Assembly: GCA_003934925.1 (NCBI GenBank)
Contig: JQIX01000063.1
Coordinates: 2,030-66,029, forward strand
DNA length: 64,000 bases
Direction of reading: 5' to 3'
Source of the DNA: Epsilonproteobacteria bacterium (ex Lamellibrachia satsuma)
GTDB lineage: Bacteria > Campylobacterota > Campylobacteria > Campylobacterales > Sulfurovaceae
Shown here: one piece after another, positions 1 to 64,000 of the stretch
How the letters are laid out: every line of letters starts with the position of its first letter
How positions within the stretch are numbered: the stretch's first letter is position 1
The notes under the pieces: generated by a model
Database searches by the model: none
What the model saw: only the letters and a program-made list of their open reading frames with translations
Told to the model about the DNA's origin: nothing
Made by a program: the position numbers and the translations under genes

Positions 1-1013
1 CTCCCTCTTCTGCCGTTTGATCATTGCTCCAAGGAAGAGATAGAGCAGTACGATATTCAGTATGAACTGGATCATGAGGTAGCCTTCATCCATCACTTTA
101 TCCTGTTGGAGTCCCGTGATGGAGTAAATGGCTTGCAGTACACCGAAGAAGAGGACGGTTTTCTGCGTGTCTTCCATAAAAAAATGTCTGATGATATGGT
201 GCAAATGGCAGCGGTCGGCAGAGAACATCGAACGTCCCCTGAGTTTACGTCGGGTCATAACAATAAGTGTGTCAAAGATGGGCAGTGCTGCAATAAAGAG
301 GATACTGACCGTCGGCAGATAATCCAGAGATTTAATGGCCAGTACCGAAATAACGAACCCCAGGGTCAGGGAACCGCTGTCTCCCATGAAAATGGAACAG
401 GATGCCAGTTGAAGATCAAAAAGGCCGAGAGGGAAGCAATGAACGCCATAGAGAGTACCATCATCAGCGTATCGTTATGCTGGTAGCCTACGATAAAAAA
501 AGAGCCCAGTATCACGATACTGATGGTTGCCGCAAGACCGTCCAGGCCATCCATAAGGTTCAAAGCATTGCTAAAGCCCGTGACGGCAAAAACAGTAAAA
601 GGCAGGGCGAACCAACCCAGAGTGATGGGCATACCAAAAAAAGTGCCTACATCATCGACAAGCAGCCCATCGAAAGAGAGAAGGATCGTGGAGAGGATAA
701 GGACAATGAACTTGGTTTTGGGGGAAGTATCATGATGGTCATCCAGCACCCCTACAGCAAAAACAAGGAAAATAGCCAACAGTGTCCAGCTATACTGCAT
801 CATGATATCAAAATGGAAGAAGGGAATGACGACGGCAGCAGACAGATAGAAGCCGATACCCGCACCGCACGGGGTATGGCTGACATGCGTGCTTCTTTCA
901 TTGGGGATATCAATGAGCCCCAGGGACGGGGCATAGTGTTTTACGAGACCTATAAAAAGAGAGGACAACACAAAGATCAGTACAAATTCTATATAAACTC
1001 CCAATGTACTCAT
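1..1013 (-). pseudogene. WecA/MraY-family (GT4) undecaprenyl-phosphate GlcNAc-1-P transferase, frameshifted near 396; 3' end runs off the window
   Basis: ORF 366-1013 has VGVLDD and NALNLMDGLDGL motifs and stops after NWHP. Another frame continues SIFMGDSGSLTLGF...ADRCHLHH to position 1, so one base is missing. Confidence 0.85.
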
Positions 1014-1088
1014 CCCTCCCCTTCTTTCATCTCAACTATTCCCTGCCTTTTATATTTCATAATAATAGCGTTTTTTCTCTAGAAGATA

Positions 1089-1106
1089 TGTAGGAACATT
1101 CCTACA
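1089..1106. repeat. Perfect palindrome TGTAGGAA-CA-TTCCTACA
   Basis: Read directly in the divergent wecA/otsB intergenic region. Confidence 0.6.
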
Positions 1107-1156
1107 CTATGATAATCTATTCCCCGAGATTATAATTGGCGTAATTATATCGAAAA

Positions 1157-1191
1157 GTGATTAGTGATTGGGGATTGGTGATTTGGGATAA
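1157..1191 (+). repeat. Degenerate heptamer array GTGATTA GTGATTG GGGATTG GTGATTT GGGATAA
   Basis: Five 7-bp units read directly. Confidence 0.7.
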
Positions 1192-1222
1192 ACAGTCATC
1201 AGCTTAAGCGGCAATAAAAAAA

Positions 1223-1231
1223 TGGTACAAT
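1223..1231 (+). promoter_or_regulatory. Candidate extended -10 (TGgTACAAT) for the trehalose operon
   Basis: Matches TGnTATAAT; lies 35 bp before the ATG at 1266, which has a GGGGGAG RBS. Confidence 0.5.
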
Positions 1232-1265
1232 GGCTTTTATAAGTTTTTTGGGGGGAGATGACATT

Positions 1266-4200
1266 ATGCGTAAAAAAGAGAGGTATATAATAAAAAGGTC
1301 ACAATATGACGCTGTTGTATTTGACCTTGACGGTGTGATCACCCAGACACAAAAGACACATGCCAAAGCATGGAAAAGAACATTCGATGAATTTTTAAAA
1401 AAGAGAGCCGGAGGGGATACTTTTACCCCCTTTGATATCTCTAAGGACTATCTTTACTATGTGGATGGGAAACCGAGGAAAGAAGGGATAAGAAGCTTTC
1501 TTGCTTCAAGAGATATAAAACTTCCGGAAGGAAGGAGTGATGACACAAAAGATATAGAGAGTATCGCTGCTTTGGCAAATATGAAAAACAGCTATTTTTT
1601 AGAGCTTGTATCCCAGGGTGTAAAAACTTACAAAAGTTCCATAGAACTCCTTTTAAAACTAAATAACTTCGGCTTTTTAACTGCCATAGTCTCCTCCAGT
1701 AAAAACTGTACCTACATACTTCAATCCGCCAATCTAAGCGCTTATTTCAATACGATCGTCGACGGCCTTGACCTTCAGAACCTGGACCTTAAAGGCAAGC
1801 CCGAACCGGACCTCTTTCTGGAGGCCCTTAAAAGGCTTAAAGTTGAGCCAAATAGAGCTATTGTCATAGAAGATGCTATTGCCGGAGTAGCTGCAGGAAA
1901 AAAAGGGGGTTTTGGAAAAGTTATCGGTGTTAACAGAAACAGACACGCAAAACAGTTGAAAAAAGCCGGAGCTGATCTGGTCGTCAAGGATCTTTCAGAG
2001 CTTGATATTGAGACAAAAACAACAGAACTTCCTTCAGCACTGCAATCTTTTAAAAAGATAGAGGGTCAGTTTAAAGATAAAGAGGTCGTACTCTTTTTAG
2101 ATTATGACGGAACACTCACACCCATTGTCGCACACCCCAAAGACGCACACCTCTCTGAAGCGATGAGAAACATGCTCATAAAACTCTCCAATCAGTGTAC
2201 TTTGGCAGTGATAAGCGGCAGGGGGCTGAATGACATTAAGAGCAGAGTGGGTATTAAAGGGATCTATTACGCAGGCAGTCACGGTTATGAGATCGAAGGA
2301 CCCAGCATCAAAATGGAATATGAGGACGCTTTGGAGTTCGTTGAAATCTTTGATGTATTGGAAGAAGAACTTACCAGACTATTGGCAAAGGTAGAAGGAG
2401 CTTTGGTTGAACGTAAAAAATTCAGTATTGCCCTTCACTACAGAAATGTCTCAAAGAGCGAAGTGGGTCTTGTAGAAAAAGCGGCGGATGAAGCGGTAAG
2501 AAAATATCCTAAAATCCGTAAGAACTATGGAAAAAAGGTGTATGAACTACAGCCTGATCTGGAATGGAACAAGGGGAAAGCCCTGGAGTGGCTGATGGAA
2601 ACGCTTCATATAGAAAAGAAGGGAAGCAAAATATTTTATATGGGTGATGACATCACTGATGAAGATGCTTTTTCAGCCATTAAAACCTATGGAATAGGAA
2701 TCTTGGTAGGCACTCAGGCCGGAACTACCGCTGCCCAATACAAACTAAAAAATACAGACCAGACTTTGCGCTTTTTAGAGATACTCTCATCCTCGATAGA
2801 AGAAGGTAACATCTGGTCTTTGACCTATGACAATTATGAACCCAAAGATGAGAAGCTAAGAGAGGTTCTCTGTGCTTTAGGTAACGGCTACTTTGTCACC
2901 AGATCGGCTGCAACCGAATCACAGGCTGATGATATACACTATCCCGGAACCTATATAGCCGGAGGCTATAACCGGCTTAAAACAAAAATTCAAGGTAAAG
3001 AGATTACAAATGAGGACCTGGTCAACTTTCCAAACTGGCTGACGCTCAAATTCAAGATAAAAGAGGGAGATTGGTTCAGCATAGATGAGACTACGATCCT
3101 ATCCTTTCGTCAAGAACTTGATATGGAAGAAGGTATTCTACATAAACTTATACACTTCAGTGACGCAAAGGGGAGAGAGACCAGGCTTACAGAAAGACGT
3201 TTTGTCCATATGGGAAATAAACATCTTGCTTCGATCAAACTTACAATTATGCCTATTAACTGGGAAGGAAAAATCGAAGTCGAATCCGGGATAGACGGTA
3301 ATATAAAAAATGAAGGGGTCAAGCGCTACAGTGACTTAAGCAATGAGCACCTTAAGTGCATAGAAAAAGGGCTTGAAGGTGATATGGCCTTTTTAAAGAT
3401 GGAGACGGTACAGTCAAACCTTACCGTCTCTCTGGCAGCTAAAACAAAACTTTTTTTAAACAGCGAACCGCTTTTTTCAGTAGAGACCAGATTGATAGAG
3501 AAAGACTCTTATATTGCTAAACATTTCACCCTGGAGTCTATACGCAGTAAAGATTATCTCAGTATAGAAAAGAAGGTATCGCTTTATACCTCAAAAGACA
3601 AGGCGATATCAAACTGTTATCTTGAAGCCAAACTCGCCTTGGAGGATACGGGAAGATTTGAAAATATGCTTTGTGCTCACAAGGTATCCTGGAAACATCT
3701 TTGGACACATTTTGATATCGACCTCAATTTCAAAGATATTAAAAAAGACTATTTTGTAAAAAGAGTTCTGCATCTTTACACTTTTCATCTTTTGCAAACC
3801 GCATCGGTTCACAGCATAGATATGGATGTCGGTATGCCTGCCAGAGGATGGCACGGAGAGGCTTACCGGGGCCATATCTTCTGGGATGAGATATTTATAT
3901 TTCCCTTTTTTAACTACAGACTTCCCCAAATAACACGCTCCCTTATGCTCTACCGCTATCGAAGGCTTCCTGAGGCGAGACGTGCTGCTAAAGCTTTGGG
4001 ATACAAAGGCGCCATGTATCCGTGGCAAAGCGGAAGTAATGGCAAAGAGGAGACGCAAACAATGCATCTCAACCCGCAATCCAATAGATGGCTGGAAGAT
4101 AATACCCATCTTCAACGGCATATCAACTCTGCTATTGTTTACAATATTTGGCAATATTATCAAGTCAGTGGCGACAATGCGTTTTTATCCTTTTACGGTG

Positions 4201-5222
4201 CGGAGATGATACTTGAGATTGCCCGGTTCTGGTCCAGTATTGCCGTCTATAACAGCCGTGAAGAAAGATATGAGATTTTGGGTGTTATCGGGCCGGATGA
4301 GTATCATGATGCTTATCCGGAAAGTAAAACTCCCGGACTTAAAAACAATGCCTATACAAATATTATGGCTGTATTTGTCCTCAATAAGGCGGTAGAGCTG
4401 CAAAAGATACTCTCTAAGATGCGTTTTAGCGAGTTATGTGAAAAACTTCAAATAGAGCAAACCGAGATTGAAAGATGGGAAGAGATACGAAAAAGAATGA
4501 AGATCCCTTTTCATGATGGCAACATTATCAGTCAGTTCGAGGGGTATGAGGATCTTAAAGAGCTTGACTGGGACGTTTACCGTGAAAAATATAGCAATAT
4601 CCAGCGTCTGGACAGAATATTGGAAGCCGAAGGTGACAGTGCCAATCATTATAAGGTCTCGAAGCAGGCTGATGTATTGATGCTTTTTTACCTCTTTTCC
4701 AATGAAGAGCTCAAAGAGCTTTTTCATCAGCTGGATTACAGATTTTCTCAAGCAATGCTTCAAAAAAATGTCAAATATTATCTGCGAAGAACTTCAAGCG
4801 GATCTTCTTTAAGCCAGGTTGTACACGCCTGGATAAGTACCCGGAGCAATCGTCAAGAATCATGGAGATTTTTTAACAAAGCCCTGTTGACAGATATAGC
4901 TGATATTCAAGGAGGAACAACACCCGAAGGGGTACATATCGGTGCGATGGCAGGTACGATCGATATTATGCAGCGCTGTTATACGGGTTTGGAAGCCAGG
5001 AATGAGATCTTGCATCTTAACCCCTCTCTTCCGAAAGAGCTGCGGGAGATAAAACTTAAATTGCAATACAGAGGACAGTGGCTTAATATTGACATCTATC
5101 CCCATAGAGCCATTATTGAAGCTCAGATTTCCAATGCAGAGGCAATAACCATGGATGTAAAAGGTGAGCTTTTTATACTCAGCAGCGGTGAGATCAAAGA
5201 GATAAATTATAGTGATAAATAA
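1266..5222 (+). CDS. otsB: Three-domain fusion: beta-PGM-like HAD + trehalose-6-phosphate phosphatase + GH65 phosphorylase (OtsB1-like architecture)
   Basis: VFDLDGVIT (HAD), LFLDYDGTLTP...AGSHG (TPP) and GH65 motifs GHIFWDE, GPDEYH, KQAD. Start moved to 1266 because the ATG at 1230 lies inside the -10. Confidence 0.9.
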   Translation: MRKKERYIIKRSQYDAVVFDLDGVITQTQKTHAKAWKRTFDEFLKKRAGGDTFTPFDISKDYLYYVDGKPRKEGIRSFLASRDIKLPEGRSDDTKDIESIAALANMKNSYFLELVSQGVKTYKSSIELLLKLNNFGFLTAIVSSSKNCTYILQSANLSAYFNTIVDGLDLQNLDLKGKPEPDLFLEALKRLKVEPNRAIVIEDAIAGVAAGKKGGFGKVIGVNRNRHAKQLKKAGADLVVKDLSELDIETKTTELPSALQSFKKIEGQFKDKEVVLFLDYDGTLTPIVAHPKDAHLSEAMRNMLIKLSNQCTLAVISGRGLNDIKSRVGIKGIYYAGSHGYEIEGPSIKMEYEDALEFVEIFDVLEEELTRLLAKVEGALVERKKFSIALHYRNVSKSEVGLVEKAADEAVRKYPKIRKNYGKKVYELQPDLEWNKGKALEWLMETLHIEKKGSKIFYMGDDITDEDAFSAIKTYGIGILVGTQAGTTAAQYKLKNTDQTLRFLEILSSSIEEGNIWSLTYDNYEPKDEKLREVLCALGNGYFVTRSAATESQADDIHYPGTYIAGGYNRLKTKIQGKEITNEDLVNFPNWLTLKFKIKEGDWFSIDETTILSFRQELDMEEGILHKLIHFSDAKGRETRLTERRFVHMGNKHLASIKLTIMPINWEGKIEVESGIDGNIKNEGVKRYSDLSNEHLKCIEKGLEGDMAFLKMETVQSNLTVSLAAKTKLFLNSEPLFSVETRLIEKDSYIAKHFTLESIRSKDYLSIEKKVSLYTSKDKAISNCYLEAKLALEDTGRFENMLCAHKVSWKHLWTHFDIDLNFKDIKKDYFVKRVLHLYTFHLLQTASVHSIDMDVGMPARGWHGEAYRGHIFWDEIFIFPFFNYRLPQITRSLMLYRYRRLPEARRAAKALGYKGAMYPWQSGSNGKEETQTMHLNPQSNRWLEDNTHLQRHINSAIVYNIWQYYQVSGDNAFLSFYGAEMILEIARFWSSIAVYNSREERYEILGVIGPDEYHDAYPESKTPGLKNNAYTNIMAVFVLNKAVELQKILSKMRFSELCEKLQIEQTEIERWEEIRKRMKIPFHDGNIISQFEGYEDLKELDWDVYREKYSNIQRLDRILEAEGDSANHYKVSKQADVLMLFYLFSNEELKELFHQLDYRFSQAMLQKNVKYYLRRTSSGSSLSQVVHAWISTRSNRQESWRFFNKALLTDIADIQGGTTPEGVHIGAMAGTIDIMQRCYTGLEARNEILHLNPSLPKELREIKLKLQYRGQWLNIDIYPHRAIIEAQISNAEAITMDVKGELFILSSGEIKEINYSDK

Positions 5223-5234
5223 AAGGAGAGGGGT

Positions 5235-6669
5235 ATGCAAGATAAAGAAAAGCGTAGATTAATTATTGTTTCAAACAGACTGCCCATTATAATAGAAAAG
5301 AGTATTGAGGGTGGATACAAGATAGGACATGCAAGTGGAGGTCTTGTAACAGCCATGACACCAATACTCAAAAGAGATGGCGGTGTCTGGATCGGCTGGA
5401 CAGGAAACTTTTTAGAGGAGAACATAAATATTGAAGAACTTTTAGAACAAGAGATGAAGGATTTAAATTATAGATACAGGTCTGTGGATATCAATTTAAA
5501 TGATTATGAGCTCTACTACAAAGGCTTTTCCAATGAAGTACTTTGGCCGCTTTTTCACAATATGTCTATCTACTGTGATTTTGAGGAAAACTATTATAAG
5601 GCTTTTAAAAAAGCCAATCAAAAGTTTGCCCTGACGATCATGGATGAACTTATTGAGAATGACTTTATTTGGATCCATGATTATCATTTGATCAATACAG
5701 GCAAAGAGTTAAGGGAAAAAGGTGTAAAAAATACAATAGCTTTTTTTCTTCATATACCCTTTCCCCCTGCCGAGACATTTAACCGTATCCCCTGGCGCTT
5801 GGAGATCATGAATGCGATGCTCTCTTATGATCTCATAGGGTTTCAAACGAAATTAGATAAGAAGAATTTTTTAGAAGTTGTTGCCTCACTGATAGAGGAT
5901 GCAGTAATTGATCAAACAGAAGAGAGGATAGCTACGATAACAATTCAGGAAGGGGGGGCATAAAGTGGGTGCTTTCCCTATCAGTATCGATTATAATGAA
6001 TTTTCTGATCAGGCTAAGAGTGAAGAGATCTCAAAAATAACACAGAAGATAAAAGAAGGACATCTTGGTCAGAAAATTATGCTGGGAATTGATCGACTTG
6101 ATTACAGCAAAGGAATTCCGCAAAAGTTTAAAGCCTACAAAAGACTGTTGGAAAAATACCCACGTCTGCGCACAAAGGTCAAGTTGATACAGGTCATGGT
6201 GCCCAGTCGAGTAGATATAATCGAATATGCAAATCTCAAAAGTGAGATAGAACAGCTTGTAGGTGAAATAAACGGAAAGTTCAGTCAACCAGGCTGGATC
6301 CCTATAATGTACTGCTACAACCCTTTAAGCAGAACAGAGCTTCTGGCTTATTACAGAGCTTCCGATATTGCATTGGTTACCCCTTTAAAAGATGGAATGA
6401 ATCTCGTTGCTAAAGAGTATTGTGCTGCGAATATCGATAAAGATGGAGTATTGATCCTCAGCGAATTTGCCGGGGCAAGTTACCAGTTTAAAGATGATGC
6501 ACTACTGGTTAACCCTTTTGATGAAGAATCTGTTGTAGATACAATTAAAGAGGCTTTGTCTATGAAGCAGAGAGAGAAGAAAAAACGTATGGAAAATATG
6601 CAAAATATTGTTCGAAAGTTTGATATCTATTGGTGGGTTGATACATTTTTAAAAGTTGCAAAGATGTAG
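5235..6669 (+). pseudogene. otsA: Trehalose-6-phosphate synthase (GT20), split by a +1 frameshift in a G7 run at 5952-5958
   Basis: First ORF has VSNRLP, GGLV, WIHDYHL, FFLHIPFP. Second has [26 protein letters not shown]. Removing one G fuses them as EGGHKVGAFP. Confidence 0.9.
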
Positions 6670-6824
6670 ATCAGTCGAAGCATTAGGCTGCTTAATGATG
6701 GGAATAAGAAATCCTCAAAAATCTATTTTGACAATTTGGGGTGGTTGATAAAATACAAGCAATTAAAGCAAATAAAAAAAGCTGCCATGGAAAATTAATA
6801 AGCTGGAAAGTCAATATATTGAAG

Positions 6825-6899
<75 letters not shown>

Positions 6900-6931
6900 A
6901 CAATTGAAAAAAGAGTGCAAAAAAAATGAAA

Positions 6932-7006
6932 TGGCTCCGGCACCAGGATTCGAACCTGGGACCAAATGATTAACAGTCATCTACTCTACCGCTGAGCTAT
7001 GCCGGA
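6932..7006 (-). tRNA. tRNA-Asn (GTT), second copy with compensatory stem changes
   Basis: TCCGGCATAGCTCAGCGGTAGAG...CTGTTAA...TTCGAATCCTGGTGCCGGAGCCA. Confidence 0.97.
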
Positions 7007-7031
7007 ATGTTCACAGTTTTTGTGGAGTGAG

Positions 7032-7060
7032 ATTATAGATAAAAATAGCTTTAAAGTCAA
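7032..7060 (-). promoter_or_regulatory. Sigma70 promoter for the tRNA-Asn pair
   Basis: TTGACT (7060-7055), 17-bp spacer, TATAAT (7037-7032) on the minus strand. Confidence 0.75.
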
Positions 7061-7067
7061 TGATTTT

Positions 7068-8027
7068 TTAGGCTTTTTTGTAAAATTTTACGCCATTTGA
7101 CTCAACAAGCTTTATTTTCTCTTCTTTTAAGAGATCTTTGAACCTTTTTTGACTCTCTTCATCAAAAAGTGCTTCTATATCTTCCTCTGTCAAAGGACGT
7201 TTTGACAACGTTTCCAATATCTCTTCAACACTATAGGAAGAAGCTGAAATATCCGCTTTTTTACGTGATGCTATATAGACAGGCAGCGAAGGGTCAAAAA
7301 GATGGCTGATCTGCAGCAGCTTTTCATAACTGACCGGCTTCACATTAAATGCAGGCGGCCTGTCTATGGTACCGATATCTATGCGTGCAGGCTGCAGTTT
7401 TAACAGGAACGCATTGAGTTTGGCTATCTCTTCTTCACTGTCATTGAGTGTTTTGACAATGAGTATCTCTATAACAAGCGGGCCTTTATACTTCTTTTTG
7501 AACGCCAGCATCCCCGCTTTGATCTCTTCCACATCGATACCCGAATGGGCACGGTCGAGTTTTTTTAGACAGACTTGCGTGGCACAGTCCAGGGAAAGTT
7601 TCACTTCATCCAGTTTAAGCAGGGCTTCCTGTACTTTGGGATCGTTTATAGTGGATGCATTACTGAGTATAAGTGTTTTGGTTCTGCCTTTAAAGGTATT
7701 GATCTCATCTACGAGTTCAGAAAGATAAGGATAAAGCGTAGGCTCACCGTTGGCGGTCAGGGTAATAAAATCGATATCACCGTGTTCTTTAAGCGCCTGT
7801 TTCAGTGCCGCAGTGATCTCTGTGACCGGAACAACCTCATCATAAGCTCCCATTGTCTTAACAGGATCCAGTTCACAGTAAAGGCAGTCAAAATTGCACT
7901 GCTTTTTGCCGGGACTCAGGTCAACACCAAGGGATTTACCGAAACGGCGGGAGGATATCGGTCCAAAGATCACCTTTGGTGAGCGTTGAGCGTTGAGCGT
8001 TGAGCGTTGAGATGTATCAGTTGGCAT
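7068..8027 (-). CDS. Radical SAM protein (Cj1244-like); start either ATG 8027 or GTG 7973
   Basis: IFGPISSRRFGKSLG, CNFDCLYC and ANGEPTLY motifs. The N-terminal SQRSTLNAQRS is the translated heptamer array. Confidence 0.9.
   Translation of the reverse strand: MPTDTSQRSTLNAQRSPKVIFGPISSRRFGKSLGVDLSPGKKQCNFDCLYCELDPVKTMGAYDEVVPVTEITAALKQALKEHGDIDFITLTANGEPTLYPYLSELVDEINTFKGRTKTLILSNASTINDPKVQEALLKLDEVKLSLDCATQVCLKKLDRAHSGIDVEEIKAGMLAFKKKYKGPLVIEILIVKTLNDSEEEIAKLNAFLLKLQPARIDIGTIDRPPAFNVKPVSYEKLLQISHLFDPSLPVYIASRKKADISASSYSVEEILETLSKRPLTEEDIEALFDEESQKRFKDLLKEEKIKLVESNGVKFYKKA
7980..8011 (+). repeat. Perfect heptamer array (TGAGCGT)x4 + TGAG
   Basis: Read directly. Confidence 0.95.
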
Positions 8028-8358
8028 AGTTTTTCTTTAATGATGCAAGCATTCTTAATATTTCTTTGAGTTCCTTCACCCATAACATACCCATGTTTTT
8101 TTCTATATATCCAATTTCAATTCCAATATATATTTGAGTAACCAATTCAGCACCGGAACCTTTGGCAATCTCAATATAGCGCATCTTCTCTTTGGAAGAT
8201 TCTTTTTCGAGCCCCTCTGCAATATTACTGGCAATAGAAAGGGAGGATCTTGTAATTTGATCTTTATATCCAAAATCTTTAGAGTCTACAAATGATTTAT
8301 AGACTTCTACAGATAGACGACAACTACGCTTCCAAACATCAAGTCTTTCACATCTCAT
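8017..8358 (-). CDS. Four helix bundle protein (TIGR02436 / 23S rRNA-IVS protein-like)
   Basis: L.VWKRS...DQITRSSLSIASNIAEG...IAKGS..EL.TQ family pattern. Confidence 0.9.
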   Translation of the reverse strand: MRCERLDVWKRSCRLSVEVYKSFVDSKDFGYKDQITRSSLSIASNIAEGLEKESSKEKMRYIEIAKGSGAELVTQIYIGIEIGYIEKNMGMLWVKELKEILRMLASLKKNYAN

Positions 8359-8374
8359 TTAGCATCCTCTCTTT

Positions 8375-8404
8375 CTCATTGCTCAACGCTCATTACTCAG
8401 CGCT
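8375..8404 (-). repeat. Heptamer array CTCATTG CTCAACG CTCATTA CTCAGCG, inverted relative to 7980-8011
   Basis: Read directly; approximates the reverse complement of the 7980 array. Confidence 0.9.
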
Positions 8405-8415
8405 GTGTCAGAGAA

Positions 8416-9462
8416 TTAGCCCTTCCGGCTAACCCTCTGACACTCTCTTACAAAGTGAATCGCATTTTCTACCGGTACATCGGGGAGGATTCCGTGTCCG
8501 AGGTTGAAGATGTGTCTTTTGCCGCCCATGACTTTCTGGATGGCTTCTACACATTCTGTGGTGGCTTCTTTGGAGTAGAGTCTGCATGGCTCCATGTTGC
8601 CCTGGAGGACGTACCTGTCTCCAAGTTTCTCTTTTGCCAATGCCATAGGGGTACCCCAGTCTACACCGAATACATCGAAGTTCCCGTACACAAGCCCGCG
8701 CTCGATAAAAGCTGGAATTCCTTTAGGGAACATAATGATAGGAATATGCGGATATTTACCTTTAAGATACTCTGCGATCTCAATCATATATTTCCAGGAG
8801 AACTCGTCGTATTTGCCCGGTTCGATCGCTGCTGCCCAGCTGTCAAAGATCTGTACAACATCAATACCAGCCTGGATCTGTTTCTCCATATAGTATTTGA
8901 CCACTTCAGTGACTTTTGCAAGGATATTATGCAGAAGTTCAGGGTTGGTGTACATCATTTTTTTACAGATATTGTACGTTTTGCTTCCCTGCCCTTCTAT
9001 CATGTAGGTCGCAAGCGTCCATGGTGCTCCCGTGAAACCTATGAGTGCCTTGTCATCCGCCAAACGCTCTTTAATGAGCTTAATAGTGTCATACACGTAA
9101 GTAAGTTTGCCTGCCGCTTCTTCACCGCCGATGAGTCTGTCCACATCTTCCTGTGACGTTAAAGGATCAGAAAATTTCGGTCCTTCACCTTTAACAAAAC
9201 TCAGGTCCATACCCATTTCATCGGGAACAACAAGAATATCCGAGAAAAGGATCGCTGCATCCACACCCACGATATTTACAGGCTGTAATGTCACTTCACA
9301 CGCTTTTTCAGGGTCATGGCACAGGTTTAGAAAGTTTCCTGCTTCTGCACGTACTGCCATATATTCGGGCAAATAGCGCCCTGCCTGTCTCATCATCCAT
9401 ACCGGTGTATATGGTGTCTCTTTTCCCAGACATGCGTCTACAAATATTTTATTATTACTCAT
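8416..9462 (-). CDS. hemE: Uroporphyrinogen decarboxylase
   Basis: [33 protein letters not shown]. Confidence 0.97.
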
Positions 9463-9980
9463 TAATGATCTCCGCTTTCTTTATGTAAAAAATAAAGGGC
9501 TACTGAAAGCCCCAAAATCGATCCTGCAAAATAGAGCATCTCTACTGCCCCGTTATATTCCGTATGCAATACTCTCTGAAAGAAACTTACAACAAGTACC
9601 ATCACGATGACTTTCGCAAGTTTGTCTTTGAGCTCATCGAGTGAATGGATCTCAAGTATCTTTGATGCAGCGGAATTTTTGGCCACATCAATCTCGGAAA
9701 TGAAAAGCTCATAGAGCCCAAAACCGAAGATGAACAGTACGATCGCCATAAGATACAGGTCTATCGCACCTATGAGCCCGCCTACTATCTCTTCATGGAA
9801 GTTCTCGGGGTGAAGATGATTCACATACACATTGAATACTTCTACAACGACATTCCATACATCTGCACTTGCCACGATAAAAAGGGCGATCCCGCCCAGC
9901 ATACTGAAAATGACAGCCAGAAGGACAAAGAATCTTGTACTCCATAAAGTACTTTCAAATATATTTTCTATAAATTTCAA
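9462..9980 (-). CDS. YqhA/UPF0114 membrane protein; likely TTG start overlapping the asd stop
   Basis: [27 protein letters not shown]; GAGGGA RBS before TTG at 9980. Confidence 0.85.
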
Positions 9981-11014
9981 ATCTGTCCCTCTAATGCTAT
10001 CCATTTTTGTGCGATTCTCACTGCATTGGTTGCAGCACCGACTCTTACCTGATCCGCCACACCCCAAATATGCAGGATATTGTTTGCGAACAGGTCTTTG
10101 CGTATACGTCCCACATAGGTCTCATCCGTATCTGTGGCAATGATAGGCATAGGATATTCACTTTTCTCCAGATCATCGATAACGATCACATCTTCAAATG
10201 CTGCCAATGCTTCTCTTGCTTCCTGTACGGAAACATCGACATTTTCACCGAACGTGATCGTGATGGCCTCGGAATGGCTTCTGAGCACCGGTACACGTAC
10301 GCAGGTCGCAGAAACGGCAAAGTCAGAATGCATGATCTTGTTGGTCTCATTGACCATTTTCATCTCTTCTTTGGTGTAACCGTTCTCCTGGGGTACATCG
10401 ATCTGGGGAATGACGTTCAAAGCGATCTGATGAGCAAACGCTTCTACTTTTGCTTCATCCAGTTTGAAGTTAAAGAAAGCCTGCATCTGCATGACCAGTT
10501 CTTCCATCCCCTGTTTGCCTGCCCCACTTACAGCCTGATAGGTACTGACATCTACCCTTTTGATACCGTAAAGCTCATCGAGAGGCTTCAGAAGCTGCAC
10601 CATCTGGATAGTGGAACAGTTAGGGTTCGCTATGATCCCCGTATCTTCCCAAAGCTCGATATCTTCAGGGTTCACTTCAGGTACGACCAACGGCACTTTC
10701 GGGTCCATTCTGAAATGTGACGTGTTGTCTATGACCACTGCCCCCGCTTCTACTGCATAGTGTGCGAACTGCGCCGAGATGCTTCCTCCTGCCGAGAAGA
10801 AAGCAATATCGATATTCCTTCCCTCGAATACTTTTTCCGTCAGTTCTTCTATCTTATAACTTTTTCCCTGACATTCTATCTCTTCACCGACGGATCTTGC
10901 GCTTGCAAGCGGCAAAAGATCCGCTATGGGGAATTTCACTTCTTCCAACACTCTAAAAAGCTCTTCACCTACGGCACCGGAGGCGCCTACTACTGCTACA
11001 TTATATTTTTTCAC
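9977..11014 (-). CDS. asd: Aspartate-semialdehyde dehydrogenase
   Basis: GASGAVG, ANPNCSTIQ, TYQAVSGAG, DQVRVGAATNAV. Confidence 0.97.
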   Translation of the reverse strand: MKKYNVAVVGASGAVGEELFRVLEEVKFPIADLLPLASARSVGEEIECQGKSYKIEELTEKVFEGRNIDIAFFSAGGSISAQFAHYAVEAGAVVIDNTSHFRMDPKVPLVVPEVNPEDIELWEDTGIIANPNCSTIQMVQLLKPLDELYGIKRVDVSTYQAVSGAGKQGMEELVMQMQAFFNFKLDEAKVEAFAHQIALNVIPQIDVPQENGYTKEEMKMVNETNKIMHSDFAVSATCVRVPVLRSHSEAITITFGENVDVSVQEAREALAAFEDVIVIDDLEKSEYPMPIIATDTDETYVGRIRKDLFANNILHIWGVADQVRVGAATNAVRIAQKWIALEGQI

Positions 11015-11019
11015 GCTAT

Positions 11020-13533
11020 TTATTCCAATCCTAATGTATTGTCGTTATTTGTTGTAGTTTCTTCACCCTCAGTATTATTCTCTTCTTTGGGCTTCTCTTC
11101 TTTTTGGCATTTTGCCATACTTACCACTTTGTCTTTTTTGTCTACCGATACTACTTTTACACCCGAAGTGTTTCTTCCCGCTTTACGGATGGTTTCCATA
11201 TCTACACGTATCATCTTGCCGATACTTGTCAGGCACATCAGATCTTTGTCCTCTTCAACGAACACTACACCTACCACATCACCTGTTTTAGGTGTGAGTT
11301 TCATGGAAATGACCCCTTTGCCGGCACGGTTCTGTTCACGGTATTCGCTTGCGGTCGTTCGTTTGCCCAAGCCTTTTTCGCTGAGCATCAGGATCTCATC
11401 ATCTTCGCTCTCCAGAGTGGTCGCACCGCATACGTAGTCACCCTCTATTTTGAATTTGATCGCCGTAACACCGCGTGCTACACGTCCTATCTCTCTTGCA
11501 TCTTCTACTTTAAACCTGATACAGAGACCTTTTTTCGTTGCGACAAAGAGCCATTTTGTATCGGGTTTCACGATCTTCGCTTCTACGATCTCATCATCCT
11601 CATCGAGATTGATGGCCCTTACACCGTTACTTCTGATATTTGAGTATTCAGAAAGGTTCGTTCTCTTCACAATACCGTTCTTGGTAAAGAATACAAGTCC
11701 TTTATCTTCAGAGAAGTCTGTAGTAGGGATGATCGCCATGATCTTTTCATCCTTCTGAAGATTGATCAGATTGACCACCGCTTTTCCTTTGGCTGTACGG
11801 GACCCTTCCGGAATACGGTAGACCTTGAGCCAGTAAAGCTGCCCTCTGTCTGTAACGAACATAAGTGTATCATGTGTATTTGACGTAAAGAAGCTCTCTA
11901 TGAAATCATCCTCATACGTGGTTACGGCTGTTTTTCCTTTGCCTCCGCGATGCTGTTTTTCATACTGCTTGACCGGCACACGCTTGATGTACCCTCTGTG
12001 CGTGATCGTTACGACCATTGGCTCATTCGGGATAAGGTCTTCAATATCGATATCGTCATAGTCATCCACGATCTCTGTACGACGCGGTGTGCTGAACTTT
12101 TCGGCTATCTCTACGAGTTCAACACGGATAATAGCATTGATCTTCTCTTCACTCTTCAGGATGCTTTCAAGCTCTGCAATAAGTTTAAGGAGCTCTGCCA
12201 GTTCATTCTCGATCTTTTCTATCTCAAGTCCGGTAAGACGTCTGAGTCTCATCTCAAGAATGGCCTTGGCCTGGATCTCTGAAAGTTTGAAGCGTGACAT
12301 AAGGTTGTCTCTGGCTTCCACATCATCTGAAGAAGCGCGGATGATCTTGATCACTTCATCGATATTGTCCACGGCGATCTTGAGACCTTCGAGGATATGT
12401 GCTCTGGCTCTCGCTTTTTCAAGATCGAAGATGGTTCTTCTGATGACCACGGTCTTTCTGTGATTCAAAAAGAGGTCAAAAAGCTCCATGATGTTAAAGA
12501 CTTTCGGCTCTTTGTTCACAATAGCCAACATGATGATACCGAAGGTCACCTGCATCTGTGTACTCTTGAAAAGGTTGTTCAGCACGATCTCGCTCATCGC
12601 GTCACGCTTAAGCTCCATGACCACACGGATACCTTCTCTGTCCGATTCGTCACGTATCTCCGAAATACCTTCTATATGCTTCTCGCGTACGAGTTGTGCA
12701 ATATTCTCTATGAGCCTGGACTTGTTCACCTGAAAAGGGAGTTCATCAATGATGATCACCTCTTTGTTGCGTTTCTCTTCAATATGGGTCTTGGCACGTA
12801 CTTTGATACGTCCACGCCCTGTGGTATAGGCATCCGTGATCCCTTTGCGTCCGAAGATGATACCTCCTGTCGGAAAATCGGGGCCCTTCACCTTGCCCAT
12901 CATCTCCTCTATGGTAGACTCAGGGTTATCTATACGCAATACAAGGGCATCGATCAGTTCATCCAGACGGTGGGGAGGAATATTGGTCGCCATACCGACC
13001 GCGATCCCGCTTGAGCCGTTAAGAAGCAGGTTGGGTACGCGCGAAGGAAGTACATCGGGCTCCACCATGGAGTCGTCATAGTTCGGTACGTAATCCACCG
13101 TATCTTTCTCCAGGTCGCTTAAAAGCTCTTCAGCGATCTTGGTCATACGTGCTTCGGTATATCTCATAGCCGCTGCATTGTCACCATCGATAGAACCGAA
13201 GTTCCCCTGCCCGTCAATAAGAGGCGCCTGCATAGAGAAATCCTGCGCCATACGTACCAGTGCATCATATACGGCATTGTCGCCGTGGGGGTGATACTTA
13301 CCGATCACATCCCCGACGATACGCGCAGATTTTTTATACGGACTTCTATGTGACAGATGAAGATCGTTCATCGCATAGAGGATCCTCCTGTGTACCGGCT
13401 TGAGTCCGTCACGTGCATCAGGCAAGGCTCTACCGATGATAACAGACATAGAATAATCGAGATAGCTTGTCTTGATACTGTCTTCTATCAGTACCTCTTC
13501 AACATTATGGTCATCGTCAAACAAATCAGACAT
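11020..13533 (-). CDS. gyrA: DNA gyrase subunit A
   Basis: [30 protein letters not shown], GyrA-box QHRGGKG. Confidence 0.98.
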
Positions 13534-13784
13534 TTTTTTCCTTTTAGCAAAGTTGAATGATTTTATCTAATGATAATGATAAAAAGGCTTAAAAACAGCT
13601 CAAAATCGCTGTAAAGGGCCTTAAAATGGAAATTTAGGATTTTTTATCTTTTTTGGTTAACATAATATTTATAGTTAAAACAGCTTATTTCGCTTTTTTG
13701 ATAAAAGGCACCTTTAAAATACACTCTTACCCTTCTCTTAATATACTTAGAATATAATGCGTACTAAAAAACAAGGACTCAATA

Positions 13785-14225
13785 GTGCCTATAGAACAGC
13801 TGAAAAATATTGTGGATTACGGGATCATAGGATTGCTTCTTTTCTTAAGTTTCATTACTTTCGCATTCGCCATAGAAAGAGTACTTTTCTACCGCGGCAT
13901 CAAACTGAGCGATTACAGCAACAGGACCGCTTTGGAACTTGATGCTTCAAAACGTTTGGCGACGATCGCATCTATCGGCTCGAATGCGCCTTTCATCGGA
14001 CTGCTTGGTACCGTACTTGCGATCATCCTTACTTTTTACATCATCGGGGATCAGCAGGACAGCATCAATCCCGGCGAGATCATGAAACACCTGGCACTTG
14101 CGCTGAAGGCTACGGCAGCCGGACTTGTCGTAGCGATCCCTGCAACGGTCATCTACAATGCACTGCTTACCAAGGTAGATACCCTGCTTGCCCAATGGGA
14201 TATAGCGCAAGACGAACAAAGATAG
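13785..14225 (+). CDS. exbB: ExbB (MotA/TolQ/ExbB channel), short epsilon type
   Basis: IGSNAPFIGLLGTV, ALKATAAGLVVAIP; TATAAT at 13753-13758 and AAGGA RBS. Confidence 0.92.
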   Translation: MPIEQLKNIVDYGIIGLLLFLSFITFAFAIERVLFYRGIKLSDYSNRTALELDASKRLATIASIGSNAPFIGLLGTVLAIILTFYIIGDQQDSINPGEIMKHLALALKATAAGLVVAIPATVIYNALLTKVDTLLAQWDIAQDEQR

Positions 14226-14231
14226 ATCAGT

Positions 14232-14609
14232 ATGAGAAGAGAACGTTTCGACAAAATGAATGTGGTACCGTTCATCGATATCACACTGGTCCTGCTTGTC
14301 ATCGTACTGGCTACGGCTACCTTCGTGACCAATCAGGCCATCAACGTGGACCTGCCCTCTGCAAGTTCAAAAAAGAATGAAGACAAAAAGAGTATCAGTA
14401 TCGCCATTGACAAAGAAGGAAGATATTTTTATGATAAAGAAGAATTAAGCCTTGATCTTATCAAAGAGAAGCTGATGAAGCTCGATCCCAAGAAGGACCT
14501 CATCTCACTGCATATGGACAAAAGCAGCGAGTTCCAATACTTTGTTGACATTATTGATATTCTGAAAACCAAAGGGTTTGAGAATATTTCGATCATCACC
14601 AAAAAATAA
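14232..14609 (+). CDS. exbD: ExbD biopolymer transport protein
   Basis: MNVVPFIDITLVLLVIVL, VDLPSAS. Confidence 0.92.
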   Translation: MRRERFDKMNVVPFIDITLVLLVIVLATATFVTNQAINVDLPSASSKKNEDKKSISIAIDKEGRYFYDKEELSLDLIKEKLMKLDPKKDLISLHMDKSSEFQYFVDIIDILKTKGFENISIITKK

Positions 14610-14681
14610 TCTTTTTTTCGGGTCGATACAATAGACCTATGATTATTTTTATTTATTGATATTTCCCAGCATCCGAATCGT

Positions 14682-14943
14682 GGCGTTGTTTCTCTCTTCA
14701 CTTTTCTAGAAAAGTAAAACAAAAGTCGACACTACTCTCAAATCGCTTCGCTTTCAAGGGTGTTCGTAGTGTCAGAGGCATACTTCGTACGACCAATAAC
14801 TGTATTTCAAGCAATACTCTTCCATTAATCACGCAAAGCGTGTCTTGTTCTTGCGAACGACCTTGAAAGCGAAGCGATTCGAGAGCAAGAACGATTTTTT
14901 TGCTTCGTTTTTTTCTAAAAAAAATGACGAAAGAAACAATGCC
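14682..14943. repeat. About 260-bp foldback element with long nested inverted repeats
   Basis: 14682-14728 pairs with 14892-14943; 14736-14766 (CTCTCAAATCGCTTCGCTTTCAAGGGTGTTCG) pairs with 14854-14885; internal palindrome ACTTTTCTAGAAAAGT. Confidence 0.85.
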
Positions 14944-14987
14944 TCAATGAAGACAAGAGAAAACTTCAATAAAACAAAAAGAATATA

Positions 14988-15305
14988 TTACGATGTCATC
15001 ATCATATACGGACGCTTCAGCTGCTCCGTCATTTTATGCAGGCTCACTGCACGTCCTTCACGTACGAATTCCCGTCCATCCAAAAAGACGATCATTGTCG
15101 GCACGGAAAAGACTTGAAAATAGGCGGATATCTCTGCATTCTCATGGGCATCAAGATAGATCTGCTTTATCACAGGGAACTCTTTATCGAAGAGCTCTTT
15201 GAACTTGGGCCTGAGTGCATGGCACACATTGCAATTCTCTCCGGAGAAGTAAAGCAGTACCCCCACTTCTTCTCTTATGGTATTTTGTAGTTCTTCCAGG
15301 GTCAT
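14988..15305 (-). CDS. Thioredoxin-family protein
   Basis: YFSGENCNVCHAL (CxxC), VFSVPT; AAAGGA RBS before ATG 15305. Confidence 0.85.
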   Translation of the reverse strand: MTLEELQNTIREEVGVLLYFSGENCNVCHALRPKFKELFDKEFPVIKQIYLDAHENAEISAYFQVFSVPTMIVFLDGREFVREGRAVSLHKMTEQLKRPYMMMTS

Positions 15306-15329
15306 ATTTATTCCTTTTTTAAATAGTAT

Positions 15330-15596
15330 GGGCACCTCTAATAACCCTAAATACTCATAATGAGTTTTGCAAATGTGAGATTTTGCAAGAGGCTTTCAAG
15401 TCCTAGCCAAAGCTAAGATGAAGTAAGCATCTTGTGAAAGGTTGCGTTTGCAAAGCCCACCCTGTGGGCATCACTATCTTTCGCCTATGCGTTGTTACTC
15501 TTTTTTTGACTTAGCTATGGCTAGGCCTGCAAAAGAGTGCCTAGCCTAGACAAAAGCTAGTGATGTTATGAGCATCTAGGGTTATTAGAGGTGCCC
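15330..15596. mobile_element. MITE-like element, 267 bp, 31-bp terminal inverted repeats, GTAT flanking direct repeat
   Basis: GGGCACCTCTAATAACCCTAAATACTCATAA versus reverse complement of the right end, 29/31 identical. GTAT at 15326-15329 and 15597-15600. Inner IR 15402-15417 / 15510-15525. Confidence 0.88.
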
Positions 15597-15601
15597 GTAT
15601 A

Positions 15602-15833
15602 TTATATCTTCACTTCCCAGTACCCTCGCGTACCTCCAACTCTCACAAGCAATCCCATCTTCTTCAACTTGGCAATATTCTCTTCAATCTTCCTCTTAGA
15701 GATACCTACCTCCTGGGAAAGTCTGGCAGCACTTATTTTTGCATTGCTTTTCATGACCTCTATGATCTTTTGCTGATTTTCAGTTAGATTACCGACCCTA
15801 CTACCGACTTTATTGCCGACCTTTTACCGACTT
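15602..15833 (-). pseudogene. 3' fragment of a gene ending in a winged-helix domain (Fic- or ATP-binding protein-type tail)
   Basis: Translates VGNKVGSRVGNLTENQQKIIEVMKSNAKISAARLSQEVGISKRKIEENIAKLKKMGLLVRVGGTRGYWEVKI*. No in-frame start; four ~12-bp GTCGG repeats, one a base short. Confidence 0.7.
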
Positions 15834-15838
15834 TTATT

Positions 15839-16168
15839 TTAAAATGAAATAAACAGCGAACACCCTTCAAACTCTTCCGTTCCAAAGGTATTCATCAATC
15901 TTTCATGGTCCAATTTTACATAACGCTGCAGTTTTCTATAAAGCACTTTGACATCATCCCTGTGTGAAATGGCATGAAATTCATTCTCAACGCTTTCCAT
16001 GTTCAGAAGATTGTTTCTGCAACGATTTCGTTGAATGCGATTAAGGGTAAGAGATGACCTCTCCTGCTGAAGTCTTCTTTTAATACTACGCACGCGATGA
16101 AAAAACTGTCTTAATTCATTTTCCAACTCACTGTTCATTCTCATATCGATATACGTAAGATGATACAT
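15839..16168 (-). CDS. Hypothetical protein, 109 aa, unrecognised
   Basis: Stand-alone ORF with AAAGGAG RBS upstream of the ATG. Confidence 0.6.
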
Positions 16169-16287
16169 TTTCTGACTCCTTTCATAAGGTTTTACCTATT
16201 ATAAGGGCTCTTTACTTAAATATCCTTATGATGCGACTTAAGCCAAGTAGGAGTATAATCACGCAATTAATTTGTAAGGGATCACTA

Positions 16288-17025
16288 ATGGGTAGAGCGT
16301 TCGAATACCGTAAAGCAGCAAAAATGAAGAGATGGGGGACCATGTCCAGAGTCTTCCCGAAATTAGGCAAGATCATCACTATGGCAGCCAAAGAAGGCGG
16401 TCAGGACCCAGATATGAACCCTAAACTTCGTACTGCTATTCTTAATGCCAAAGCACAAAATATGCCAAAAGACAACATTGATGCAGCCATCAAAAGAGCT
16501 TCAGCAAAAGACGCTGCCGACATTAAAGAAATTACCTATGATGTAAAAGCGCACTACGGTGTACAGATGATCGTTGAGTGTGCTACAGACAACCATACAA
16601 GGACCGTTGCCAATGTCAAAGCCATTCTCAACAGGAACGGCGGGGAGATGCTGACGTCAGGTTCACTGAACTTTATGTTCACCAAAAAAGCGGTCTTTGT
16701 ATTTGACAGAACGGATGACATGGACATCGAAGAACTTGAACTTGACCTCATCGATTACGGTCTCGAAGAGATAGAAGAAGATGTGGAACCGCAGGAAAAC
16801 GGCGAGGATAAAGCTATCGTCAGGGTCTACGGTGAATTCACTTCATTTGGAGATCTCACCCATGCACTTGAGGACAAAGGCATAGAAGTCAAAAAAGCAA
16901 CGATCGAATATATCGCCAATACGCCTGTAGAGCTCACGGACGAGCAAATGGAAGAGATAGACTCACTGATAGACAAACTGGAAGAAGACGAGGATGTCCA
17001 GAACGTTTATACGAATATAAATTGA
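16288..17025 (+). CDS. yebC: YebC/PmpR family protein
   Basis: [37 protein letters not shown]; TATAAT at 16254-16259. Confidence 0.95.
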
Positions 17026-17038
17026 TGCTGTGCATCAA

Positions 17039-17108
17039 AGCACTGAGCAGTGAGCAGTGAGATTTTTCTTTCTATTTTCTCAACACTCAACACTCATCGC
17101 TCATCGCT
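17039..17108. repeat. Two inverted heptamer arrays around a 17-bp pyrimidine-rich spacer
   Basis: AG CACTGAG CAGTGAG CAGTGAG / spacer / CTCAACA CTCAACA CTCATCG CTCATCG CT, between convergent genes. Confidence 0.88.
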
Positions 17109-17128
17109 AAAACAGGCAAAGTCTGTTT

Positions 17129-18727
17129 TTAATGGTGACCATACTTCTCTGCAAACTCCTCATAATTCCCTTCAAAGTCGATCACTGTTCCATCTTCGTT
17201 TAGTTTAATGATACGGTTTGCAAAAGCATCAATAAGTTCTCTGTCGTGAGTAACGCAGATGACACCGCCCTGGTAGTTATGCAGTGCTTCACCCAAAGCG
17301 ACGATCGCTTCAAGGTCAAGGTGGTTATCCGGCTCATCCAGTACAAGGAAGTTCGCGCTGTCCATCATCATTTTGGAGAGCATGACACGGTGTTTCTCTC
17401 CGCCCGAACAGGCATTGACCTTCTTCTTTTGCTCTTCTCCGGAGAAGAGCATCCGGCCAAGGGTCTTGCGGATATCGTCTATATGCCATTTTGCATCAAA
17501 GCCTTGGATCCACTGCGGCAGTACTTCATCCCCTACGACTATATCGGTTGTATTTTGAGGGAAATAGCTGGTGGTAATAGTTTGACCCCAATTGAATTTT
17601 CCGCTGTCAGGTTCAAGATTGCCCATAAGGATCTCAAGCAGTGTCGTTTTTCCCACACCGTTCGCGCCGATCAGTGCGATCTTGTCACCTTTGTTGACCT
17701 TGAATGTCAAGTTCTCGAATACTTTTTCTCCGTCATAGCTTTTGGAAAGGTTCTCGACTTCAAGTACTTCGTTCCCAATGTCACGGTGTGCCTTGAACAT
17801 AATAGACGGGTCGCGCCTGCTTGAAAGTTTGATCTCCTGTACATCCAGTTTATCCAGTTGTTTCTGTCTTGAAGTTGCCTGCTTCGCTTTGGAGGCATTG
17901 GCTGAGAATCTTGCGATGAATTTCTCAAGCTCTTCTTTCTCTTTAAGTGCTTTACCCCTATCCGCTTCATGCTGTTTTGCTATAAGATTTGCAGCGATAT
18001 ACCATTCATCATAGTTACCGGTGAATTCACGGATATTCTGAAAATCAAGGTCAAGTATATGTGTCACCACACCATTTAAAAAGTGTCTGTCATGCGAAAT
18101 GACCAAAAGTGTACCTTCATGACGCTTCAGCTCATTTTCAAGCCATGCGATCGTCTCCATATCGAGGTTGTTGGTAGGCTCATCAAGCAGCAGTACATCC
18201 GGCTTCAGAAAAAGAACCTGTGCAAGCAGGATCTTGAACTTGTCTCCGCCAGTGAGAGAACTCATCAGTTCGCTATGCTGTTCTACAGGGAATCCCAATG
18301 TTGTAAGCAGTTTTTCTATTTTCACATCCGACTCGTATGTCGGGTCTTCATCTGCGCAGATCATCTCCAGTTCACCCAGACGGTTATTGACCTCTTCGCT
18401 CTCGAAATCACCCTCCATATAGAGTTTTTCTTTCTCTTTCTGTGCATCATAGAGTTTTTTATTTCCATAAAGCACTGCATCGCTTAATGTAAAATCTTCA
18501 AACGCATACTGGTTCTGGCTCAGCATCCCCAGTTTCAGTCCGGGCTGAAGCTGCACCTCACCGTCACTTGGTTCTATCTCTCCTGCAAGGATCTTCATGA
18601 ATGTTGATTTTCCTGCCCCGTTCGCACCGATAAGTCCGTAACGCTTACCTGCATCCAGGGTAATATTGATCTTCTCGAAAAGCACTCTCTTTCCGTATCT
18701 TTGTGTTAAATTGACTGTACTAAGCAA
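17129..18727 (-). CDS. ABC-F family ATPase (YbiT-like)
   Basis: Two Walker A motifs (GANGAGKS, GANGVGKT), LLLDEPTNNLD, no transmembrane segments. Confidence 0.93.
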   Translation of the reverse strand: MLSTVNLTQRYGKRVLFEKINITLDAGKRYGLIGANGAGKSTFMKILAGEIEPSDGEVQLQPGLKLGMLSQNQYAFEDFTLSDAVLYGNKKLYDAQKEKEKLYMEGDFESEEVNNRLGELEMICADEDPTYESDVKIEKLLTTLGFPVEQHSELMSSLTGGDKFKILLAQVLFLKPDVLLLDEPTNNLDMETIAWLENELKRHEGTLLVISHDRHFLNGVVTHILDLDFQNIREFTGNYDEWYIAANLIAKQHEADRGKALKEKEELEKFIARFSANASKAKQATSRQKQLDKLDVQEIKLSSRRDPSIMFKAHRDIGNEVLEVENLSKSYDGEKVFENLTFKVNKGDKIALIGANGVGKTTLLEILMGNLEPDSGKFNWGQTITTSYFPQNTTDIVVGDEVLPQWIQGFDAKWHIDDIRKTLGRMLFSGEEQKKKVNACSGGEKHRVMLSKMMMDSANFLVLDEPDNHLDLEAIVALGEALHNYQGGVICVTHDRELIDAFANRIIKLNEDGTVIDFEGNYEEFAEKYGHH

Positions 18728-18876
18728 GTGTTATCCTTGTATCTATAAATAATTGATGCGATTTTACCCAAAAAAATCCATAGATTTCTTGAAATACACA
18801 TAATGTTTATGTTTAAAAGATATAGATACGGTTGTAAACTACCTCTTTGAAAATTACGGGAACGGGAAAGAAGAGT

Positions 18877-18892
18877 AGTGCTGAGCGCTGAG
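18877..18892 (+). repeat. Short heptamer array AG TGCTGAG CGCTGAG
   Basis: Two units of the same family, just past the arsC stop. Confidence 0.6.
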
Positions 18893-18914
18893 AATATTAT
18901 AAGAGCGTACCCTC

Positions 18915-19268
18915 TTAATTATCCAGCAGTTCAATCACCTTCTCGATCGGGCGGCCGATGGCTGCTTTGCCATCCTTGATGACAATAGGTCTTTCTATGA
19001 GTTTTGGATTTTCCAGCATCGCTTCAATGAGTTTCTCCTCATCTTCCACATCTTTCAGTCCCAACTCTTTATAGATATCTTCTTTTGTTCGCATAAGCTC
19101 TCTGGCACTCATACCAAGCATTTTCAACAACGCTTTAAGTTCCTCTTTGGTCGGTGGTGTATCAAGATACTTCACGACATCAGCTTCTACACCTTTTTCT
19201 TCCAAAAGTAACATTGCATTTCTTGATTTGCTGCATCTCGGGTTATGCCATATGGTTACATTTGCCAT
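18915..19268 (-). CDS. arsC: ArsC-family (glutaredoxin-type) arsenate reductase
   Basis: HNPRCSKSR, PKLIERPIV. Confidence 0.9.
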   Translation of the reverse strand: MANVTIWHNPRCSKSRNAMLLLEEKGVEADVVKYLDTPPTKEELKALLKMLGMSARELMRTKEDIYKELGLKDVEDEEKLIEAMLENPKLIERPIVIKDGKAAIGRPIEKVIELLDN

Positions 19269-20094
19269 AATATTTTCCTTCATTGTGTAATTTGACTATT
19301 TTTTTGTCCACTCCGGTGATCACATTCTTGTCTTTGCCTTCGTACTCTATATTTAAAAGCAGATATCTCACCGCATTCAGCCTAGCTCTTTTTTTATCAT
19401 TTGCATCCAGTTCGCACCAGGGTGCATGTGCTGTACCGGAAAGTTTGAACATTTTATCTCTCAATATCTCATATTCAGGATATGCTTCGTGTGATCTGTA
19501 GTCAAGCACTGAAAGTTTCCAGCTTTTGAGCGGATCATTCTCTCTTTGTTTGATCCGATTTGCCTGTGTCTCAAAAGAGATGTTCAAATAGAATTTGAAA
19601 AAAAGTACCCCGTCATCCACCAGCATCTCTTCCACGCCGTTGACCTGTCTGTAAAAATGATCATGCTGTCCCGGAGTACAGAAACCGAAGATCTGTTCTA
19701 TACCGGCCCTGTTATACCAGGACCTGTCAAAAAAAACAATCTCTCCGGCATTGGGTATCTGTTTCAGATGCCGTTGAAAATACCACTGTCCAAGCTCTTT
19801 GGAATTTGGTTTCGGAAGTGCAACGGAGCGTGCTTCTCTGGGATTGAGATAGTTGTTGAACTCTTTAATGGTAGAACTTTTCCCCGCTGTGTCCATCCCT
19901 TCAAATATCACAAGAAGCCGTTTTTCATTGTCGATGACCCACTTTTGAAGTTTTACCAACTCATACTGGAGTCTTAAAGACTCCTCTTCATAGAATTTTC
20001 GTTCTATATCTCCATTCCCTTTAAAGACTTTGGAAAATTTTATTTTATATTCAGGAATGTCTTTCGTATAAATAACACGCTGTTGATCACTCAT
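19243..20094 (-). CDS. ppk2: Polyphosphate kinase 2
   Basis: EGMDTAGKSS, QWYFQR, FDRSWYNRAG, WKLS. Confidence 0.93.
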   Translation of the reverse strand: MSDQQRVIYTKDIPEYKIKFSKVFKGNGDIERKFYEEESLRLQYELVKLQKWVIDNEKRLLVIFEGMDTAGKSSTIKEFNNYLNPREARSVALPKPNSKELGQWYFQRHLKQIPNAGEIVFFDRSWYNRAGIEQIFGFCTPGQHDHFYRQVNGVEEMLVDDGVLFFKFYLNISFETQANRIKQRENDPLKSWKLSVLDYRSHEAYPEYEILRDKMFKLSGTAHAPWCELDANDKKRARLNAVRYLLLNIEYEGKDKNVITGVDKKIVKLHNEGKYYGKCNHMA

Positions 20095-21637
20095 CTCCGT
20101 CTCCCTTCAGTTCTTTGGGGATCTTCTTGCTCGTTTGGGCACCAAGCTCTTTCAGCTGCTGCACCTGTCTGACCAGATTTCCTTTTCCGTCACTGAGTTT
20201 GTTCTTTGCCGCTGAAAAACTTCCCTGGATCGCATCGATCTGTTTGGATATTTTCATCAGGTCTTCGGAAAAACCGACGAACTTGTCATACATCGCTCCT
20301 GCTCTTCTGGCGATCTCCTGGGCATTTTGATTTTGGCGTTCATACTTCCATACATTTTCCACAGCACGCATGGCTACAAGCAGCGTGGTCGGGCCAACCA
20401 GGAGTATCTTTTTCTTAAAGGCAGTGTCATAGATACTGCTGTCATGCTCCAAAGCAACTGCCAATGCTCCCTCTATAGGCATGAACATAAAGATGAAATC
20501 CAAAGTATTCACCTCTTTGAGGCGTTCATAGTTCTTACGGGAGAGTCCTTCAACATGCAGGCGGATGGAGTCCAGATGTGCAGCCAGGTACTCCGCTTTG
20601 CTACTTTCATCTTCCGCATTCACAAAACGCTCATAAGCAAGCAATGAAGTTTTCGCATCTATAATGAGATCCCTGTTATCAGGAAGATGCACGACGACAT
20701 CCGGTCGAAGTATTTCGTTGTCATCTGTACGCAGGCTTACTTCCCGTTCAAATTCATGGCCTTTTCGCAGTCCTGAAGCTTCCAGTACATGTTCAAGTAC
20801 CATTTCACCCCAAATACCCTGCTGTTTGTTTTCACCTTTGAGTGCATTGGTAAGGTTGATGGCATCTTTGCTGATCTTCTCATTAAGCTCTTTAAGAGAG
20901 TTTATCTCATTTTTGAGGACGGCTCTGTCCTGACTCTCACTGTTATAGGTATCTGCCACCTGTTTTTTAAACTCGCTTATCTGGGTTTGAAGCGGCTTGA
21001 TCATACTGTTCAGATTTTGTTTTGAGAATTCTGCGAATTTCTGTGAATTCCCTTCAAAGATCTGTTTTGCCAGCTGTTCGAATTCGTCTTTGATCTCTTT
21101 TTTATGCTCCTGCATCATTTCAAGCCGGTTGGCGGCATGTCTGGATTCTGTCTCCAGTTTGGTCAGCAAGCGTGCATTGTTGATGCGGTATTTACTGTTA
21201 TCTTCCATTAAAAGTTCATGACGTTCCTGCAGTGATTTATGTTCAGCAAGAAGATCGGTGTACAGAGACTCGATATTTTCGAAGTTCGCTTTAAGTTCGC
21301 TCTGTTCTTTTTCCAAGGTATTGTATTGGTTCTGTGACTTGAGAAGCAATTCTTTTGTGGTATTTAATTGCTCTTTTGTCTCGAAAAACTGCTGCAGCTC
21401 CTGTTCATTGCTTGCATTTTTTATTTGGATGGCCTGCAATTCTTTTTCCAGCATCTCTATCTTGGTCTCTTTTTCTGTGAGCAGTTCTTTAAGCTCCCAC
21501 AGTGTGTCACTCTGTGACTTGACCTTGGTCGAAAAGATCACCACGATAAGTACGATCACCAACAGAACGACCACTGCAATACCGGCTATGAGCATCAACG
21601 TTGAGTCATTCTGTATTCTTAATAGTAATTCCTGCAT
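20087..21637 (-). CDS. rmuC: DNA recombination protein RmuC
   Basis: N-terminal TM and coiled coil, QGIWGEMVLE, LRPDVVVHLP, IIDAK, GPTTLL. Confidence 0.93.
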   Translation of the reverse strand: MQELLLRIQNDSTLMLIAGIAVVVLLVIVLIVVIFSTKVKSQSDTLWELKELLTEKETKIEMLEKELQAIQIKNASNEQELQQFFETKEQLNTTKELLLKSQNQYNTLEKEQSELKANFENIESLYTDLLAEHKSLQERHELLMEDNSKYRINNARLLTKLETESRHAANRLEMMQEHKKEIKDEFEQLAKQIFEGNSQKFAEFSKQNLNSMIKPLQTQISEFKKQVADTYNSESQDRAVLKNEINSLKELNEKISKDAINLTNALKGENKQQGIWGEMVLEHVLEASGLRKGHEFEREVSLRTDDNEILRPDVVVHLPDNRDLIIDAKTSLLAYERFVNAEDESSKAEYLAAHLDSIRLHVEGLSRKNYERLKEVNTLDFIFMFMPIEGALAVALEHDSSIYDTAFKKKILLVGPTTLLVAMRAVENVWKYERQNQNAQEIARRAGAMYDKFVGFSEDLMKISKQIDAIQGSFSAAKNKLSDGKGNLVRQVQQLKELGAQTSKKIPKELKGDGDE

Positions 21638-21640
21638 TCT

Positions 21641-22171
21641 CTACCCTCTGATAAAATCATATTTTTTTGGATAATCACATCGCATGCTTTCAGGCTTTAG
21701 TTTGCCTTTACCGTATTTCATATGATCAAAAATGATCAGTACGGTATTTTCAAGATCGTCATAATAGGCGACTCTGGATAATCGCCCTTTTGCATCGATC
21801 TGCAGTGTATAATCCTTGCCTTCATATTTCGCTATAAAGACTGTCTTCTTATCTTTGAACGGCTTTGCTGTTCTCAAGACGGCAGGCAGATTGAATGATC
21901 TGCCGATAAGATAGCTGGAGACCTGCTCAAGATCATGATCGACCACAAGCAGTTCAGATCCATCTGTACATACTTCTTTTTTCGTAGGTTCAAGATACTC
22001 CCATTTCAATCGATTTTTATCTGAAAAGCGTACTTTTCCACTATAGACTATGCTCTTTTTCTTTGTATTTGTGATCTTCTGCGTAAAGGCGGCCTGAAAA
22101 TTTTCCGGAACCGTGATCGATGCAGCGAAGAGCGTTGAAATCGATACTAGTCCAATCCATAATAATCTCAT
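21641..22171 (-). CDS. lolA: Outer-membrane lipoprotein chaperone LolA
   Basis: Signal peptide, FQAAFTQ, KWEYLEP, DHDLEQV; divergent from secA. Confidence 0.88.
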   Translation of the reverse strand: MRLLWIGLVSISTLFAASITVPENFQAAFTQKITNTKKKSIVYSGKVRFSDKNRLKWEYLEPTKKEVCTDGSELLVVDHDLEQVSSYLIGRSFNLPAVLRTAKPFKDKKTVFIAKYEGKDYTLQIDAKGRLSRVAYYDDLENTVLIIFDHMKYGKGKLKPESMRCDYPKKYDFIRG

Positions 22172-22362
22172 AAATATTCCTTTTTATGTAATAAAAATAT
22201 AGCAGAATAACACTTGCTATGGGGTGATATCTGTCATATTGTCATAAAATTGTAGAGTAACTGTGATAATGCAAGTATACATTGCCGTACTAACGATTTA
22301 TTAATCACTTTTTGGATAAAATAATTTCAATTTATAAAAACCATAAACTAGGCAAGACAACT

Positions 22363-25002
22363 ATGATTAAAAAAGTACTCAAAATTTTTGGCACACAGAA
22401 CGACAAGATCGTTAAAAATTATCTCAAAAAAGTAAAGAACATCAATGTACTTGAACCTACGTATGAGAAAATGAGTGATGAAGAACTCCAGTCGGCATTC
22501 GCTGCTTTAAAGGAGAGTGTACTCAAGGGAGAGAAAAGTCTTGATGATGTACTTTATGATTCTTTTGCCATTACCAGAGAGGCAAGTAAGCGTGTCCTTG
22601 ATTTGAGACACTACGATGTGCAGATGGTCGGGGGTATGGTACTCAATGACGGAAACATCGCAGAGATGAAGACAGGTGAAGGTAAAACACTCGTAGCCAC
22701 TCTTGCTGTTGTACTCAATGCGATGACAGGCAAAGGGGTACATGTCGTTACCGTGAACGACTACCTTGCAAAAAGGGACTCGGATGACATGGGTGTCCTT
22801 TACAATTTTCTCGGTTACAGCGTCGGGTGCATCACTGCGGACGTACATGATGAAATAGACAGGAAAGCACAATATGATGCAGATATCACTTACGGTACCA
22901 ACAATGAATACGGCTTTGATTACCTGCGTGACAATATGAAAGTACGTGCCGAAGAAAAGGTACAGAGAGCGCATCATTATGCCATTGTGGATGAAGTGGA
23001 TTCCATCCTTATCGATGAAGCAAGAACCCCGCTTATCATTTCCGGCCCTACGCAAAGAGACCAGAACCATTATGCAAGAGCCAATGAGATAGCAAAACAG
23101 ATGGAACGTGGAGAGAAGATAGAGACCCGGGCGGGTGAAGATGAAAAAACTACCGGTGACTTCATTGTAGATGAGAAGGACAGGACCATTATAATGACAG
23201 AACAGGGACTTCAAAAGGCACAGGACCTCTTTGAAGTAGACAATCTGTACAGCCTTGAGAATGCAGCCCTTTCGCATCACCTTGATCAGGCACTTAAAGC
23301 AAATTATATTTTTGAAAAAGATGTTGATTATGTGGTTCAGAACAATGAGATCATCATTGTTGATGAATTTACAGGAAGGCTCTCTGAAGGACGAAGATAC
23401 TCCGAAGGGCTGCACCAGGCACTTGAAGCCAAAGAGGGGGTAGAGATACAGGAAGAATCCCAGACACTTGCAGAGATCACATACCAGAACTACTTCAGAC
23501 TTTATGAAAAACTTGCAGGTATGACCGGTACAGCCCAGACAGAAGCCACTGAGTTCGCACAGATCTACGACCTGGATGTTATCTCCATTCCTACCAACGT
23601 CCCTGTTGAACGTATTGACAGAAATGACCTTATCTACAACACTGAGCGTGAAAAACTCGATGCTGTTGTTCGAAAAGTAAAAGAATATCATACAAAAGGA
23701 CAACCCGTTCTCATAGGTACCGCTTCCATTGAAAAATCTGAAATGATCCATGAAAGACTTAAAAAAGAGAAACTCCCACATAATGTTCTCAATGCAAAGA
23801 ACCACTTTCAGGAAGCGGAGATCATTGTAAATGCCGGGCAGAAAGCTGCCGTAACAGTTGCTACGAACATGGCAGGCCGTGGGGTTGATATCAAAATCGA
23901 TGATGAAGTAAGAAGTCTGGGCGGTTTGGCTATTTTAGGTACAGAAAGACACGAAAGCCGTCGTATAGACAACCAGCTTAGAGGACGTTCAGGACGTCAG
24001 GGTGATCCGGGAGAGAGTCAATTCTTCCTCAGCCTTGATGACAATCTTCTACGTATCTTCGGTGGAGAGAAGATCAGAAACATCATGAACAAACTAGGCG
24101 TGGAAGAAGGAGAATATATCGACTCCAAGATCGTTACAAGATCTGTTGAAAAAGCTCAGAAAAAAGTGGAGAACCAACACTATGAGTCAAGAAAACACAT
24201 CCTGGAATATGATGATGTTGCCAACCATCAGAGAAAAGCCATCTATGCATTCAGAAATCAGCTTCTTGATCCGGAATTCGATATTGCAGCCAAGATCAAA
24301 GAGAATCGTGCCGAATACATAGCACATCTTCTTGCAGAGGCTGAGATCTATGAGGGAATGCCTAAAGAGGATTTCAATGTTGAAAAACTTGCAAAACTCA
24401 TTAAAGAGGAACTTCATATAGAAGTAGATCATCAATACTTTGTCAACAAAGAAATAGAAGAGCTTAGCACCATGATCACTGAGATGATGGAAAATCTCTA
24501 TGAAGAGAAAATGTCTCAGATCGAGCCAGAACAAAGACAGGAAATAGAACGGATCCTCTACCTTCAGGTACTCGACCCTCAATGGAGAGACCACCTGTAT
24601 GAGATGGATGTACTTAAAACAGGTATCGGGCTGAGAGGCTACAATCAAAAAGACCCTCTCACTGAGTATAAACAGGACAGTTACAAACTCTTCACTGATC
24701 TTGTGCAGCGCATCAAATATGAAGCAGTGAAAGTACTTCAACTTGTTCAGTTCGACTTTACTTCCCCTGAAGAAGAGGAATCTGCAGTTGAACAGATCAG
24801 GGAAGAGTTGGAGAGCGAAGTAGCAGAAACAACGCTCAACCAATCTTTCGAAGAGGGTGTGATAGCCGAAGATTCTTCTTCTCTTAAACCGATCACCGGA
24901 ACTAAAAAGCCTAAAAGGAACGAACCCTGTCCATGCGGTTCTGGCAAGAAATACAAAAACTGCTGTGGGAAAAGCGGGCCTAAAAAAGGCTTATTAGCCT
25001 AA
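22363..25002 (+). CDS. secA: Preprotein translocase ATPase SecA
   Basis: [45 protein letters not shown] motif [13 protein letters not shown]. Confidence 0.98.
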
Positions 25003-26213
25003 TGTCCCTCAAACCCAACGAACAGTTTGTTCGTAGTATCATCAAGCATTACCTGAAATATGACAAAGAAAATCCTTTTATTTTTATTTCCGCACTGCTG
25101 GCCTTTTTGGGTATCGCTGCGGGAGTAATGGTATTGATGATCGCTATGGGAATCATGAACGGTACACAAAAAGAATTCACTAAAAAGCTTTTTGTCATGA
25201 ATTACCCTCTTACCGTACTTCCTGTTGAAGAGAATGCCATAAACGATAAGTTGCTACAGTCACTCTCAGAAAAATTTCCCCACCTGAAATTCAGTCCCTA
25301 CTATACCACCCAGGTCATTACCAAAAATGCCGGTGCTGTACAGGGATCCCTGCTCTACGGTGTGGATTATGAAAAAGAGAGTAAGATCAATTCTATTTTT
25401 AAGAAGGCCAGAGGGAAGGGAAAGAGTAAGTTCAAGGTGGTCATAGGTGAAGGACTTTCTTTTGAAATGGATGCGCCTAAAGGCGAAAAGGTCACACTCT
25501 ATTTTTCAGAGCAGCAAGCCGCAGGGTTTGGAACCATGCCTTTGCAGAAACGTTTTATTGTAGATGGTGTATTTAAATCCGGTTTAAAGGCCTATGACAA
25601 AGCTATTATGTACACTACCCTGGAAGCATTCGAAAAGCTTCTCAAACGTCCTAAAGGTATCTATGACGGTCTTCATATCTATACGAAAAACCCGCTTGAC
25701 GAGATTGATAGCATTAAAGCTGCACTTCCTAAAAATGTTCTCATTGAAGGATGGTGGCAACAGAACGGCAACTTCTTTTCCGCTATGGAAATGGAGAAAA
25801 AAGCCCTCTTTCTGGTCTTGCTGCTCATCATACTTGTTGCATCACTGAATATTATCTCTTCTCTGTTGATGACGGTAATGAGCAGACGAAGCGAGATCGC
25901 TCTTATGCGTACTTTGGGAGCTACAAAAGTAGAAATAAGATCTATCTTCTTTAGACTGGGACTCATCATAGGAACTGCCGGTATAGTCGCAGGTACCCTG
26001 CTTGGCACACTTGGGATATGGATACTTAAAACTTTTGATATTGTCTCCATACCTGAGGATGTTTACGGTACGAGCAAACTTCCTGTAGATCTCCTGATGA
26101 GTGATTTCGGACTTATCATTGCAGGAACCTCCATCATTATTTTACTCTCTGCACTTTACCCGGCAAAAAAAGCAGCACAGACCGATCCCCTGACAGTGCT
26201 GAGAAACGAATAA
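25002..26213 (+). CDS. LolC/E-family lipoprotein-release ABC permease
   Basis: GIAAGVMVLMIAMGIMNG, MEKKALFLVL, EIALMRTLGA. Confidence 0.9.
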   Translation: MSLKPNEQFVRSIIKHYLKYDKENPFIFISALLAFLGIAAGVMVLMIAMGIMNGTQKEFTKKLFVMNYPLTVLPVEENAINDKLLQSLSEKFPHLKFSPYYTTQVITKNAGAVQGSLLYGVDYEKESKINSIFKKARGKGKSKFKVVIGEGLSFEMDAPKGEKVTLYFSEQQAAGFGTMPLQKRFIVDGVFKSGLKAYDKAIMYTTLEAFEKLLKRPKGIYDGLHIYTKNPLDEIDSIKAALPKNVLIEGWWQQNGNFFSAMEMEKKALFLVLLLIILVASLNIISSLLMTVMSRRSEIALMRTLGATKVEIRSIFFRLGLIIGTAGIVAGTLLGTLGIWILKTFDIVSIPEDVYGTSKLPVDLLMSDFGLIIAGTSIIILLSALYPAKKAAQTDPLTVLRNE

Positions 26214-26242
26214 AGGGAACCTCTATATGAGCTTGCCAAAGC

Positions 26243-28861
26243 TTACTTGTTGATAATATGGGCTGGTGATTCGATCGTACGCTTTAAGAATTGCAAAGGC
26301 AGAGTAAGTACATCCTGTGCTGCCGTTGTCTGTACTTTCGGATTATCCAATGTTCCGGTGACTTTCAGTCCCACTGTCATACTTTTGTCTTTTCCCATAA
26401 ATATATACCCTAACAAAGGAATATTACCTACAATTTTTCCAAATTCTCTGACTGTCCGTATGGCAAGGTCCATATGGATGGTTTTCTTCTTCATGTTGAC
26501 TTCTCCCTTGCCTGCGACCGTTGCAGTACCCCCTTTGATATATACCGAATCAAAGATGATCTTTTCCCCTATGATACGGTATTCAATAACACCCTCTTTT
26601 ATCTTAAATCCCTTTCCTGAAAAACCGGGGCTTTTTAAAACAGCTAAAGCAGGGAGGGCGTTGATAAGGGCCAAAGTATTATTATAAGCTTTAAAGTTAC
26701 TTATTGCTCCACCTTCAACGATGATCTGCCCCTTCATTACCTTATCCGGATCACCGGATAATTTGATCGTATATCGTCCATTATTCAATCCTTTAAAATG
26801 GATGAGCGGATGCAGCATTTTATCTTTTACGCGTAAAGCCTGTACTGAAAACTTTTTCCCTGTTTTATTGAACTTAACGATATCTCCGTCTAAACTTCCC
26901 ATGGCATCAATATTGCCATTTTCTTTTATTTCTATATCATATGTGTCTGTCACCAATATATATTTATCATACCGTATTTGACTGTTTTGCCCCAAAATAA
27001 CTATTTTTTTGCCTTTAGCCTGCTTTAATCCACTTTTTTTCCGTGAAACCTGCTTTAATTCGCCTTTTTTCCATGAGGACAGGAACTGTCTGAGATCTAT
27101 ATTCAGATCTTTTAGTTTTATACGTGATCTATTGGCATTATAATATAAACGTTTATTAAACGCATAAAAGTCTATACCTTTTTTTGTGATCTTGCCGCTA
27201 CACGGTACTCTTGTGTAGCAGATATTTTTTTTATCATAAAAAAAGCATGATTTCCTCAGAAGTTCTCCTTTGAATGTATAGGCTTCGAAATCTTTGGTCC
27301 TGATATCAAGCTTTCCGCCATCTACTTCTAATCCAAAATCTTTAAGATAAGGTTTGATCTTCTCTATCTTTCCTATCTGTATCAATGTTTCGTTAGAATC
27401 ATTCACTATCTTTAATTTCAATGTCGGAATATTGACTGCAATATTTTTGCTGTATCCCAGGGTCAACGGCAATTGTTTGTTTTTCAATACAAAAAACTTT
27501 TCCTTTTCTCCTCCGATACTGATAAGATCCGCATCAAAGTTCATATCGGCTTTTTTCTTTGTTAAATCTATCTTTCCATTCACCCTTCCTGCATACCAGC
27601 TCTCTTTGAGATCAATATCCTTAAGTTTGATGGATCCCTTCTCATATTTCACATTTCCATCAAGCACCGGAATTTTTACCTTGCCGATATAGATATCCCC
27701 TTCCCCCACATCAACATCAACATATACAGAGATTTTTTGCGCAGATTTTTTCTTTAACGGTATTCCCAGTTCTACATTCACATTTGATGTACCGTTTTTC
27801 TGCTCTACAGGAATATTTAGCTTATAGGCTTTCAATATCTCCTGTACCACACTGTCTATGGGTGTCTGTTTTATATATAGATCAAGATTGAGCATAGTAG
27901 GAGAGGATCCTGGCAAGTTCGTGATCGATACTTTGCTTCCTGTTAAATCTCTTCCTTTATATATAGGTTTTTTCAGATCAAAATAGAGGCTGCCTTTTCT
28001 ATAGGTCAAAATAAAACTCTCCGCTGTAACAGGAGCCAGTCCTTCTTTATAGTGGATCTTTACATCTTCAAAAAATGCACTTCCTTCAAGTGTATCCATA
28101 TCCAATTTAAAGCTATGGTCCACCAGAGTTCCTCGTCCTGACAATGCGTATAGCCTATATTTTTTTGCCTGCACTTTTTCAACGATCCAACTTTTAATGG
28201 CTTCTTTGAGTGGAAATTTTTCTATGAGTGTTTTCAGGTCAGTAAATGCTTCACTGTTCAGCGTAAAATCTATATTGTCATTCTCTTTATTTGCCTGAAA
28301 TCTCCCCTTGATATTATAAGCATCGAACTGGCCTTTCGTTTCCAGCCTGCCACTGTCTGCATAGTAAGCAAGTTCTCCCTTTATATTGATCTGGCCTTTC
28401 TTGATATACAGCATAGAGACATCGGCAATGAACTTCTGCCCTTCTCTACGTACATTTCCTGCGATCTCATAATCATTACTGGTAATATAAAGTATATCAT
28501 CCGCAAAAATGATCTTTAGTTCATTATTTTCAAAGTGTACTTTACTCAACTCTATATAGTTAAAAAATACAAGAAGATATTTAATATTGTCAAATGTCGG
28601 ACCTAAATTATCAAATGAGGGTTTTGCTTTGCTTCTTGGGATCGTTATATTCTCTGCCTGCAATGTAAGCTTTTTATCGAGTTTAATGTATAATCCATTT
28701 ACCTTGTAGCGACCGAAAACCAGTTCATCTGCATGGATACCTGTTTTAAGCCAAAAGAAAAGCGCTGCAAAAAGGATAAGTAGAAAGATGAGTGTATCAC
28801 GAAATGCCATATACAGAACATGCTTAGCATGGGCAGAAAACATTGTACTGATCTTTCTCAT
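26243..28861 (-). CDS. AsmA-like / DUF3971 envelope protein; start uncertain (28861, 28843 or 28810)
   Basis: Long ORF with N-terminal TM and C-terminal NIPLLGYIFMG...VTGTLDNPKV pattern. Confidence 0.8.
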   Translation of the reverse strand: MRKISTMFSAHAKHVLYMAFRDTLIFLLILFAALFFWLKTGIHADELVFGRYKVNGLYIKLDKKLTLQAENITIPRSKAKPSFDNLGPTFDNIKYLLVFFNYIELSKVHFENNELKIIFADDILYITSNDYEIAGNVRREGQKFIADVSMLYIKKGQINIKGELAYYADSGRLETKGQFDAYNIKGRFQANKENDNIDFTLNSEAFTDLKTLIEKFPLKEAIKSWIVEKVQAKKYRLYALSGRGTLVDHSFKLDMDTLEGSAFFEDVKIHYKEGLAPVTAESFILTYRKGSLYFDLKKPIYKGRDLTGSKVSITNLPGSSPTMLNLDLYIKQTPIDSVVQEILKAYKLNIPVEQKNGTSNVNVELGIPLKKKSAQKISVYVDVDVGEGDIYIGKVKIPVLDGNVKYEKGSIKLKDIDLKESWYAGRVNGKIDLTKKKADMNFDADLISIGGEKEKFFVLKNKQLPLTLGYSKNIAVNIPTLKLKIVNDSNETLIQIGKIEKIKPYLKDFGLEVDGGKLDIRTKDFEAYTFKGELLRKSCFFYDKKNICYTRVPCSGKITKKGIDFYAFNKRLYYNANRSRIKLKDLNIDLRQFLSSWKKGELKQVSRKKSGLKQAKGKKIVILGQNSQIRYDKYILVTDTYDIEIKENGNIDAMGSLDGDIVKFNKTGKKFSVQALRVKDKMLHPLIHFKGLNNGRYTIKLSGDPDKVMKGQIIVEGGAISNFKAYNNTLALINALPALAVLKSPGFSGKGFKIKEGVIEYRIIGEKIIFDSVYIKGGTATVAGKGEVNMKKKTIHMDLAIRTVREFGKIVGNIPLLGYIFMGKDKSMTVGLKVTGTLDNPKVQTTAAQDVLTLPLQFLKRTIESPAHIINK

Positions 28862-29741
28862 CTCTTTAGCCTTTTACACTACACTGCCTCTTCAAACGAC
28901 ACAAACACTTTTTGTACCCCAAGGCTCTATAGGAAGTATTATATCACAGCTGACCAAAAAAGGGTACGAACTTTCTGTCATAGATACCTATATACTTCGA
29001 CTTATGGGAACACCCAAAACCGGGTGGATATTCATAGGAAAAAATAAGATCAACCGTATTGATTTTCTTTACAAACTGACCAGTGCCAAAGCGATGATAA
29101 AGAAAGTGACACTCATTCCGGGAGAAACTTCTGAACTCTTTTTTGAAGCACTCGCCAAAAATCTGAAGCTTGACAAAGATAAACTGCTGACATACTACAG
29201 GGATTTCTCTTCCTATCCCGAAGCAGGTATCTATGCAGATACCTACTATGTACCTTACGGCATAAAAGAAAAACATCTTATGCACTTTCTTGTTCAAGAA
29301 TCAGAGAAAAAGTATAAAAACATTTCAGAAAAGATCTATGGAACATATAATAAAGAACAGTGGTCCAAGGTACTTATCATCGCCTCGATCATACAAAAAG
29401 AGGCAGCCGATAACAAGGAGATGCCTCTAGTCTCTTCTGTCATCTATAACCGTCTCAAAAAAGGAATGCGGCTGCAGATGGACGGCACACTGAATTATGG
29501 CAAATACTCCCATATCAAGGTTACTCCGGAACGCATAAAAAATGACCTGACAAGTTTCAATACCTATAAACACAAAGGGTTACCCCAGTCTCCTATCGGT
29601 TCCGTAAGCTTTTCAGCTATTAGAGCAGCTATCAAACCGGCAAAGACGAACTACCTCTACTTCATGAAGAACAAAAAAGGGGTACATGACTTCAGTACTA
29701 CTTTTAAAAAGCATCGAAGCAATATCAGAAAAGCCAGATAA
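28788..29741 (+). CDS. mltG: Endolytic transglycosylase MltG
   Basis: IASIIQKEA, SSVIYNRLKKGMRLQMDGT, FNTYKHKGLP, YLYF. Confidence 0.93.
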   Translation: MSVSRNAIYRTCLAWAENIVLIFLISLAFYTTLPLQTTQTLFVPQGSIGSIISQLTKKGYELSVIDTYILRLMGTPKTGWIFIGKNKINRIDFLYKLTSAKAMIKKVTLIPGETSELFFEALAKNLKLDKDKLLTYYRDFSSYPEAGIYADTYYVPYGIKEKHLMHFLVQESEKKYKNISEKIYGTYNKEQWSKVLIIASIIQKEAADNKEMPLVSSVIYNRLKKGMRLQMDGTLNYGKYSHIKVTPERIKNDLTSFNTYKHKGLPQSPIGSVSFSAIRAAIKPAKTNYLYFMKNKKGVHDFSTTFKKHRSNIRKAR

Positions 29742-31373
29742 CTATTTCATAAGAAGCTGAACAATATTCAGTACGAACATCACAATGAATCCAACCTTGT
29801 AAACCATTTTCTCGTTTCTTTCTATAAAGGAGAGGTTTTTATCGAAATAGGGTTTTACTTTAGCGGGATTATTCAGTTCATAAAGCATCTCCGAATAGTT
29901 ATGATAGCGTTTATCTGTATCTGTTTCTATTGCACGCAGAATAATACTTTCCAGCCAGTCCGGTATCTTGGCATTGTATTTAGTTGGGTGTTTCGGGTTT
30001 TTATCAAAATTTGGATTTTGGAAAGGTTCTATCTCACCGAACGGAAATTTTTGTGTCAATGCTTCGTAAAGTGTCACACCTATGGCATAGATCTCCGTCT
30101 GTTCTGTAACGGGTGCCTGTTCAAAACGTTCCGGTGCCAGGTAGGAAGGTGTTCCTGCGCGGGTCACATTGGAATAAGCTTCTATAATACTTCCAAAATC
30201 CACCATTTTAAAGACCAGTTTCTCTTTACGTTTGGTCACAATGATATTTTCAGGCTTGATATCGCCATGCACCAGATCCAATTTTATCAGGAACTGTGAC
30301 ATTTTTAGTAAAAACTGTGCTAACTCTATACCCATATCTACAGAAAGTGTCTTTTTAGCCGTAAATTCGTTCAGTGATACTCCCTCAACAAAACTCATAA
30401 TATAATAACGATGCGTTCGTTTTTTAGGAATGACTGCTTTGGGAAAGAAACCTGCTTTCAGGCGTTTTGCCATCCAGACCTCTTTGACAAAAAGATCAAG
30501 GATCACTTCATCATCCATGGCTTCAAAAGGGGCGAACTTGATGACATATTGTACCCCTTTTTTCTCACAAAGCCAGGTACGATTGTTCTGTATAAGCGGC
30601 TTTATAAGTCTGTAACCATCGATCTCCTCACCCTTTTTATAGCTCTCTTGGATGATCAGATCACTCTGTTTTAGCTTGAGCCTGGGGTCAAGTTCTTTTA
30701 TCTCTATGACTACGGCGGTGGTATCATCAGGCAGATCGTCATTGTGCAGTTTACTGGCTTTTCGTACAAGATAGGAAGCACCCATATGCAGACCGTCTGC
30801 CAGGACATCATCACCCAATTCATTATAAAGTCCATCACTGCAGAGCAGTATGCGATCCCCCGCACGAAGATTATTCTCAAAATAGTATGGCGAGATATCT
30901 TCTTCCAGACCCATTGCCGAAGTCAGTACAGACTCCATACCTTTTTCATCCATCGTATGATCTGATGAGAGCTGCAGGAACGTATTCCCCCGCTGTAGGT
31001 AAATGCGGCTGTCACCAACATTGGCACCGTAGAGTCTATCGCCTTCAATGACCACAAGTGTCAGTGTTGTGACCAGTTCTTCCCTTTCATAATCCTGCAT
31101 GGATTCCAGATGCAAAACCCGGTTAATGTTCTTGATGAAATGTTTGATCGATTTTTCCATAGACCATGACTTAGGTCTATTCTTAAGAGAGCTAACAAGA
31201 AAATGACCTGTTCTTCTGGCAGCCTCAGCACCTAAACTGGCTGACCCTACCCCGTCACAAACAACCGCCACGGTAATATTGTCCATGACTTTAACTTCAA
31301 AAAAGTCATCCCCTTTGAGCCGTGTACCTTTGGCAAGCGTAAAGCCTGATGTTTCGATGTTCTGTTTGGACAT
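29742..31373 (-). CDS. Bifunctional PP2C phosphatase / Ser-Thr protein kinase
   Basis: VCDGVG, NVGDSR, LLCSDGL, DD (PP2C), then HGDIKPEN, DFG, GTPSYLAPE (kinase) and a C-terminal TM. Confidence 0.92.
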   Translation of the reverse strand: MSKQNIETSGFTLAKGTRLKGDDFFEVKVMDNITVAVVCDGVGSASLGAEAARRTGHFLVSSLKNRPKSWSMEKSIKHFIKNINRVLHLESMQDYEREELVTTLTLVVIEGDRLYGANVGDSRIYLQRGNTFLQLSSDHTMDEKGMESVLTSAMGLEEDISPYYFENNLRAGDRILLCSDGLYNELGDDVLADGLHMGASYLVRKASKLHNDDLPDDTTAVVIEIKELDPRLKLKQSDLIIQESYKKGEEIDGYRLIKPLIQNNRTWLCEKKGVQYVIKFAPFEAMDDEVILDLFVKEVWMAKRLKAGFFPKAVIPKKRTHRYYIMSFVEGVSLNEFTAKKTLSVDMGIELAQFLLKMSQFLIKLDLVHGDIKPENIIVTKRKEKLVFKMVDFGSIIEAYSNVTRAGTPSYLAPERFEQAPVTEQTEIYAIGVTLYEALTQKFPFGEIEPFQNPNFDKNPKHPTKYNAKIPDWLESIILRAIETDTDKRYHNYSEMLYELNNPAKVKPYFDKNLSFIERNEKMVYKVGFIVMFVLNIVQLLMK

Positions 31374-31480
31374 AGACACCCTTTATTGCATATTCTAAAT
31401 TATATGATAGGGATTATGACATAATTTAAAATATTTAGATGCAAACTTTGTTTGTAATTTAGATTTTCTTCTCTACTTTT

Positions 31481-31510
31481 CTTAACGCTCAGCGCTGAAC
31501 GCTGAACACT
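31481..31510 (-). repeat. Heptamer array CTTAACG CTCAGCG CTGAACG CTGAACA
   Basis: Four units just past the narK stop, preceded by a pyrimidine tract similar to 17060-17078. Confidence 0.88.
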
Positions 31511-31532
31511 TTTAAAAAGGTAAATTGTCTTT

Positions 31533-32813
31533 TTAAATAATACCTCCTGCATTGACTCCCCAGGTCGTTCTCCATCGTGTCTTGACAAAGCTGAGCCCTG
31601 TGATTGCAACAAGAACGACACAGGCAAAGATAAGGAATCCCACCATATACCCATCAAATGCTCCTTTGGACCATCCCAGTGTCTTGATGAGAGCCGTACC
31701 GCCAAGACCACCGGCACATCCTACTATCCCTGTCATAATACCGATGTCCTTTCCGAAACGCTGCGGTACAAGCTGGAACACGGCACCATTTGCCATACCC
31801 AAACTCGCCATAATGAAGAAAAGCACAGCGATAGCAAAAAAGAACGGTAATTCTACCAAAGCGATCACCGCTGCAAGAACCGATACAGCACCATAAAAGA
31901 AGTAAAGTGCTTTCACACCGCCTATCTTGTCTGCGATGTTCCCTCCCACCGGTCTGAGAACGGCACCGGCAAAGATTGTCAATGCTCCAAAATATCCGGC
32001 GATAACCTTTACATTCGGTTCATCAAGTACATTAAGTCCAAATGCACTCATATCTGCCTGATAGGTATTCATCAGATAGACTTTCATATACCCTGCAAAC
32101 CCAACGAAACCACCAAAAGAAATGGCATAGAAGAGGTTGAACCACCATGTATCTTTATCTCTTAGAAGTTTGAGGTAGTCAGCCACCTTTTTCGGTCTTG
32201 CTTTATAGACAGATGCTGGGGCATTCTTTGCAAGAAAAAGATAGGCGATGAATACCACGATCGCCATAGCGGCACCTACACCGAACACTGATTCCCAACC
32301 CCACTTCTCTGCGATCTTTGGTGCAAAGAGGAAGTCAAGTACCACACCGATATTACCTGCTCCTGCAATACCCAGAACAACTCCCTGTAGTTTTGGCGGA
32401 TACCACTGCCCTGCCTGGGGAAGTGCCACAGCAAAGGATGCACCTGCGAATCCCAGTCCAAGCGCAACGATCAGAAGCTGATTATAGGTAATATCACCAC
32501 CTTTCATATAGGCTAAAAGCAATGAAGCTATCACTATAGCCTGTGCGATCAATGCCGTAAGTTTTGCCCCCAGTTTATCTACACCAAAACCAAGTATGAT
32601 CCTCAGGATCGCTCCTGAGAGGATAGGCAGAGAAAGCAGTGTCGCTTTCTGTCCTGCTGTGATGATCTCCCCGTGCGCCGCCAATGCCTCTGTGATCTCT
32701 GTTGAAAGTGGCCCCAGCATGGTCCACACCATAAAACTCATATCAAAATATAAAAAAGCCATGAACAAGGTTGGGAAATGTCCCTGTCCTTTGAGTGCCT
32801 TAAATCCTGCCAT
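31533..32813 (-). CDS. narK: NarK/NasA-family MFS nitrate/nitrite transporter
   Basis: FDMSFMVW, GFAGASFAV, GIAGAGNIG, FGGFVG, GMANGAVFQLVP. Confidence 0.93.
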   Translation of the reverse strand: MAGFKALKGQGHFPTLFMAFLYFDMSFMVWTMLGPLSTEITEALAAHGEIITAGQKATLLSLPILSGAILRIILGFGVDKLGAKLTALIAQAIVIASLLLAYMKGGDITYNQLLIVALGLGFAGASFAVALPQAGQWYPPKLQGVVLGIAGAGNIGVVLDFLFAPKIAEKWGWESVFGVGAAMAIVVFIAYLFLAKNAPASVYKARPKKVADYLKLLRDKDTWWFNLFYAISFGGFVGFAGYMKVYLMNTYQADMSAFGLNVLDEPNVKVIAGYFGALTIFAGAVLRPVGGNIADKIGGVKALYFFYGAVSVLAAVIALVELPFFFAIAVLFFIMASLGMANGAVFQLVPQRFGKDIGIMTGIVGCAGGLGGTALIKTLGWSKGAFDGYMVGFLIFACVVLVAITGLSFVKTRWRTTWGVNAGGII

Positions 32814-32880
32814 TTTGTCTCCTTAAACATATGTGATGCAGAAGTATATTCTAAAATGATGCTTATACTAGACACACTCT

Positions 32881-32897
32881 TGGTTAAAATTTAATCA
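32881..32897. promoter_or_regulatory. N-box palindrome TGGTTAA-AAT-TTAATCA upstream of narK
   Basis: One mismatch to TGATTAA-N3-TTAATCA. Confidence 0.75.
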
Positions 32898-32991
32898 ATC
32901 TAGTATATTTGTTGAGCTTTTAACAATAATATATACTTTTTAAAGCCTGAAAACTATACGCCTTCATCATTGAGATTAAAAAAATACTAAA

Positions 32992-33008
32992 TGATTAATA
33001 ATTAATCA
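32992..33008. promoter_or_regulatory. N-box palindrome TGATTAA-TAA-TTAATCA upstream of nirA
   Basis: Perfect 7-3-7 inverted repeat. Confidence 0.8.
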
Positions 33009-33089
33009 ATAACATTATATATCTCTGACAAAACCAAGATACAATAAAAAACCAATTTAGCAGTGCAAACAAAAAGAGAGTGATAAAAT

Positions 33090-35009
33090 ATGACCATTTT
33101 AGAAAAAGCCTTAGAGGCAAGAAGCAAAAAAGTAAACAAAGTAGAAGCCACCAAAGCACAAAAAGCACCCATGGATGTCTATGCCAAACTTGAAGAAATT
33201 GCATCAGCAGGGTATGAGGGGTTGGCCAAAGAGGACAGTGCCTACTTTTTGAAATCTTTTGGACTTTTTGACAAAGGTGAAGATTTTATGCTAAGAGTGC
33301 GTGTGCCTGTAGGTCAATTGACAAACCAACAGGCACAGCGCATAGGAGAAGTAGCCCAAAGGTACGGTAATGACTACATCGATATTACTACACGTATGCA
33401 GATCGTACTGCGATACATTCAAATAGAAAACATCGCCAAAGTACTCAAGGATCTCAAAGAGGTAGGTCTTAGCACTTTTCAGACAGGCGTGGACAACACA
33501 CGGAACATTGTTTCAGACCCTCTTGATGGTCTGGCGTATGACAATGTCATTACCATCAAGGCCATCGTTAATAAAATAGAGCAGAGAATTATAGAAAACC
33601 CTGAGTGGATCTCTACACTTCCAAGAAAATTCAATACCGGAATACTCGGTTCACTTTCCAACTCTTGCAATATATTCGGTCATGACTGCTGTTTTGTACT
33701 TGCTCAAAAGGAGGGAGTATTCGGGTTTAATGTTTATCTAGGAGCCAGAGTAGGTGTGCAGGCAAAGGATGCCAACCTCTTTATCACCGCTGAGGAGGTA
33801 CCGGCATTTTATGAAGCACTTTTGGGGGTCTTTAAAAAATACGGCTACCGAGACAACCGAAACAAGAACCGTTTGCACTTTTTGCTTAGCGATGTAGGTA
33901 TAGAGCATTTTGTAGAAGCGGTTATGGAGGAAGGCGGTCTGAAGTATACTCCGGCAGGTGTAACGATGGTACAGTCACAGAATATTGCCCTTGGTTCCAA
34001 CAAGGTACTGCTGAAAGACGGTACGTTTGCCTACAAGATCATCGTACCTTCAGGGATCTTCAGCGGGTCTGATATGATGGCAGCAGCCAAAGCTTCTAAA
34101 AGTTACGGTGACGGGAACATCAGGCTGACCTATGACCAAAATCTCTACATCATCAATATTCCTACGGAAAATTTACCGGGATTAGAATCAAGTGAAATTG
34201 TCACAGACTATGCAAAGTTCAACAACCTTTACTTTAACGATATGATAGCCTGTGCAGGCACAAAAACATGTAGTTTCGGGGTCATCCCTAACAAAGCAGA
34301 TGCCATAGATATGGCGCATTTCCTCAGCTCAGAAGTAGCTATAGAAAATGCCAATGTACGTATGAACTGGTCTGCATGCCCTAAAGGTTGCGGGGTACAT
34401 GGTATCGCAGATATTGGTTTTGAAGGGTGCAAGGCTAAAGATGATGAAGGCAACCGTGTGGACGGTGTACACATTTTTGTTGGCGGAAAGATCACTCGTG
34501 TTGCAAAAGAGGCACATGTTTTACACAAAGCGCTTCCTATTACAGAAGCCAAACATCATGTGAAATATCTGTTAAAAACATATGCCGCACATAAGTTAAG
34601 AGCAGAAACATATGAAGCCTTTGATGACAGGTTATTAAGTGCAAACTACTCATTTCAAGCCCTTGGTTTCTTTACCAAGATCAATTATGTTTTAAATGAG
34701 AAGCTGGGTCTTGATATAGTGTTTGAACTGGACAAAGAGCCTAGAACCTATAAAAAAGAGGAGTTTGAACTCTTTGATTTCGGATTGAAGCTTTTTAAAC
34801 TTCTTACAAATGAAAAGCGTTATGATGCTGTAGAGAATTTTGAGCCCATCAAAGCACAACCCCGGAAAATCAAAAGAGATGAAGTCAGCAAACTTAATCC
34901 TAAAGTACCTGCAAAATTAAGCGAGATCATTTACAATATGACTCACCAGGATAAAAGAGAGAGAGCACAGGTATTTTCCGAACTGCTTGTTGCACTGAAA
35001 GAGGTTTAA
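33090..35009 (+). CDS. nirA: Ferredoxin-nitrite reductase (NirA-type) with C-terminal extension
   Basis: MLRVRVP, ITTRMQI, LPRKFN, ACAGTKTC...SACPKGC siroheme/4Fe-4S cysteines. Confidence 0.9.
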   Translation: MTILEKALEARSKKVNKVEATKAQKAPMDVYAKLEEIASAGYEGLAKEDSAYFLKSFGLFDKGEDFMLRVRVPVGQLTNQQAQRIGEVAQRYGNDYIDITTRMQIVLRYIQIENIAKVLKDLKEVGLSTFQTGVDNTRNIVSDPLDGLAYDNVITIKAIVNKIEQRIIENPEWISTLPRKFNTGILGSLSNSCNIFGHDCCFVLAQKEGVFGFNVYLGARVGVQAKDANLFITAEEVPAFYEALLGVFKKYGYRDNRNKNRLHFLLSDVGIEHFVEAVMEEGGLKYTPAGVTMVQSQNIALGSNKVLLKDGTFAYKIIVPSGIFSGSDMMAAAKASKSYGDGNIRLTYDQNLYIINIPTENLPGLESSEIVTDYAKFNNLYFNDMIACAGTKTCSFGVIPNKADAIDMAHFLSSEVAIENANVRMNWSACPKGCGVHGIADIGFEGCKAKDDEGNRVDGVHIFVGGKITRVAKEAHVLHKALPITEAKHHVKYLLKTYAAHKLRAETYEAFDDRLLSANYSFQALGFFTKINYVLNEKLGLDIVFELDKEPRTYKKEEFELFDFGLKLFKLLTNEKRYDAVENFEPIKAQPRKIKRDEVSKLNPKVPAKLSEIIYNMTHQDKRERAQVFSELLVALKEV

Positions 35010-35010
35010 A

Positions 35011-37011
35011 ATGAATCAAACTGTATGTGCATACTGTGGTGTAGGATGTAAGTTTGAAATCAGTAATGGCAAACTAAAAGGTGTAAAGAGCTACCCTGTC
35101 AATAAAGGACTTTCGTGTGCAAAAGGCATGTCTCAAATTAAAAGTATTTTTACCAACAGACTCCTCATGCCTCAAATAAGAAGTAATATAAAAGATGAAT
35201 TTGGAGCTACAAATTATGATCATGCCATTAAAACCATTGCAAAAAAGATCAAAAATACACATCCACAAAAAACAGCTTTTTATCTCTCAGGCCAAATGCT
35301 CAATGAAGATTATTATATTGCCAACAAATTAGCTAAGGGCTTCATTGGTACTCCTCACTGTGATACCAACTCCAGAACCTGTATGGCAAGTGCTGTAGTA
35401 GGATACAAAAAATCATTTGGAGTGGATTATGTACCAGTCCGCATTGAAGATATAGAACATGCAAATCTTATGATCATCATCGGCGCTAATCCGGCAGAAG
35501 CTCATGTGGTACTCTTTAACAAGATCAAAAAAGCCCAAAAACAGGGAATGAAAGTCATAGTCATAGATCCCAGAGAGACAATGACGGCCAAGATAGCCGA
35601 CCTCTACCTGCCTTTGAGGGCAGGAAGCGATATAGATCTGCTGAACTTATTATGTAAAAAACTTATACATAACGGTAATATTGATAATGATTTTATTTTA
35701 AAACATTCTAATGGATTTAATGAATATAAAAACAGTCTGATGCTGCTGGATGATAATAAGTTGCTAGAAAGTACTGGTCTTAGTCAAAAACAATTCGATA
35801 TGTTTTTAAAACTTTGGATAAAGAATAAAAATATCATTACCGCATGGACAATGGGTCTGAATCAGTCAGTCCAGGGTGTAGATAAAAACCTGGCGGTCAA
35901 TAACCTGCATATTATCACAGGACAGATTAACAAACAAGGTTCAGGCCCTTTCTCTTTGACCGGACAACCCAATGCCATGGGTGGCAGAGAGGTAGGTGGA
36001 CTCAGTACTACTCTGGCCGTACACTTAGACTACTCCAAAGAGAATTGCCAAAAAGTATCTAAGTTTTGGAATACAGATAAATTGCCAAGCAAACAGGGAT
36101 TGACAGCTTTTGAGATGATAGAAGCAGCAGACAAAGGAGAGCTTGATGTTCTTATTATTTGCCATACCGATCCTGTGTATCATCTGCCCAACAGACATTT
36201 CGTTGAAACTGCTTTTAAAAAGATAGCTCTGGTAGTAGAGATAAATGCATATGAGCAGAGTGAAACTTCCAAGTATACACACATTCGCATACCGGCTGTA
36301 CCCTTTGGGCAAAAAGAAGGTACACAGACCAATCTGGACAGGACCGTAAGCAGAGTAGAGAATTTTCATTCTAAAGACGGACTACTTCAGGATTGGGAGA
36401 TATTTGCCAAACTTGGGAGAGCACTTGGATATAAAAAGGCATTTGATTTTGCCGATACAAAAGCAGTATTTGATGAATATAAAGCAATGACAAGACTCAG
36501 TAAAAATGGCCATTTGGACATTTATAAAGCCGACTACAACAACCTTAAAAGCAAACCTTTTGTATGGGGGAAAGAACTCTATAAAAACAACCGGTTCTTT
36601 ACCCAAAACAAAAAAGCAAATCTCTTTTTTATAAGAAATAAAAACCTCTCAGAGCAGCCAAATGAAAAATATCCGTTCATTCTACTAACAGGACGTACTA
36701 GGGACCAATGGCATACAGGTAGTAAAACTGCGCAGGTAGATACTCTGCTGCATCATAAACCTATTGAATTTGTAGAAATGAATTCTGCTGATGCTTTGGA
36801 ATTAGACATTAATGAAAATGATACAGTATGGGCAATCTCCAAAAGAGGCAAATTAAAAGTTCAAGTGATTTTTGCGAATATAAACAGAAAAACCATTTTT
36901 ATACCTGTTTCCCATAAAGAGATCAATTACCTCACAGACGATAAACTGGATCCACTATCCAAAGAACCCGATTATAATCATAGTGGTGTGAGGATAGAGA
37001 AGATAGTATAG
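35011..37011 (+). CDS. Assimilatory nitrate reductase catalytic subunit (NarB/NasA-type molybdoenzyme)
   Basis: CAYCGVGC...CAKG, DTNSRTCMASA, SLTGQPNAMGGREVGG, LLTGRTRDQWHTG. Confidence 0.92.
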   Translation: MNQTVCAYCGVGCKFEISNGKLKGVKSYPVNKGLSCAKGMSQIKSIFTNRLLMPQIRSNIKDEFGATNYDHAIKTIAKKIKNTHPQKTAFYLSGQMLNEDYYIANKLAKGFIGTPHCDTNSRTCMASAVVGYKKSFGVDYVPVRIEDIEHANLMIIIGANPAEAHVVLFNKIKKAQKQGMKVIVIDPRETMTAKIADLYLPLRAGSDIDLLNLLCKKLIHNGNIDNDFILKHSNGFNEYKNSLMLLDDNKLLESTGLSQKQFDMFLKLWIKNKNIITAWTMGLNQSVQGVDKNLAVNNLHIITGQINKQGSGPFSLTGQPNAMGGREVGGLSTTLAVHLDYSKENCQKVSKFWNTDKLPSKQGLTAFEMIEAADKGELDVLIICHTDPVYHLPNRHFVETAFKKIALVVEINAYEQSETSKYTHIRIPAVPFGQKEGTQTNLDRTVSRVENFHSKDGLLQDWEIFAKLGRALGYKKAFDFADTKAVFDEYKAMTRLSKNGHLDIYKADYNNLKSKPFVWGKELYKNNRFFTQNKKANLFFIRNKNLSEQPNEKYPFILLTGRTRDQWHTGSKTAQVDTLLHHKPIEFVEMNSADALELDINENDTVWAISKRGKLKVQVIFANINRKTIFIPVSHKEINYLTDDKLDPLSKEPDYNHSGVRIEKIV

Positions 37012-37026
37012 TCATAAGAAATTATA

Positions 37027-37830
37027 TTACAGAAGCGCTTTCAGATCATCCAGATCGAATAAAAGCAAACTCTCATCTTCCATACCCAAGAGCTCATTGG
37101 AAAATCCGCTCTTGGAAAAAAGAGCATACACATCTACTTTAATACCTGACTGCAAAGCCTTGGATCTAAGTTTTGTCAGTTCATTCTTGCAGACTTTCCG
37201 GTCTTTATATTTACACTCACCCAAGATAAGTTTCTTATTGGTGGTGATCGCTAAAATATCAAACTCACTGTATTGGTCCCAGTAGCTTCCATGACTGAGC
37301 AGTGGTGTAGAGTTTTCATAATATTTGACAAGCAGTGCATCACAAAGTTGTTCATAGACCAAAGTTCGCAAACGCACATAATTATTCTGAAAATTCTCTA
37401 AAAAAGCTCCGCCCTTACCTTGAAGCAACTCATTTTTATAGTATGTCACAAACCCAAACCAAAAACGCATAAAAGGCTGCACAAAACGCAGTTTATCCTG
37501 TATGCGGTAGGAACGGAGTTCTTTTTTAAGTTTATGTTTTGGATGTACACGAAGAGGACTCTCCCTGCTGGGCTCAAGCCAAAGAATTTCAAGAGAGATA
37601 AGCTCTCTGATGATCTCCTCTCCCACCCCTTCACTCAATCTTGCTTTTCTCAATACGGAGTAGAATTTTCCATCTCCCATTGCTGCAGCCATCAGTACTT
37701 CACGATAAGGTGTTTCAAGCAGATACGAAGGGGAAACAAGCATTTGAAATTTAGAGAAGTTATCTACAAAGTTGGACTTGACCATCTCGAACACATTTTC
37801 AAAATAATCCAGTTCTATATTTTCTTGCAC
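37027..37830 (-). CDS. DUF234-domain protein (C-terminal nuclease-like fold); true start probably further upstream
   Basis: PFMRFWFGFV, SYWDQYSEFDIL, ILGECKYK, LFSKSGFS; frame stays open to 37938. Confidence 0.8.
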   Translation of the reverse strand: MQENIELDYFENVFEMVKSNFVDNFSKFQMLVSPSYLLETPYREVLMAAAMGDGKFYSVLRKARLSEGVGEEIIRELISLEILWLEPSRESPLRVHPKHKLKKELRSYRIQDKLRFVQPFMRFWFGFVTYYKNELLQGKGGAFLENFQNNYVRLRTLVYEQLCDALLVKYYENSTPLLSHGSYWDQYSEFDILAITTNKKLILGECKYKDRKVCKNELTKLRSKALQSGIKVDVYALFSKSGFSNELLGMEDESLLLFDLDDLKALL

Positions 37831-38027
37831 ACCACCTAAAATAGAAAAATATTCAACCGACTGCTCTAATGTGAAGTGCGGGTACTGTTCACAAAAATAT
37901 TTAAACGCGTTTTTAATGTATTTGCCTTGAATTGATAATTAGGTATAAGTTTAACATATTTTTGCTACAATAATCCTAGTCAAGCATGATGTTTTTTTCA
38001 TCATCTATTTGTATATAAAGTATTACT

Positions 38028-38762
38028 ATGGAAGCATTTTTTACCAAATCAGAACAAGTACAAAGCATTATTAAGGGCTTTAATCTTACTAAAACCCTTT
38101 TTGTCTCCTCCATCATTATAGGGGAACCGAATATCGGGAAGAAATCATTGGTCCGTTACCTTTTTCCTGAAGCACCTCTAGTCTCCGGTATAAACCAGGA
38201 AGAGGTAGAGGCAGCATTGCTGGAATATGATGAACTCATCATCACAGATTTTGAAAAACTCAGCAATCAAGAATCACTTAATTTAGACAATAAACGCATT
38301 ATAGCTACAGCAAACTATGTCGGCAATCAGCAGACTATCGATACTCTTTTTGCATTTATCTATATGATGCCCTCTTTTAAAGAACGTCCTGAGGATACTG
38401 CCTATATCAGAGATCTTTTCATTAAAGAAGCTCTGTCCGATCTTATGATCGAAGAGTCAGATTTTTCCGCTGAAGAGATACCTCTGAACCTCAATCATAA
38501 CAGTAAAACACTCAAAAGATCCATCTATAAGCATTTAATGAACTATTCTATGGATGAAAAAAGTATCCAGGAGTCCATTTACCATTATATCCTGAAACAT
38601 TTGGAAGGGAACAATGGATACAAAGAGTATCTTGGTCTATATGAAAAACCCCTTATTGAAGCGGGGCTTAAGAAGTTTGGTTCACAACTACAACTTTCAC
38701 AGGTGCTGGGCATCAACAGAAATACCCTCAGAAAGAAGATACATGAACACAATATCGATTGA
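38028..38762 (+). CDS. NtrC-like Fis-HTH regulator with degenerate AAA domain and no receiver domain
   Basis: IIGEPNIGKK, RIIATAN, PSFKERPED, EKPLIE...LGINRNTLRKKI; no GAFTGA. Confidence 0.85.
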   Translation: MEAFFTKSEQVQSIIKGFNLTKTLFVSSIIIGEPNIGKKSLVRYLFPEAPLVSGINQEEVEAALLEYDELIITDFEKLSNQESLNLDNKRIIATANYVGNQQTIDTLFAFIYMMPSFKERPEDTAYIRDLFIKEALSDLMIEESDFSAEEIPLNLNHNSKTLKRSIYKHLMNYSMDEKSIQESIYHYILKHLEGNNGYKEYLGLYEKPLIEAGLKKFGSQLQLSQVLGINRNTLRKKIHEHNID

Positions 38763-39447
38763 TTTCCAAAAATTTCTTGACTGGGACAACAGCCCTTTCA
38801 TTCTTTTTAGTTCATCAGGCAAAATACTCTACCTCAATAATGCCGCAGAAATACTTTTTGGCTATGTTTCAAAAAAAGAACTTTACGACCTCACACTTGC
38901 TTATGCGCCACAGACCTTTGGTTACAAAACAACCACACTTTCCCTGAACTATGATTCTTTCAGTTTTTATGCTATTACCGTAGGCTATGAGGATGAAGAT
39001 CAGATATCTATACGTTTTTACAATGCACCACGAATCAAATCAGTAACACCCATTGAAAGGGACAAACTGGTGAGTACCGATATTAATCTGCTGCTTGAAG
39101 CAAATATCGCACTCTTTAAAACAAAAAATACAAATACTCTGCAGCTACTTACAGACCCAGATATCCCTTCTTTTAAAATAGACCAGAACAGATTTTCCAA
39201 ACTGCTTAGAAAAACACTTGATGCTTTCAGAGCTTCCGACTCCATTCACATTACACTAAAACTTTTGGTCGGGGAACATGTCATTATATCCGGAAAGAAA
39301 AAATCTATCGTACAACTTAGCATAGAGGCAAATGGACGCTACAATGATACAGATGAAGAGATACATACTATTGCTGCACAAAGTCATATTACCTTATTAC
39401 TTAAAGAAAGAACGATTAAATTAGAAATACCACTTATTCAGGATTGA
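38743..39447 (+). CDS. PAS-domain protein with degenerate HATPase-like tail (pseudo-NtrB)
   Basis: SPFILFSSSGKILYLNNAAEILFG (PAS); DINLLLE and TDPDIPSFKIDQNRFSKLL resemble kinase-core linkers; no H-box visible. Confidence 0.65.
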   Translation: MNTISIDFQKFLDWDNSPFILFSSSGKILYLNNAAEILFGYVSKKELYDLTLAYAPQTFGYKTTTLSLNYDSFSFYAITVGYEDEDQISIRFYNAPRIKSVTPIERDKLVSTDINLLLEANIALFKTKNTNTLQLLTDPDIPSFKIDQNRFSKLLRKTLDAFRASDSIHITLKLLVGEHVIISGKKKSIVQLSIEANGRYNDTDEEIHTIAAQSHITLLLKERTIKLEIPLIQD

Positions 39448-39461
39448 TTAAAAATTAATCA
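39445..39461. promoter_or_regulatory. N-box palindrome TGATTAA-AAA-TTAATCA upstream of amtB
   Basis: Perfect 7-3-7 inverted repeat; extended -10 TGtTACTAT at 39491-39499. Confidence 0.8.
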
Positions 39462-39530
39462 TCTTTAAGATCAAAATACTCTAGTTTAGATGTTACTATA
39501 CCTTTGAAAATTATTTTAAAGGAATAGAAC

Positions 39531-40838
39531 ATGAAGTTAAAACTTTTGGCTCTAATGGCAGCTTTGCTGCCGGTTGCCGCTATGGCAGAAGACAAACTCG
39601 ATACGGGTGATACAGCATGGATGATGATCTCCACTGCACTTGTACTATTGATGACACCCGCAGGTCTTGCACTCTTTTACGCAGGTATGTCAAGAACAAA
39701 AAATGCATTGAACACCTATGCAATGGTCATGGGAGCATTTGTGCTTGCATTTGTTGTATGGGTTGTTGCAGGGTATTCAATGGCATTTGGAACATCTGAA
39801 GCTGCAGGCATACAGAAATTCATCGGAGGATTCGGTAACGTATTCCTAAACGGTATTGATTGGAAAGATCTTAGCGGTACTTATCCGACATTCGTATTTA
39901 TCGCATTCCAGGGAACATTTGCTGCCATTACTGTAGCGATCGCGTCCGGTTCAGTGATCGGTCGTATGAAGTTTTCAACATGGCTGGTAATTGTAGCTCT
40001 ATGGGGTCTTGTCGTTTATGCTCCTATTACACACATGGTATGGGGTGGAGACGGTGCACTTCTTTTTGATGCCGGAGCACTTGACTTTGCCGGTGGTACA
40101 GTTGTACACATGAACGGTGGTTTGGCTGGTCTTGTTCTTGCTATCCTGGTTGGCAAAAGAACAGGGTATCCTAAAATTGCCATGAAACCTTTCTCTATCA
40201 TCTTTACTGCGGCAGGTGCTGCATTACTATGGTTCGGTTGGTACGGATTTAATGCCGGTTCAGCATTCGGTGCAAATGCCATCGCTGGTGTCGCATTGTT
40301 GACTACAACCATTGCTACTGCTGCCGCCGGTCTTACATGGTTGATCATCGAGTGGATTGTCTATAAAAAACCGACACTGCTTGGAATTGCATCCGGTATT
40401 GTTGCCGGCCTTGTAGCTATTACTCCTGCTGCCGGTTTCGTCAGTGTTGGTGGAGCATTCATTGTGGGTATCGGTGGTTCACTGATCGGATTCTTCGGTG
40501 TGGTGAAACTCAAGAAAATGTTTGGATATGATGATTCTCTCGATGCATTCGGTATCCACTTCCTTGCAGGACTCTGGGGTGCATTGATGACAGGTGTACT
40601 GGCACTTAATGACAAAGACCTTCTCTGGGACGGACCACTTAAGGAGAGCGGTGACAGAATGGGACAATTCATGGTTCAAGTTGAATCTGTTGCCATTGTA
40701 GGTATCTGGACACTTATTGGAACTGTGGTTGTTTACTATGTAGCATCTGCGTTGACTGGTGGTGCTAGAGTAGATGCTGAGACTGAAGAGATGGGTCTTG
40801 ACGAAGCAATACACGGTGAAAGAGGAATGAATTTATAA
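39531..40838 (+). CDS. amtB: Ammonium transporter AmtB with signal peptide
   Basis: LDTGDTAW, FQGTFA, DFAGGTVVH, WFGWYGFNAGS, DDSLDAFGIH. Confidence 0.96.
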   Translation: MKLKLLALMAALLPVAAMAEDKLDTGDTAWMMISTALVLLMTPAGLALFYAGMSRTKNALNTYAMVMGAFVLAFVVWVVAGYSMAFGTSEAAGIQKFIGGFGNVFLNGIDWKDLSGTYPTFVFIAFQGTFAAITVAIASGSVIGRMKFSTWLVIVALWGLVVYAPITHMVWGGDGALLFDAGALDFAGGTVVHMNGGLAGLVLAILVGKRTGYPKIAMKPFSIIFTAAGAALLWFGWYGFNAGSAFGANAIAGVALLTTTIATAAAGLTWLIIEWIVYKKPTLLGIASGIVAGLVAITPAAGFVSVGGAFIVGIGGSLIGFFGVVKLKKMFGYDDSLDAFGIHFLAGLWGALMTGVLALNDKDLLWDGPLKESGDRMGQFMVQVESVAIVGIWTLIGTVVVYYVASALTGGARVDAETEEMGLDEAIHGERGMNL

Positions 40839-40850
40839 ATATAACGTGGT

Positions 40851-40865
40851 CAGGGCAAAGCCCTG
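40851..40865. other. Hairpin CAGGGC-AAA-GCCCTG between amtB and the PII gene, without a U-tract
   Basis: 6-bp GC-rich stem read directly. Confidence 0.45.
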
Positions 40866-40944
40866 CTTCACTGCGCTAACGCTGAATTTGCTTCAACAGC
40901 AGGTTCACGCAACTAGTTGCTTGTATTAAATTTGTACACAATGA

Positions 40945-41310
<366 letters not shown>

Positions 41311-41318
41311 CAATATTT

Positions 41319-41345
41319 AGTGTTGAGCGTTCAGCGTTCAGCACT
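41319..41345 (+). repeat. Heptamer array AG TGTTGAG CGTTCAG CGTTCAG CACT
   Basis: Starts 8 bp after the PII stop. Confidence 0.85.
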
Positions 41346-41386
41346 TTCAAATAAAATATTAATATTTTTCTCCATTTTTTAGTTAT

Positions 41387-41403
41387 TGATCAAATTTTAA
41401 TCA
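41387..41403. promoter_or_regulatory. N-box palindrome TGATCAA-ATT-TTAATCA upstream of the second amt
   Basis: One mismatch to the consensus. Confidence 0.72.
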
Positions 41404-41522
41404 CTTTTTTCTTTAAGATTCATATTAGAATTAAATTTCTGTATATTTTTTAAACAATATTTTCTACATTATCCCTTTTATTTGTTATACACTAATATAT
41501 ATTTAAATACTAGGAGTGGAAT

Positions 41523-43063
<1,541 letters not shown>

Positions 43064-43067
43064 TTTT

Positions 43068-43097
43068 AGCGTTAAGCGCTTAGCGCTTAGCGTTAAG
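43068..43097 (+). repeat. Heptamer array AG CGTTAAG CGCTTAG CGCTTAG CGTTAAG
   Basis: Four units between convergent genes; contains the yigZ stop codon. Confidence 0.88.
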
Positions 43098-43653
43098 AAG
43101 TACTTCTCTTCTTGTATTGTTCTATCTTCTCTTCGCTTGATCTGATTTTCCAACTCACTCCATTTGTACCAAAGTCGCGTTCAATTTGTATAATGCCACA
43201 CTCTTTCAAAGTATGCAGTGTTTTGTCTATTGTACTATAATCCGTTACAAACTTATAAACGATCTCTTTCTCATAAACAATGATATCGGCAACTTTCAAG
43301 ACATCTTTGACTGCCTGTGCATAAGCTCTGGCCATCCCACCCGTCCCCAGTTTGATCCCTCCAAAATAGCGCACTATGAGAACGGCACAGTTGATCATCT
43401 CTTTACCCCGCAGTACATTAAGTGCCGGGACACCTGCACATCCTTTGGGTTCACCGTCATCTGAACTGTTTTCCACTGTCTGGTCATATTCGTTCAGATA
43501 ACGCAGTGCATAAACGACATGGTTAGCTTTAGTATGTTCGGCTTTGAGTTTATCCTGTAGCCCCTCATACTCCGAGATCGGCACAAGGTAAGTGATGAAT
43601 TTTGAACGATTGACTTCTGTAGTGGATACAGAAACTTCTTTAACGGTGAACAT
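43093..43653 (-). CDS. yigZ: YigZ/IMPACT family protein
   Basis: SKFI, SDDGEPKGCAG, VRYFGGIKLGTGG. Confidence 0.92.
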   Translation of the reverse strand: MFTVKEVSVSTTEVNRSKFITYLVPISEYEGLQDKLKAEHTKANHVVYALRYLNEYDQTVENSSDDGEPKGCAGVPALNVLRGKEMINCAVLIVRYFGGIKLGTGGMARAYAQAVKDVLKVADIIVYEKEIVYKFVTDYSTIDKTLHTLKECGIIQIERDFGTNGVSWKIRSSEEKIEQYKKRSTS

Positions 43654-44008
43654 CTGTCACTTTAAGAAGTAAAGGATAGATCAATAATCCCAGCCCTATT
43701 CCTATTGTATCCGCCAGTACATCTAAAACTTCTGCACTGCGATTAAGTGTGAAAAGTTGAGAAACCTCTATAAAAACTGCATAAAAAACCAATAGCAGGA
43801 CAGTTTGAAACCATGTCACTGAATAAGCGACCCTAAGTAGCAGAGTCAATATGGAAAAAGCAATAAAATGTATACTTTTATCCGACAAAGAACCTATATG
43901 GGGTGCAATCTCCTGTGGTACAATTGCAGAAATATAACTAAGTATCAATGCTGTCCAAAACAATACTTTTGTATATCGTGAATAGCTATACAGCTTTAAC
44001 TTTCTCAA
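43640..44008 (-). CDS. VanZ-family membrane protein
   Basis: DKSIHFIAFSIL, IEVSQLF...RSAEVLDVLAD. Confidence 0.85.
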   Translation of the reverse strand: MRKLKLYSYSRYTKVLFWTALILSYISAIVPQEIAPHIGSLSDKSIHFIAFSILTLLLRVAYSVTWFQTVLLLVFYAVFIEVSQLFTLNRSAEVLDVLADTIGIGLGLLIYPLLLKVTDVHR

Positions 44009-44918
44009 CGATCATTTCCACAAATTTATCACTGTCATTTATACATTTAGCTACGATATACTCTTCATATTTTATCTTCTCAGCTATCTCCCTGTGTTCA
44101 ATATCCAATTCAAACAGTGTTTCGGAGTTGTCTATTGTAAATGCCAAAGGATAGATAATAACCTTTCTATGGGTCGGATTACGCAGGACATCTACCAAAT
44201 TCGGCTCCAACCAGGCAGAAGACCCTACTTTGGATTGATACACGAGTTTAATATCATGAAATTCCACGCCACAGCAAGCCAAATAGGTTTTAATGGCTGA
44301 AGCATTTCCCTCAATCTGATTTTGATATGGGTCTCCTGCTTTGATGATACTCATTGGCAATCCATGTGCAGAAAGCAAAAGATCATATTCTTTTGTCTCT
44401 TTCCCCTTCATCGCTTCCATGATTTTTTCATAACAAGCCTCTATATAAGCATAATCATCATAATAGGGGTCAACAACTGTTATCTTTGGTCCGTATCCCA
44501 TCGCTTCACACTTCTCTTCTATATCTTCTACGGAAGAGAATGTTGTAGTGCTTGAATACTGAGGATACATAGGAAAAAGAATCAGTTCTTCTATCCCTTC
44601 TTTTTGACACTGGAAAAGTGCTCTATCTGCAAAAGGAGGTACATAACGCATAGCAGGATAGATAGGCATATCAAGATGATCTTTTAGCTTCTCTATGAGT
44701 TTATTTGTAAGTTCAGGCAGTGGTGACTTTCCACCCAATAACCGATAATTCTCTTTCACCTCTTCAAGACGTTTGGAGATAATAATATTGGCAACAAATT
44801 TACGCATAATGGAGTTCATTGTCAATATATTTTTATCGGCGAACATATTACGCAAAAAGAGTTCAACCTCTTCTATGTTATTCGGTCCCCCCATATTGAG
44901 AAGCAAAAGTGCCTTCAT
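43986..44918 (-). CDS. hemH: Ferrochelatase
   Basis: LLLNMGGP, GGKSPL, AMRY, PMYPQYS, SAHGLP, ETLFELD. Confidence 0.95.
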   Translation of the reverse strand: MKALLLLNMGGPNNIEEVELFLRNMFADKNILTMNSIMRKFVANIIISKRLEEVKENYRLLGGKSPLPELTNKLIEKLKDHLDMPIYPAMRYVPPFADRALFQCQKEGIEELILFPMYPQYSSTTTFSSVEDIEEKCEAMGYGPKITVVDPYYDDYAYIEACYEKIMEAMKGKETKEYDLLLSAHGLPMSIIKAGDPYQNQIEGNASAIKTYLACCGVEFHDIKLVYQSKVGSSAWLEPNLVDVLRNPTHRKVIIYPLAFTIDNSETLFELDIEHREIAEKIKYEEYIVAKCINDSDKFVEMIVEKVKAV

Positions 44919-45121
44919 ATTTATCCCTTACACTTATGAGCAAAGCCCAAAAAATGTTAAAATTTAAAAACTTGCATTAGGGTACCTTTTTGAAAGGTGA
45001 CTACTAATCCTATATTCTATTCGGCAGAGTGCCCACGCGCAACTAGTCTCTTCCAGCCTTTAAACGTGTATTTTAGCATAGAGAGTGTAAAATTATGGCA
45101 CTTAATATAAAAGGTTTATTT

Positions 45122-45841
45122 ATGATCATTATCCCTGCGCGTATCGGTTCAAGCCGCTTTCCAAATAAAGTCCTGGCAGATATAGGAGGAATCCCTATGG
45201 TTGTCAGAACAGCTATGGCTGTATATGATATAGATCGTGTAGTCATCGCAACAGATTCACATGAAGTTATAAAGATAGCAGAGGCACATAATATTGAAGC
45301 AGTAATAACTTCCCAAAATCACCAAAGCGGTACAGACCGCATCTATGAAGCAGTACAAAAACTGGGATTAAAGGATGATGAAATCATTATCAATGTACAG
45401 GGAGATGAGCCGTTCATAGAAACAGAAGTGGTACAAGCTGTTTATGATCTGACTAAAGAAAATAAAGATAATAAGCATATCATGATGAATTCATGTTATA
45501 AAACCATCACCAACCCTGAAGCTGATGATCCAAACATTGTAAAAGTAGTAACAGATAGTAATCATATAGCACTTTATTTCTCCAGAGCTAAAGTCCCCTA
45601 TCCTAGAGATCACCATTTTGATAGCTATAAGGGACATTTGGGGATCTACGGTTTTACAGTAAGATCTTTAGAAAAATTTTGTATGCTTAGTCCCGCACCG
45701 CTTGAAAATATAGAAAAACTGGAACAACTTCGCGCTCTTTATCACGGTTACAAAGTAGCTATGACAGAAGTACATACTGAAAGTTTCGGGATCGACACAC
45801 CTGAAGATTTAGAAAAAGCCATTAAACATCATCGGCTTTAG
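45122..45841 (+). CDS. kdsB: 3-deoxy-manno-octulosonate cytidylyltransferase
   Basis: IIPARIGSSRFPNK, SGTDR, NVQGDEP, EKLEQLRAL, GIDTPEDL. Confidence 0.95.
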   Translation: MIIIPARIGSSRFPNKVLADIGGIPMVVRTAMAVYDIDRVVIATDSHEVIKIAEAHNIEAVITSQNHQSGTDRIYEAVQKLGLKDDEIIINVQGDEPFIETEVVQAVYDLTKENKDNKHIMMNSCYKTITNPEADDPNIVKVVTDSNHIALYFSRAKVPYPRDHHFDSYKGHLGIYGFTVRSLEKFCMLSPAPLENIEKLEQLRALYHGYKVAMTEVHTESFGIDTPEDLEKAIKHHRL

Positions 45842-45846
45842 TAGCG

Positions 45847-45875
45847 AAAAAGAGAAAAAATATTTTTCTCTTTTT
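45847..45875. terminator. Candidate bidirectional terminator between kdsB and the T2SS-F gene
   Basis: Perfect 13-bp IR AAAAAGAGAAAAA-ATA-TTTTTCTCTTTTT between convergent genes. Confidence 0.55.
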
Positions 45876-45885
45876 TTTATATATT

Positions 45886-47133
45886 TTAACCTTTTACTGC
45901 CCTGCCTAGATCCCACATTGGCATAAATATACCAAGTGCCATCAATAGTACAAGCCCTGCAATGAAGAATAATAAAACAGGTTCTATATATACTGCAAGA
46001 TTATCGATCAGGTCCTGAAATTCCATGTCATAATACTGAGTTACTTTTCCCAACATAGCATCAAGCTGACCACCTGCTTCTCCCGCTTTGATCATCTGTA
46101 AAAGCATATTTTCATATAATCCTGTAACGTCAAAAGCTTCAGCCAGATTCATACCGCGGCCTATATTTACATTTACTGTCATCAACTTCTCTTTGATCGC
46201 CAAATTATCGACCATGCCAACAGCTGTTTCCAATGCTTCCGAAACCGGGATACCGGCTCTTACAAGTTCACTGAAAACCAAATTATATTTATGCATAGTA
46301 GAGAGAAAAATAGCTTTATTGATAAGATAAAATCTAGGACTGATCAGCATTTTATCCATACTGTATTTAAAATCTCTGCTATTTTTATAAAAATATTTAA
46401 TTGCAAAAATCATTGCTGCCAAAATAAGCAGGATAAGTATTCCATAATTACTTAATGCCCACTCCAACTTTAGCAATATCTGAGTAGGAATAGGCAATTC
46501 TGTTTTAAATTTATCAAAAATATCTTTAAATTTTGGCACAACGACCATAATAAGTATCGTAAAAGCAATCCCCATTGCAACCAGAGTAATTATTGGGGTA
46601 CGAATCGCTTTTTTGAACTTTGCCGTATTATTTCTGATATTTTCTAAAATATCGGCAAGCTTATGGTAAGATTCAGCAATATTCCCTGTTCTTTCTCCCA
46701 GGTTTGTCATTGCCAGTGCAACATGCCCAAATTCTTCAGTGTATGGTTTCATCGCATCTGCCAAACTGTTACCAGCGTTAATATCGTTATTCATAGTATA
46801 ATATATTTCTTTAAGTTGCTTATTTTCAGTATTTTCTGCAACTTCTTCCAACGTATCATTAATAGCGATCCCTGCATCTGTCATAACAGCTATTTGTCTG
46901 ATCGTGGAAATTTTATCATTGATAGGAATTTTAGGTTTAAATGACTTTGTGATCTCTGAAAACACATTACCTAAACTTTCATTGAGGGGGGCAGAGGTCT
47001 CTACAGCTTTTATTATTATATTCGAAGGAAATTTATTTTTAGCCGACTTGATCGCTGCTATTTTACTCCCTGCCTTGATCAGCTCTAAGCGCTTTTTACC
47101 TTTATCCATTATCGTTACATTAAAATATTTCAT
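45886..47133 (-). CDS. Type II secretion / type IV pilus platform protein (GspF/PilC, CtsF-like)
   Basis: AVMTDAGI, GERTGN, GEAGGQLD, IEPVLL. Confidence 0.92.
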   Translation of the reverse strand: MKYFNVTIMDKGKKRLELIKAGSKIAAIKSAKNKFPSNIIIKAVETSAPLNESLGNVFSEITKSFKPKIPINDKISTIRQIAVMTDAGIAINDTLEEVAENTENKQLKEIYYTMNNDINAGNSLADAMKPYTEEFGHVALAMTNLGERTGNIAESYHKLADILENIRNNTAKFKKAIRTPIITLVAMGIAFTILIMVVVPKFKDIFDKFKTELPIPTQILLKLEWALSNYGILILLILAAMIFAIKYFYKNSRDFKYSMDKMLISPRFYLINKAIFLSTMHKYNLVFSELVRAGIPVSEALETAVGMVDNLAIKEKLMTVNVNIGRGMNLAEAFDVTGLYENMLLQMIKAGEAGGQLDAMLGKVTQYYDMEFQDLIDNLAVYIEPVLLFFIAGLVLLMALGIFMPMWDLGRAVKG

Positions 47134-48875
47134 TACAACCTCGCTACTCTATAGATTTCTTCAATCGTTGTTTTACCTTCCAATGCCTTACGTACCCCAT
47201 CTTCAAACATATTAATAAACCCTTCTTCCATTGCCTGATTCGTCAGCTCTTCTTTTGATGCATTGGCAGCGATCATGCGTGAGAGTTTTTCACTTATCGT
47301 TAAAACTTCAGAGATCATCTCTCGTCCTTTATACCCGGTATGATCACACTCCTTACAGCCTTCACCTTTATAAAATACCGGGTTTTCCGGAAGATACTGC
47401 TGTACATCCTTTAAAAGACTTTCCGGAAGTACTATTTCTTTCTTGCAGTGTGTACATATTTTTCTTACCAGTCTTTGTGCTTGAATAGCTACAAATGCAC
47501 CACTTACAAGATACTCTTCTATACCCATATCCAAAATTCTTGTTATAGCAGAAATCGCATCATTTGTATGCAGGGTTGAAAGTACCAAGTGACCGGTCAG
47601 TGCTGCCTGAATAGCGATACGTAACGTTTCTTGATCACGTATCTCCCCGATCATTATCTTGTCTGGATCCTGTCTCAATATGGACCTTAATGCATCAGAA
47701 AAACCCAATCCGATACTTGCTCTGACCTGTACCTGTTGTAACCCGCTCATGTGGTATTCTACAGGGTCCTCAACCGTAATGATCTTGTCTTTAACATCTT
47801 TGATCGCATTAAGTGCACCATAAAGCGTTGTTGTCTTACCAGATCCTGTAGGGCCTGTTACCAACACTATTCCATATGGTACTTTAATTGCCTGACTAAA
47901 CCTGTCATAACAAAATTTACTCATACCGGCTTCTTCGAGTTTAATCATTGCTTTAGATTTATCCAAAATCCTTAAAACAATGGATTCTCCGAAGATAGTA
48001 GGAAGCGTAGATACCCTGAAATCAAAATCTCTTTTTGATATTGTGGCAGAAAACCTACCGTCCTGAGGCTTTCTTTTTTCAGCGATATCTAAATTGGATA
48101 AAAGTTTCATACGTGAGGCAAGAGGATTGAAAATATCTTTATCAAACGTAAAACTTTGACGTAACATACCATCCACACGCTCTCGAACGATACAGCTTTT
48201 TTCTGTTGCTTCAACATGTATATCACTTGCATTAATGTAAATAGCAGATTTCAGGATGATATCAATAAGTTTCAAAACAGCTGATGAACCATTCTCCTCT
48301 ATATCCTCCATCTTTTCTGCTTGACTTAAATCTTTACGTATATCCGTTATTAAACCTTTAATACTTTCGTTGATCTCCAAACGTTGCAAATGCTGATGTA
48401 TCTGCTTAGGTCTGGCAATCCCTATACGTATAGGTTTTTTAGGGAAAAGCCGTTGCATCGCATCTTGTGCCGCCATATCAAGTGGATCATCAAACACGAC
48501 AAGTACATTAAGATCATTCTCTTCAACTGGAATAGCATTATATTTAAGAATTTGTTTATAAGGTATTTGTGAAAAAAGTTTCATATCTATTTCAACTTCA
48601 TCCAGATCAATATACTCAACATGAAGTACTTTTGCGACTTCCTTGACAATAGGAGTAATATCGATCCCCTCGATCTTTTCTAAGCGAGATAAACTAATGA
48701 TGCCTTGTCTTATTTTTTTTGCTAAAAATATTTCTACAGTGTGCAGATCGATCATATTTTCAGCTATAAGGTTTGCAAATGAAATCTTTTTAGGTGGCCT
48801 GCTTTTTACCAAAGTAGAAATAGCATCTTTAGTGATAAGTTTTTCATCAAGCATCATTTCAATCAGTTTTACCAT
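47133..48875 (-). CDS. GspE/PilB-family assembly ATPase (CtsE-like)
   Basis: ASDIH, GPTGSGKTTT, TVEDPVEY, LRQDPD, CTHC...CKEC. Confidence 0.94.
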   Translation of the reverse strand: MVKLIEMMLDEKLITKDAISTLVKSRPPKKISFANLIAENMIDLHTVEIFLAKKIRQGIISLSRLEKIEGIDITPIVKEVAKVLHVEYIDLDEVEIDMKLFSQIPYKQILKYNAIPVEENDLNVLVVFDDPLDMAAQDAMQRLFPKKPIRIGIARPKQIHQHLQRLEINESIKGLITDIRKDLSQAEKMEDIEENGSSAVLKLIDIILKSAIYINASDIHVEATEKSCIVRERVDGMLRQSFTFDKDIFNPLASRMKLLSNLDIAEKRKPQDGRFSATISKRDFDFRVSTLPTIFGESIVLRILDKSKAMIKLEEAGMSKFCYDRFSQAIKVPYGIVLVTGPTGSGKTTTLYGALNAIKDVKDKIITVEDPVEYHMSGLQQVQVRASIGLGFSDALRSILRQDPDKIMIGEIRDQETLRIAIQAALTGHLVLSTLHTNDAISAITRILDMGIEEYLVSGAFVAIQAQRLVRKICTHCKKEIVLPESLLKDVQQYLPENPVFYKGEGCKECDHTGYKGREMISEVLTISEKLSRMIAANASKEELTNQAMEEGFINMFEDGVRKALEGKTTIEEIYRVARL

Positions 48876-48947
48876 TTCAAATCACTCCTTTTTCTTATTT
48901 AGTATAACATTATATTATTATTATTCAAGCTAAATTTATAATTATAG

Positions 48948-49658
48948 TTATAGCGTACCTTTTTTTATCTTATATAATAGACTTTTAACTTGTGCAGAGT
49001 CTGATTTTTTAAGATAGGTTGTCAAAATATGTATCGCTTCATTTCTGTGACCCAACTTCACTTTTGACTTTGCGAATATCAACCAGCTCTCTTCAATATT
49101 TCCATTCACTTTATTGGTTTGAAGTGCCCAATATTCCGCTTTTTTATAATTTCCTTTACGATAATAGCTTTTTGCCAGGAAAAGCGAATCATCCGTATCA
49201 TGTGACTGATAAAAGCGCTTTGCAACATCTTTGTATGCACTTACACTGGTTGTTTCTATAATATTTAAATGCATTTTTTTATGAGGCTGAGATATGCTTT
49301 CTTCTACTTGAGGGGCATCCGGTCTTACAGTATTTTCATCAATAGGCATATCTTCTACAATTTCATTCGTATCAGTTTTATTAGATATTACTGTTTCAGA
49401 TTTTACCTCAGGTATTTTGGGGTGTTTTTTTTCCAATGTTGTTAAAGCTTCATCTACTAACAATGAATGAGTCACTTTTACAGGTTTAAGCATTTTGTTT
49501 TTATTATTAGATTGAAGAATATCGATTTCTTTATAATTTAAAAAAGTAAAAGAAGCAAGCAATATAAGAAAAATAGAGAGAAGAAGCATAAACCAGGGCC
49601 TTCTCTTTTTTTTCTTGTATTTTTTCCATTCATCTTCCAAAAACTTAATATCATACAT
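48948..49658 (-). CDS. Membrane-anchored TPR-like protein (CtsX/MshN-like)
   Basis: N-terminal TM; C-terminal LAKSYYRKGNYKKAEYWAL helical repeat; operon position. Confidence 0.7.
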   Translation of the reverse strand: MYDIKFLEDEWKKYKKKKRRPWFMLLLSIFLILLASFTFLNYKEIDILQSNNKNKMLKPVKVTHSLLVDEALTTLEKKHPKIPEVKSETVISNKTDTNEIVEDMPIDENTVRPDAPQVEESISQPHKKMHLNIIETTSVSAYKDVAKRFYQSHDTDDSLFLAKSYYRKGNYKKAEYWALQTNKVNGNIEESWLIFAKSKVKLGHRNEAIHILTTYLKKSDSAQVKSLLYKIKKGTL

Positions 49659-50463
49659 GGATATATCCCAATTTTAATGCTGCCATTTCAATGATCTTTT
49701 TAGGAATATGTTCATAATTGATTTTAGAAGGTTCGTTTTTATCATAATATTCACATATTTCAAAAATAGTAAAAAGTAATTTATTACACTCTCTGTAGTT
49801 ACCTTTTGTAAAAGTATAAATGAGTTTCATATTTTTATCTTTGATCGTATTTGCAACTTCAAAGAGATTTTTTTTCAAAAGTTTTTTATGAATATATTTA
49901 CCCTGATCCTCTTTACTCGCGTTTTTAAGCTCGATCACTTCCCAGATACGGGATTGAAAATGCTCTTTAGCTATCAGGTCTTCATCTTCCGTTTTATGCA
50001 AAGAAACAACAAATTTCACAGCGCGACTATCTGAAAACAGTCTGATCTTTTCCATCATTTCAGGGCCATACATCTGTGCTTCATCAAGAAGTATAATGAT
50101 TTCTCTTTTACCTCTTAATTTCTTACAAAAATCGACCAAAGCTGAAAAATTCACTTCTGTATTCTTAGGCAAATCCTTTTTTGTAAGCACTTTAAACAAT
50201 TTGTGGAAAAACTCTTTTTCACTCACAGCAGGGGTATCAAAATAATAAATTTCCTGCTTATGTTTCAATTTATTGTGTATTCGGTTAAGAAGAATACTTT
50301 TCCCTGTCCCGGGCTTGCCAAAAAGAAGGATCATTTTCAGCGGTTTGCTCATACTGTGTTCTAACTGCTTATAGGCAGACATTGATGAATTTAACTCAAT
50401 GTAATCATCGTTATCTATGGAATCGATGAATACATTTTTAGCTGCTTCGTATCTACTTTTCAT
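49651..50463 (-). CDS. ExeA/MshM-like ATPase (CtsP-like)
   Basis: GKPGTGKS, ILLDEAQ, TKGNYR. Confidence 0.85.
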   Translation of the reverse strand: MKSRYEAAKNVFIDSIDNDDYIELNSSMSAYKQLEHSMSKPLKMILLFGKPGTGKSILLNRIHNKLKHKQEIYYFDTPAVSEKEFFHKLFKVLTKKDLPKNTEVNFSALVDFCKKLRGKREIIILLDEAQMYGPEMMEKIRLFSDSRAVKFVVSLHKTEDEDLIAKEHFQSRIWEVIELKNASKEDQGKYIHKKLLKKNLFEVANTIKDKNMKLIYTFTKGNYRECNKLLFTIFEICEYYDKNEPSKINYEHIPKKIIEMAALKLGYIHV

Positions 50464-52054
50464 TCAATTTTGTATATCCTAAATCTTTTAATGACACAGA
50501 TTTAGAATTTTTTACGACATGCGGCGTTATGATCAAGACCAATTCTTCTACAGTTTTGATCTTTTCATCATGTTTAAACGCAGCCCCCAATAGTGGTATA
50601 TCACCAAGCAAAGGAATTTTATTGCTCTTAAAACCCATCTTTGAGGATATAAGACCGCCAAGAATAGCATGCTCACCATCTTTAACTTTAACCACAGATG
50701 AAATTTGTCTTCTGATCAGATCTGGTGGAATAGTCCTAGTAGTAGCATCACCACTCACAGGATTTACCGTATCGGATATGGAAGGATTTATCTTCAGTGT
50801 GATCATACCGTTAGAATTTATTTCAGGTGTAATATCAAGTAAAATACCGGCAAATACAGAATCAACTGTTTCTCCCTGAGCGGTATTCGCATTAGCTCCT
50901 GTTCCTAAAGCACTTGTGGACGAAAGTTTATAGAAGAGTTCCTTACCTACGCTTATAAGTGCCGGTTGATTATTAAGTGTCATTACTCTTGGACTGGAGA
51001 TAGATTTTACATTCCCTTGAGTTCCTAAAAATTTAATAACTTCAGAAACCTTTGTATTTCCGGTAATGTTTATTACGGCTGCCCTACTTGGACCACTTAA
51101 AGTTGTTCTAGTAGCCTCTGTTATACCTGTCTCTGAAAAAGTAAATTTCGATATATTTTTTTGTGCCATTGCCAATGTATTGATAGTTAAATTCTGTAGC
51201 CCGTAAAGTTGTGACCAGTCAACTCCGGTTGTTCTACTGTCATCAAATGTAACTGTAAGTATCCTGACATCGATGAGTACTTGTGATTTGATCTGTTTAT
51301 CTAATGCGTAGATATATCTTGCTACTCTATTGATCTGTCTATCTGTACCTGTTACCGTAATCATACCGGCTTCCGGATTCACAATAGGCGCCAAAGGATT
51401 GTATTCCCAGATCTGACCGTCAGGGCCTGTCCAGGTACTACCTGTTCTCGTATAGTGTATACTTCCATCCCCTGCCCCTATAAGAATACGCTGAACTTCC
51501 TTCTCAACTGTTCTCCAAAATTTAAATTCATCATTGCTTTCTATACTGATGCCCGTTCTTGAAGTACTCGAACCGGCAGAAGAACCTGTACTACCAGTAC
51601 TGCTGGTACTGGCAGTACTGCCGGAAACAGAAGTAGATGGATTTGCTATAGTTACATTTGCTTGACTTTTTCCTGTTCTTTGCCCGGAAATGTAATGAAT
51701 ACGAAATGTTCTTGTGATCAAATATGAAATTGCCAGCTTATTGCCGCTCAATGTATAATGTAGATCATTGTCTTTAAGGATAGTATTAAGGAAACCTTTT
51801 AGTGTACTGTTCTTCAATTTAATATAGTAAAGGTTTTTATTCATTCTTTTCTTTGCGGCATCATCCTTGACAACAACACTCAAATCACAAGTCTCTGCAA
51901 GATTTTCGATCACATCACTAATGGTTAATTTACTGTCAATACTAACACTGAATAATTTTGTAGAACAATCCCCTGCGACTAATACATTTGTAACACTTAG
52001 CATCATTGTAACTGCAACAATAAACTTAACCCCTAAATTTCGTACTTTTTTCAT
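50453..52054 (-). CDS. Secretin (MshL/CtsD-like)
   Basis: QVLIDVRIL, SSPRVMTLNNQPA, GILLDITP, KIPLLGDIPLLG. Confidence 0.93.
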   Translation of the reverse strand: MKKVRNLGVKFIVAVTMMLSVTNVLVAGDCSTKLFSVSIDSKLTISDVIENLAETCDLSVVVKDDAAKKRMNKNLYYIKLKNSTLKGFLNTILKDNDLHYTLSGNKLAISYLITRTFRIHYISGQRTGKSQANVTIANPSTSVSGSTASTSSTGSTGSSAGSSTSRTGISIESNDEFKFWRTVEKEVQRILIGAGDGSIHYTRTGSTWTGPDGQIWEYNPLAPIVNPEAGMITVTGTDRQINRVARYIYALDKQIKSQVLIDVRILTVTFDDSRTTGVDWSQLYGLQNLTINTLAMAQKNISKFTFSETGITEATRTTLSGPSRAAVINITGNTKVSEVIKFLGTQGNVKSISSPRVMTLNNQPALISVGKELFYKLSSTSALGTGANANTAQGETVDSVFAGILLDITPEINSNGMITLKINPSISDTVNPVSGDATTRTIPPDLIRRQISSVVKVKDGEHAILGGLISSKMGFKSNKIPLLGDIPLLGAAFKHDEKIKTVEELVLIITPHVVKNSKSVSLKDLGYTKLNEK

Positions 52055-52058
52055 CCTC

Positions 52059-52466
52059 TTACCTCTCTTCTAACTTGATAAAATCATTTCTTTTTGTATG
52101 AAGAAATAATTTTTTGATATTATTACCATTTCTAAGCACAACACCTCTTTGGCCTACATATTTCAGTTTATACCCCATGATAGTATCACCTATACTTTTC
52201 CATGTATCATTGATGTATGCTTTACCATTCATGATAGCATGAAGTGATAATTTTACTGTTTTTGTTTCACTAGGAACCACCACAGTTGTTACATTATTCT
52301 CTTCTTTCACACGAACAAACGGGCCTTTTGTCGTTTCTAACGTTTTTAATTTAACACCTTCTCTTTTTTCATGTATTTTACTGATCATATTTTCTATCTG
52401 CTTTACCGAAAGATCAGCGTATATTGAAACTATTAAGAATGGAATTACAAATAATATTTTTTTCAT
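52059..52466 (-). CDS. Exported pilus-operon protein (PilP/GspC-like, tentative)
   Basis: Signal-like N-terminus, LHAIMNGKAYIN; position between pilO-like gene and secretin. Confidence 0.55.
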   Translation of the reverse strand: MKKILFVIPFLIVSIYADLSVKQIENMISKIHEKREGVKLKTLETTKGPFVRVKEENNVTTVVVPSETKTVKLSLHAIMNGKAYINDTWKSIGDTIMGYKLKYVGQRGVVLRNGNNIKKLFLHTKRNDFIKLEER

Positions 52467-53119
52467 TAGTGATTTATCCCCCATACTGAAATATTGACAT
52501 CAGCCGCTACCAGTGATGAATTTTGATCAAGAGAAAGCTTTGTACCATAAATATCTGTAACCAGAATATTTTGTTCAAGTTCATTCATGAATTTTACAAT
52601 ACTTTTATAATCACCTTTACACCCTATACCAATTTCTAATACATATCCGAAATTACCTTTACTGCTTACATATTTATTTGTTATATATTCTAATTCTACA
52701 TTTTGTACTTCTGCTTTATCCGTAATGGAATTTAAAAATTTAGACCAACTTTTCTGGTTAAAAAGCATATCAGACAATTTATCTAAATTAGTATTAATAA
52801 ATTTTATTTTTTTATTCAATACTACTATTTTACTTTTTTTGCTACTGATATCACGGTCAAATTTTTTAACATAAAATTCACGATCGCCGCCTACAGTAAT
52901 GGAATTAAGATAAATATTGTTATCTGCTATACTTTTTTGTATACTTTTTTTGGTAGCTTCACTTTTTTTATACATCTTTTCAGTATAAGGTAAAAGATAT
53001 GCATAAGCAAGATATGCGATAATACCTGCTATCCCTAAAATAATCACCCATTTTTCACTCTCTTTTTTAGGAGCAAAATAACTATCTAATTCTTCTAATT
53101 TATTTTCTATGAATTTCAT
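52466..53119 (-). CDS. PilO-like protein
   Basis: TM, coiled coil, GDYKSIVKFMNELEQ. Confidence 0.7.
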   Translation of the reverse strand: MKFIENKLEELDSYFAPKKESEKWVIILGIAGIIAYLAYAYLLPYTEKMYKKSEATKKSIQKSIADNNIYLNSITVGGDREFYVKKFDRDISSKKSKIVVLNKKIKFINTNLDKLSDMLFNQKSWSKFLNSITDKAEVQNVELEYITNKYVSSKGNFGYVLEIGIGCKGDYKSIVKFMNELEQNILVTDIYGTKLSLDQNSSLVAADVNISVWGINH

Positions 53120-54651
53120 CTTAAATCAACCTTTAACAGACCTTTATAATACTTGCTCTCCTGGTTTTTTTGGATACGTTCAATATCAATTTGATCTATT
53201 TCATCAAAGTGAGTATCTGAAATATATTTAATAAACTCTGTGAACTTCCTGTCATCCGAGCTTACTAAAGAGAGCCATATCGTATCTTCTTTCGTATAAA
53301 GCATATCGACATGAACATCAAATTTATTCAAATCTTCTGCAATTGTATGGAACAATCCTGATTTAAGACGATAATTTACTTTTTTATTATATATAGTGCT
53401 TAATGTTTTCGTTTTTCCTTTATATATTGTAGAAAGTTTAGCAATTTCCTTATCCAATACACCTATTTTTCGCTTCTTCTCACTTAATATCTTCTTATAT
53501 TTTTCAGCTTCCGCAGTTAACTTATTATTTTCTATATTTAATGTGTAGGTTTTGGCATCATTCATATAAGATCCCATTAAATAAGCCAAAGGATAGGCCA
53601 AACCAATAAATGTAGCAGCCAATGTTGCTATGATGAATTGTCCACTTGCACGGTTAACAAATGATGGCGGACGATGGAAGATCGTAAGGTTTGGAATAGC
53701 AGATTCATCTTCCATATAGTCAAATGACGTAAGTAACATCATATATTGTAATTGATCCGTATACCATTCATCTGTATTTACATGATAATCAAAATTCAAA
53801 TCTTTTGACTGTAGCCCTAAATAGTTTTGACTATATTCATCCAACCCTATGATCGGACCTTGTACACTTCCAATAAACATATTACTGATAGTTTCTAATT
53901 CAAATGCTCTTTTAGTATAAATGATGATATCATTGATAACAATAAATATTTCAGCAAAAATTTTCATAAAATTCTGCTGATAATTATTATCTGTTGCTTT
54001 AAGTCCTTCAGATTCCAAAATAGAAAAAAACTCTTCTCTATTGACTTGTTCACCAACTATCTCACAATATTTTTTATATATTTGTTCTAAAGAAAATTCT
54101 ATAGATTTGGAATAAAGATATTCTCCATCTTTATAGAATGTTATAAATGCATCATGCATCGTAAAATATACAAAACAATGTACACCGCTATTATCTAATA
54201 TCTCTTTTTTATATAAGGTTTTATAAAGGAGTGGTGCGGGGACAATCAGATCAATATATTTTGTTTCTTCTTTTATAGGGAGAAAAATACGATCCAAAAC
54301 TTCAGGTTCAACTACAAAGAGATTAAATGTTCTCTCTTCTCCTCCATTTTCAACTTCCATTGTAGAGATAGTGTAGTTCCTGGCTTGATTTAAACTTAAT
54401 TCTTCATATGCTTTTATTTCAAGAATATCAGCAATATCTTCTTGAGGTATATTACGACTAATATTTACTGTAGTAGTAATAATATCTTTATTACCTACAT
54501 ATGAAGTAATAAAATTTGAAGTGTTATAGCTGAGTTTACTTAAAGGTTTAAATGTATCATTCTTTAAGATATAGTTCTTTTCAGCATATGCATTAAGTGT
54601 AATAACATTTTTTATAGCTGATTCTTTTAACGAATTTTTTTTCAAAAACAT
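53116..54651 (-). CDS. PilM/PilN-like protein (tentative)
   Basis: Cytoplasmic N-terminal part, TM, coiled coil; first gene of the pilus operon. Confidence 0.55.
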   Translation of the reverse strand: MFLKKNSLKESAIKNVITLNAYAEKNYILKNDTFKPLSKLSYNTSNFITSYVGNKDIITTTVNISRNIPQEDIADILEIKAYEELSLNQARNYTISTMEVENGGEERTFNLFVVEPEVLDRIFLPIKEETKYIDLIVPAPLLYKTLYKKEILDNSGVHCFVYFTMHDAFITFYKDGEYLYSKSIEFSLEQIYKKYCEIVGEQVNREEFFSILESEGLKATDNNYQQNFMKIFAEIFIVINDIIIYTKRAFELETISNMFIGSVQGPIIGLDEYSQNYLGLQSKDLNFDYHVNTDEWYTDQLQYMMLLTSFDYMEDESAIPNLTIFHRPPSFVNRASGQFIIATLAATFIGLAYPLAYLMGSYMNDAKTYTLNIENNKLTAEAEKYKKILSEKKRKIGVLDKEIAKLSTIYKGKTKTLSTIYNKKVNYRLKSGLFHTIAEDLNKFDVHVDMLYTKEDTIWLSLVSSDDRKFTEFIKYISDTHFDEIDQIDIERIQKNQESKYYKGLLKVDLR

Positions 54652-54740
54652 TCTAAACTTCCTTCCTTCTTTGACAATTATATATGTTATAATATTAAAA
54701 CTATCTTACAAAAATAATTTTTTTATTATTTATCTATAGT

Positions 54741-55628
54741 TTAGATAATATATCCAAATTCTTCCAGGCTTTCCCTATTCTTGCTCCAGCCTTTTTTAAC
54801 GGAAACATGGAGGTCCAGGAATATTTTTTTACCTGAAAAAAATTCCATCTGTTCACGGGCAAGTTTTCCAACACGTTTGATACCTGCACCTTTTTGTCCG
54901 ACGATCATACCCTTTTGTGTCTCTTTCTCTACAACAATAGTTGCGTATACTTTATCGAAAGTATCACTCTCCTCTATCTTATCTATGGTCACATCACTCT
55001 CATAGGGTATCTCATCACTCATATTCTCAAAGATGGATTCACGAATAAGCTCTTTATAAATATCCCGTACGTTCTCTGTTGTAAGTATCTCAGTATCATA
55101 CAAAAAAGGTGAATTTGGCAAATGCTTTGCAATTTCATCGAGCAATTGTTTCTTTCCTACCTTTTTATTGACTGAAAAAGGGATGATCGCTTCAAATTCA
55201 TCTTGATACTTTTGATACTCACTTAGTTTTGCCAGAATATCCCCCTGCTTCACATGGTCTATCTTTGTCAAAACAACAATATGCTTTACACCTTTTGCCT
55301 GCGCTAATTTTAAGAATTTTTCATATTCTGTCAACTTATCGGTTACTGGAGCAAGGAATACAATAAGATCACTGTCTCCCATTGCTTTAAGTGCTTCATC
55401 AAGCATGAACTGATTGAGCAGTCTCTCTTTTTCATGAATACCTGGTGTATCTACAAAAATGATCTGGGCATTATAATGCATCACAATAATATTCATGCGT
55501 TTACGTGTTGCCTGCGCTTTCTTCGATACCATAGCAAGTTTTTCACCTGCCAGATAATTCAGTAAAGTACTCTTCCCCGCATTTGGCCGTCCTACTACAG
55601 CTACAAACCCTGCTTTTGTATCTGTCAT
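54741..55628 (-). CDS. era: GTPase Era
   Basis: GRPNAGKSTL, DTPGIH, TKID, EIPY, KH-like VGQKGAGIK. Confidence 0.96.
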   Translation of the reverse strand: MTDTKAGFVAVVGRPNAGKSTLLNYLAGEKLAMVSKKAQATRKRMNIIVMHYNAQIIFVDTPGIHEKERLLNQFMLDEALKAMGDSDLIVFLAPVTDKLTEYEKFLKLAQAKGVKHIVVLTKIDHVKQGDILAKLSEYQKYQDEFEAIIPFSVNKKVGKKQLLDEIAKHLPNSPFLYDTEILTTENVRDIYKELIRESIFENMSDEIPYESDVTIDKIEESDTFDKVYATIVVEKETQKGMIVGQKGAGIKRVGKLAREQMEFFSGKKIFLDLHVSVKKGWSKNRESLEEFGYII

Positions 55629-55669
55629 TCCTTTATTAAACATAACGCTCCAATTTCCAATTCCTGATT

Positions 55670-56998
55670 TTACAATATGTATCTTGTCGTATCTTCGTCT
55701 TCAACCACTGTACTTATCTTCTTTTCTACAAGTACTTTATCAATAGTCACTTTTTCACCGCTATATTCATCTGCAGAGAAGCTGATCTCTTCAAGTATCT
55801 TCTCCATCACCGTGTGTAAACGCCTTGCCCCTATATCTTCTGTTTTTTCATTCGCCAAAAGTGCATAGTGGGCTATGGCATGCAGTGCATCTTCATCGAA
55901 CAGCAATTCGACATCTTCAACCTTCATCAGTGCCTGATACTGCTTGATAAGCGAATTCTTCGGTTCGGTCAGAATACGATACAGTATTTCTTCATCCAAA
56001 TTGTCCAACTCGACACGTAAGGGGAATCGTCCTTGAAGCTCGGGAATAAGATCACTGGGCTTACTCAGGTGAAATGCTCCGGCTGCAATGAAGAGTATAT
56101 GATCTGTCTTTACCATACCCAACTTAGTGGGAACAGTAGACCCCTCTACTATGGGAAGCAGGTCTCTTTGTACTCCTTCTTTACTAGGATCCTGCCTGCT
56201 CTGTGCACTGGCAGAAACAGCGATCTTGTCCACCTCATCAAGAAAGACGATACCCCCTTTCTCCACTTTTTCAAGTGCAAGTGATTTGAGTTGCTCTTCA
56301 TCAAGCAATGCTTCACTTGCCTCTTGTGCCAAGATCTTTTTCGCATCTTTTACAGTAACCTCTTTTTCAGGTCCTTTTTTGCCCATACCTCCCAAAACTT
56401 TTACTATGGACTCCTGCACCTGTATCATTTGAGGCGGAAGTCCGTCTTCCGGAAGGTTGGCATTGTTCGGCATCGTGATCTTTATCTTAAGATGATCCAA
56501 TTCACCTTTGGAAAACTTTTCTTGCATACGTGAAAATGAAGCATCATACTCTGCCTGCTTCTGTTCACTTGCTCCTGCAGGTAGAGGAGGAAGAAGCTTT
56601 TCAATGATCTTGTTCTCTATATAGTTCTCTATCTTCTCTTTATTTTTTTCATTTTCTGCTTCACGTACGATACCCATAGAAGTTGCGGCCAGGTCACGTA
56701 TCATGGATTCTACATCGCGGCCCACAAAACCCACTTCTGTATATTTACTCGCCTCCACTTTGATAAAAGGAAGGTTCATCATTTTCGCAAGTCTTCTGGC
56801 TATCTCTGTTTTACCTACTCCCGTACTTCCTATCATCAAAATATTTTTAGGTGTTACATCCTGCTGCATCTCTTCACTTAACTGCATCCGTCTATAACGG
56901 TTTCTCAATGCTACGGCAATAGTTTTTTTGGCATCATTCTGTCCTATGACATATTTATCTAAATGAGCTACAATCTCTTTAGGTGTCAAGTTATCCAA
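55670..56998 (-). CDS. hslU: ATP-dependent protease ATPase subunit
   Basis: PKNILMIGSTGVGKTEIARR, GVQRDLLP, ELQGRFP, IGARRLH. Confidence 0.97.
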   Translation of the reverse strand: MDNLTPKEIVAHLDKYVIGQNDAKKTIAVALRNRYRRMQLSEEMQQDVTPKNILMIGSTGVGKTEIARRLAKMMNLPFIKVEASKYTEVGFVGRDVESMIRDLAATSMGIVREAENEKNKEKIENYIENKIIEKLLPPLPAGASEQKQAEYDASFSRMQEKFSKGELDHLKIKITMPNNANLPEDGLPPQMIQVQESIVKVLGGMGKKGPEKEVTVKDAKKILAQEASEALLDEEQLKSLALEKVEKGGIVFLDEVDKIAVSASAQSRQDPSKEGVQRDLLPIVEGSTVPTKLGMVKTDHILFIAAGAFHLSKPSDLIPELQGRFPLRVELDNLDEEILYRILTEPKNSLIKQYQALMKVEDVELLFDEDALHAIAHYALLANEKTEDIGARRLHTVMEKILEEISFSADEYSGEKVTIDKVLVEKKISTVVEDEDTTRYIL

Positions 56999-57007
56999 TA
57001 TATTTCC

Positions 57008-57538
57008 TTATAATTCTAATATTTTTATATTTTTATTCGTATAGATACAAAGGTCACCTGCGACTTCAAGTGACTCCTGTACAAGTTCTCTAGCTTCAAG
57101 ATTTGCATGCTTGTCTAAAGCTCTGGCAGCTGAGATCGCATAGTTGCCTCCAGAACCTATAGCTGCTATTTTTCCATCCTGTGGTTCTACGACATCACCT
57201 GTCCCGGAAAGAATAAAAATATGCTCTTTGTTCAGCACGATCATCATCGCTTCAAGCTGGCGCAGATGCTTGTCTTTTCTCCATATTTTAGAAAAACCTA
57301 TAACAGACTTGAAAAGATCCCCTCTTTTCTCGGCCAATATACCTTCGAACATATCAAAAAGGTTGAATGCATCAGCAGTACTTCCGGCAAATCCCGCCAG
57401 GATCTTCCCTTCGTAAAGCGTTCGGATCTTTGTGGCATTGCTTTTAAGCACTGTATCTCCGAAAGTTACCTGGCCGTCACCACCTATAACTGCTTTACCA
57501 TCCGCTTTGTACCCCAGTATCGTAGTTGCATCAAACAT
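57008..57538 (-). CDS. hslV: ATP-dependent protease peptidase subunit
   Basis: [27 protein letters not shown]. Confidence 0.97.
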
Positions 57539-57540
57539 AA

Positions 57541-57984
57541 CTATACACCTACGATCTCAACTTTAAGCGCCGCATGGATACCATGCCCGAGTTTTGCATC
57601 TACTTCATGCATCCCTGTAGATTTGAGTGCTTTTTTGAGGTTGATATGTTTTTTATCCAACTCAATGTTCAACTGATCCAGGATAGCAGCAGAAATATCT
57701 GCATTTCCCACTGAACCTTTGATACCTACCGGTGCCAATGGCTTTTCTATTTTGATAGTTGCAGCTTCCAGCGTGATCTTCTCTGATTCGAGCTTTTCCA
57801 ACTCATTTTTAAGCTCCTGTGCCATGTGTTCCTGTTCTTCTTTCCAGTTCTCTATAACCTCAGCTGTCGCCAGCTTTGCCAAACCTTTATTGATAAGAAA
57901 GTTTTGTCCATATCCATCTTTTACCTCTTTTATCTCACCTGCTTGTCCCAGTGTTTTTACATCTTTGATCAATAGTACTTTCAT
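57541..57984 (-). CDS. rplI: 50S ribosomal protein L9
   Basis: [13 protein letters not shown]...[10 protein letters not shown]. Confidence 0.96.
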
Positions 57985-58018
57985 TTTACTTATTCCTTGT
58001 ATTATGTCGTTATGATTT

Positions 58019-58057
58019 GGGCACCTCTAATAGCCCTAAATACTCATAATGGGTTTT
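58019..58057. mobile_element. Isolated left end of the 15330 MITE family
   Basis: 37/39 identical to 15330-15368; no matching right end seen nearby. Confidence 0.85.
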
Positions 58058-58184
58058 TAGAAGTGACCATTTATAATTGCTTATATTTTATCTAAACTTT
58101 AATTAACAAATGCGTATATCAAATCAGTATCATAATAACTTAAATCCGATAAAATAGTAAGAATATTATATACAAGAGAATACT

Positions 58185-58478
58185 ATGCTTATAGATAAAT
58201 TATATACTATTGAATTCAAAGATGATACAAAGGCTATAGTAAAATTAAGCAATAAGAATCATCCTATTTTCAAGGCCCACTTCCCAGATCATCCCATATT
58301 GCCGGGATTTGTACATTTTGAGGTTATCGCGGATGCTTTTAATCTTCACATAAGCACTATAAAAAAAGCCAAATTCTTAAAAACCGCACTACCGGAGCAA
58401 ACTTTAATTTATACAAAAGACAATAATAAATTCAGTGTTGTATCTGAGAACGAAGAGATAGCAAGTTTTAGCATATGA
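58185..58478 (+). CDS. Short hotdog-fold dehydratase (FabZ/ApeI-like)
   Basis: HPIFKAHFPDHPILPGFV, KAKFL. Confidence 0.8.
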   Translation: MLIDKLYTIEFKDDTKAIVKLSNKNHPIFKAHFPDHPILPGFVHFEVIADAFNLHISTIKKAKFLKTALPEQTLIYTKDNNKFSVVSENEEIASFSI

Positions 58479-59161
58479 AACCATGTGTCGTTGTTCCCGT
58501 CTATAATTCTCCTTATATCCTAGAAGTGATAGAAGATCTTTTAACGTATGATTATCAAATAATCGTTGTTGATGATGGTTCAGATATACAAGTAGAGATA
58601 AGCCATCCTGACATTGAACTGCTAATACACCCTGTAAATATGGGGAAAGGTGAGGCGATACTCACCGGAGCTAAAAAAGCCAAAGCATTGGGGTATGAGA
58701 GTTTTGTGACCATCGATGCAGATAAACAGCATTTAAGTTCTGAGATCGTTAAACTGCTTAATGCCTATCAGCCAAATACAATTGTCATAGGCAATCGGAA
58801 TTTTGAGCATGAACATATACCGGACAGTTCAAAATTCGGACGTAAATTCAGTAACTTCTGGGTCATGCTTGAAACTTTTCAAAAATTGGGTGATACGCAA
58901 AGCGGTTTCCGAATGTATCCCATCTCAATACTGGACCTAAATATCAAAAACAGACGCTTTGATTTTGAAATAGAGGTATTGGCACTACATGCCTATAAAA
59001 AAAGGGAAATTATTGATGTTGAAGTAGAGTGTTATTATCCACCAGAAGATGAGAGAGTATCTCATTTTGATAAGCTAAAAGATAATATGCGTCTCTCTTT
59101 GTTACATTCAAAACTCATTACACAAAGATTTCTTCTTCTTAGAGGGTTTTTATGGCATTGA
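58475..59161 (+). CDS. Glycosyltransferase family 2
   Basis: VVPVYN, VVDDGSD, NMGKGEA, TIDADKQH, DTQSGFRMYP, FDFEIEVL. Confidence 0.9.
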   Translation: MKPCVVVPVYNSPYILEVIEDLLTYDYQIIVVDDGSDIQVEISHPDIELLIHPVNMGKGEAILTGAKKAKALGYESFVTIDADKQHLSSEIVKLLNAYQPNTIVIGNRNFEHEHIPDSSKFGRKFSNFWVMLETFQKLGDTQSGFRMYPISILDLNIKNRRFDFEIEVLALHAYKKREIIDVEVECYYPPEDERVSHFDKLKDNMRLSLLHSKLITQRFLLLRGFLWH

Positions 59162-59204
59162 ATTATGCTACAATCGCATAAATTAAATAACGGATAAATA
59201 ACAT

Positions 59205-61154
59205 ATGTTTCAAAAATTCAAAATAAATAATTTAGAACAATTCCCCCAAGAATTAGAAAAATTGTTGGACCATCAGCGTACTGTGATCAATAACATTACA
59301 ACCTCAAGTGATACTAGCTATGAAAAAGTTCTCAAACCTCTTCAGGATCTGGATGAAGAGTTGGGGCTTTTCTTTACCCCTCTTTCTCATCTCAACTCAG
59401 TGATGAACTCCGATGAGACACAAAAAGCCTATGAAGCATCTATTCCTTTACTTTCCAAGTTCCACTCGGAGATAGCACAGAATGAGGCCCTGTTTAAAAA
59501 AATAGAACTGATCAAAACAACGGATGAAGAGGCAAAGACCGTTGTAGCCCATGATGTTAGAGACTTTATACTCTCCGGAGCAAAACTCCCTAAAGCCAAA
59601 AAGAAAAGAATGGAAGAGATCTCTCTCAAATTAAGTGAACTCTCCAATAATTTCTCTCAAAATCTACTTGATTCAACCAATGCCTATGAACTCATCATCA
59701 CAAATGAAAAAGATGTAGAGGGAATGCCTCAGTCTGACATCGATGCTGCAAAAGAAGAGGTAGAAGGGAAAACCGTTTATAAATTCACACTGCAGATCCC
59801 AAGCTATTTAGCCTACATGACCTACGGGCCGAATCGCAAATACAGACAGGCGATTTCAAAAGCCTACAGCACCAGAGCACCCCAGAATGCGCAGGTGATT
59901 GATCAGCTCCTTTCACTCAAACAGGAAAAAGCCAAACTGCTTGGTTTTGAAAATTATGCACAATACGCCCTGGAGACCAGAGATGCAAGTACACAAGAGG
60001 AAGTCATAGGTTTTCTGGACGACTTATCCGATGCTGCCTTGCCTCAAGCCAAAGTTGAACTTGAGGAGCTCAAACGGTTCGCAAAAAAAGTAGACGATAT
60101 TGATGATCTTGCAACACATGATGTGGCATATTACTCCGAAAAACTCAAAAAAGAAAAATTTGATTTTGATGATACCATGACAAAACCTTACTTTGAACAG
60201 AGTAAGGTCCTGGAAGGATTGTTGAAGATCGTGTCTGAACTCTTTGCTGTTACATTCAAACCGGTAGATGTTCCTACATGGCATGCATGTGTCAAACCTT
60301 TTGATATCTTTGAGAATGGTACATTAAGCGGTCGTATCTACTTTGATCTTGAAGCACGCAAAGAAAAGCGTGGCGGTGCATGGATGAATGACTGGGAAAC
60401 ACACTTTGTAGACAGCAAAGGGAAAACTCACCTTGCTTCGGCATTCATTGTTTGTAACTTCTCACCAAAAACAGAGACAAGCCCGTCACTCTTACGCCAT
60501 GATGATGTTGTTACGCTCTTCCATGAAATGGGCCATGCGATCCACCACCTCTTTGGAAAATGCCATGAACGTTCAGTTTCAGGTATCAACGGTGTAGCCT
60601 GGGATGTAGTGGAATTCCCTTCTCAGTTTTTGGAAAACTTTGCTTATGAAGCTGCTATATTAAAAAGGTTCGGCTTCCATTATGAAACAGGTGCACCTAT
60701 CTCAAATGAACTGATGTCAAAAATAAAAGAGACCAAGAACTTCCAGGCAGCACTTGGTATTTTAAGACAGGTAGAATTTTCACTATTTGACTTTAAACTG
60801 CACCAAAAGCTTTATCAGGGTAAAGAGGTACAAACTCTGTTAGACAGTATAAGAGAGAAAACTTCACTGCTCAAACCTCCAAGCTACAACAAGTTCCAAC
60901 ATGGATTTGCACACATTTTTGCAGGAGGCTATGCAGCAGGATACTACAGTTACAAATGGGCTGAAGTACTCAGTGCTGATGCATTCTTTACCTGTTTGGA
61001 TGCAAAAAACGGATTTAACAAAAAGATGGCAAAAGGATATAAAGAGTATATACTTGCCAAGGGTGGAGCAAAAGAGATGAGTGAACTCTATCAGGAATGG
61101 CTCGGACGAAAAGCAAATGTAAAAAGTCTTATCAAGCTTTATGAAATAGCTTAA
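59205..61154 (+). CDS. prlC: M3 metallopeptidase (oligopeptidase A)
   Basis: KRGGAWM, TLFHEMGH (HExxH), VEFPSQF, YAAGYYSYKWAEVL. Confidence 0.93.
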   Translation: MFQKFKINNLEQFPQELEKLLDHQRTVINNITTSSDTSYEKVLKPLQDLDEELGLFFTPLSHLNSVMNSDETQKAYEASIPLLSKFHSEIAQNEALFKKIELIKTTDEEAKTVVAHDVRDFILSGAKLPKAKKKRMEEISLKLSELSNNFSQNLLDSTNAYELIITNEKDVEGMPQSDIDAAKEEVEGKTVYKFTLQIPSYLAYMTYGPNRKYRQAISKAYSTRAPQNAQVIDQLLSLKQEKAKLLGFENYAQYALETRDASTQEEVIGFLDDLSDAALPQAKVELEELKRFAKKVDDIDDLATHDVAYYSEKLKKEKFDFDDTMTKPYFEQSKVLEGLLKIVSELFAVTFKPVDVPTWHACVKPFDIFENGTLSGRIYFDLEARKEKRGGAWMNDWETHFVDSKGKTHLASAFIVCNFSPKTETSPSLLRHDDVVTLFHEMGHAIHHLFGKCHERSVSGINGVAWDVVEFPSQFLENFAYEAAILKRFGFHYETGAPISNELMSKIKETKNFQAALGILRQVEFSLFDFKLHQKLYQGKEVQTLLDSIREKTSLLKPPSYNKFQHGFAHIFAGGYAAGYYSYKWAEVLSADAFFTCLDAKNGFNKKMAKGYKEYILAKGGAKEMSELYQEWLGRKANVKSLIKLYEIA

Positions 61155-61185
61155 TGGTAAGGTACAATACCCTACGGAGGAAATC

Positions 61186-61701
61186 ATGAGAGAGTATCGT
61201 TCTCTTACTTTTATTATCATTGCTATTTTTATTATTACTTTAGCAGGGGCATATTTTAGCCCAAGCTTTGAAGAACAGAGAAATTGGCTTGAACTTTTTT
61301 TGCTTTTTGGAAGTCTGCTTTTCATATTTTCGGTACTGGTCATATTCGCTGCTATCGGCTTCTCTTCTTTTTCTCTCTATCTTGCATTGATACTTGCTGC
61401 GGTTATGGGGATGTATGGTATAGAGGGGGCTTCACTTGTCGCAGGTTTGACCTACATTACTTGGGGCTCTATCTTTGCTATGGAAGTATTACTTTTTTAC
61501 AATGGCCTGAAAAGTGCAAAAGAGTGGTTTCAAAAACGATATACATTCAAATCATTTAAATCAGAATATTATGCTTTTTACCCTATGCTGGGAATAGCTT
61601 ATATTTTCTTGGAATGGATACCCAGTATTTTTTACAAAGAGAGTTTTTTGAAGTTCTCACCTTCCAAAGTTTTGAAAATGATGGAAGAGATCTTAAATTG
61701 A
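61186..61701 (+). CDS. Hypothetical membrane protein
   Basis: Several hydrophobic segments; GGAGG RBS. Confidence 0.75.
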   Translation: MREYRSLTFIIIAIFIITLAGAYFSPSFEEQRNWLELFLLFGSLLFIFSVLVIFAAIGFSSFSLYLALILAAVMGMYGIEGASLVAGLTYITWGSIFAMEVLLFYNGLKSAKEWFQKRYTFKSFKSEYYAFYPMLGIAYIFLEWIPSIFYKESFLKFSPSKVLKMMEEILN

Positions 61702-61741
61702 TGTTGATTTTGTCGGGGTAAGGATACCCCGGCCTACAGTA

Positions 61742-63082
61742 CTATTTTTTATCTGCTTTTTTGCCAAATCCAAAGAAACGTTTGATACGCTCACAGATCG
61801 TGACAGAACCTGTTTCGATCCTACATACTTCTGTCTCTTCAAAGTCACCCACAAGTGCTTTGATCCGTTCAGGCTGCTTGGTACCTTCAATGATGAATCT
61901 AAGGGCATTCAGTCTGATGAAACCTTCCGCATCTGCCTGATTATATACTTCATCTTCTTCAAATGTTGAGTGTTCTTCAGAGTAAAGAGACTCTTCAGAT
62001 TTTCTACCTACGACGATCACATTTCCTTTATAAAGTTTCAGTTTAACTTCACCGTTCACTGTCTCCTGCGTTGCATCGATAGCTGCCTGCATCATCTTAC
62101 GCTCCGGAGACCACCAGAAACCGTTATAGATGAGTTTTGCATATTTTGGCATCATCTCATCTTTAAGGTGTGCTTCTTCTCTGTCAAGCGTGATGGATTC
62201 AATAGCCCTGTGTGCCTTAAGCATGATCGTTCCACCCGGTGTCTCATAGCATCCGCGCGCTTTCATACCTACATAACGGTTCTCTACGATATCAATACGC
62301 CCGATACCATGCTTGTTACCATAGTCATTGAGTGTTTTAAGCAATGTTGCCGGGCTCATCTCTTCACCATTGATGGCATACGGGTCACCATGCTTGTAAC
62401 TGATCGTAATGTATTCTGCTTCATCCGGTGCTTTTTCAGGAGAGTTCGTCCATAACCACATGCTCTCTTCCGGCTCTGCGTTCGGATCTTCAAGTATCTG
62501 CCCTTCATAAGAGATATGAAGCAGATTTGCATCCATGGAGTATGGAGATTTCTTCCCTTTTTTATCTATCTCGATACCATGTACTTCAGCATAACGAAGC
62601 AGCTTCTCCCGAGAGTTCAGATCCCATTCTCTCCACGGAGCGATAACTGCTATTTCTGGATCAAGGGCAAGGTAACCAAGCTCAAAACGCACCTGGTCAT
62701 TCCCCTTACCTGTTGCTCCGTGAGAGACTGCATCTGCACCTGTTTCATGTGCGATCTCGATCTGCTTTTTGGAGATAAGCGGACGTGCGATCGAAGTCCC
62801 AAGCAAATATTCACCCTCATAGATAGCATTTGCTCTGAACATAGGGAATACAAAGTCTTTTACAAATTCTTCTCTAAGATCCAAGATGAAAATATTCTCA
62901 GGTTTGATCCCAAAATCCAATGCCTTTTGACGTGCAGGCTCTACTTCTTCACCCTGTCCCAGATCAGCTGTAAATGTCACTACCTCACAGTCATATTCAT
63001 CTTGTAGCCATTTTAAAATAATACTCGTATCAAGCCCACCGGAATAAGCCAATACTGCTTTTTTAATCTTTCTTTTTGCCAT
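61742..63082 (-). CDS. argG: Argininosuccinate synthase with C-terminal extension
   Basis: [39 protein letters not shown]. Confidence 0.97.
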
Positions 63083-63135
63083 TTTTTAAGCCTTAAAATA
63101 ATATGGCGCGATTTTAACATAATGTTGGTTAAGGA

Positions 63136-63474
63136 CTACTCAAACCCATACTTCTTTAAAATAATATCTACTACAGCTTTCTTGTATGCCCCGATATGGC
63201 GAAAAACTTCATTCCCTTCTGCATCAAAAAATATCTGTACAGGCATCTCTTTAAGTTTATAGATATCACGGCTGACAATGCGCTCTTTTTGTCCATCTAT
63301 AGAATAGATCTGAAATCCAGGATGTTCCTGCAATACTTCTGTAAATACCTTGGACATAGCCAAACAGCTGTAACAATGACTCATGCCAAAAGCTAAAATA
63401 GTGGGTTTTCCGTTACCTATATTATGTTTAATATTTGCGTAATTACTTACTGTCAGTGGTTTTTTTTCAAACAT
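63136..63474 (-). CDS. Thioredoxin-family protein
   Basis: FGMSHCYSC (CxxC), MPVQIFFD...VFRHIG. Confidence 0.82.
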   Translation of the reverse strand: MFEKKPLTVSNYANIKHNIGNGKPTILAFGMSHCYSCLAMSKVFTEVLQEHPGFQIYSIDGQKERIVSRDIYKLKEMPVQIFFDAEGNEVFRHIGAYKKAVVDIILKKYGFE

Positions 63475-63478
63475 GATT

Positions 63479-63835
63479 TTACCGAAGAGTAATGGTGAAA
63501 GAGCCTGTCATTATGATAATATCATTATCATAAATAGTAAAGGAGAGAGACCGCAGATCATCTAGTTTGTAATCCAAATGTATATTTACTTGATATGTTG
63601 TTACTTGAGGTTCGTGTAAGAGTTTTATATTTTTAAGGGTAACAAGAAAGCCTACCCGACCATTGATCTCATCGTTAAGAATACCTGATGAACTTTGTGT
63701 GGCAGCTTCTATAAGCATACCAAATGTAGGGATTTCATTAAACCCTATTTCTACCAGAGCATCCTCCAGTGTTGCTGAGATCCGCTCTTTAACAAATCTA
63801 AGAGGGGCAACATGAGGAATAGCAAAATCTGACAT
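63479..63835 (-). CDS. Hotdog-fold dehydratase-like protein (ApeP-like)
   Basis: IPHVAPLRFV, IEAATQ, GFLVTLKN; directly after an ACP gene. Confidence 0.7.
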   Translation of the reverse strand: MSDFAIPHVAPLRFVKERISATLEDALVEIGFNEIPTFGMLIEAATQSSSGILNDEINGRVGFLVTLKNIKLLHEPQVTTYQVNIHLDYKLDDLRSLSFTIYDNDIIIMTGSFTITLR

Positions 63836-63851
63836 TATTTTAATTTATAGA

Positions 63852-64000
63852 CTATGCTTTTTGTTCATTAATATAAGCAACTAGTGTATTTGGTGTTTCA
63901 AATATATTTTTATTTTCATCCATGTTTGTAACTTTGACACCAAATTCCTTTTCTAAAATAAGTGTTATTTCAATAGCATCCACACTATCAAGTCCCAATC
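63852..64000 (-). CDS. Acyl carrier protein (5' end outside the window)
   Basis: Translates LGLDSVDAIEITLILEKEFGVKV...FETPNTLVAYINEQKA*, with the DS phosphopantetheine site. Confidence 0.88.
   Translation of the reverse strand, partial: LGLDSVDAIEITLILEKEFGVKVTNMDENKNIFETPNTLVAYINEQKA

Follow-up and report, generated by a model that had tools for sequence, protein, structure and literature searches.

The window, which is the whole stretch of DNA that was analysed, is 64,000 nucleotides long. On its (-) strand, a small cassette is located between two genes of a host operon. The upstream gene is hemE (8416..9462), which codes for uroporphyrinogen decarboxylase (TIGR01464, E 1.4e-124, and PF01208). 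The downstream gene codes for a radical SAM (rSAM) protein. Its conserved body, recognized from PF04055 and from junction alignments, starts at (V)IFGPISSRR and occupies 7068..7973. All parts of the cassette described below are on the same strand. The neighbours within 5 kb, as assigned with Pfam, are hemE, rSAM, UPF0114, asd, gyrA, otsA and a trehalose enzyme. No rRNA was found in the window, where Rfam gives two tRNAs only. An Rfam match of the cassette to a CRISPR-DR model was below threshold and was dismissed.

The central gene of the cassette (8017..8358) codes for a four-helix-bundle (4HB) protein of 113 amino acids with a pI of 9.1. It belongs to PF05635 (E 1.2e-29, 103.1 bits against a cut-off of 33.8), TIGR02436 (E 2e-28, 98.8 bits, cut-off 24) and NF008912 (E 5e-49, 165.2 bits, cut-off 124). 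Residues 4-87 match PDB entry 2gsc, the protein XCC0516, with an E value of 3.2e-13 in a comparison of sequences only. XCC0516 has a four-helix-bundle fold and forms a homopentamer. The median dN/dS within the 4HB subfamily is 0.15 (439 pairs), a ratio that indicates that the protein is under purifying selection. A Shine-Dalgarno-like AGAGAGG(A) can be read at 8365..8372, 6-7 nt ahead of the start codon. A scan for promoters and terminators found nothing within the cassette.

The 4HB gene is framed by two arrays of heptamers. An earlier note on this DNA had described inverted arrays at 7980-8011 and 8375-8404 on the two sides of a TIGR02436 gene, and both Tandem Repeats Finder and the HMM searches confirm this arrangement. 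The array at 7980-8011 has a period of 7 and 4.6 copies of TGAGCGT with 100% matches, while the one at 8375-8404 is degenerate and inverted relative to it. On the sense strand, the upstream arm (8375..8404) reads CGCTGAG TAATGAG CGTTGAG CAATGAG and the downstream arm (7980..8011) reads (CTCAACG)x4 CTCA. As an inverted repeat, the arms span 31 nt each (7982-8012 and 8374-8404), are 81% complementary and lie 361 nt apart. The minimum-free-energy fold of -149.7 kcal/mol (z = -5.3) includes a stem between the two arms.

Arrays occupy approximately 4% of gene junctions in this genome, from which their occurrence on both sides of a given gene by chance is estimated at approximately 0.2%. Because this expectation is so low, inverted arrays around the 4HB gene are beyond chance. 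Related loci were searched for with an alignment of three sequences as the query, and the inverted-repeat score between the flanks exceeds 95% of the null in 46 of 78 loci of relatives.

The predicted fold also includes a 17-bp hairpin at the hemE stop (8405..8443; inverted repeat I5, 88% complementary). Its 5' half consists of the last hemE codons and its 3' half of the first bases of the insert. In 12 sister loci, 96% of the cells are paired and five pairs show compensatory changes. The covariation score is 0.254, compared with 0.111 in shuffled alignments, and was reached by none of 500 shuffles. In junction alignments, the hairpin is missing from alleles that lack the cassette.

Translation across the cassette

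In alleles without the cassette, rSAM begins with ATG-(A/S)N-IIFGPI right after the hemE stop codon. This native ATG is absent here. The frame is open (7068-8027) through the downstream arm to an ATG at 8025..8027, among the final codons of the 4HB gene (TATGCCAACTGA), whose stop it overlaps. This ATG is likely the start of rSAM, judging from the open frame. The N-terminal peptide predicted from it is MPTDTSQRSTLNAQRSPK, in which the downstream arm, having no stop in any frame, reads as an N-terminal extension.

The same arrangement is found in 13 of the 18 cassettes at the hemE site: the native rSAM ATG is missing, and the frame is open as far as an ATG that lies 7-10 nt ahead of the last base of the 4HB stop codon. 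Four of these 13 have no alternative rSAM start. When all sites are taken together, the final 21 nt of the 4HB gene contain an out-of-frame ATG in 31 of 56 type-A cassettes, and the reading frame opened by it is at least 60 codons long. At the present locus, an alternative GTG start at 7973 is contained in a small hairpin, CCAAAG-GUGAU-CUUUGG (7963..7979), at the boundary to the conserved N-terminus of rSAM. The evidence for this 6-bp hairpin is weak, and it is not conserved in every sister locus.

The upstream arm has stops in all three frames, since each unit contains TGA. In the sister (B-like) subfamily, 31 of 44 loci have an upstream arm with stops in all three sense frames, compared with 5 of 44 for the antisense frames (sign test 33:3, or 13:1 when counted by unit cluster); the host stop codon lies within the array in 19 of 40 loci. 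This polarity could reflect an inherited GTRA motif instead of selection for stops. In the subfamily of the cassette itself, the polarity of upstream arms is not significant (18:14, unit clusters 7:5) and is seen in downstream arms only (7:22, p = 0.008). A universal rule of three-frame-stop polarity, strong in the one subfamily and non-significant in the other, was thus rejected.

States of the junction and other sites

The earlier note took the cassette for an insertion and the arrays for the ends of a small transposase-free mobile unit. Aligned junctions of relatives bear out the insertion. Empty hemE-rSAM alleles, with the hemE stop codon 0-3 nt from the rSAM start, occur in six relatives of the same genus or the same order (L019, L021, L025, L026, L028 and L031), and the cassette is therefore an insertion. 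A transposase-free unit is likewise what was found: there is no transposase, and the same cassette subfamily occurs at many other junctions. Relatives with the 4HB gene between hemE and rSAM have arrays as well.

Two relatives (L011 and L029) have the same cassette at the same place with 72-75% amino acid identity. Their arms covary, with CGTTCAG/CTGAACG and CGTTAAG/CTTAACG in place of the CGTTGAG/CTCAACG found here. In L018, the junction is occupied by a different 4HB cassette, 37% identical and with GTGATAG arms. L014 is a nested hybrid of a cassette of the L018 type and, from the first type, the downstream arm with the final ~20 codons. Arms alone, with no gene, are found in L020, and some relatives carry unrelated inserts. 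Altogether the junction is found in at least ten different states and is a hot spot. Mapped on the hemE tree, the states require 18 changes compared with 19.5 after shuffling. They are scattered, and because the tree is weakly resolved, gains are not separable from losses or from allele exchange.

Comparison of filled with empty alleles at type-A junctions revealed no target-site duplication, a few host bases being replaced. In L018 there is one weak, possible direct repeat of 8 nt. No recombinase was found with the cassette, and a look-up of the exact protein returned no other record that would represent a recent second copy. Because recombinase, target-site duplication and recent copy were all absent from what was found, mobility is a historical inference. 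The closest relative is at a dS of approximately 0.9-1.1, and the copies of the cassette are old.

Members of the same subfamily (56-91% identity) with related arms are found at seven or more other gene junctions. In metagenomes, approximately 25 of 74 loci of the subfamily are at hemE, and the others occupy gmd>fcl, manC>gmd and four or more further junctions. The label of the site changes 13 times on the protein tree, compared with 35 times after shuffling. Viral contigs yielded just three relatives, all of them armed, and phages are thus not an obvious vehicle.

Heptamer arrays and the origin of the cassette

Arrays of at least three units with a period of 7 occur 77 times in the 2.0 Mb of the genome, and those with periods of 5, 6 and 8-11 occur 0-13 times. 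The association of PF05635 genes with such arrays, which the earlier note had proposed to examine beyond this locus, holds for the genome as a whole: all four TIGR02436/PF05635 genes have at least one flanking heptamer array, and two have clear inverted pairs. Moreover, 66 of 104 arrays are within one mismatch of the four units that flank the four 4HB genes, where 7.3% would be expected at random. These units have 14, 31, 13 and 6 solo matches (random units have a mean of 1.9 and a maximum of 8). Thus, the repeat flanking a single-copy gene is also the dispersed repeat family of the genome. The cassette represents a single copy of a transposase-free class, widespread and little described, that is tied to the unexplained excess of heptamers in bacteria. 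Two further arrays in the window can be mentioned, neither with an assigned strand. A gene-less heptamer hairpin at 17039..17108 consists of (AGCAGTG)x3, a loop of 17 nt and CTCAACA/CTCATCG units. A solo array of the GTGATTA/GTGATTG family lies upstream of the trehalose gene (1156..1189) and belongs to the same unit family as the arms flanking the 4HB paralog at C15:154-462.

The preferred reading, with a probability of roughly 0.68, is that a PF05635 gene armed with inverted heptamers was inserted long ago between hemE and rSAM of a Campylobacterota genome, probably a Sulfurovum, as a transposase-free cassette of the type found in rRNA intervening sequences (IVS). The promoterless 4HB gene would be expressed from the operon transcript, and the cassette would persist owing to its non-polar build. 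Whatever its frame, the upstream gene would be ended, or have its termination backed up, by the stop-rich sense strand of the upstream arm. A coupled translational restart would come from the 3' end of the 4HB gene, and the complementary downstream arm would serve as an open linker into the next gene. Since the unit length is 7 (7 mod 3 = 1), gaining or losing one unit would reset the frame. The arms may also pair into a stem of approximately 30 bp, a potential target of RNase III only on untranslated transcripts.

Another explanation, in line with the RNA-excised cassette of the earlier note, makes that stem the main purpose of the arms, as in the IVS of 23S rRNA. The arms would pair, RNase III would cut the stem and the 4HB mRNA would be released. 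The 31-nt stem of the predicted fold points this way, and so does an RNase III (rnc-like) gene in the genome. In the homologous IVS of Coxiella, RNase III cuts within the heptamer stem (PMC4990558), and the covarying hairpin at the hemE stop would fit a protector of the 3' end left by cleavage. However, the likely rSAM start is inside the cassette, so simple RNA excision would behead rSAM: cutting the stem would split the rSAM body from its only ATG, here and in 13 of 18 sister loci. Ribosomes would moreover hold the stem open, because the downstream arm is translated. Mismatches in arm stems are A.C in 143 cases and G.U in 81 on the sense strand, driven by upstream A opposite downstream C, and an enrichment of the upstream arm in A may be the cause. 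The sense strand is thus not enriched in G.U, and with no wobble signature of a sense-RNA stem, selection at the RNA level is unsupported. Excision as the purpose of the arms is possible, yet unlikely.

A relation like that of REPINs and RAYTs is the best lead to follow, in which each 4HB paralog, present in single copy, acts in trans to make, maintain or spread a single family of dispersed heptamer arrays, its own arms being the nearest members. This idea, a little less probable again than excision, draws on the dominance of period-7 arrays and on the match of most arrays to the 4HB-flanking units. In other genomes, 14 of 56 loci have, within 2 kb, another array that belongs to the same family as the arm, compared with 3.2 after permutation. 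The 4HB protein is basic and homologous to Avd, which is associated with nucleic acids (PMC10053308), and there is a formal parallel in the one distinctive RAYT per REPIN flavour (PMC3116915). On the other hand, a helical bundle of 113 amino acids has no known catalytic motif, and for at least three array families (AATTCCT, AGCAGTG and TAAAAAT) the assembly contains no 4HB gene. Most solo arrays are single instead of inverted pairs, and they show no polarity relative to flanking genes (14:22:15). The direction could also be the reverse, with cassettes landing in, or recombining with, arrays that were already present. In a speculative, similarly doubtful extension, PF05635 proteins would be the missing trans-acting partners of heptanucleotide arrays in general. 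Each paralog would recognize one 7-mer family as its own and cause that family to spread or to be maintained, with the cassette as the master copy and the arms doubling as a frame-independent stop/restart device in operons and even in coding sequences.

It is improbable that the 4HB protein is an operon regulator, which would bind the arrays or hairpins in mRNA or DNA, tune the flanking genes and be kept for the benefit of the host. Purifying selection, the tight integration of the cassette with the translation of both neighbours and the presence of arrays at many gene junctions would all be explained by such a role. The occupied junctions nevertheless belong to unrelated host genes (hemE, gmd, fcl, manC and others), many close relatives thrive although their junction is empty, and the protein has no DNA-binding motif. 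The probability is very small that the gene is an accessory (Avd) gene of a diversity-generating retroelement (DGR), or an ordinary small gene paired by chance with simple repeats. PF05635 does resemble Avd (PMC10053308), and slippage creates heptamer repeats in many genomes (PMC4679880). But the Pfam neighbours within ~5 kb include no reverse transcriptase, there is no template/variable repeat, and no long direct repeat was found in 7900-8480. Recurring arms around the 4HB family rule out chance, so that gene content and the statistics of arm recurrence refute both origins.

A cassette of this kind bears on two long-standing oddities, neither of which has been explained to general satisfaction. 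One is the orphan proteins encoded by rRNA IVS, whose very large family counts the DGR factor Avd among its members; the other is that tandem repeats of 7 bases are in excess in many bacterial genomes. The locus is a natural experiment: within a single genus, the same junction is found with empty, filled, replaced, nested and decayed alleles. It also shows how a cassette can occupy an essential operon without polar damage. For annotation, the start of rSAM would fall within the cassette, and so would those of many other genes that follow such an element. If the link between protein and repeat is causal, it would represent a novel type of system for mobility or for the maintenance of repeats, one that lacks a recognizable recombinase.

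Comparison with known systems

Like integron gene cassettes with their attC hairpins, the present cassettes are promoterless single-gene units with imperfect inverted repeats that fold and with a strand asymmetry of mismatches. Unlike them, they have no integrase, no attI and no cassette array, and are dispersed singly in operons. Inverted arms are shared with IS elements and MITEs, but a target-site duplication and a transposase are absent and the 4HB gene is the only ORF. Engineered non-polar insertion cassettes, such as those with aphA-3, have three-frame stops upstream and a ribosome binding site and ATG downstream. The present cassette would similarly stop any upstream frame and restart the downstream gene, a likeness of inferred function only in an element that is natural.

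Tandem heptamers at gene junctions are also known without a gene between them. TAACTGA repeats in marine Beggiatoaceae provide three-frame stops before start codons (MacGregor 2015, PMC4679880); they overlap upstream stop codons and are translatable in the reverse orientation (PMC4679880). GGGNATC repeats are found in Xanthomonas and Nostoc (PMC4692102). The arrays described here resemble these and the cyanobacterial STRR in being tandem 7-mers at gene junctions whose forward orientation stops all three frames. The papers on TAACTGA, GGGNATC and STRR deal with gene-less arrays, which they connect neither with a 4HB gene nor with inverted pairs that have a gene between them.

In the REPIN/RAYT system (Bertels and Rainey 2011, PMC3116915), as here, a single-copy gene lies between inverted short repeats that are dispersed genome-wide, with one flavour per paralog. 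RAYT is, however, a Y1 HUH transposase, the chemistry of which is known. The protein here matches PF05635 only and is without a catalytic motif. The repeats also differ, REPINs being palindromes of 20-25 nt and those here tandem 7-mers.

The closest class is the IVS of 23S rRNA. In Coxiella burnetii, an S23p ORF lies in a 28-bp stem with heptamers that RNase III cuts (Warrier et al. 2016, PMC4990558). ORF-bearing IVS also occur in Leptospira and have been proposed to be once-mobile selfish elements (PMC4990558). The present cassette differs in its site, which is between the protein-coding operon genes hemE and rSAM instead of in helix 25 or 45 of 23S rRNA. Its 4HB protein is under purifying selection, while that of Coxiella is decaying. 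Its downstream arm, unlike that of an IVS, would be translated into the next gene, and IVS-like excision is putative. What the cassette shares with the IVS, with no transposase in either, is a PF05635 protein inside terminal inverted repeats of tandem heptamers, which in the predicted fold form a long stem of ~28-31 bp around the ORF.

The cassette and the hemE junction

The gene for a four-helix-bundle (4HB) protein lies at 8017-8358 on the minus strand and encodes 113 residues. In a profile search it matches PF05635 (E 1.2e-29) and TIGR02436 (2e-28), and its score exceeds the cut-off of the subfamily model NF008912. The closest solved structure is XCC0516 (PDB 2gsc, E 3.2e-13). The gene sits between two arrays of heptamers, both given here as read on the plus strand. 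The downstream arm at 7980-8011, next to the radical SAM gene (rSAM), is (TGAGCGT)x4.6 with 100% matches. The upstream arm at 8375-8404, next to hemE (8416-9462, minus strand), is a degenerate array, CTCATTG CTCAACG CTCATTA CTCAGCG. A gene bracketed by inverted heptamer arrays had been described in an earlier note, and the sequence, the array calls and a 31-nt inverted repeat of 81% complementarity, recovered in a repeat search, bear this out.

In the sense of transcription, hemE precedes the 4HB gene and rSAM follows it. A scan for promoters and terminators found no such site within the cassette. Likewise, no Rfam family was found in the cassette, no reverse transcriptase near it and no rRNA in the window.

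The hemE locus was compared across 30 genomes: 29 belong to the same genus, and one shares the order. The earlier note had also suggested that the cassette is an insertion and proposed looking for empty alleles in relatives; such alleles exist. At 6 of the 30 loci (L019, L021, L025, L026, L028 and L031) hemE and rSAM abut, the hemE stop overlapping the rSAM start or lying 0-3 nt from it, and rSAM begins ATG-(A/S)N-IIFGPI... Two relatives, L011 and L029, carry the same type of cassette in the same place, at 72-75% protein identity. Their arms, CGTTCAG/CTGAACG and CGTTAAG/CTTAACG, differ from the CGTTGAG/CTCAACG of the window and keep their complementarity.

Other relatives show further states. 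The 4HB gene of L018 is a different one, 37% identical, and its arms are GTGATAG/CTATCAC. L014 has a cassette of the L018 kind and, after it, the ~20 terminal codons and downstream arm of the first type, an arrangement that is a nested or replacement event. In L020 heptamer arms enclose unrelated sequence. The inserts of other genomes are a palindromic one of another sort, a dGTPase-like gene (in some with arm remnants), or toxin-antitoxin-like or restriction-like genes. Within one genus, alleles of this junction range from empty and filled to replaced, nested and decayed. The cassette is an insertion, and the hemE/rSAM junction is a hot spot. The states are scattered on the hemE tree (18 changes, compared with 19.5 when shuffled), on which gains and losses are not countable because it is weakly resolved.

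Several other repeats occur at this junction. A second element, CTCGTTCCCA-N6-9-TGGGAATGCATACTTCAAT...ATCAGTTTTT, recurs in three genomes (L020, L027 and L017). In L007 and L032 a class of insert has a 28-nt inverted repeat, GTAGGTCGGGGTACCCTTACCCCGAC, at its borders, with arms that are themselves palindromic. At each end of the L018 cassette, which is of the second kind (type B), there is a hairpin; a candidate 8-nt direct repeat, CTTTTTGC, also flanks it and is the sole and weak hint of a target duplication.

A metagenome scan yielded 74 loci of the cassette's own subfamily (type A), with proteins mostly 56-91% identical to the 4HB protein of the window and five weaker matches below that range. 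About 25 of the 74 sit between hemE and rSAM. The others are found in tight gene junctions as well, namely gmd>fcl, manC>gmd and four or more besides, and the arms at non-hemE sites are all of the NNNT[GACT]AG type. Two other 4HB paralogs of the window's genome likewise sit at gmd>fcl and manC>gmd. When sites are mapped on the protein tree, 13 changes are needed (minimum 6, shuffled mean 35), so copies at the same site are mostly related by descent, and sites were changed or re-colonised several times.

With a median dN/dS of 0.15 in the subfamily, the 4HB protein is functional. The nearest relative of the window's copy is at a dS of ~0.9-1.1, so the cassette copies are old. No recent move of the cassette was found, and an exact-protein look-up returned no record of an identical 4HB protein elsewhere. 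In ~5-8% of type-A cassettes (L029, L176, L178, L180 and L181) the 4HB gene is truncated or has a premature stop, with the arms retained.

Elsewhere in the window lie two trehalose loci on the plus strand. A trehalose-6-phosphate synthase (GT20) at 5235-6669 comes as two neighbouring ORFs, one (5235-5963) covering profile positions 2-222 and the other (5965-6669) covering 240-470. The frameshift or stop at ~5963 means that the gene is a pseudogene, that it is recoded or that the sequence contains an error. At 1230-5222, a 1330-aa fusion joins a HAD hydrolase, a trehalose-phosphatase and the N, catalytic and C domains of a glycoside hydrolase 65. It is an unusual single-chain enzyme of the trehalose cycle.

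Translation and stop codons in the arms

The native rSAM start, ATG-AAC, is lost in the window. The rSAM reading frame extends without a stop across the downstream arm as far as an ATG (8027) within TATGCCAACTGA, the closing codons of the 4HB gene. Given this open frame and the sister loci, the ORF at 7068-8027 is probably the real rSAM gene, and the downstream arm is probably translated in it as ...TSQRSTLNAQRSPK-VIFGPI. The native ATG is likewise gone, and the frame open to an ATG at the end of the 4HB gene, in 13 of the 18 cassettes at the hemE site, four of these 13 having no alternative start codon. When all sites are taken together, an out-of-frame ATG lies within the final 21 nt of the 4HB gene in 31 of 56 type-A cassettes, counting ATGs that open an ORF of at least 60 codons extending into the host gene downstream.

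The upstream arm of the window has TGA in each unit on the sense strand, which places stops in all three frames. Polarity was counted in a sister subfamily (B-like) at 78 loci from many phyla, with significant period-7 arrays in 44 upstream and 48 downstream flanks. Its upstream arrays hold a three-frame stop in 31/44 cases on the sense strand versus 5/44 on the antisense strand (sign test 33:3, p = 2e-7; by unit cluster 13:1, p = 0.002). Downstream arrays have the opposite polarity (4:36), and the host stop codon lies inside the array at 19 of 40 loci. Type A is weaker: 18:14 upstream (not significant), 7:22 downstream (p = 0.008) and 7:5 by cluster. The three-frame stop is thus supported for the window's locus and for part of the family; the weaker type-A counts rule it out as a universal rule. 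For gene-less TAACTGA repeats, it is already published that one orientation stops all frames and the other is translatable (PMC4679880).

Possible pairing in the transcript

The arms could also act as RNA, the stem between them being cut and the cassette looped out of the transcript. The minimum-free-energy fold of 7960-8450 (minus strand) does pair both arms (-149.7 kcal/mol, z = -5.3), the genome encodes RNase III, and in a homologous Coxiella intervening sequence (IVS) this enzyme cuts within the heptamer stem (PMC4990558). Three points speak against excision as the principal fate here. Such a cut would part rSAM from its start codon, and ribosomes translating the downstream arm would hold the stem open. 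The test for G.U wobbles expected of a sense-RNA stem was also negative: mismatches on the sense strand are A.C in 143 cases and G.U in 81, mostly upstream A against downstream C. On our reading, the stem would form on untranslated transcripts at most.

In 59 armed loci (L035-L114), upstream A/downstream C is the top arm mismatch (110, compared with 54 G/T, 33 C/A and 27 T/G). With this bias, the antisense strand would pair better than the sense strand.

A separate 17-bp hairpin spans the hemE stop codon at 8405-8443; hemE codons form its 5' half and the insert forms its 3' half. For 12 sister loci, 96% of cells are paired, with compensatory double changes at five pairs. The covariation score is 0.254 versus 0.111 shuffled (reached by 0 of 500), with slid controls at or below 0.107. 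Hairpins at stop codons occur at 14/49 type-A loci versus 10/600 control stops; two host genes unrelated to each other have them, as do type-B cassettes at hemE. In the junction alignments, the hemE-stop hairpin is not in the empty alleles.

Dispersed arrays and known systems

The 2.0-Mb genome contains 77 period-7 arrays, compared with 11, 13, 0, 2, 0 and 0 for periods 5, 6, 8, 9, 10 and 11. A looser threshold gives 104, of which 66 match the four units flanking the genome's four 4HB genes (at most one mismatch, any rotation or strand; 7.3% expected at random). These units have 14, 31, 13 and 6 solo arrays, while random units have a mean of 1.9 and a maximum of 8. In other genomes, 14 of 56 loci have within 2 kb a further array of the same family as the arm, versus 3.2 permuted. 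Most heptamer arrays lie outside genes, at the junctions between them. Some form part of a coding sequence and are read in frame, and in the fcl gene beside the C28 4HB paralog in-frame TAA units read TCA.

The GDP-fucose-synthase-like gene downstream of that paralog (C28:3034-4395; L003 79-1440, minus strand) encodes 453 aa, the usual length of the enzyme being ~320 aa. It contains four in-frame translated arrays, with TCA replacing TAA exactly where TAA would be in frame. Just ahead of its start lies an array that pairs with another ~55 codons inside.

Inverted arrays of the GTGAAGA/GTGAGGA family bracket two ordinary genes of the genome (C16:12914-13537 and C46:29433-30150). One we take by eye to be a family-6 UDG/HDG-like glycosylase; the other is type III pantothenate kinase-like (coaX). 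A short hairpin precedes each bracketing array, and both downstream arrays are preceded by the motif ATGCAAAC. A gene-less heptamer hairpin at 17039-17108 in the window consists of (AGCAGTG)x3, a 17-nt loop and CTCAACA CTCAACA CTCATCG CTCATCG, its sides being complementary only in part.

A DGR, an IS, a MITE and an integron cassette are all rejected as the identity of the cassette. An operon-dwelling cassette of this general kind is not described in the literature searched. The match between arm units and dispersed arrays parallels that of REPINs and RAYT genes (PMC3116915), as an association in which either causal direction is possible. The cassette is not a member of the strict IVS class, because it lies outside rRNA and its excision is putative. 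In its working it resembles the ORF-bearing intervening sequences of 23S rRNA, to which it is evidently related.
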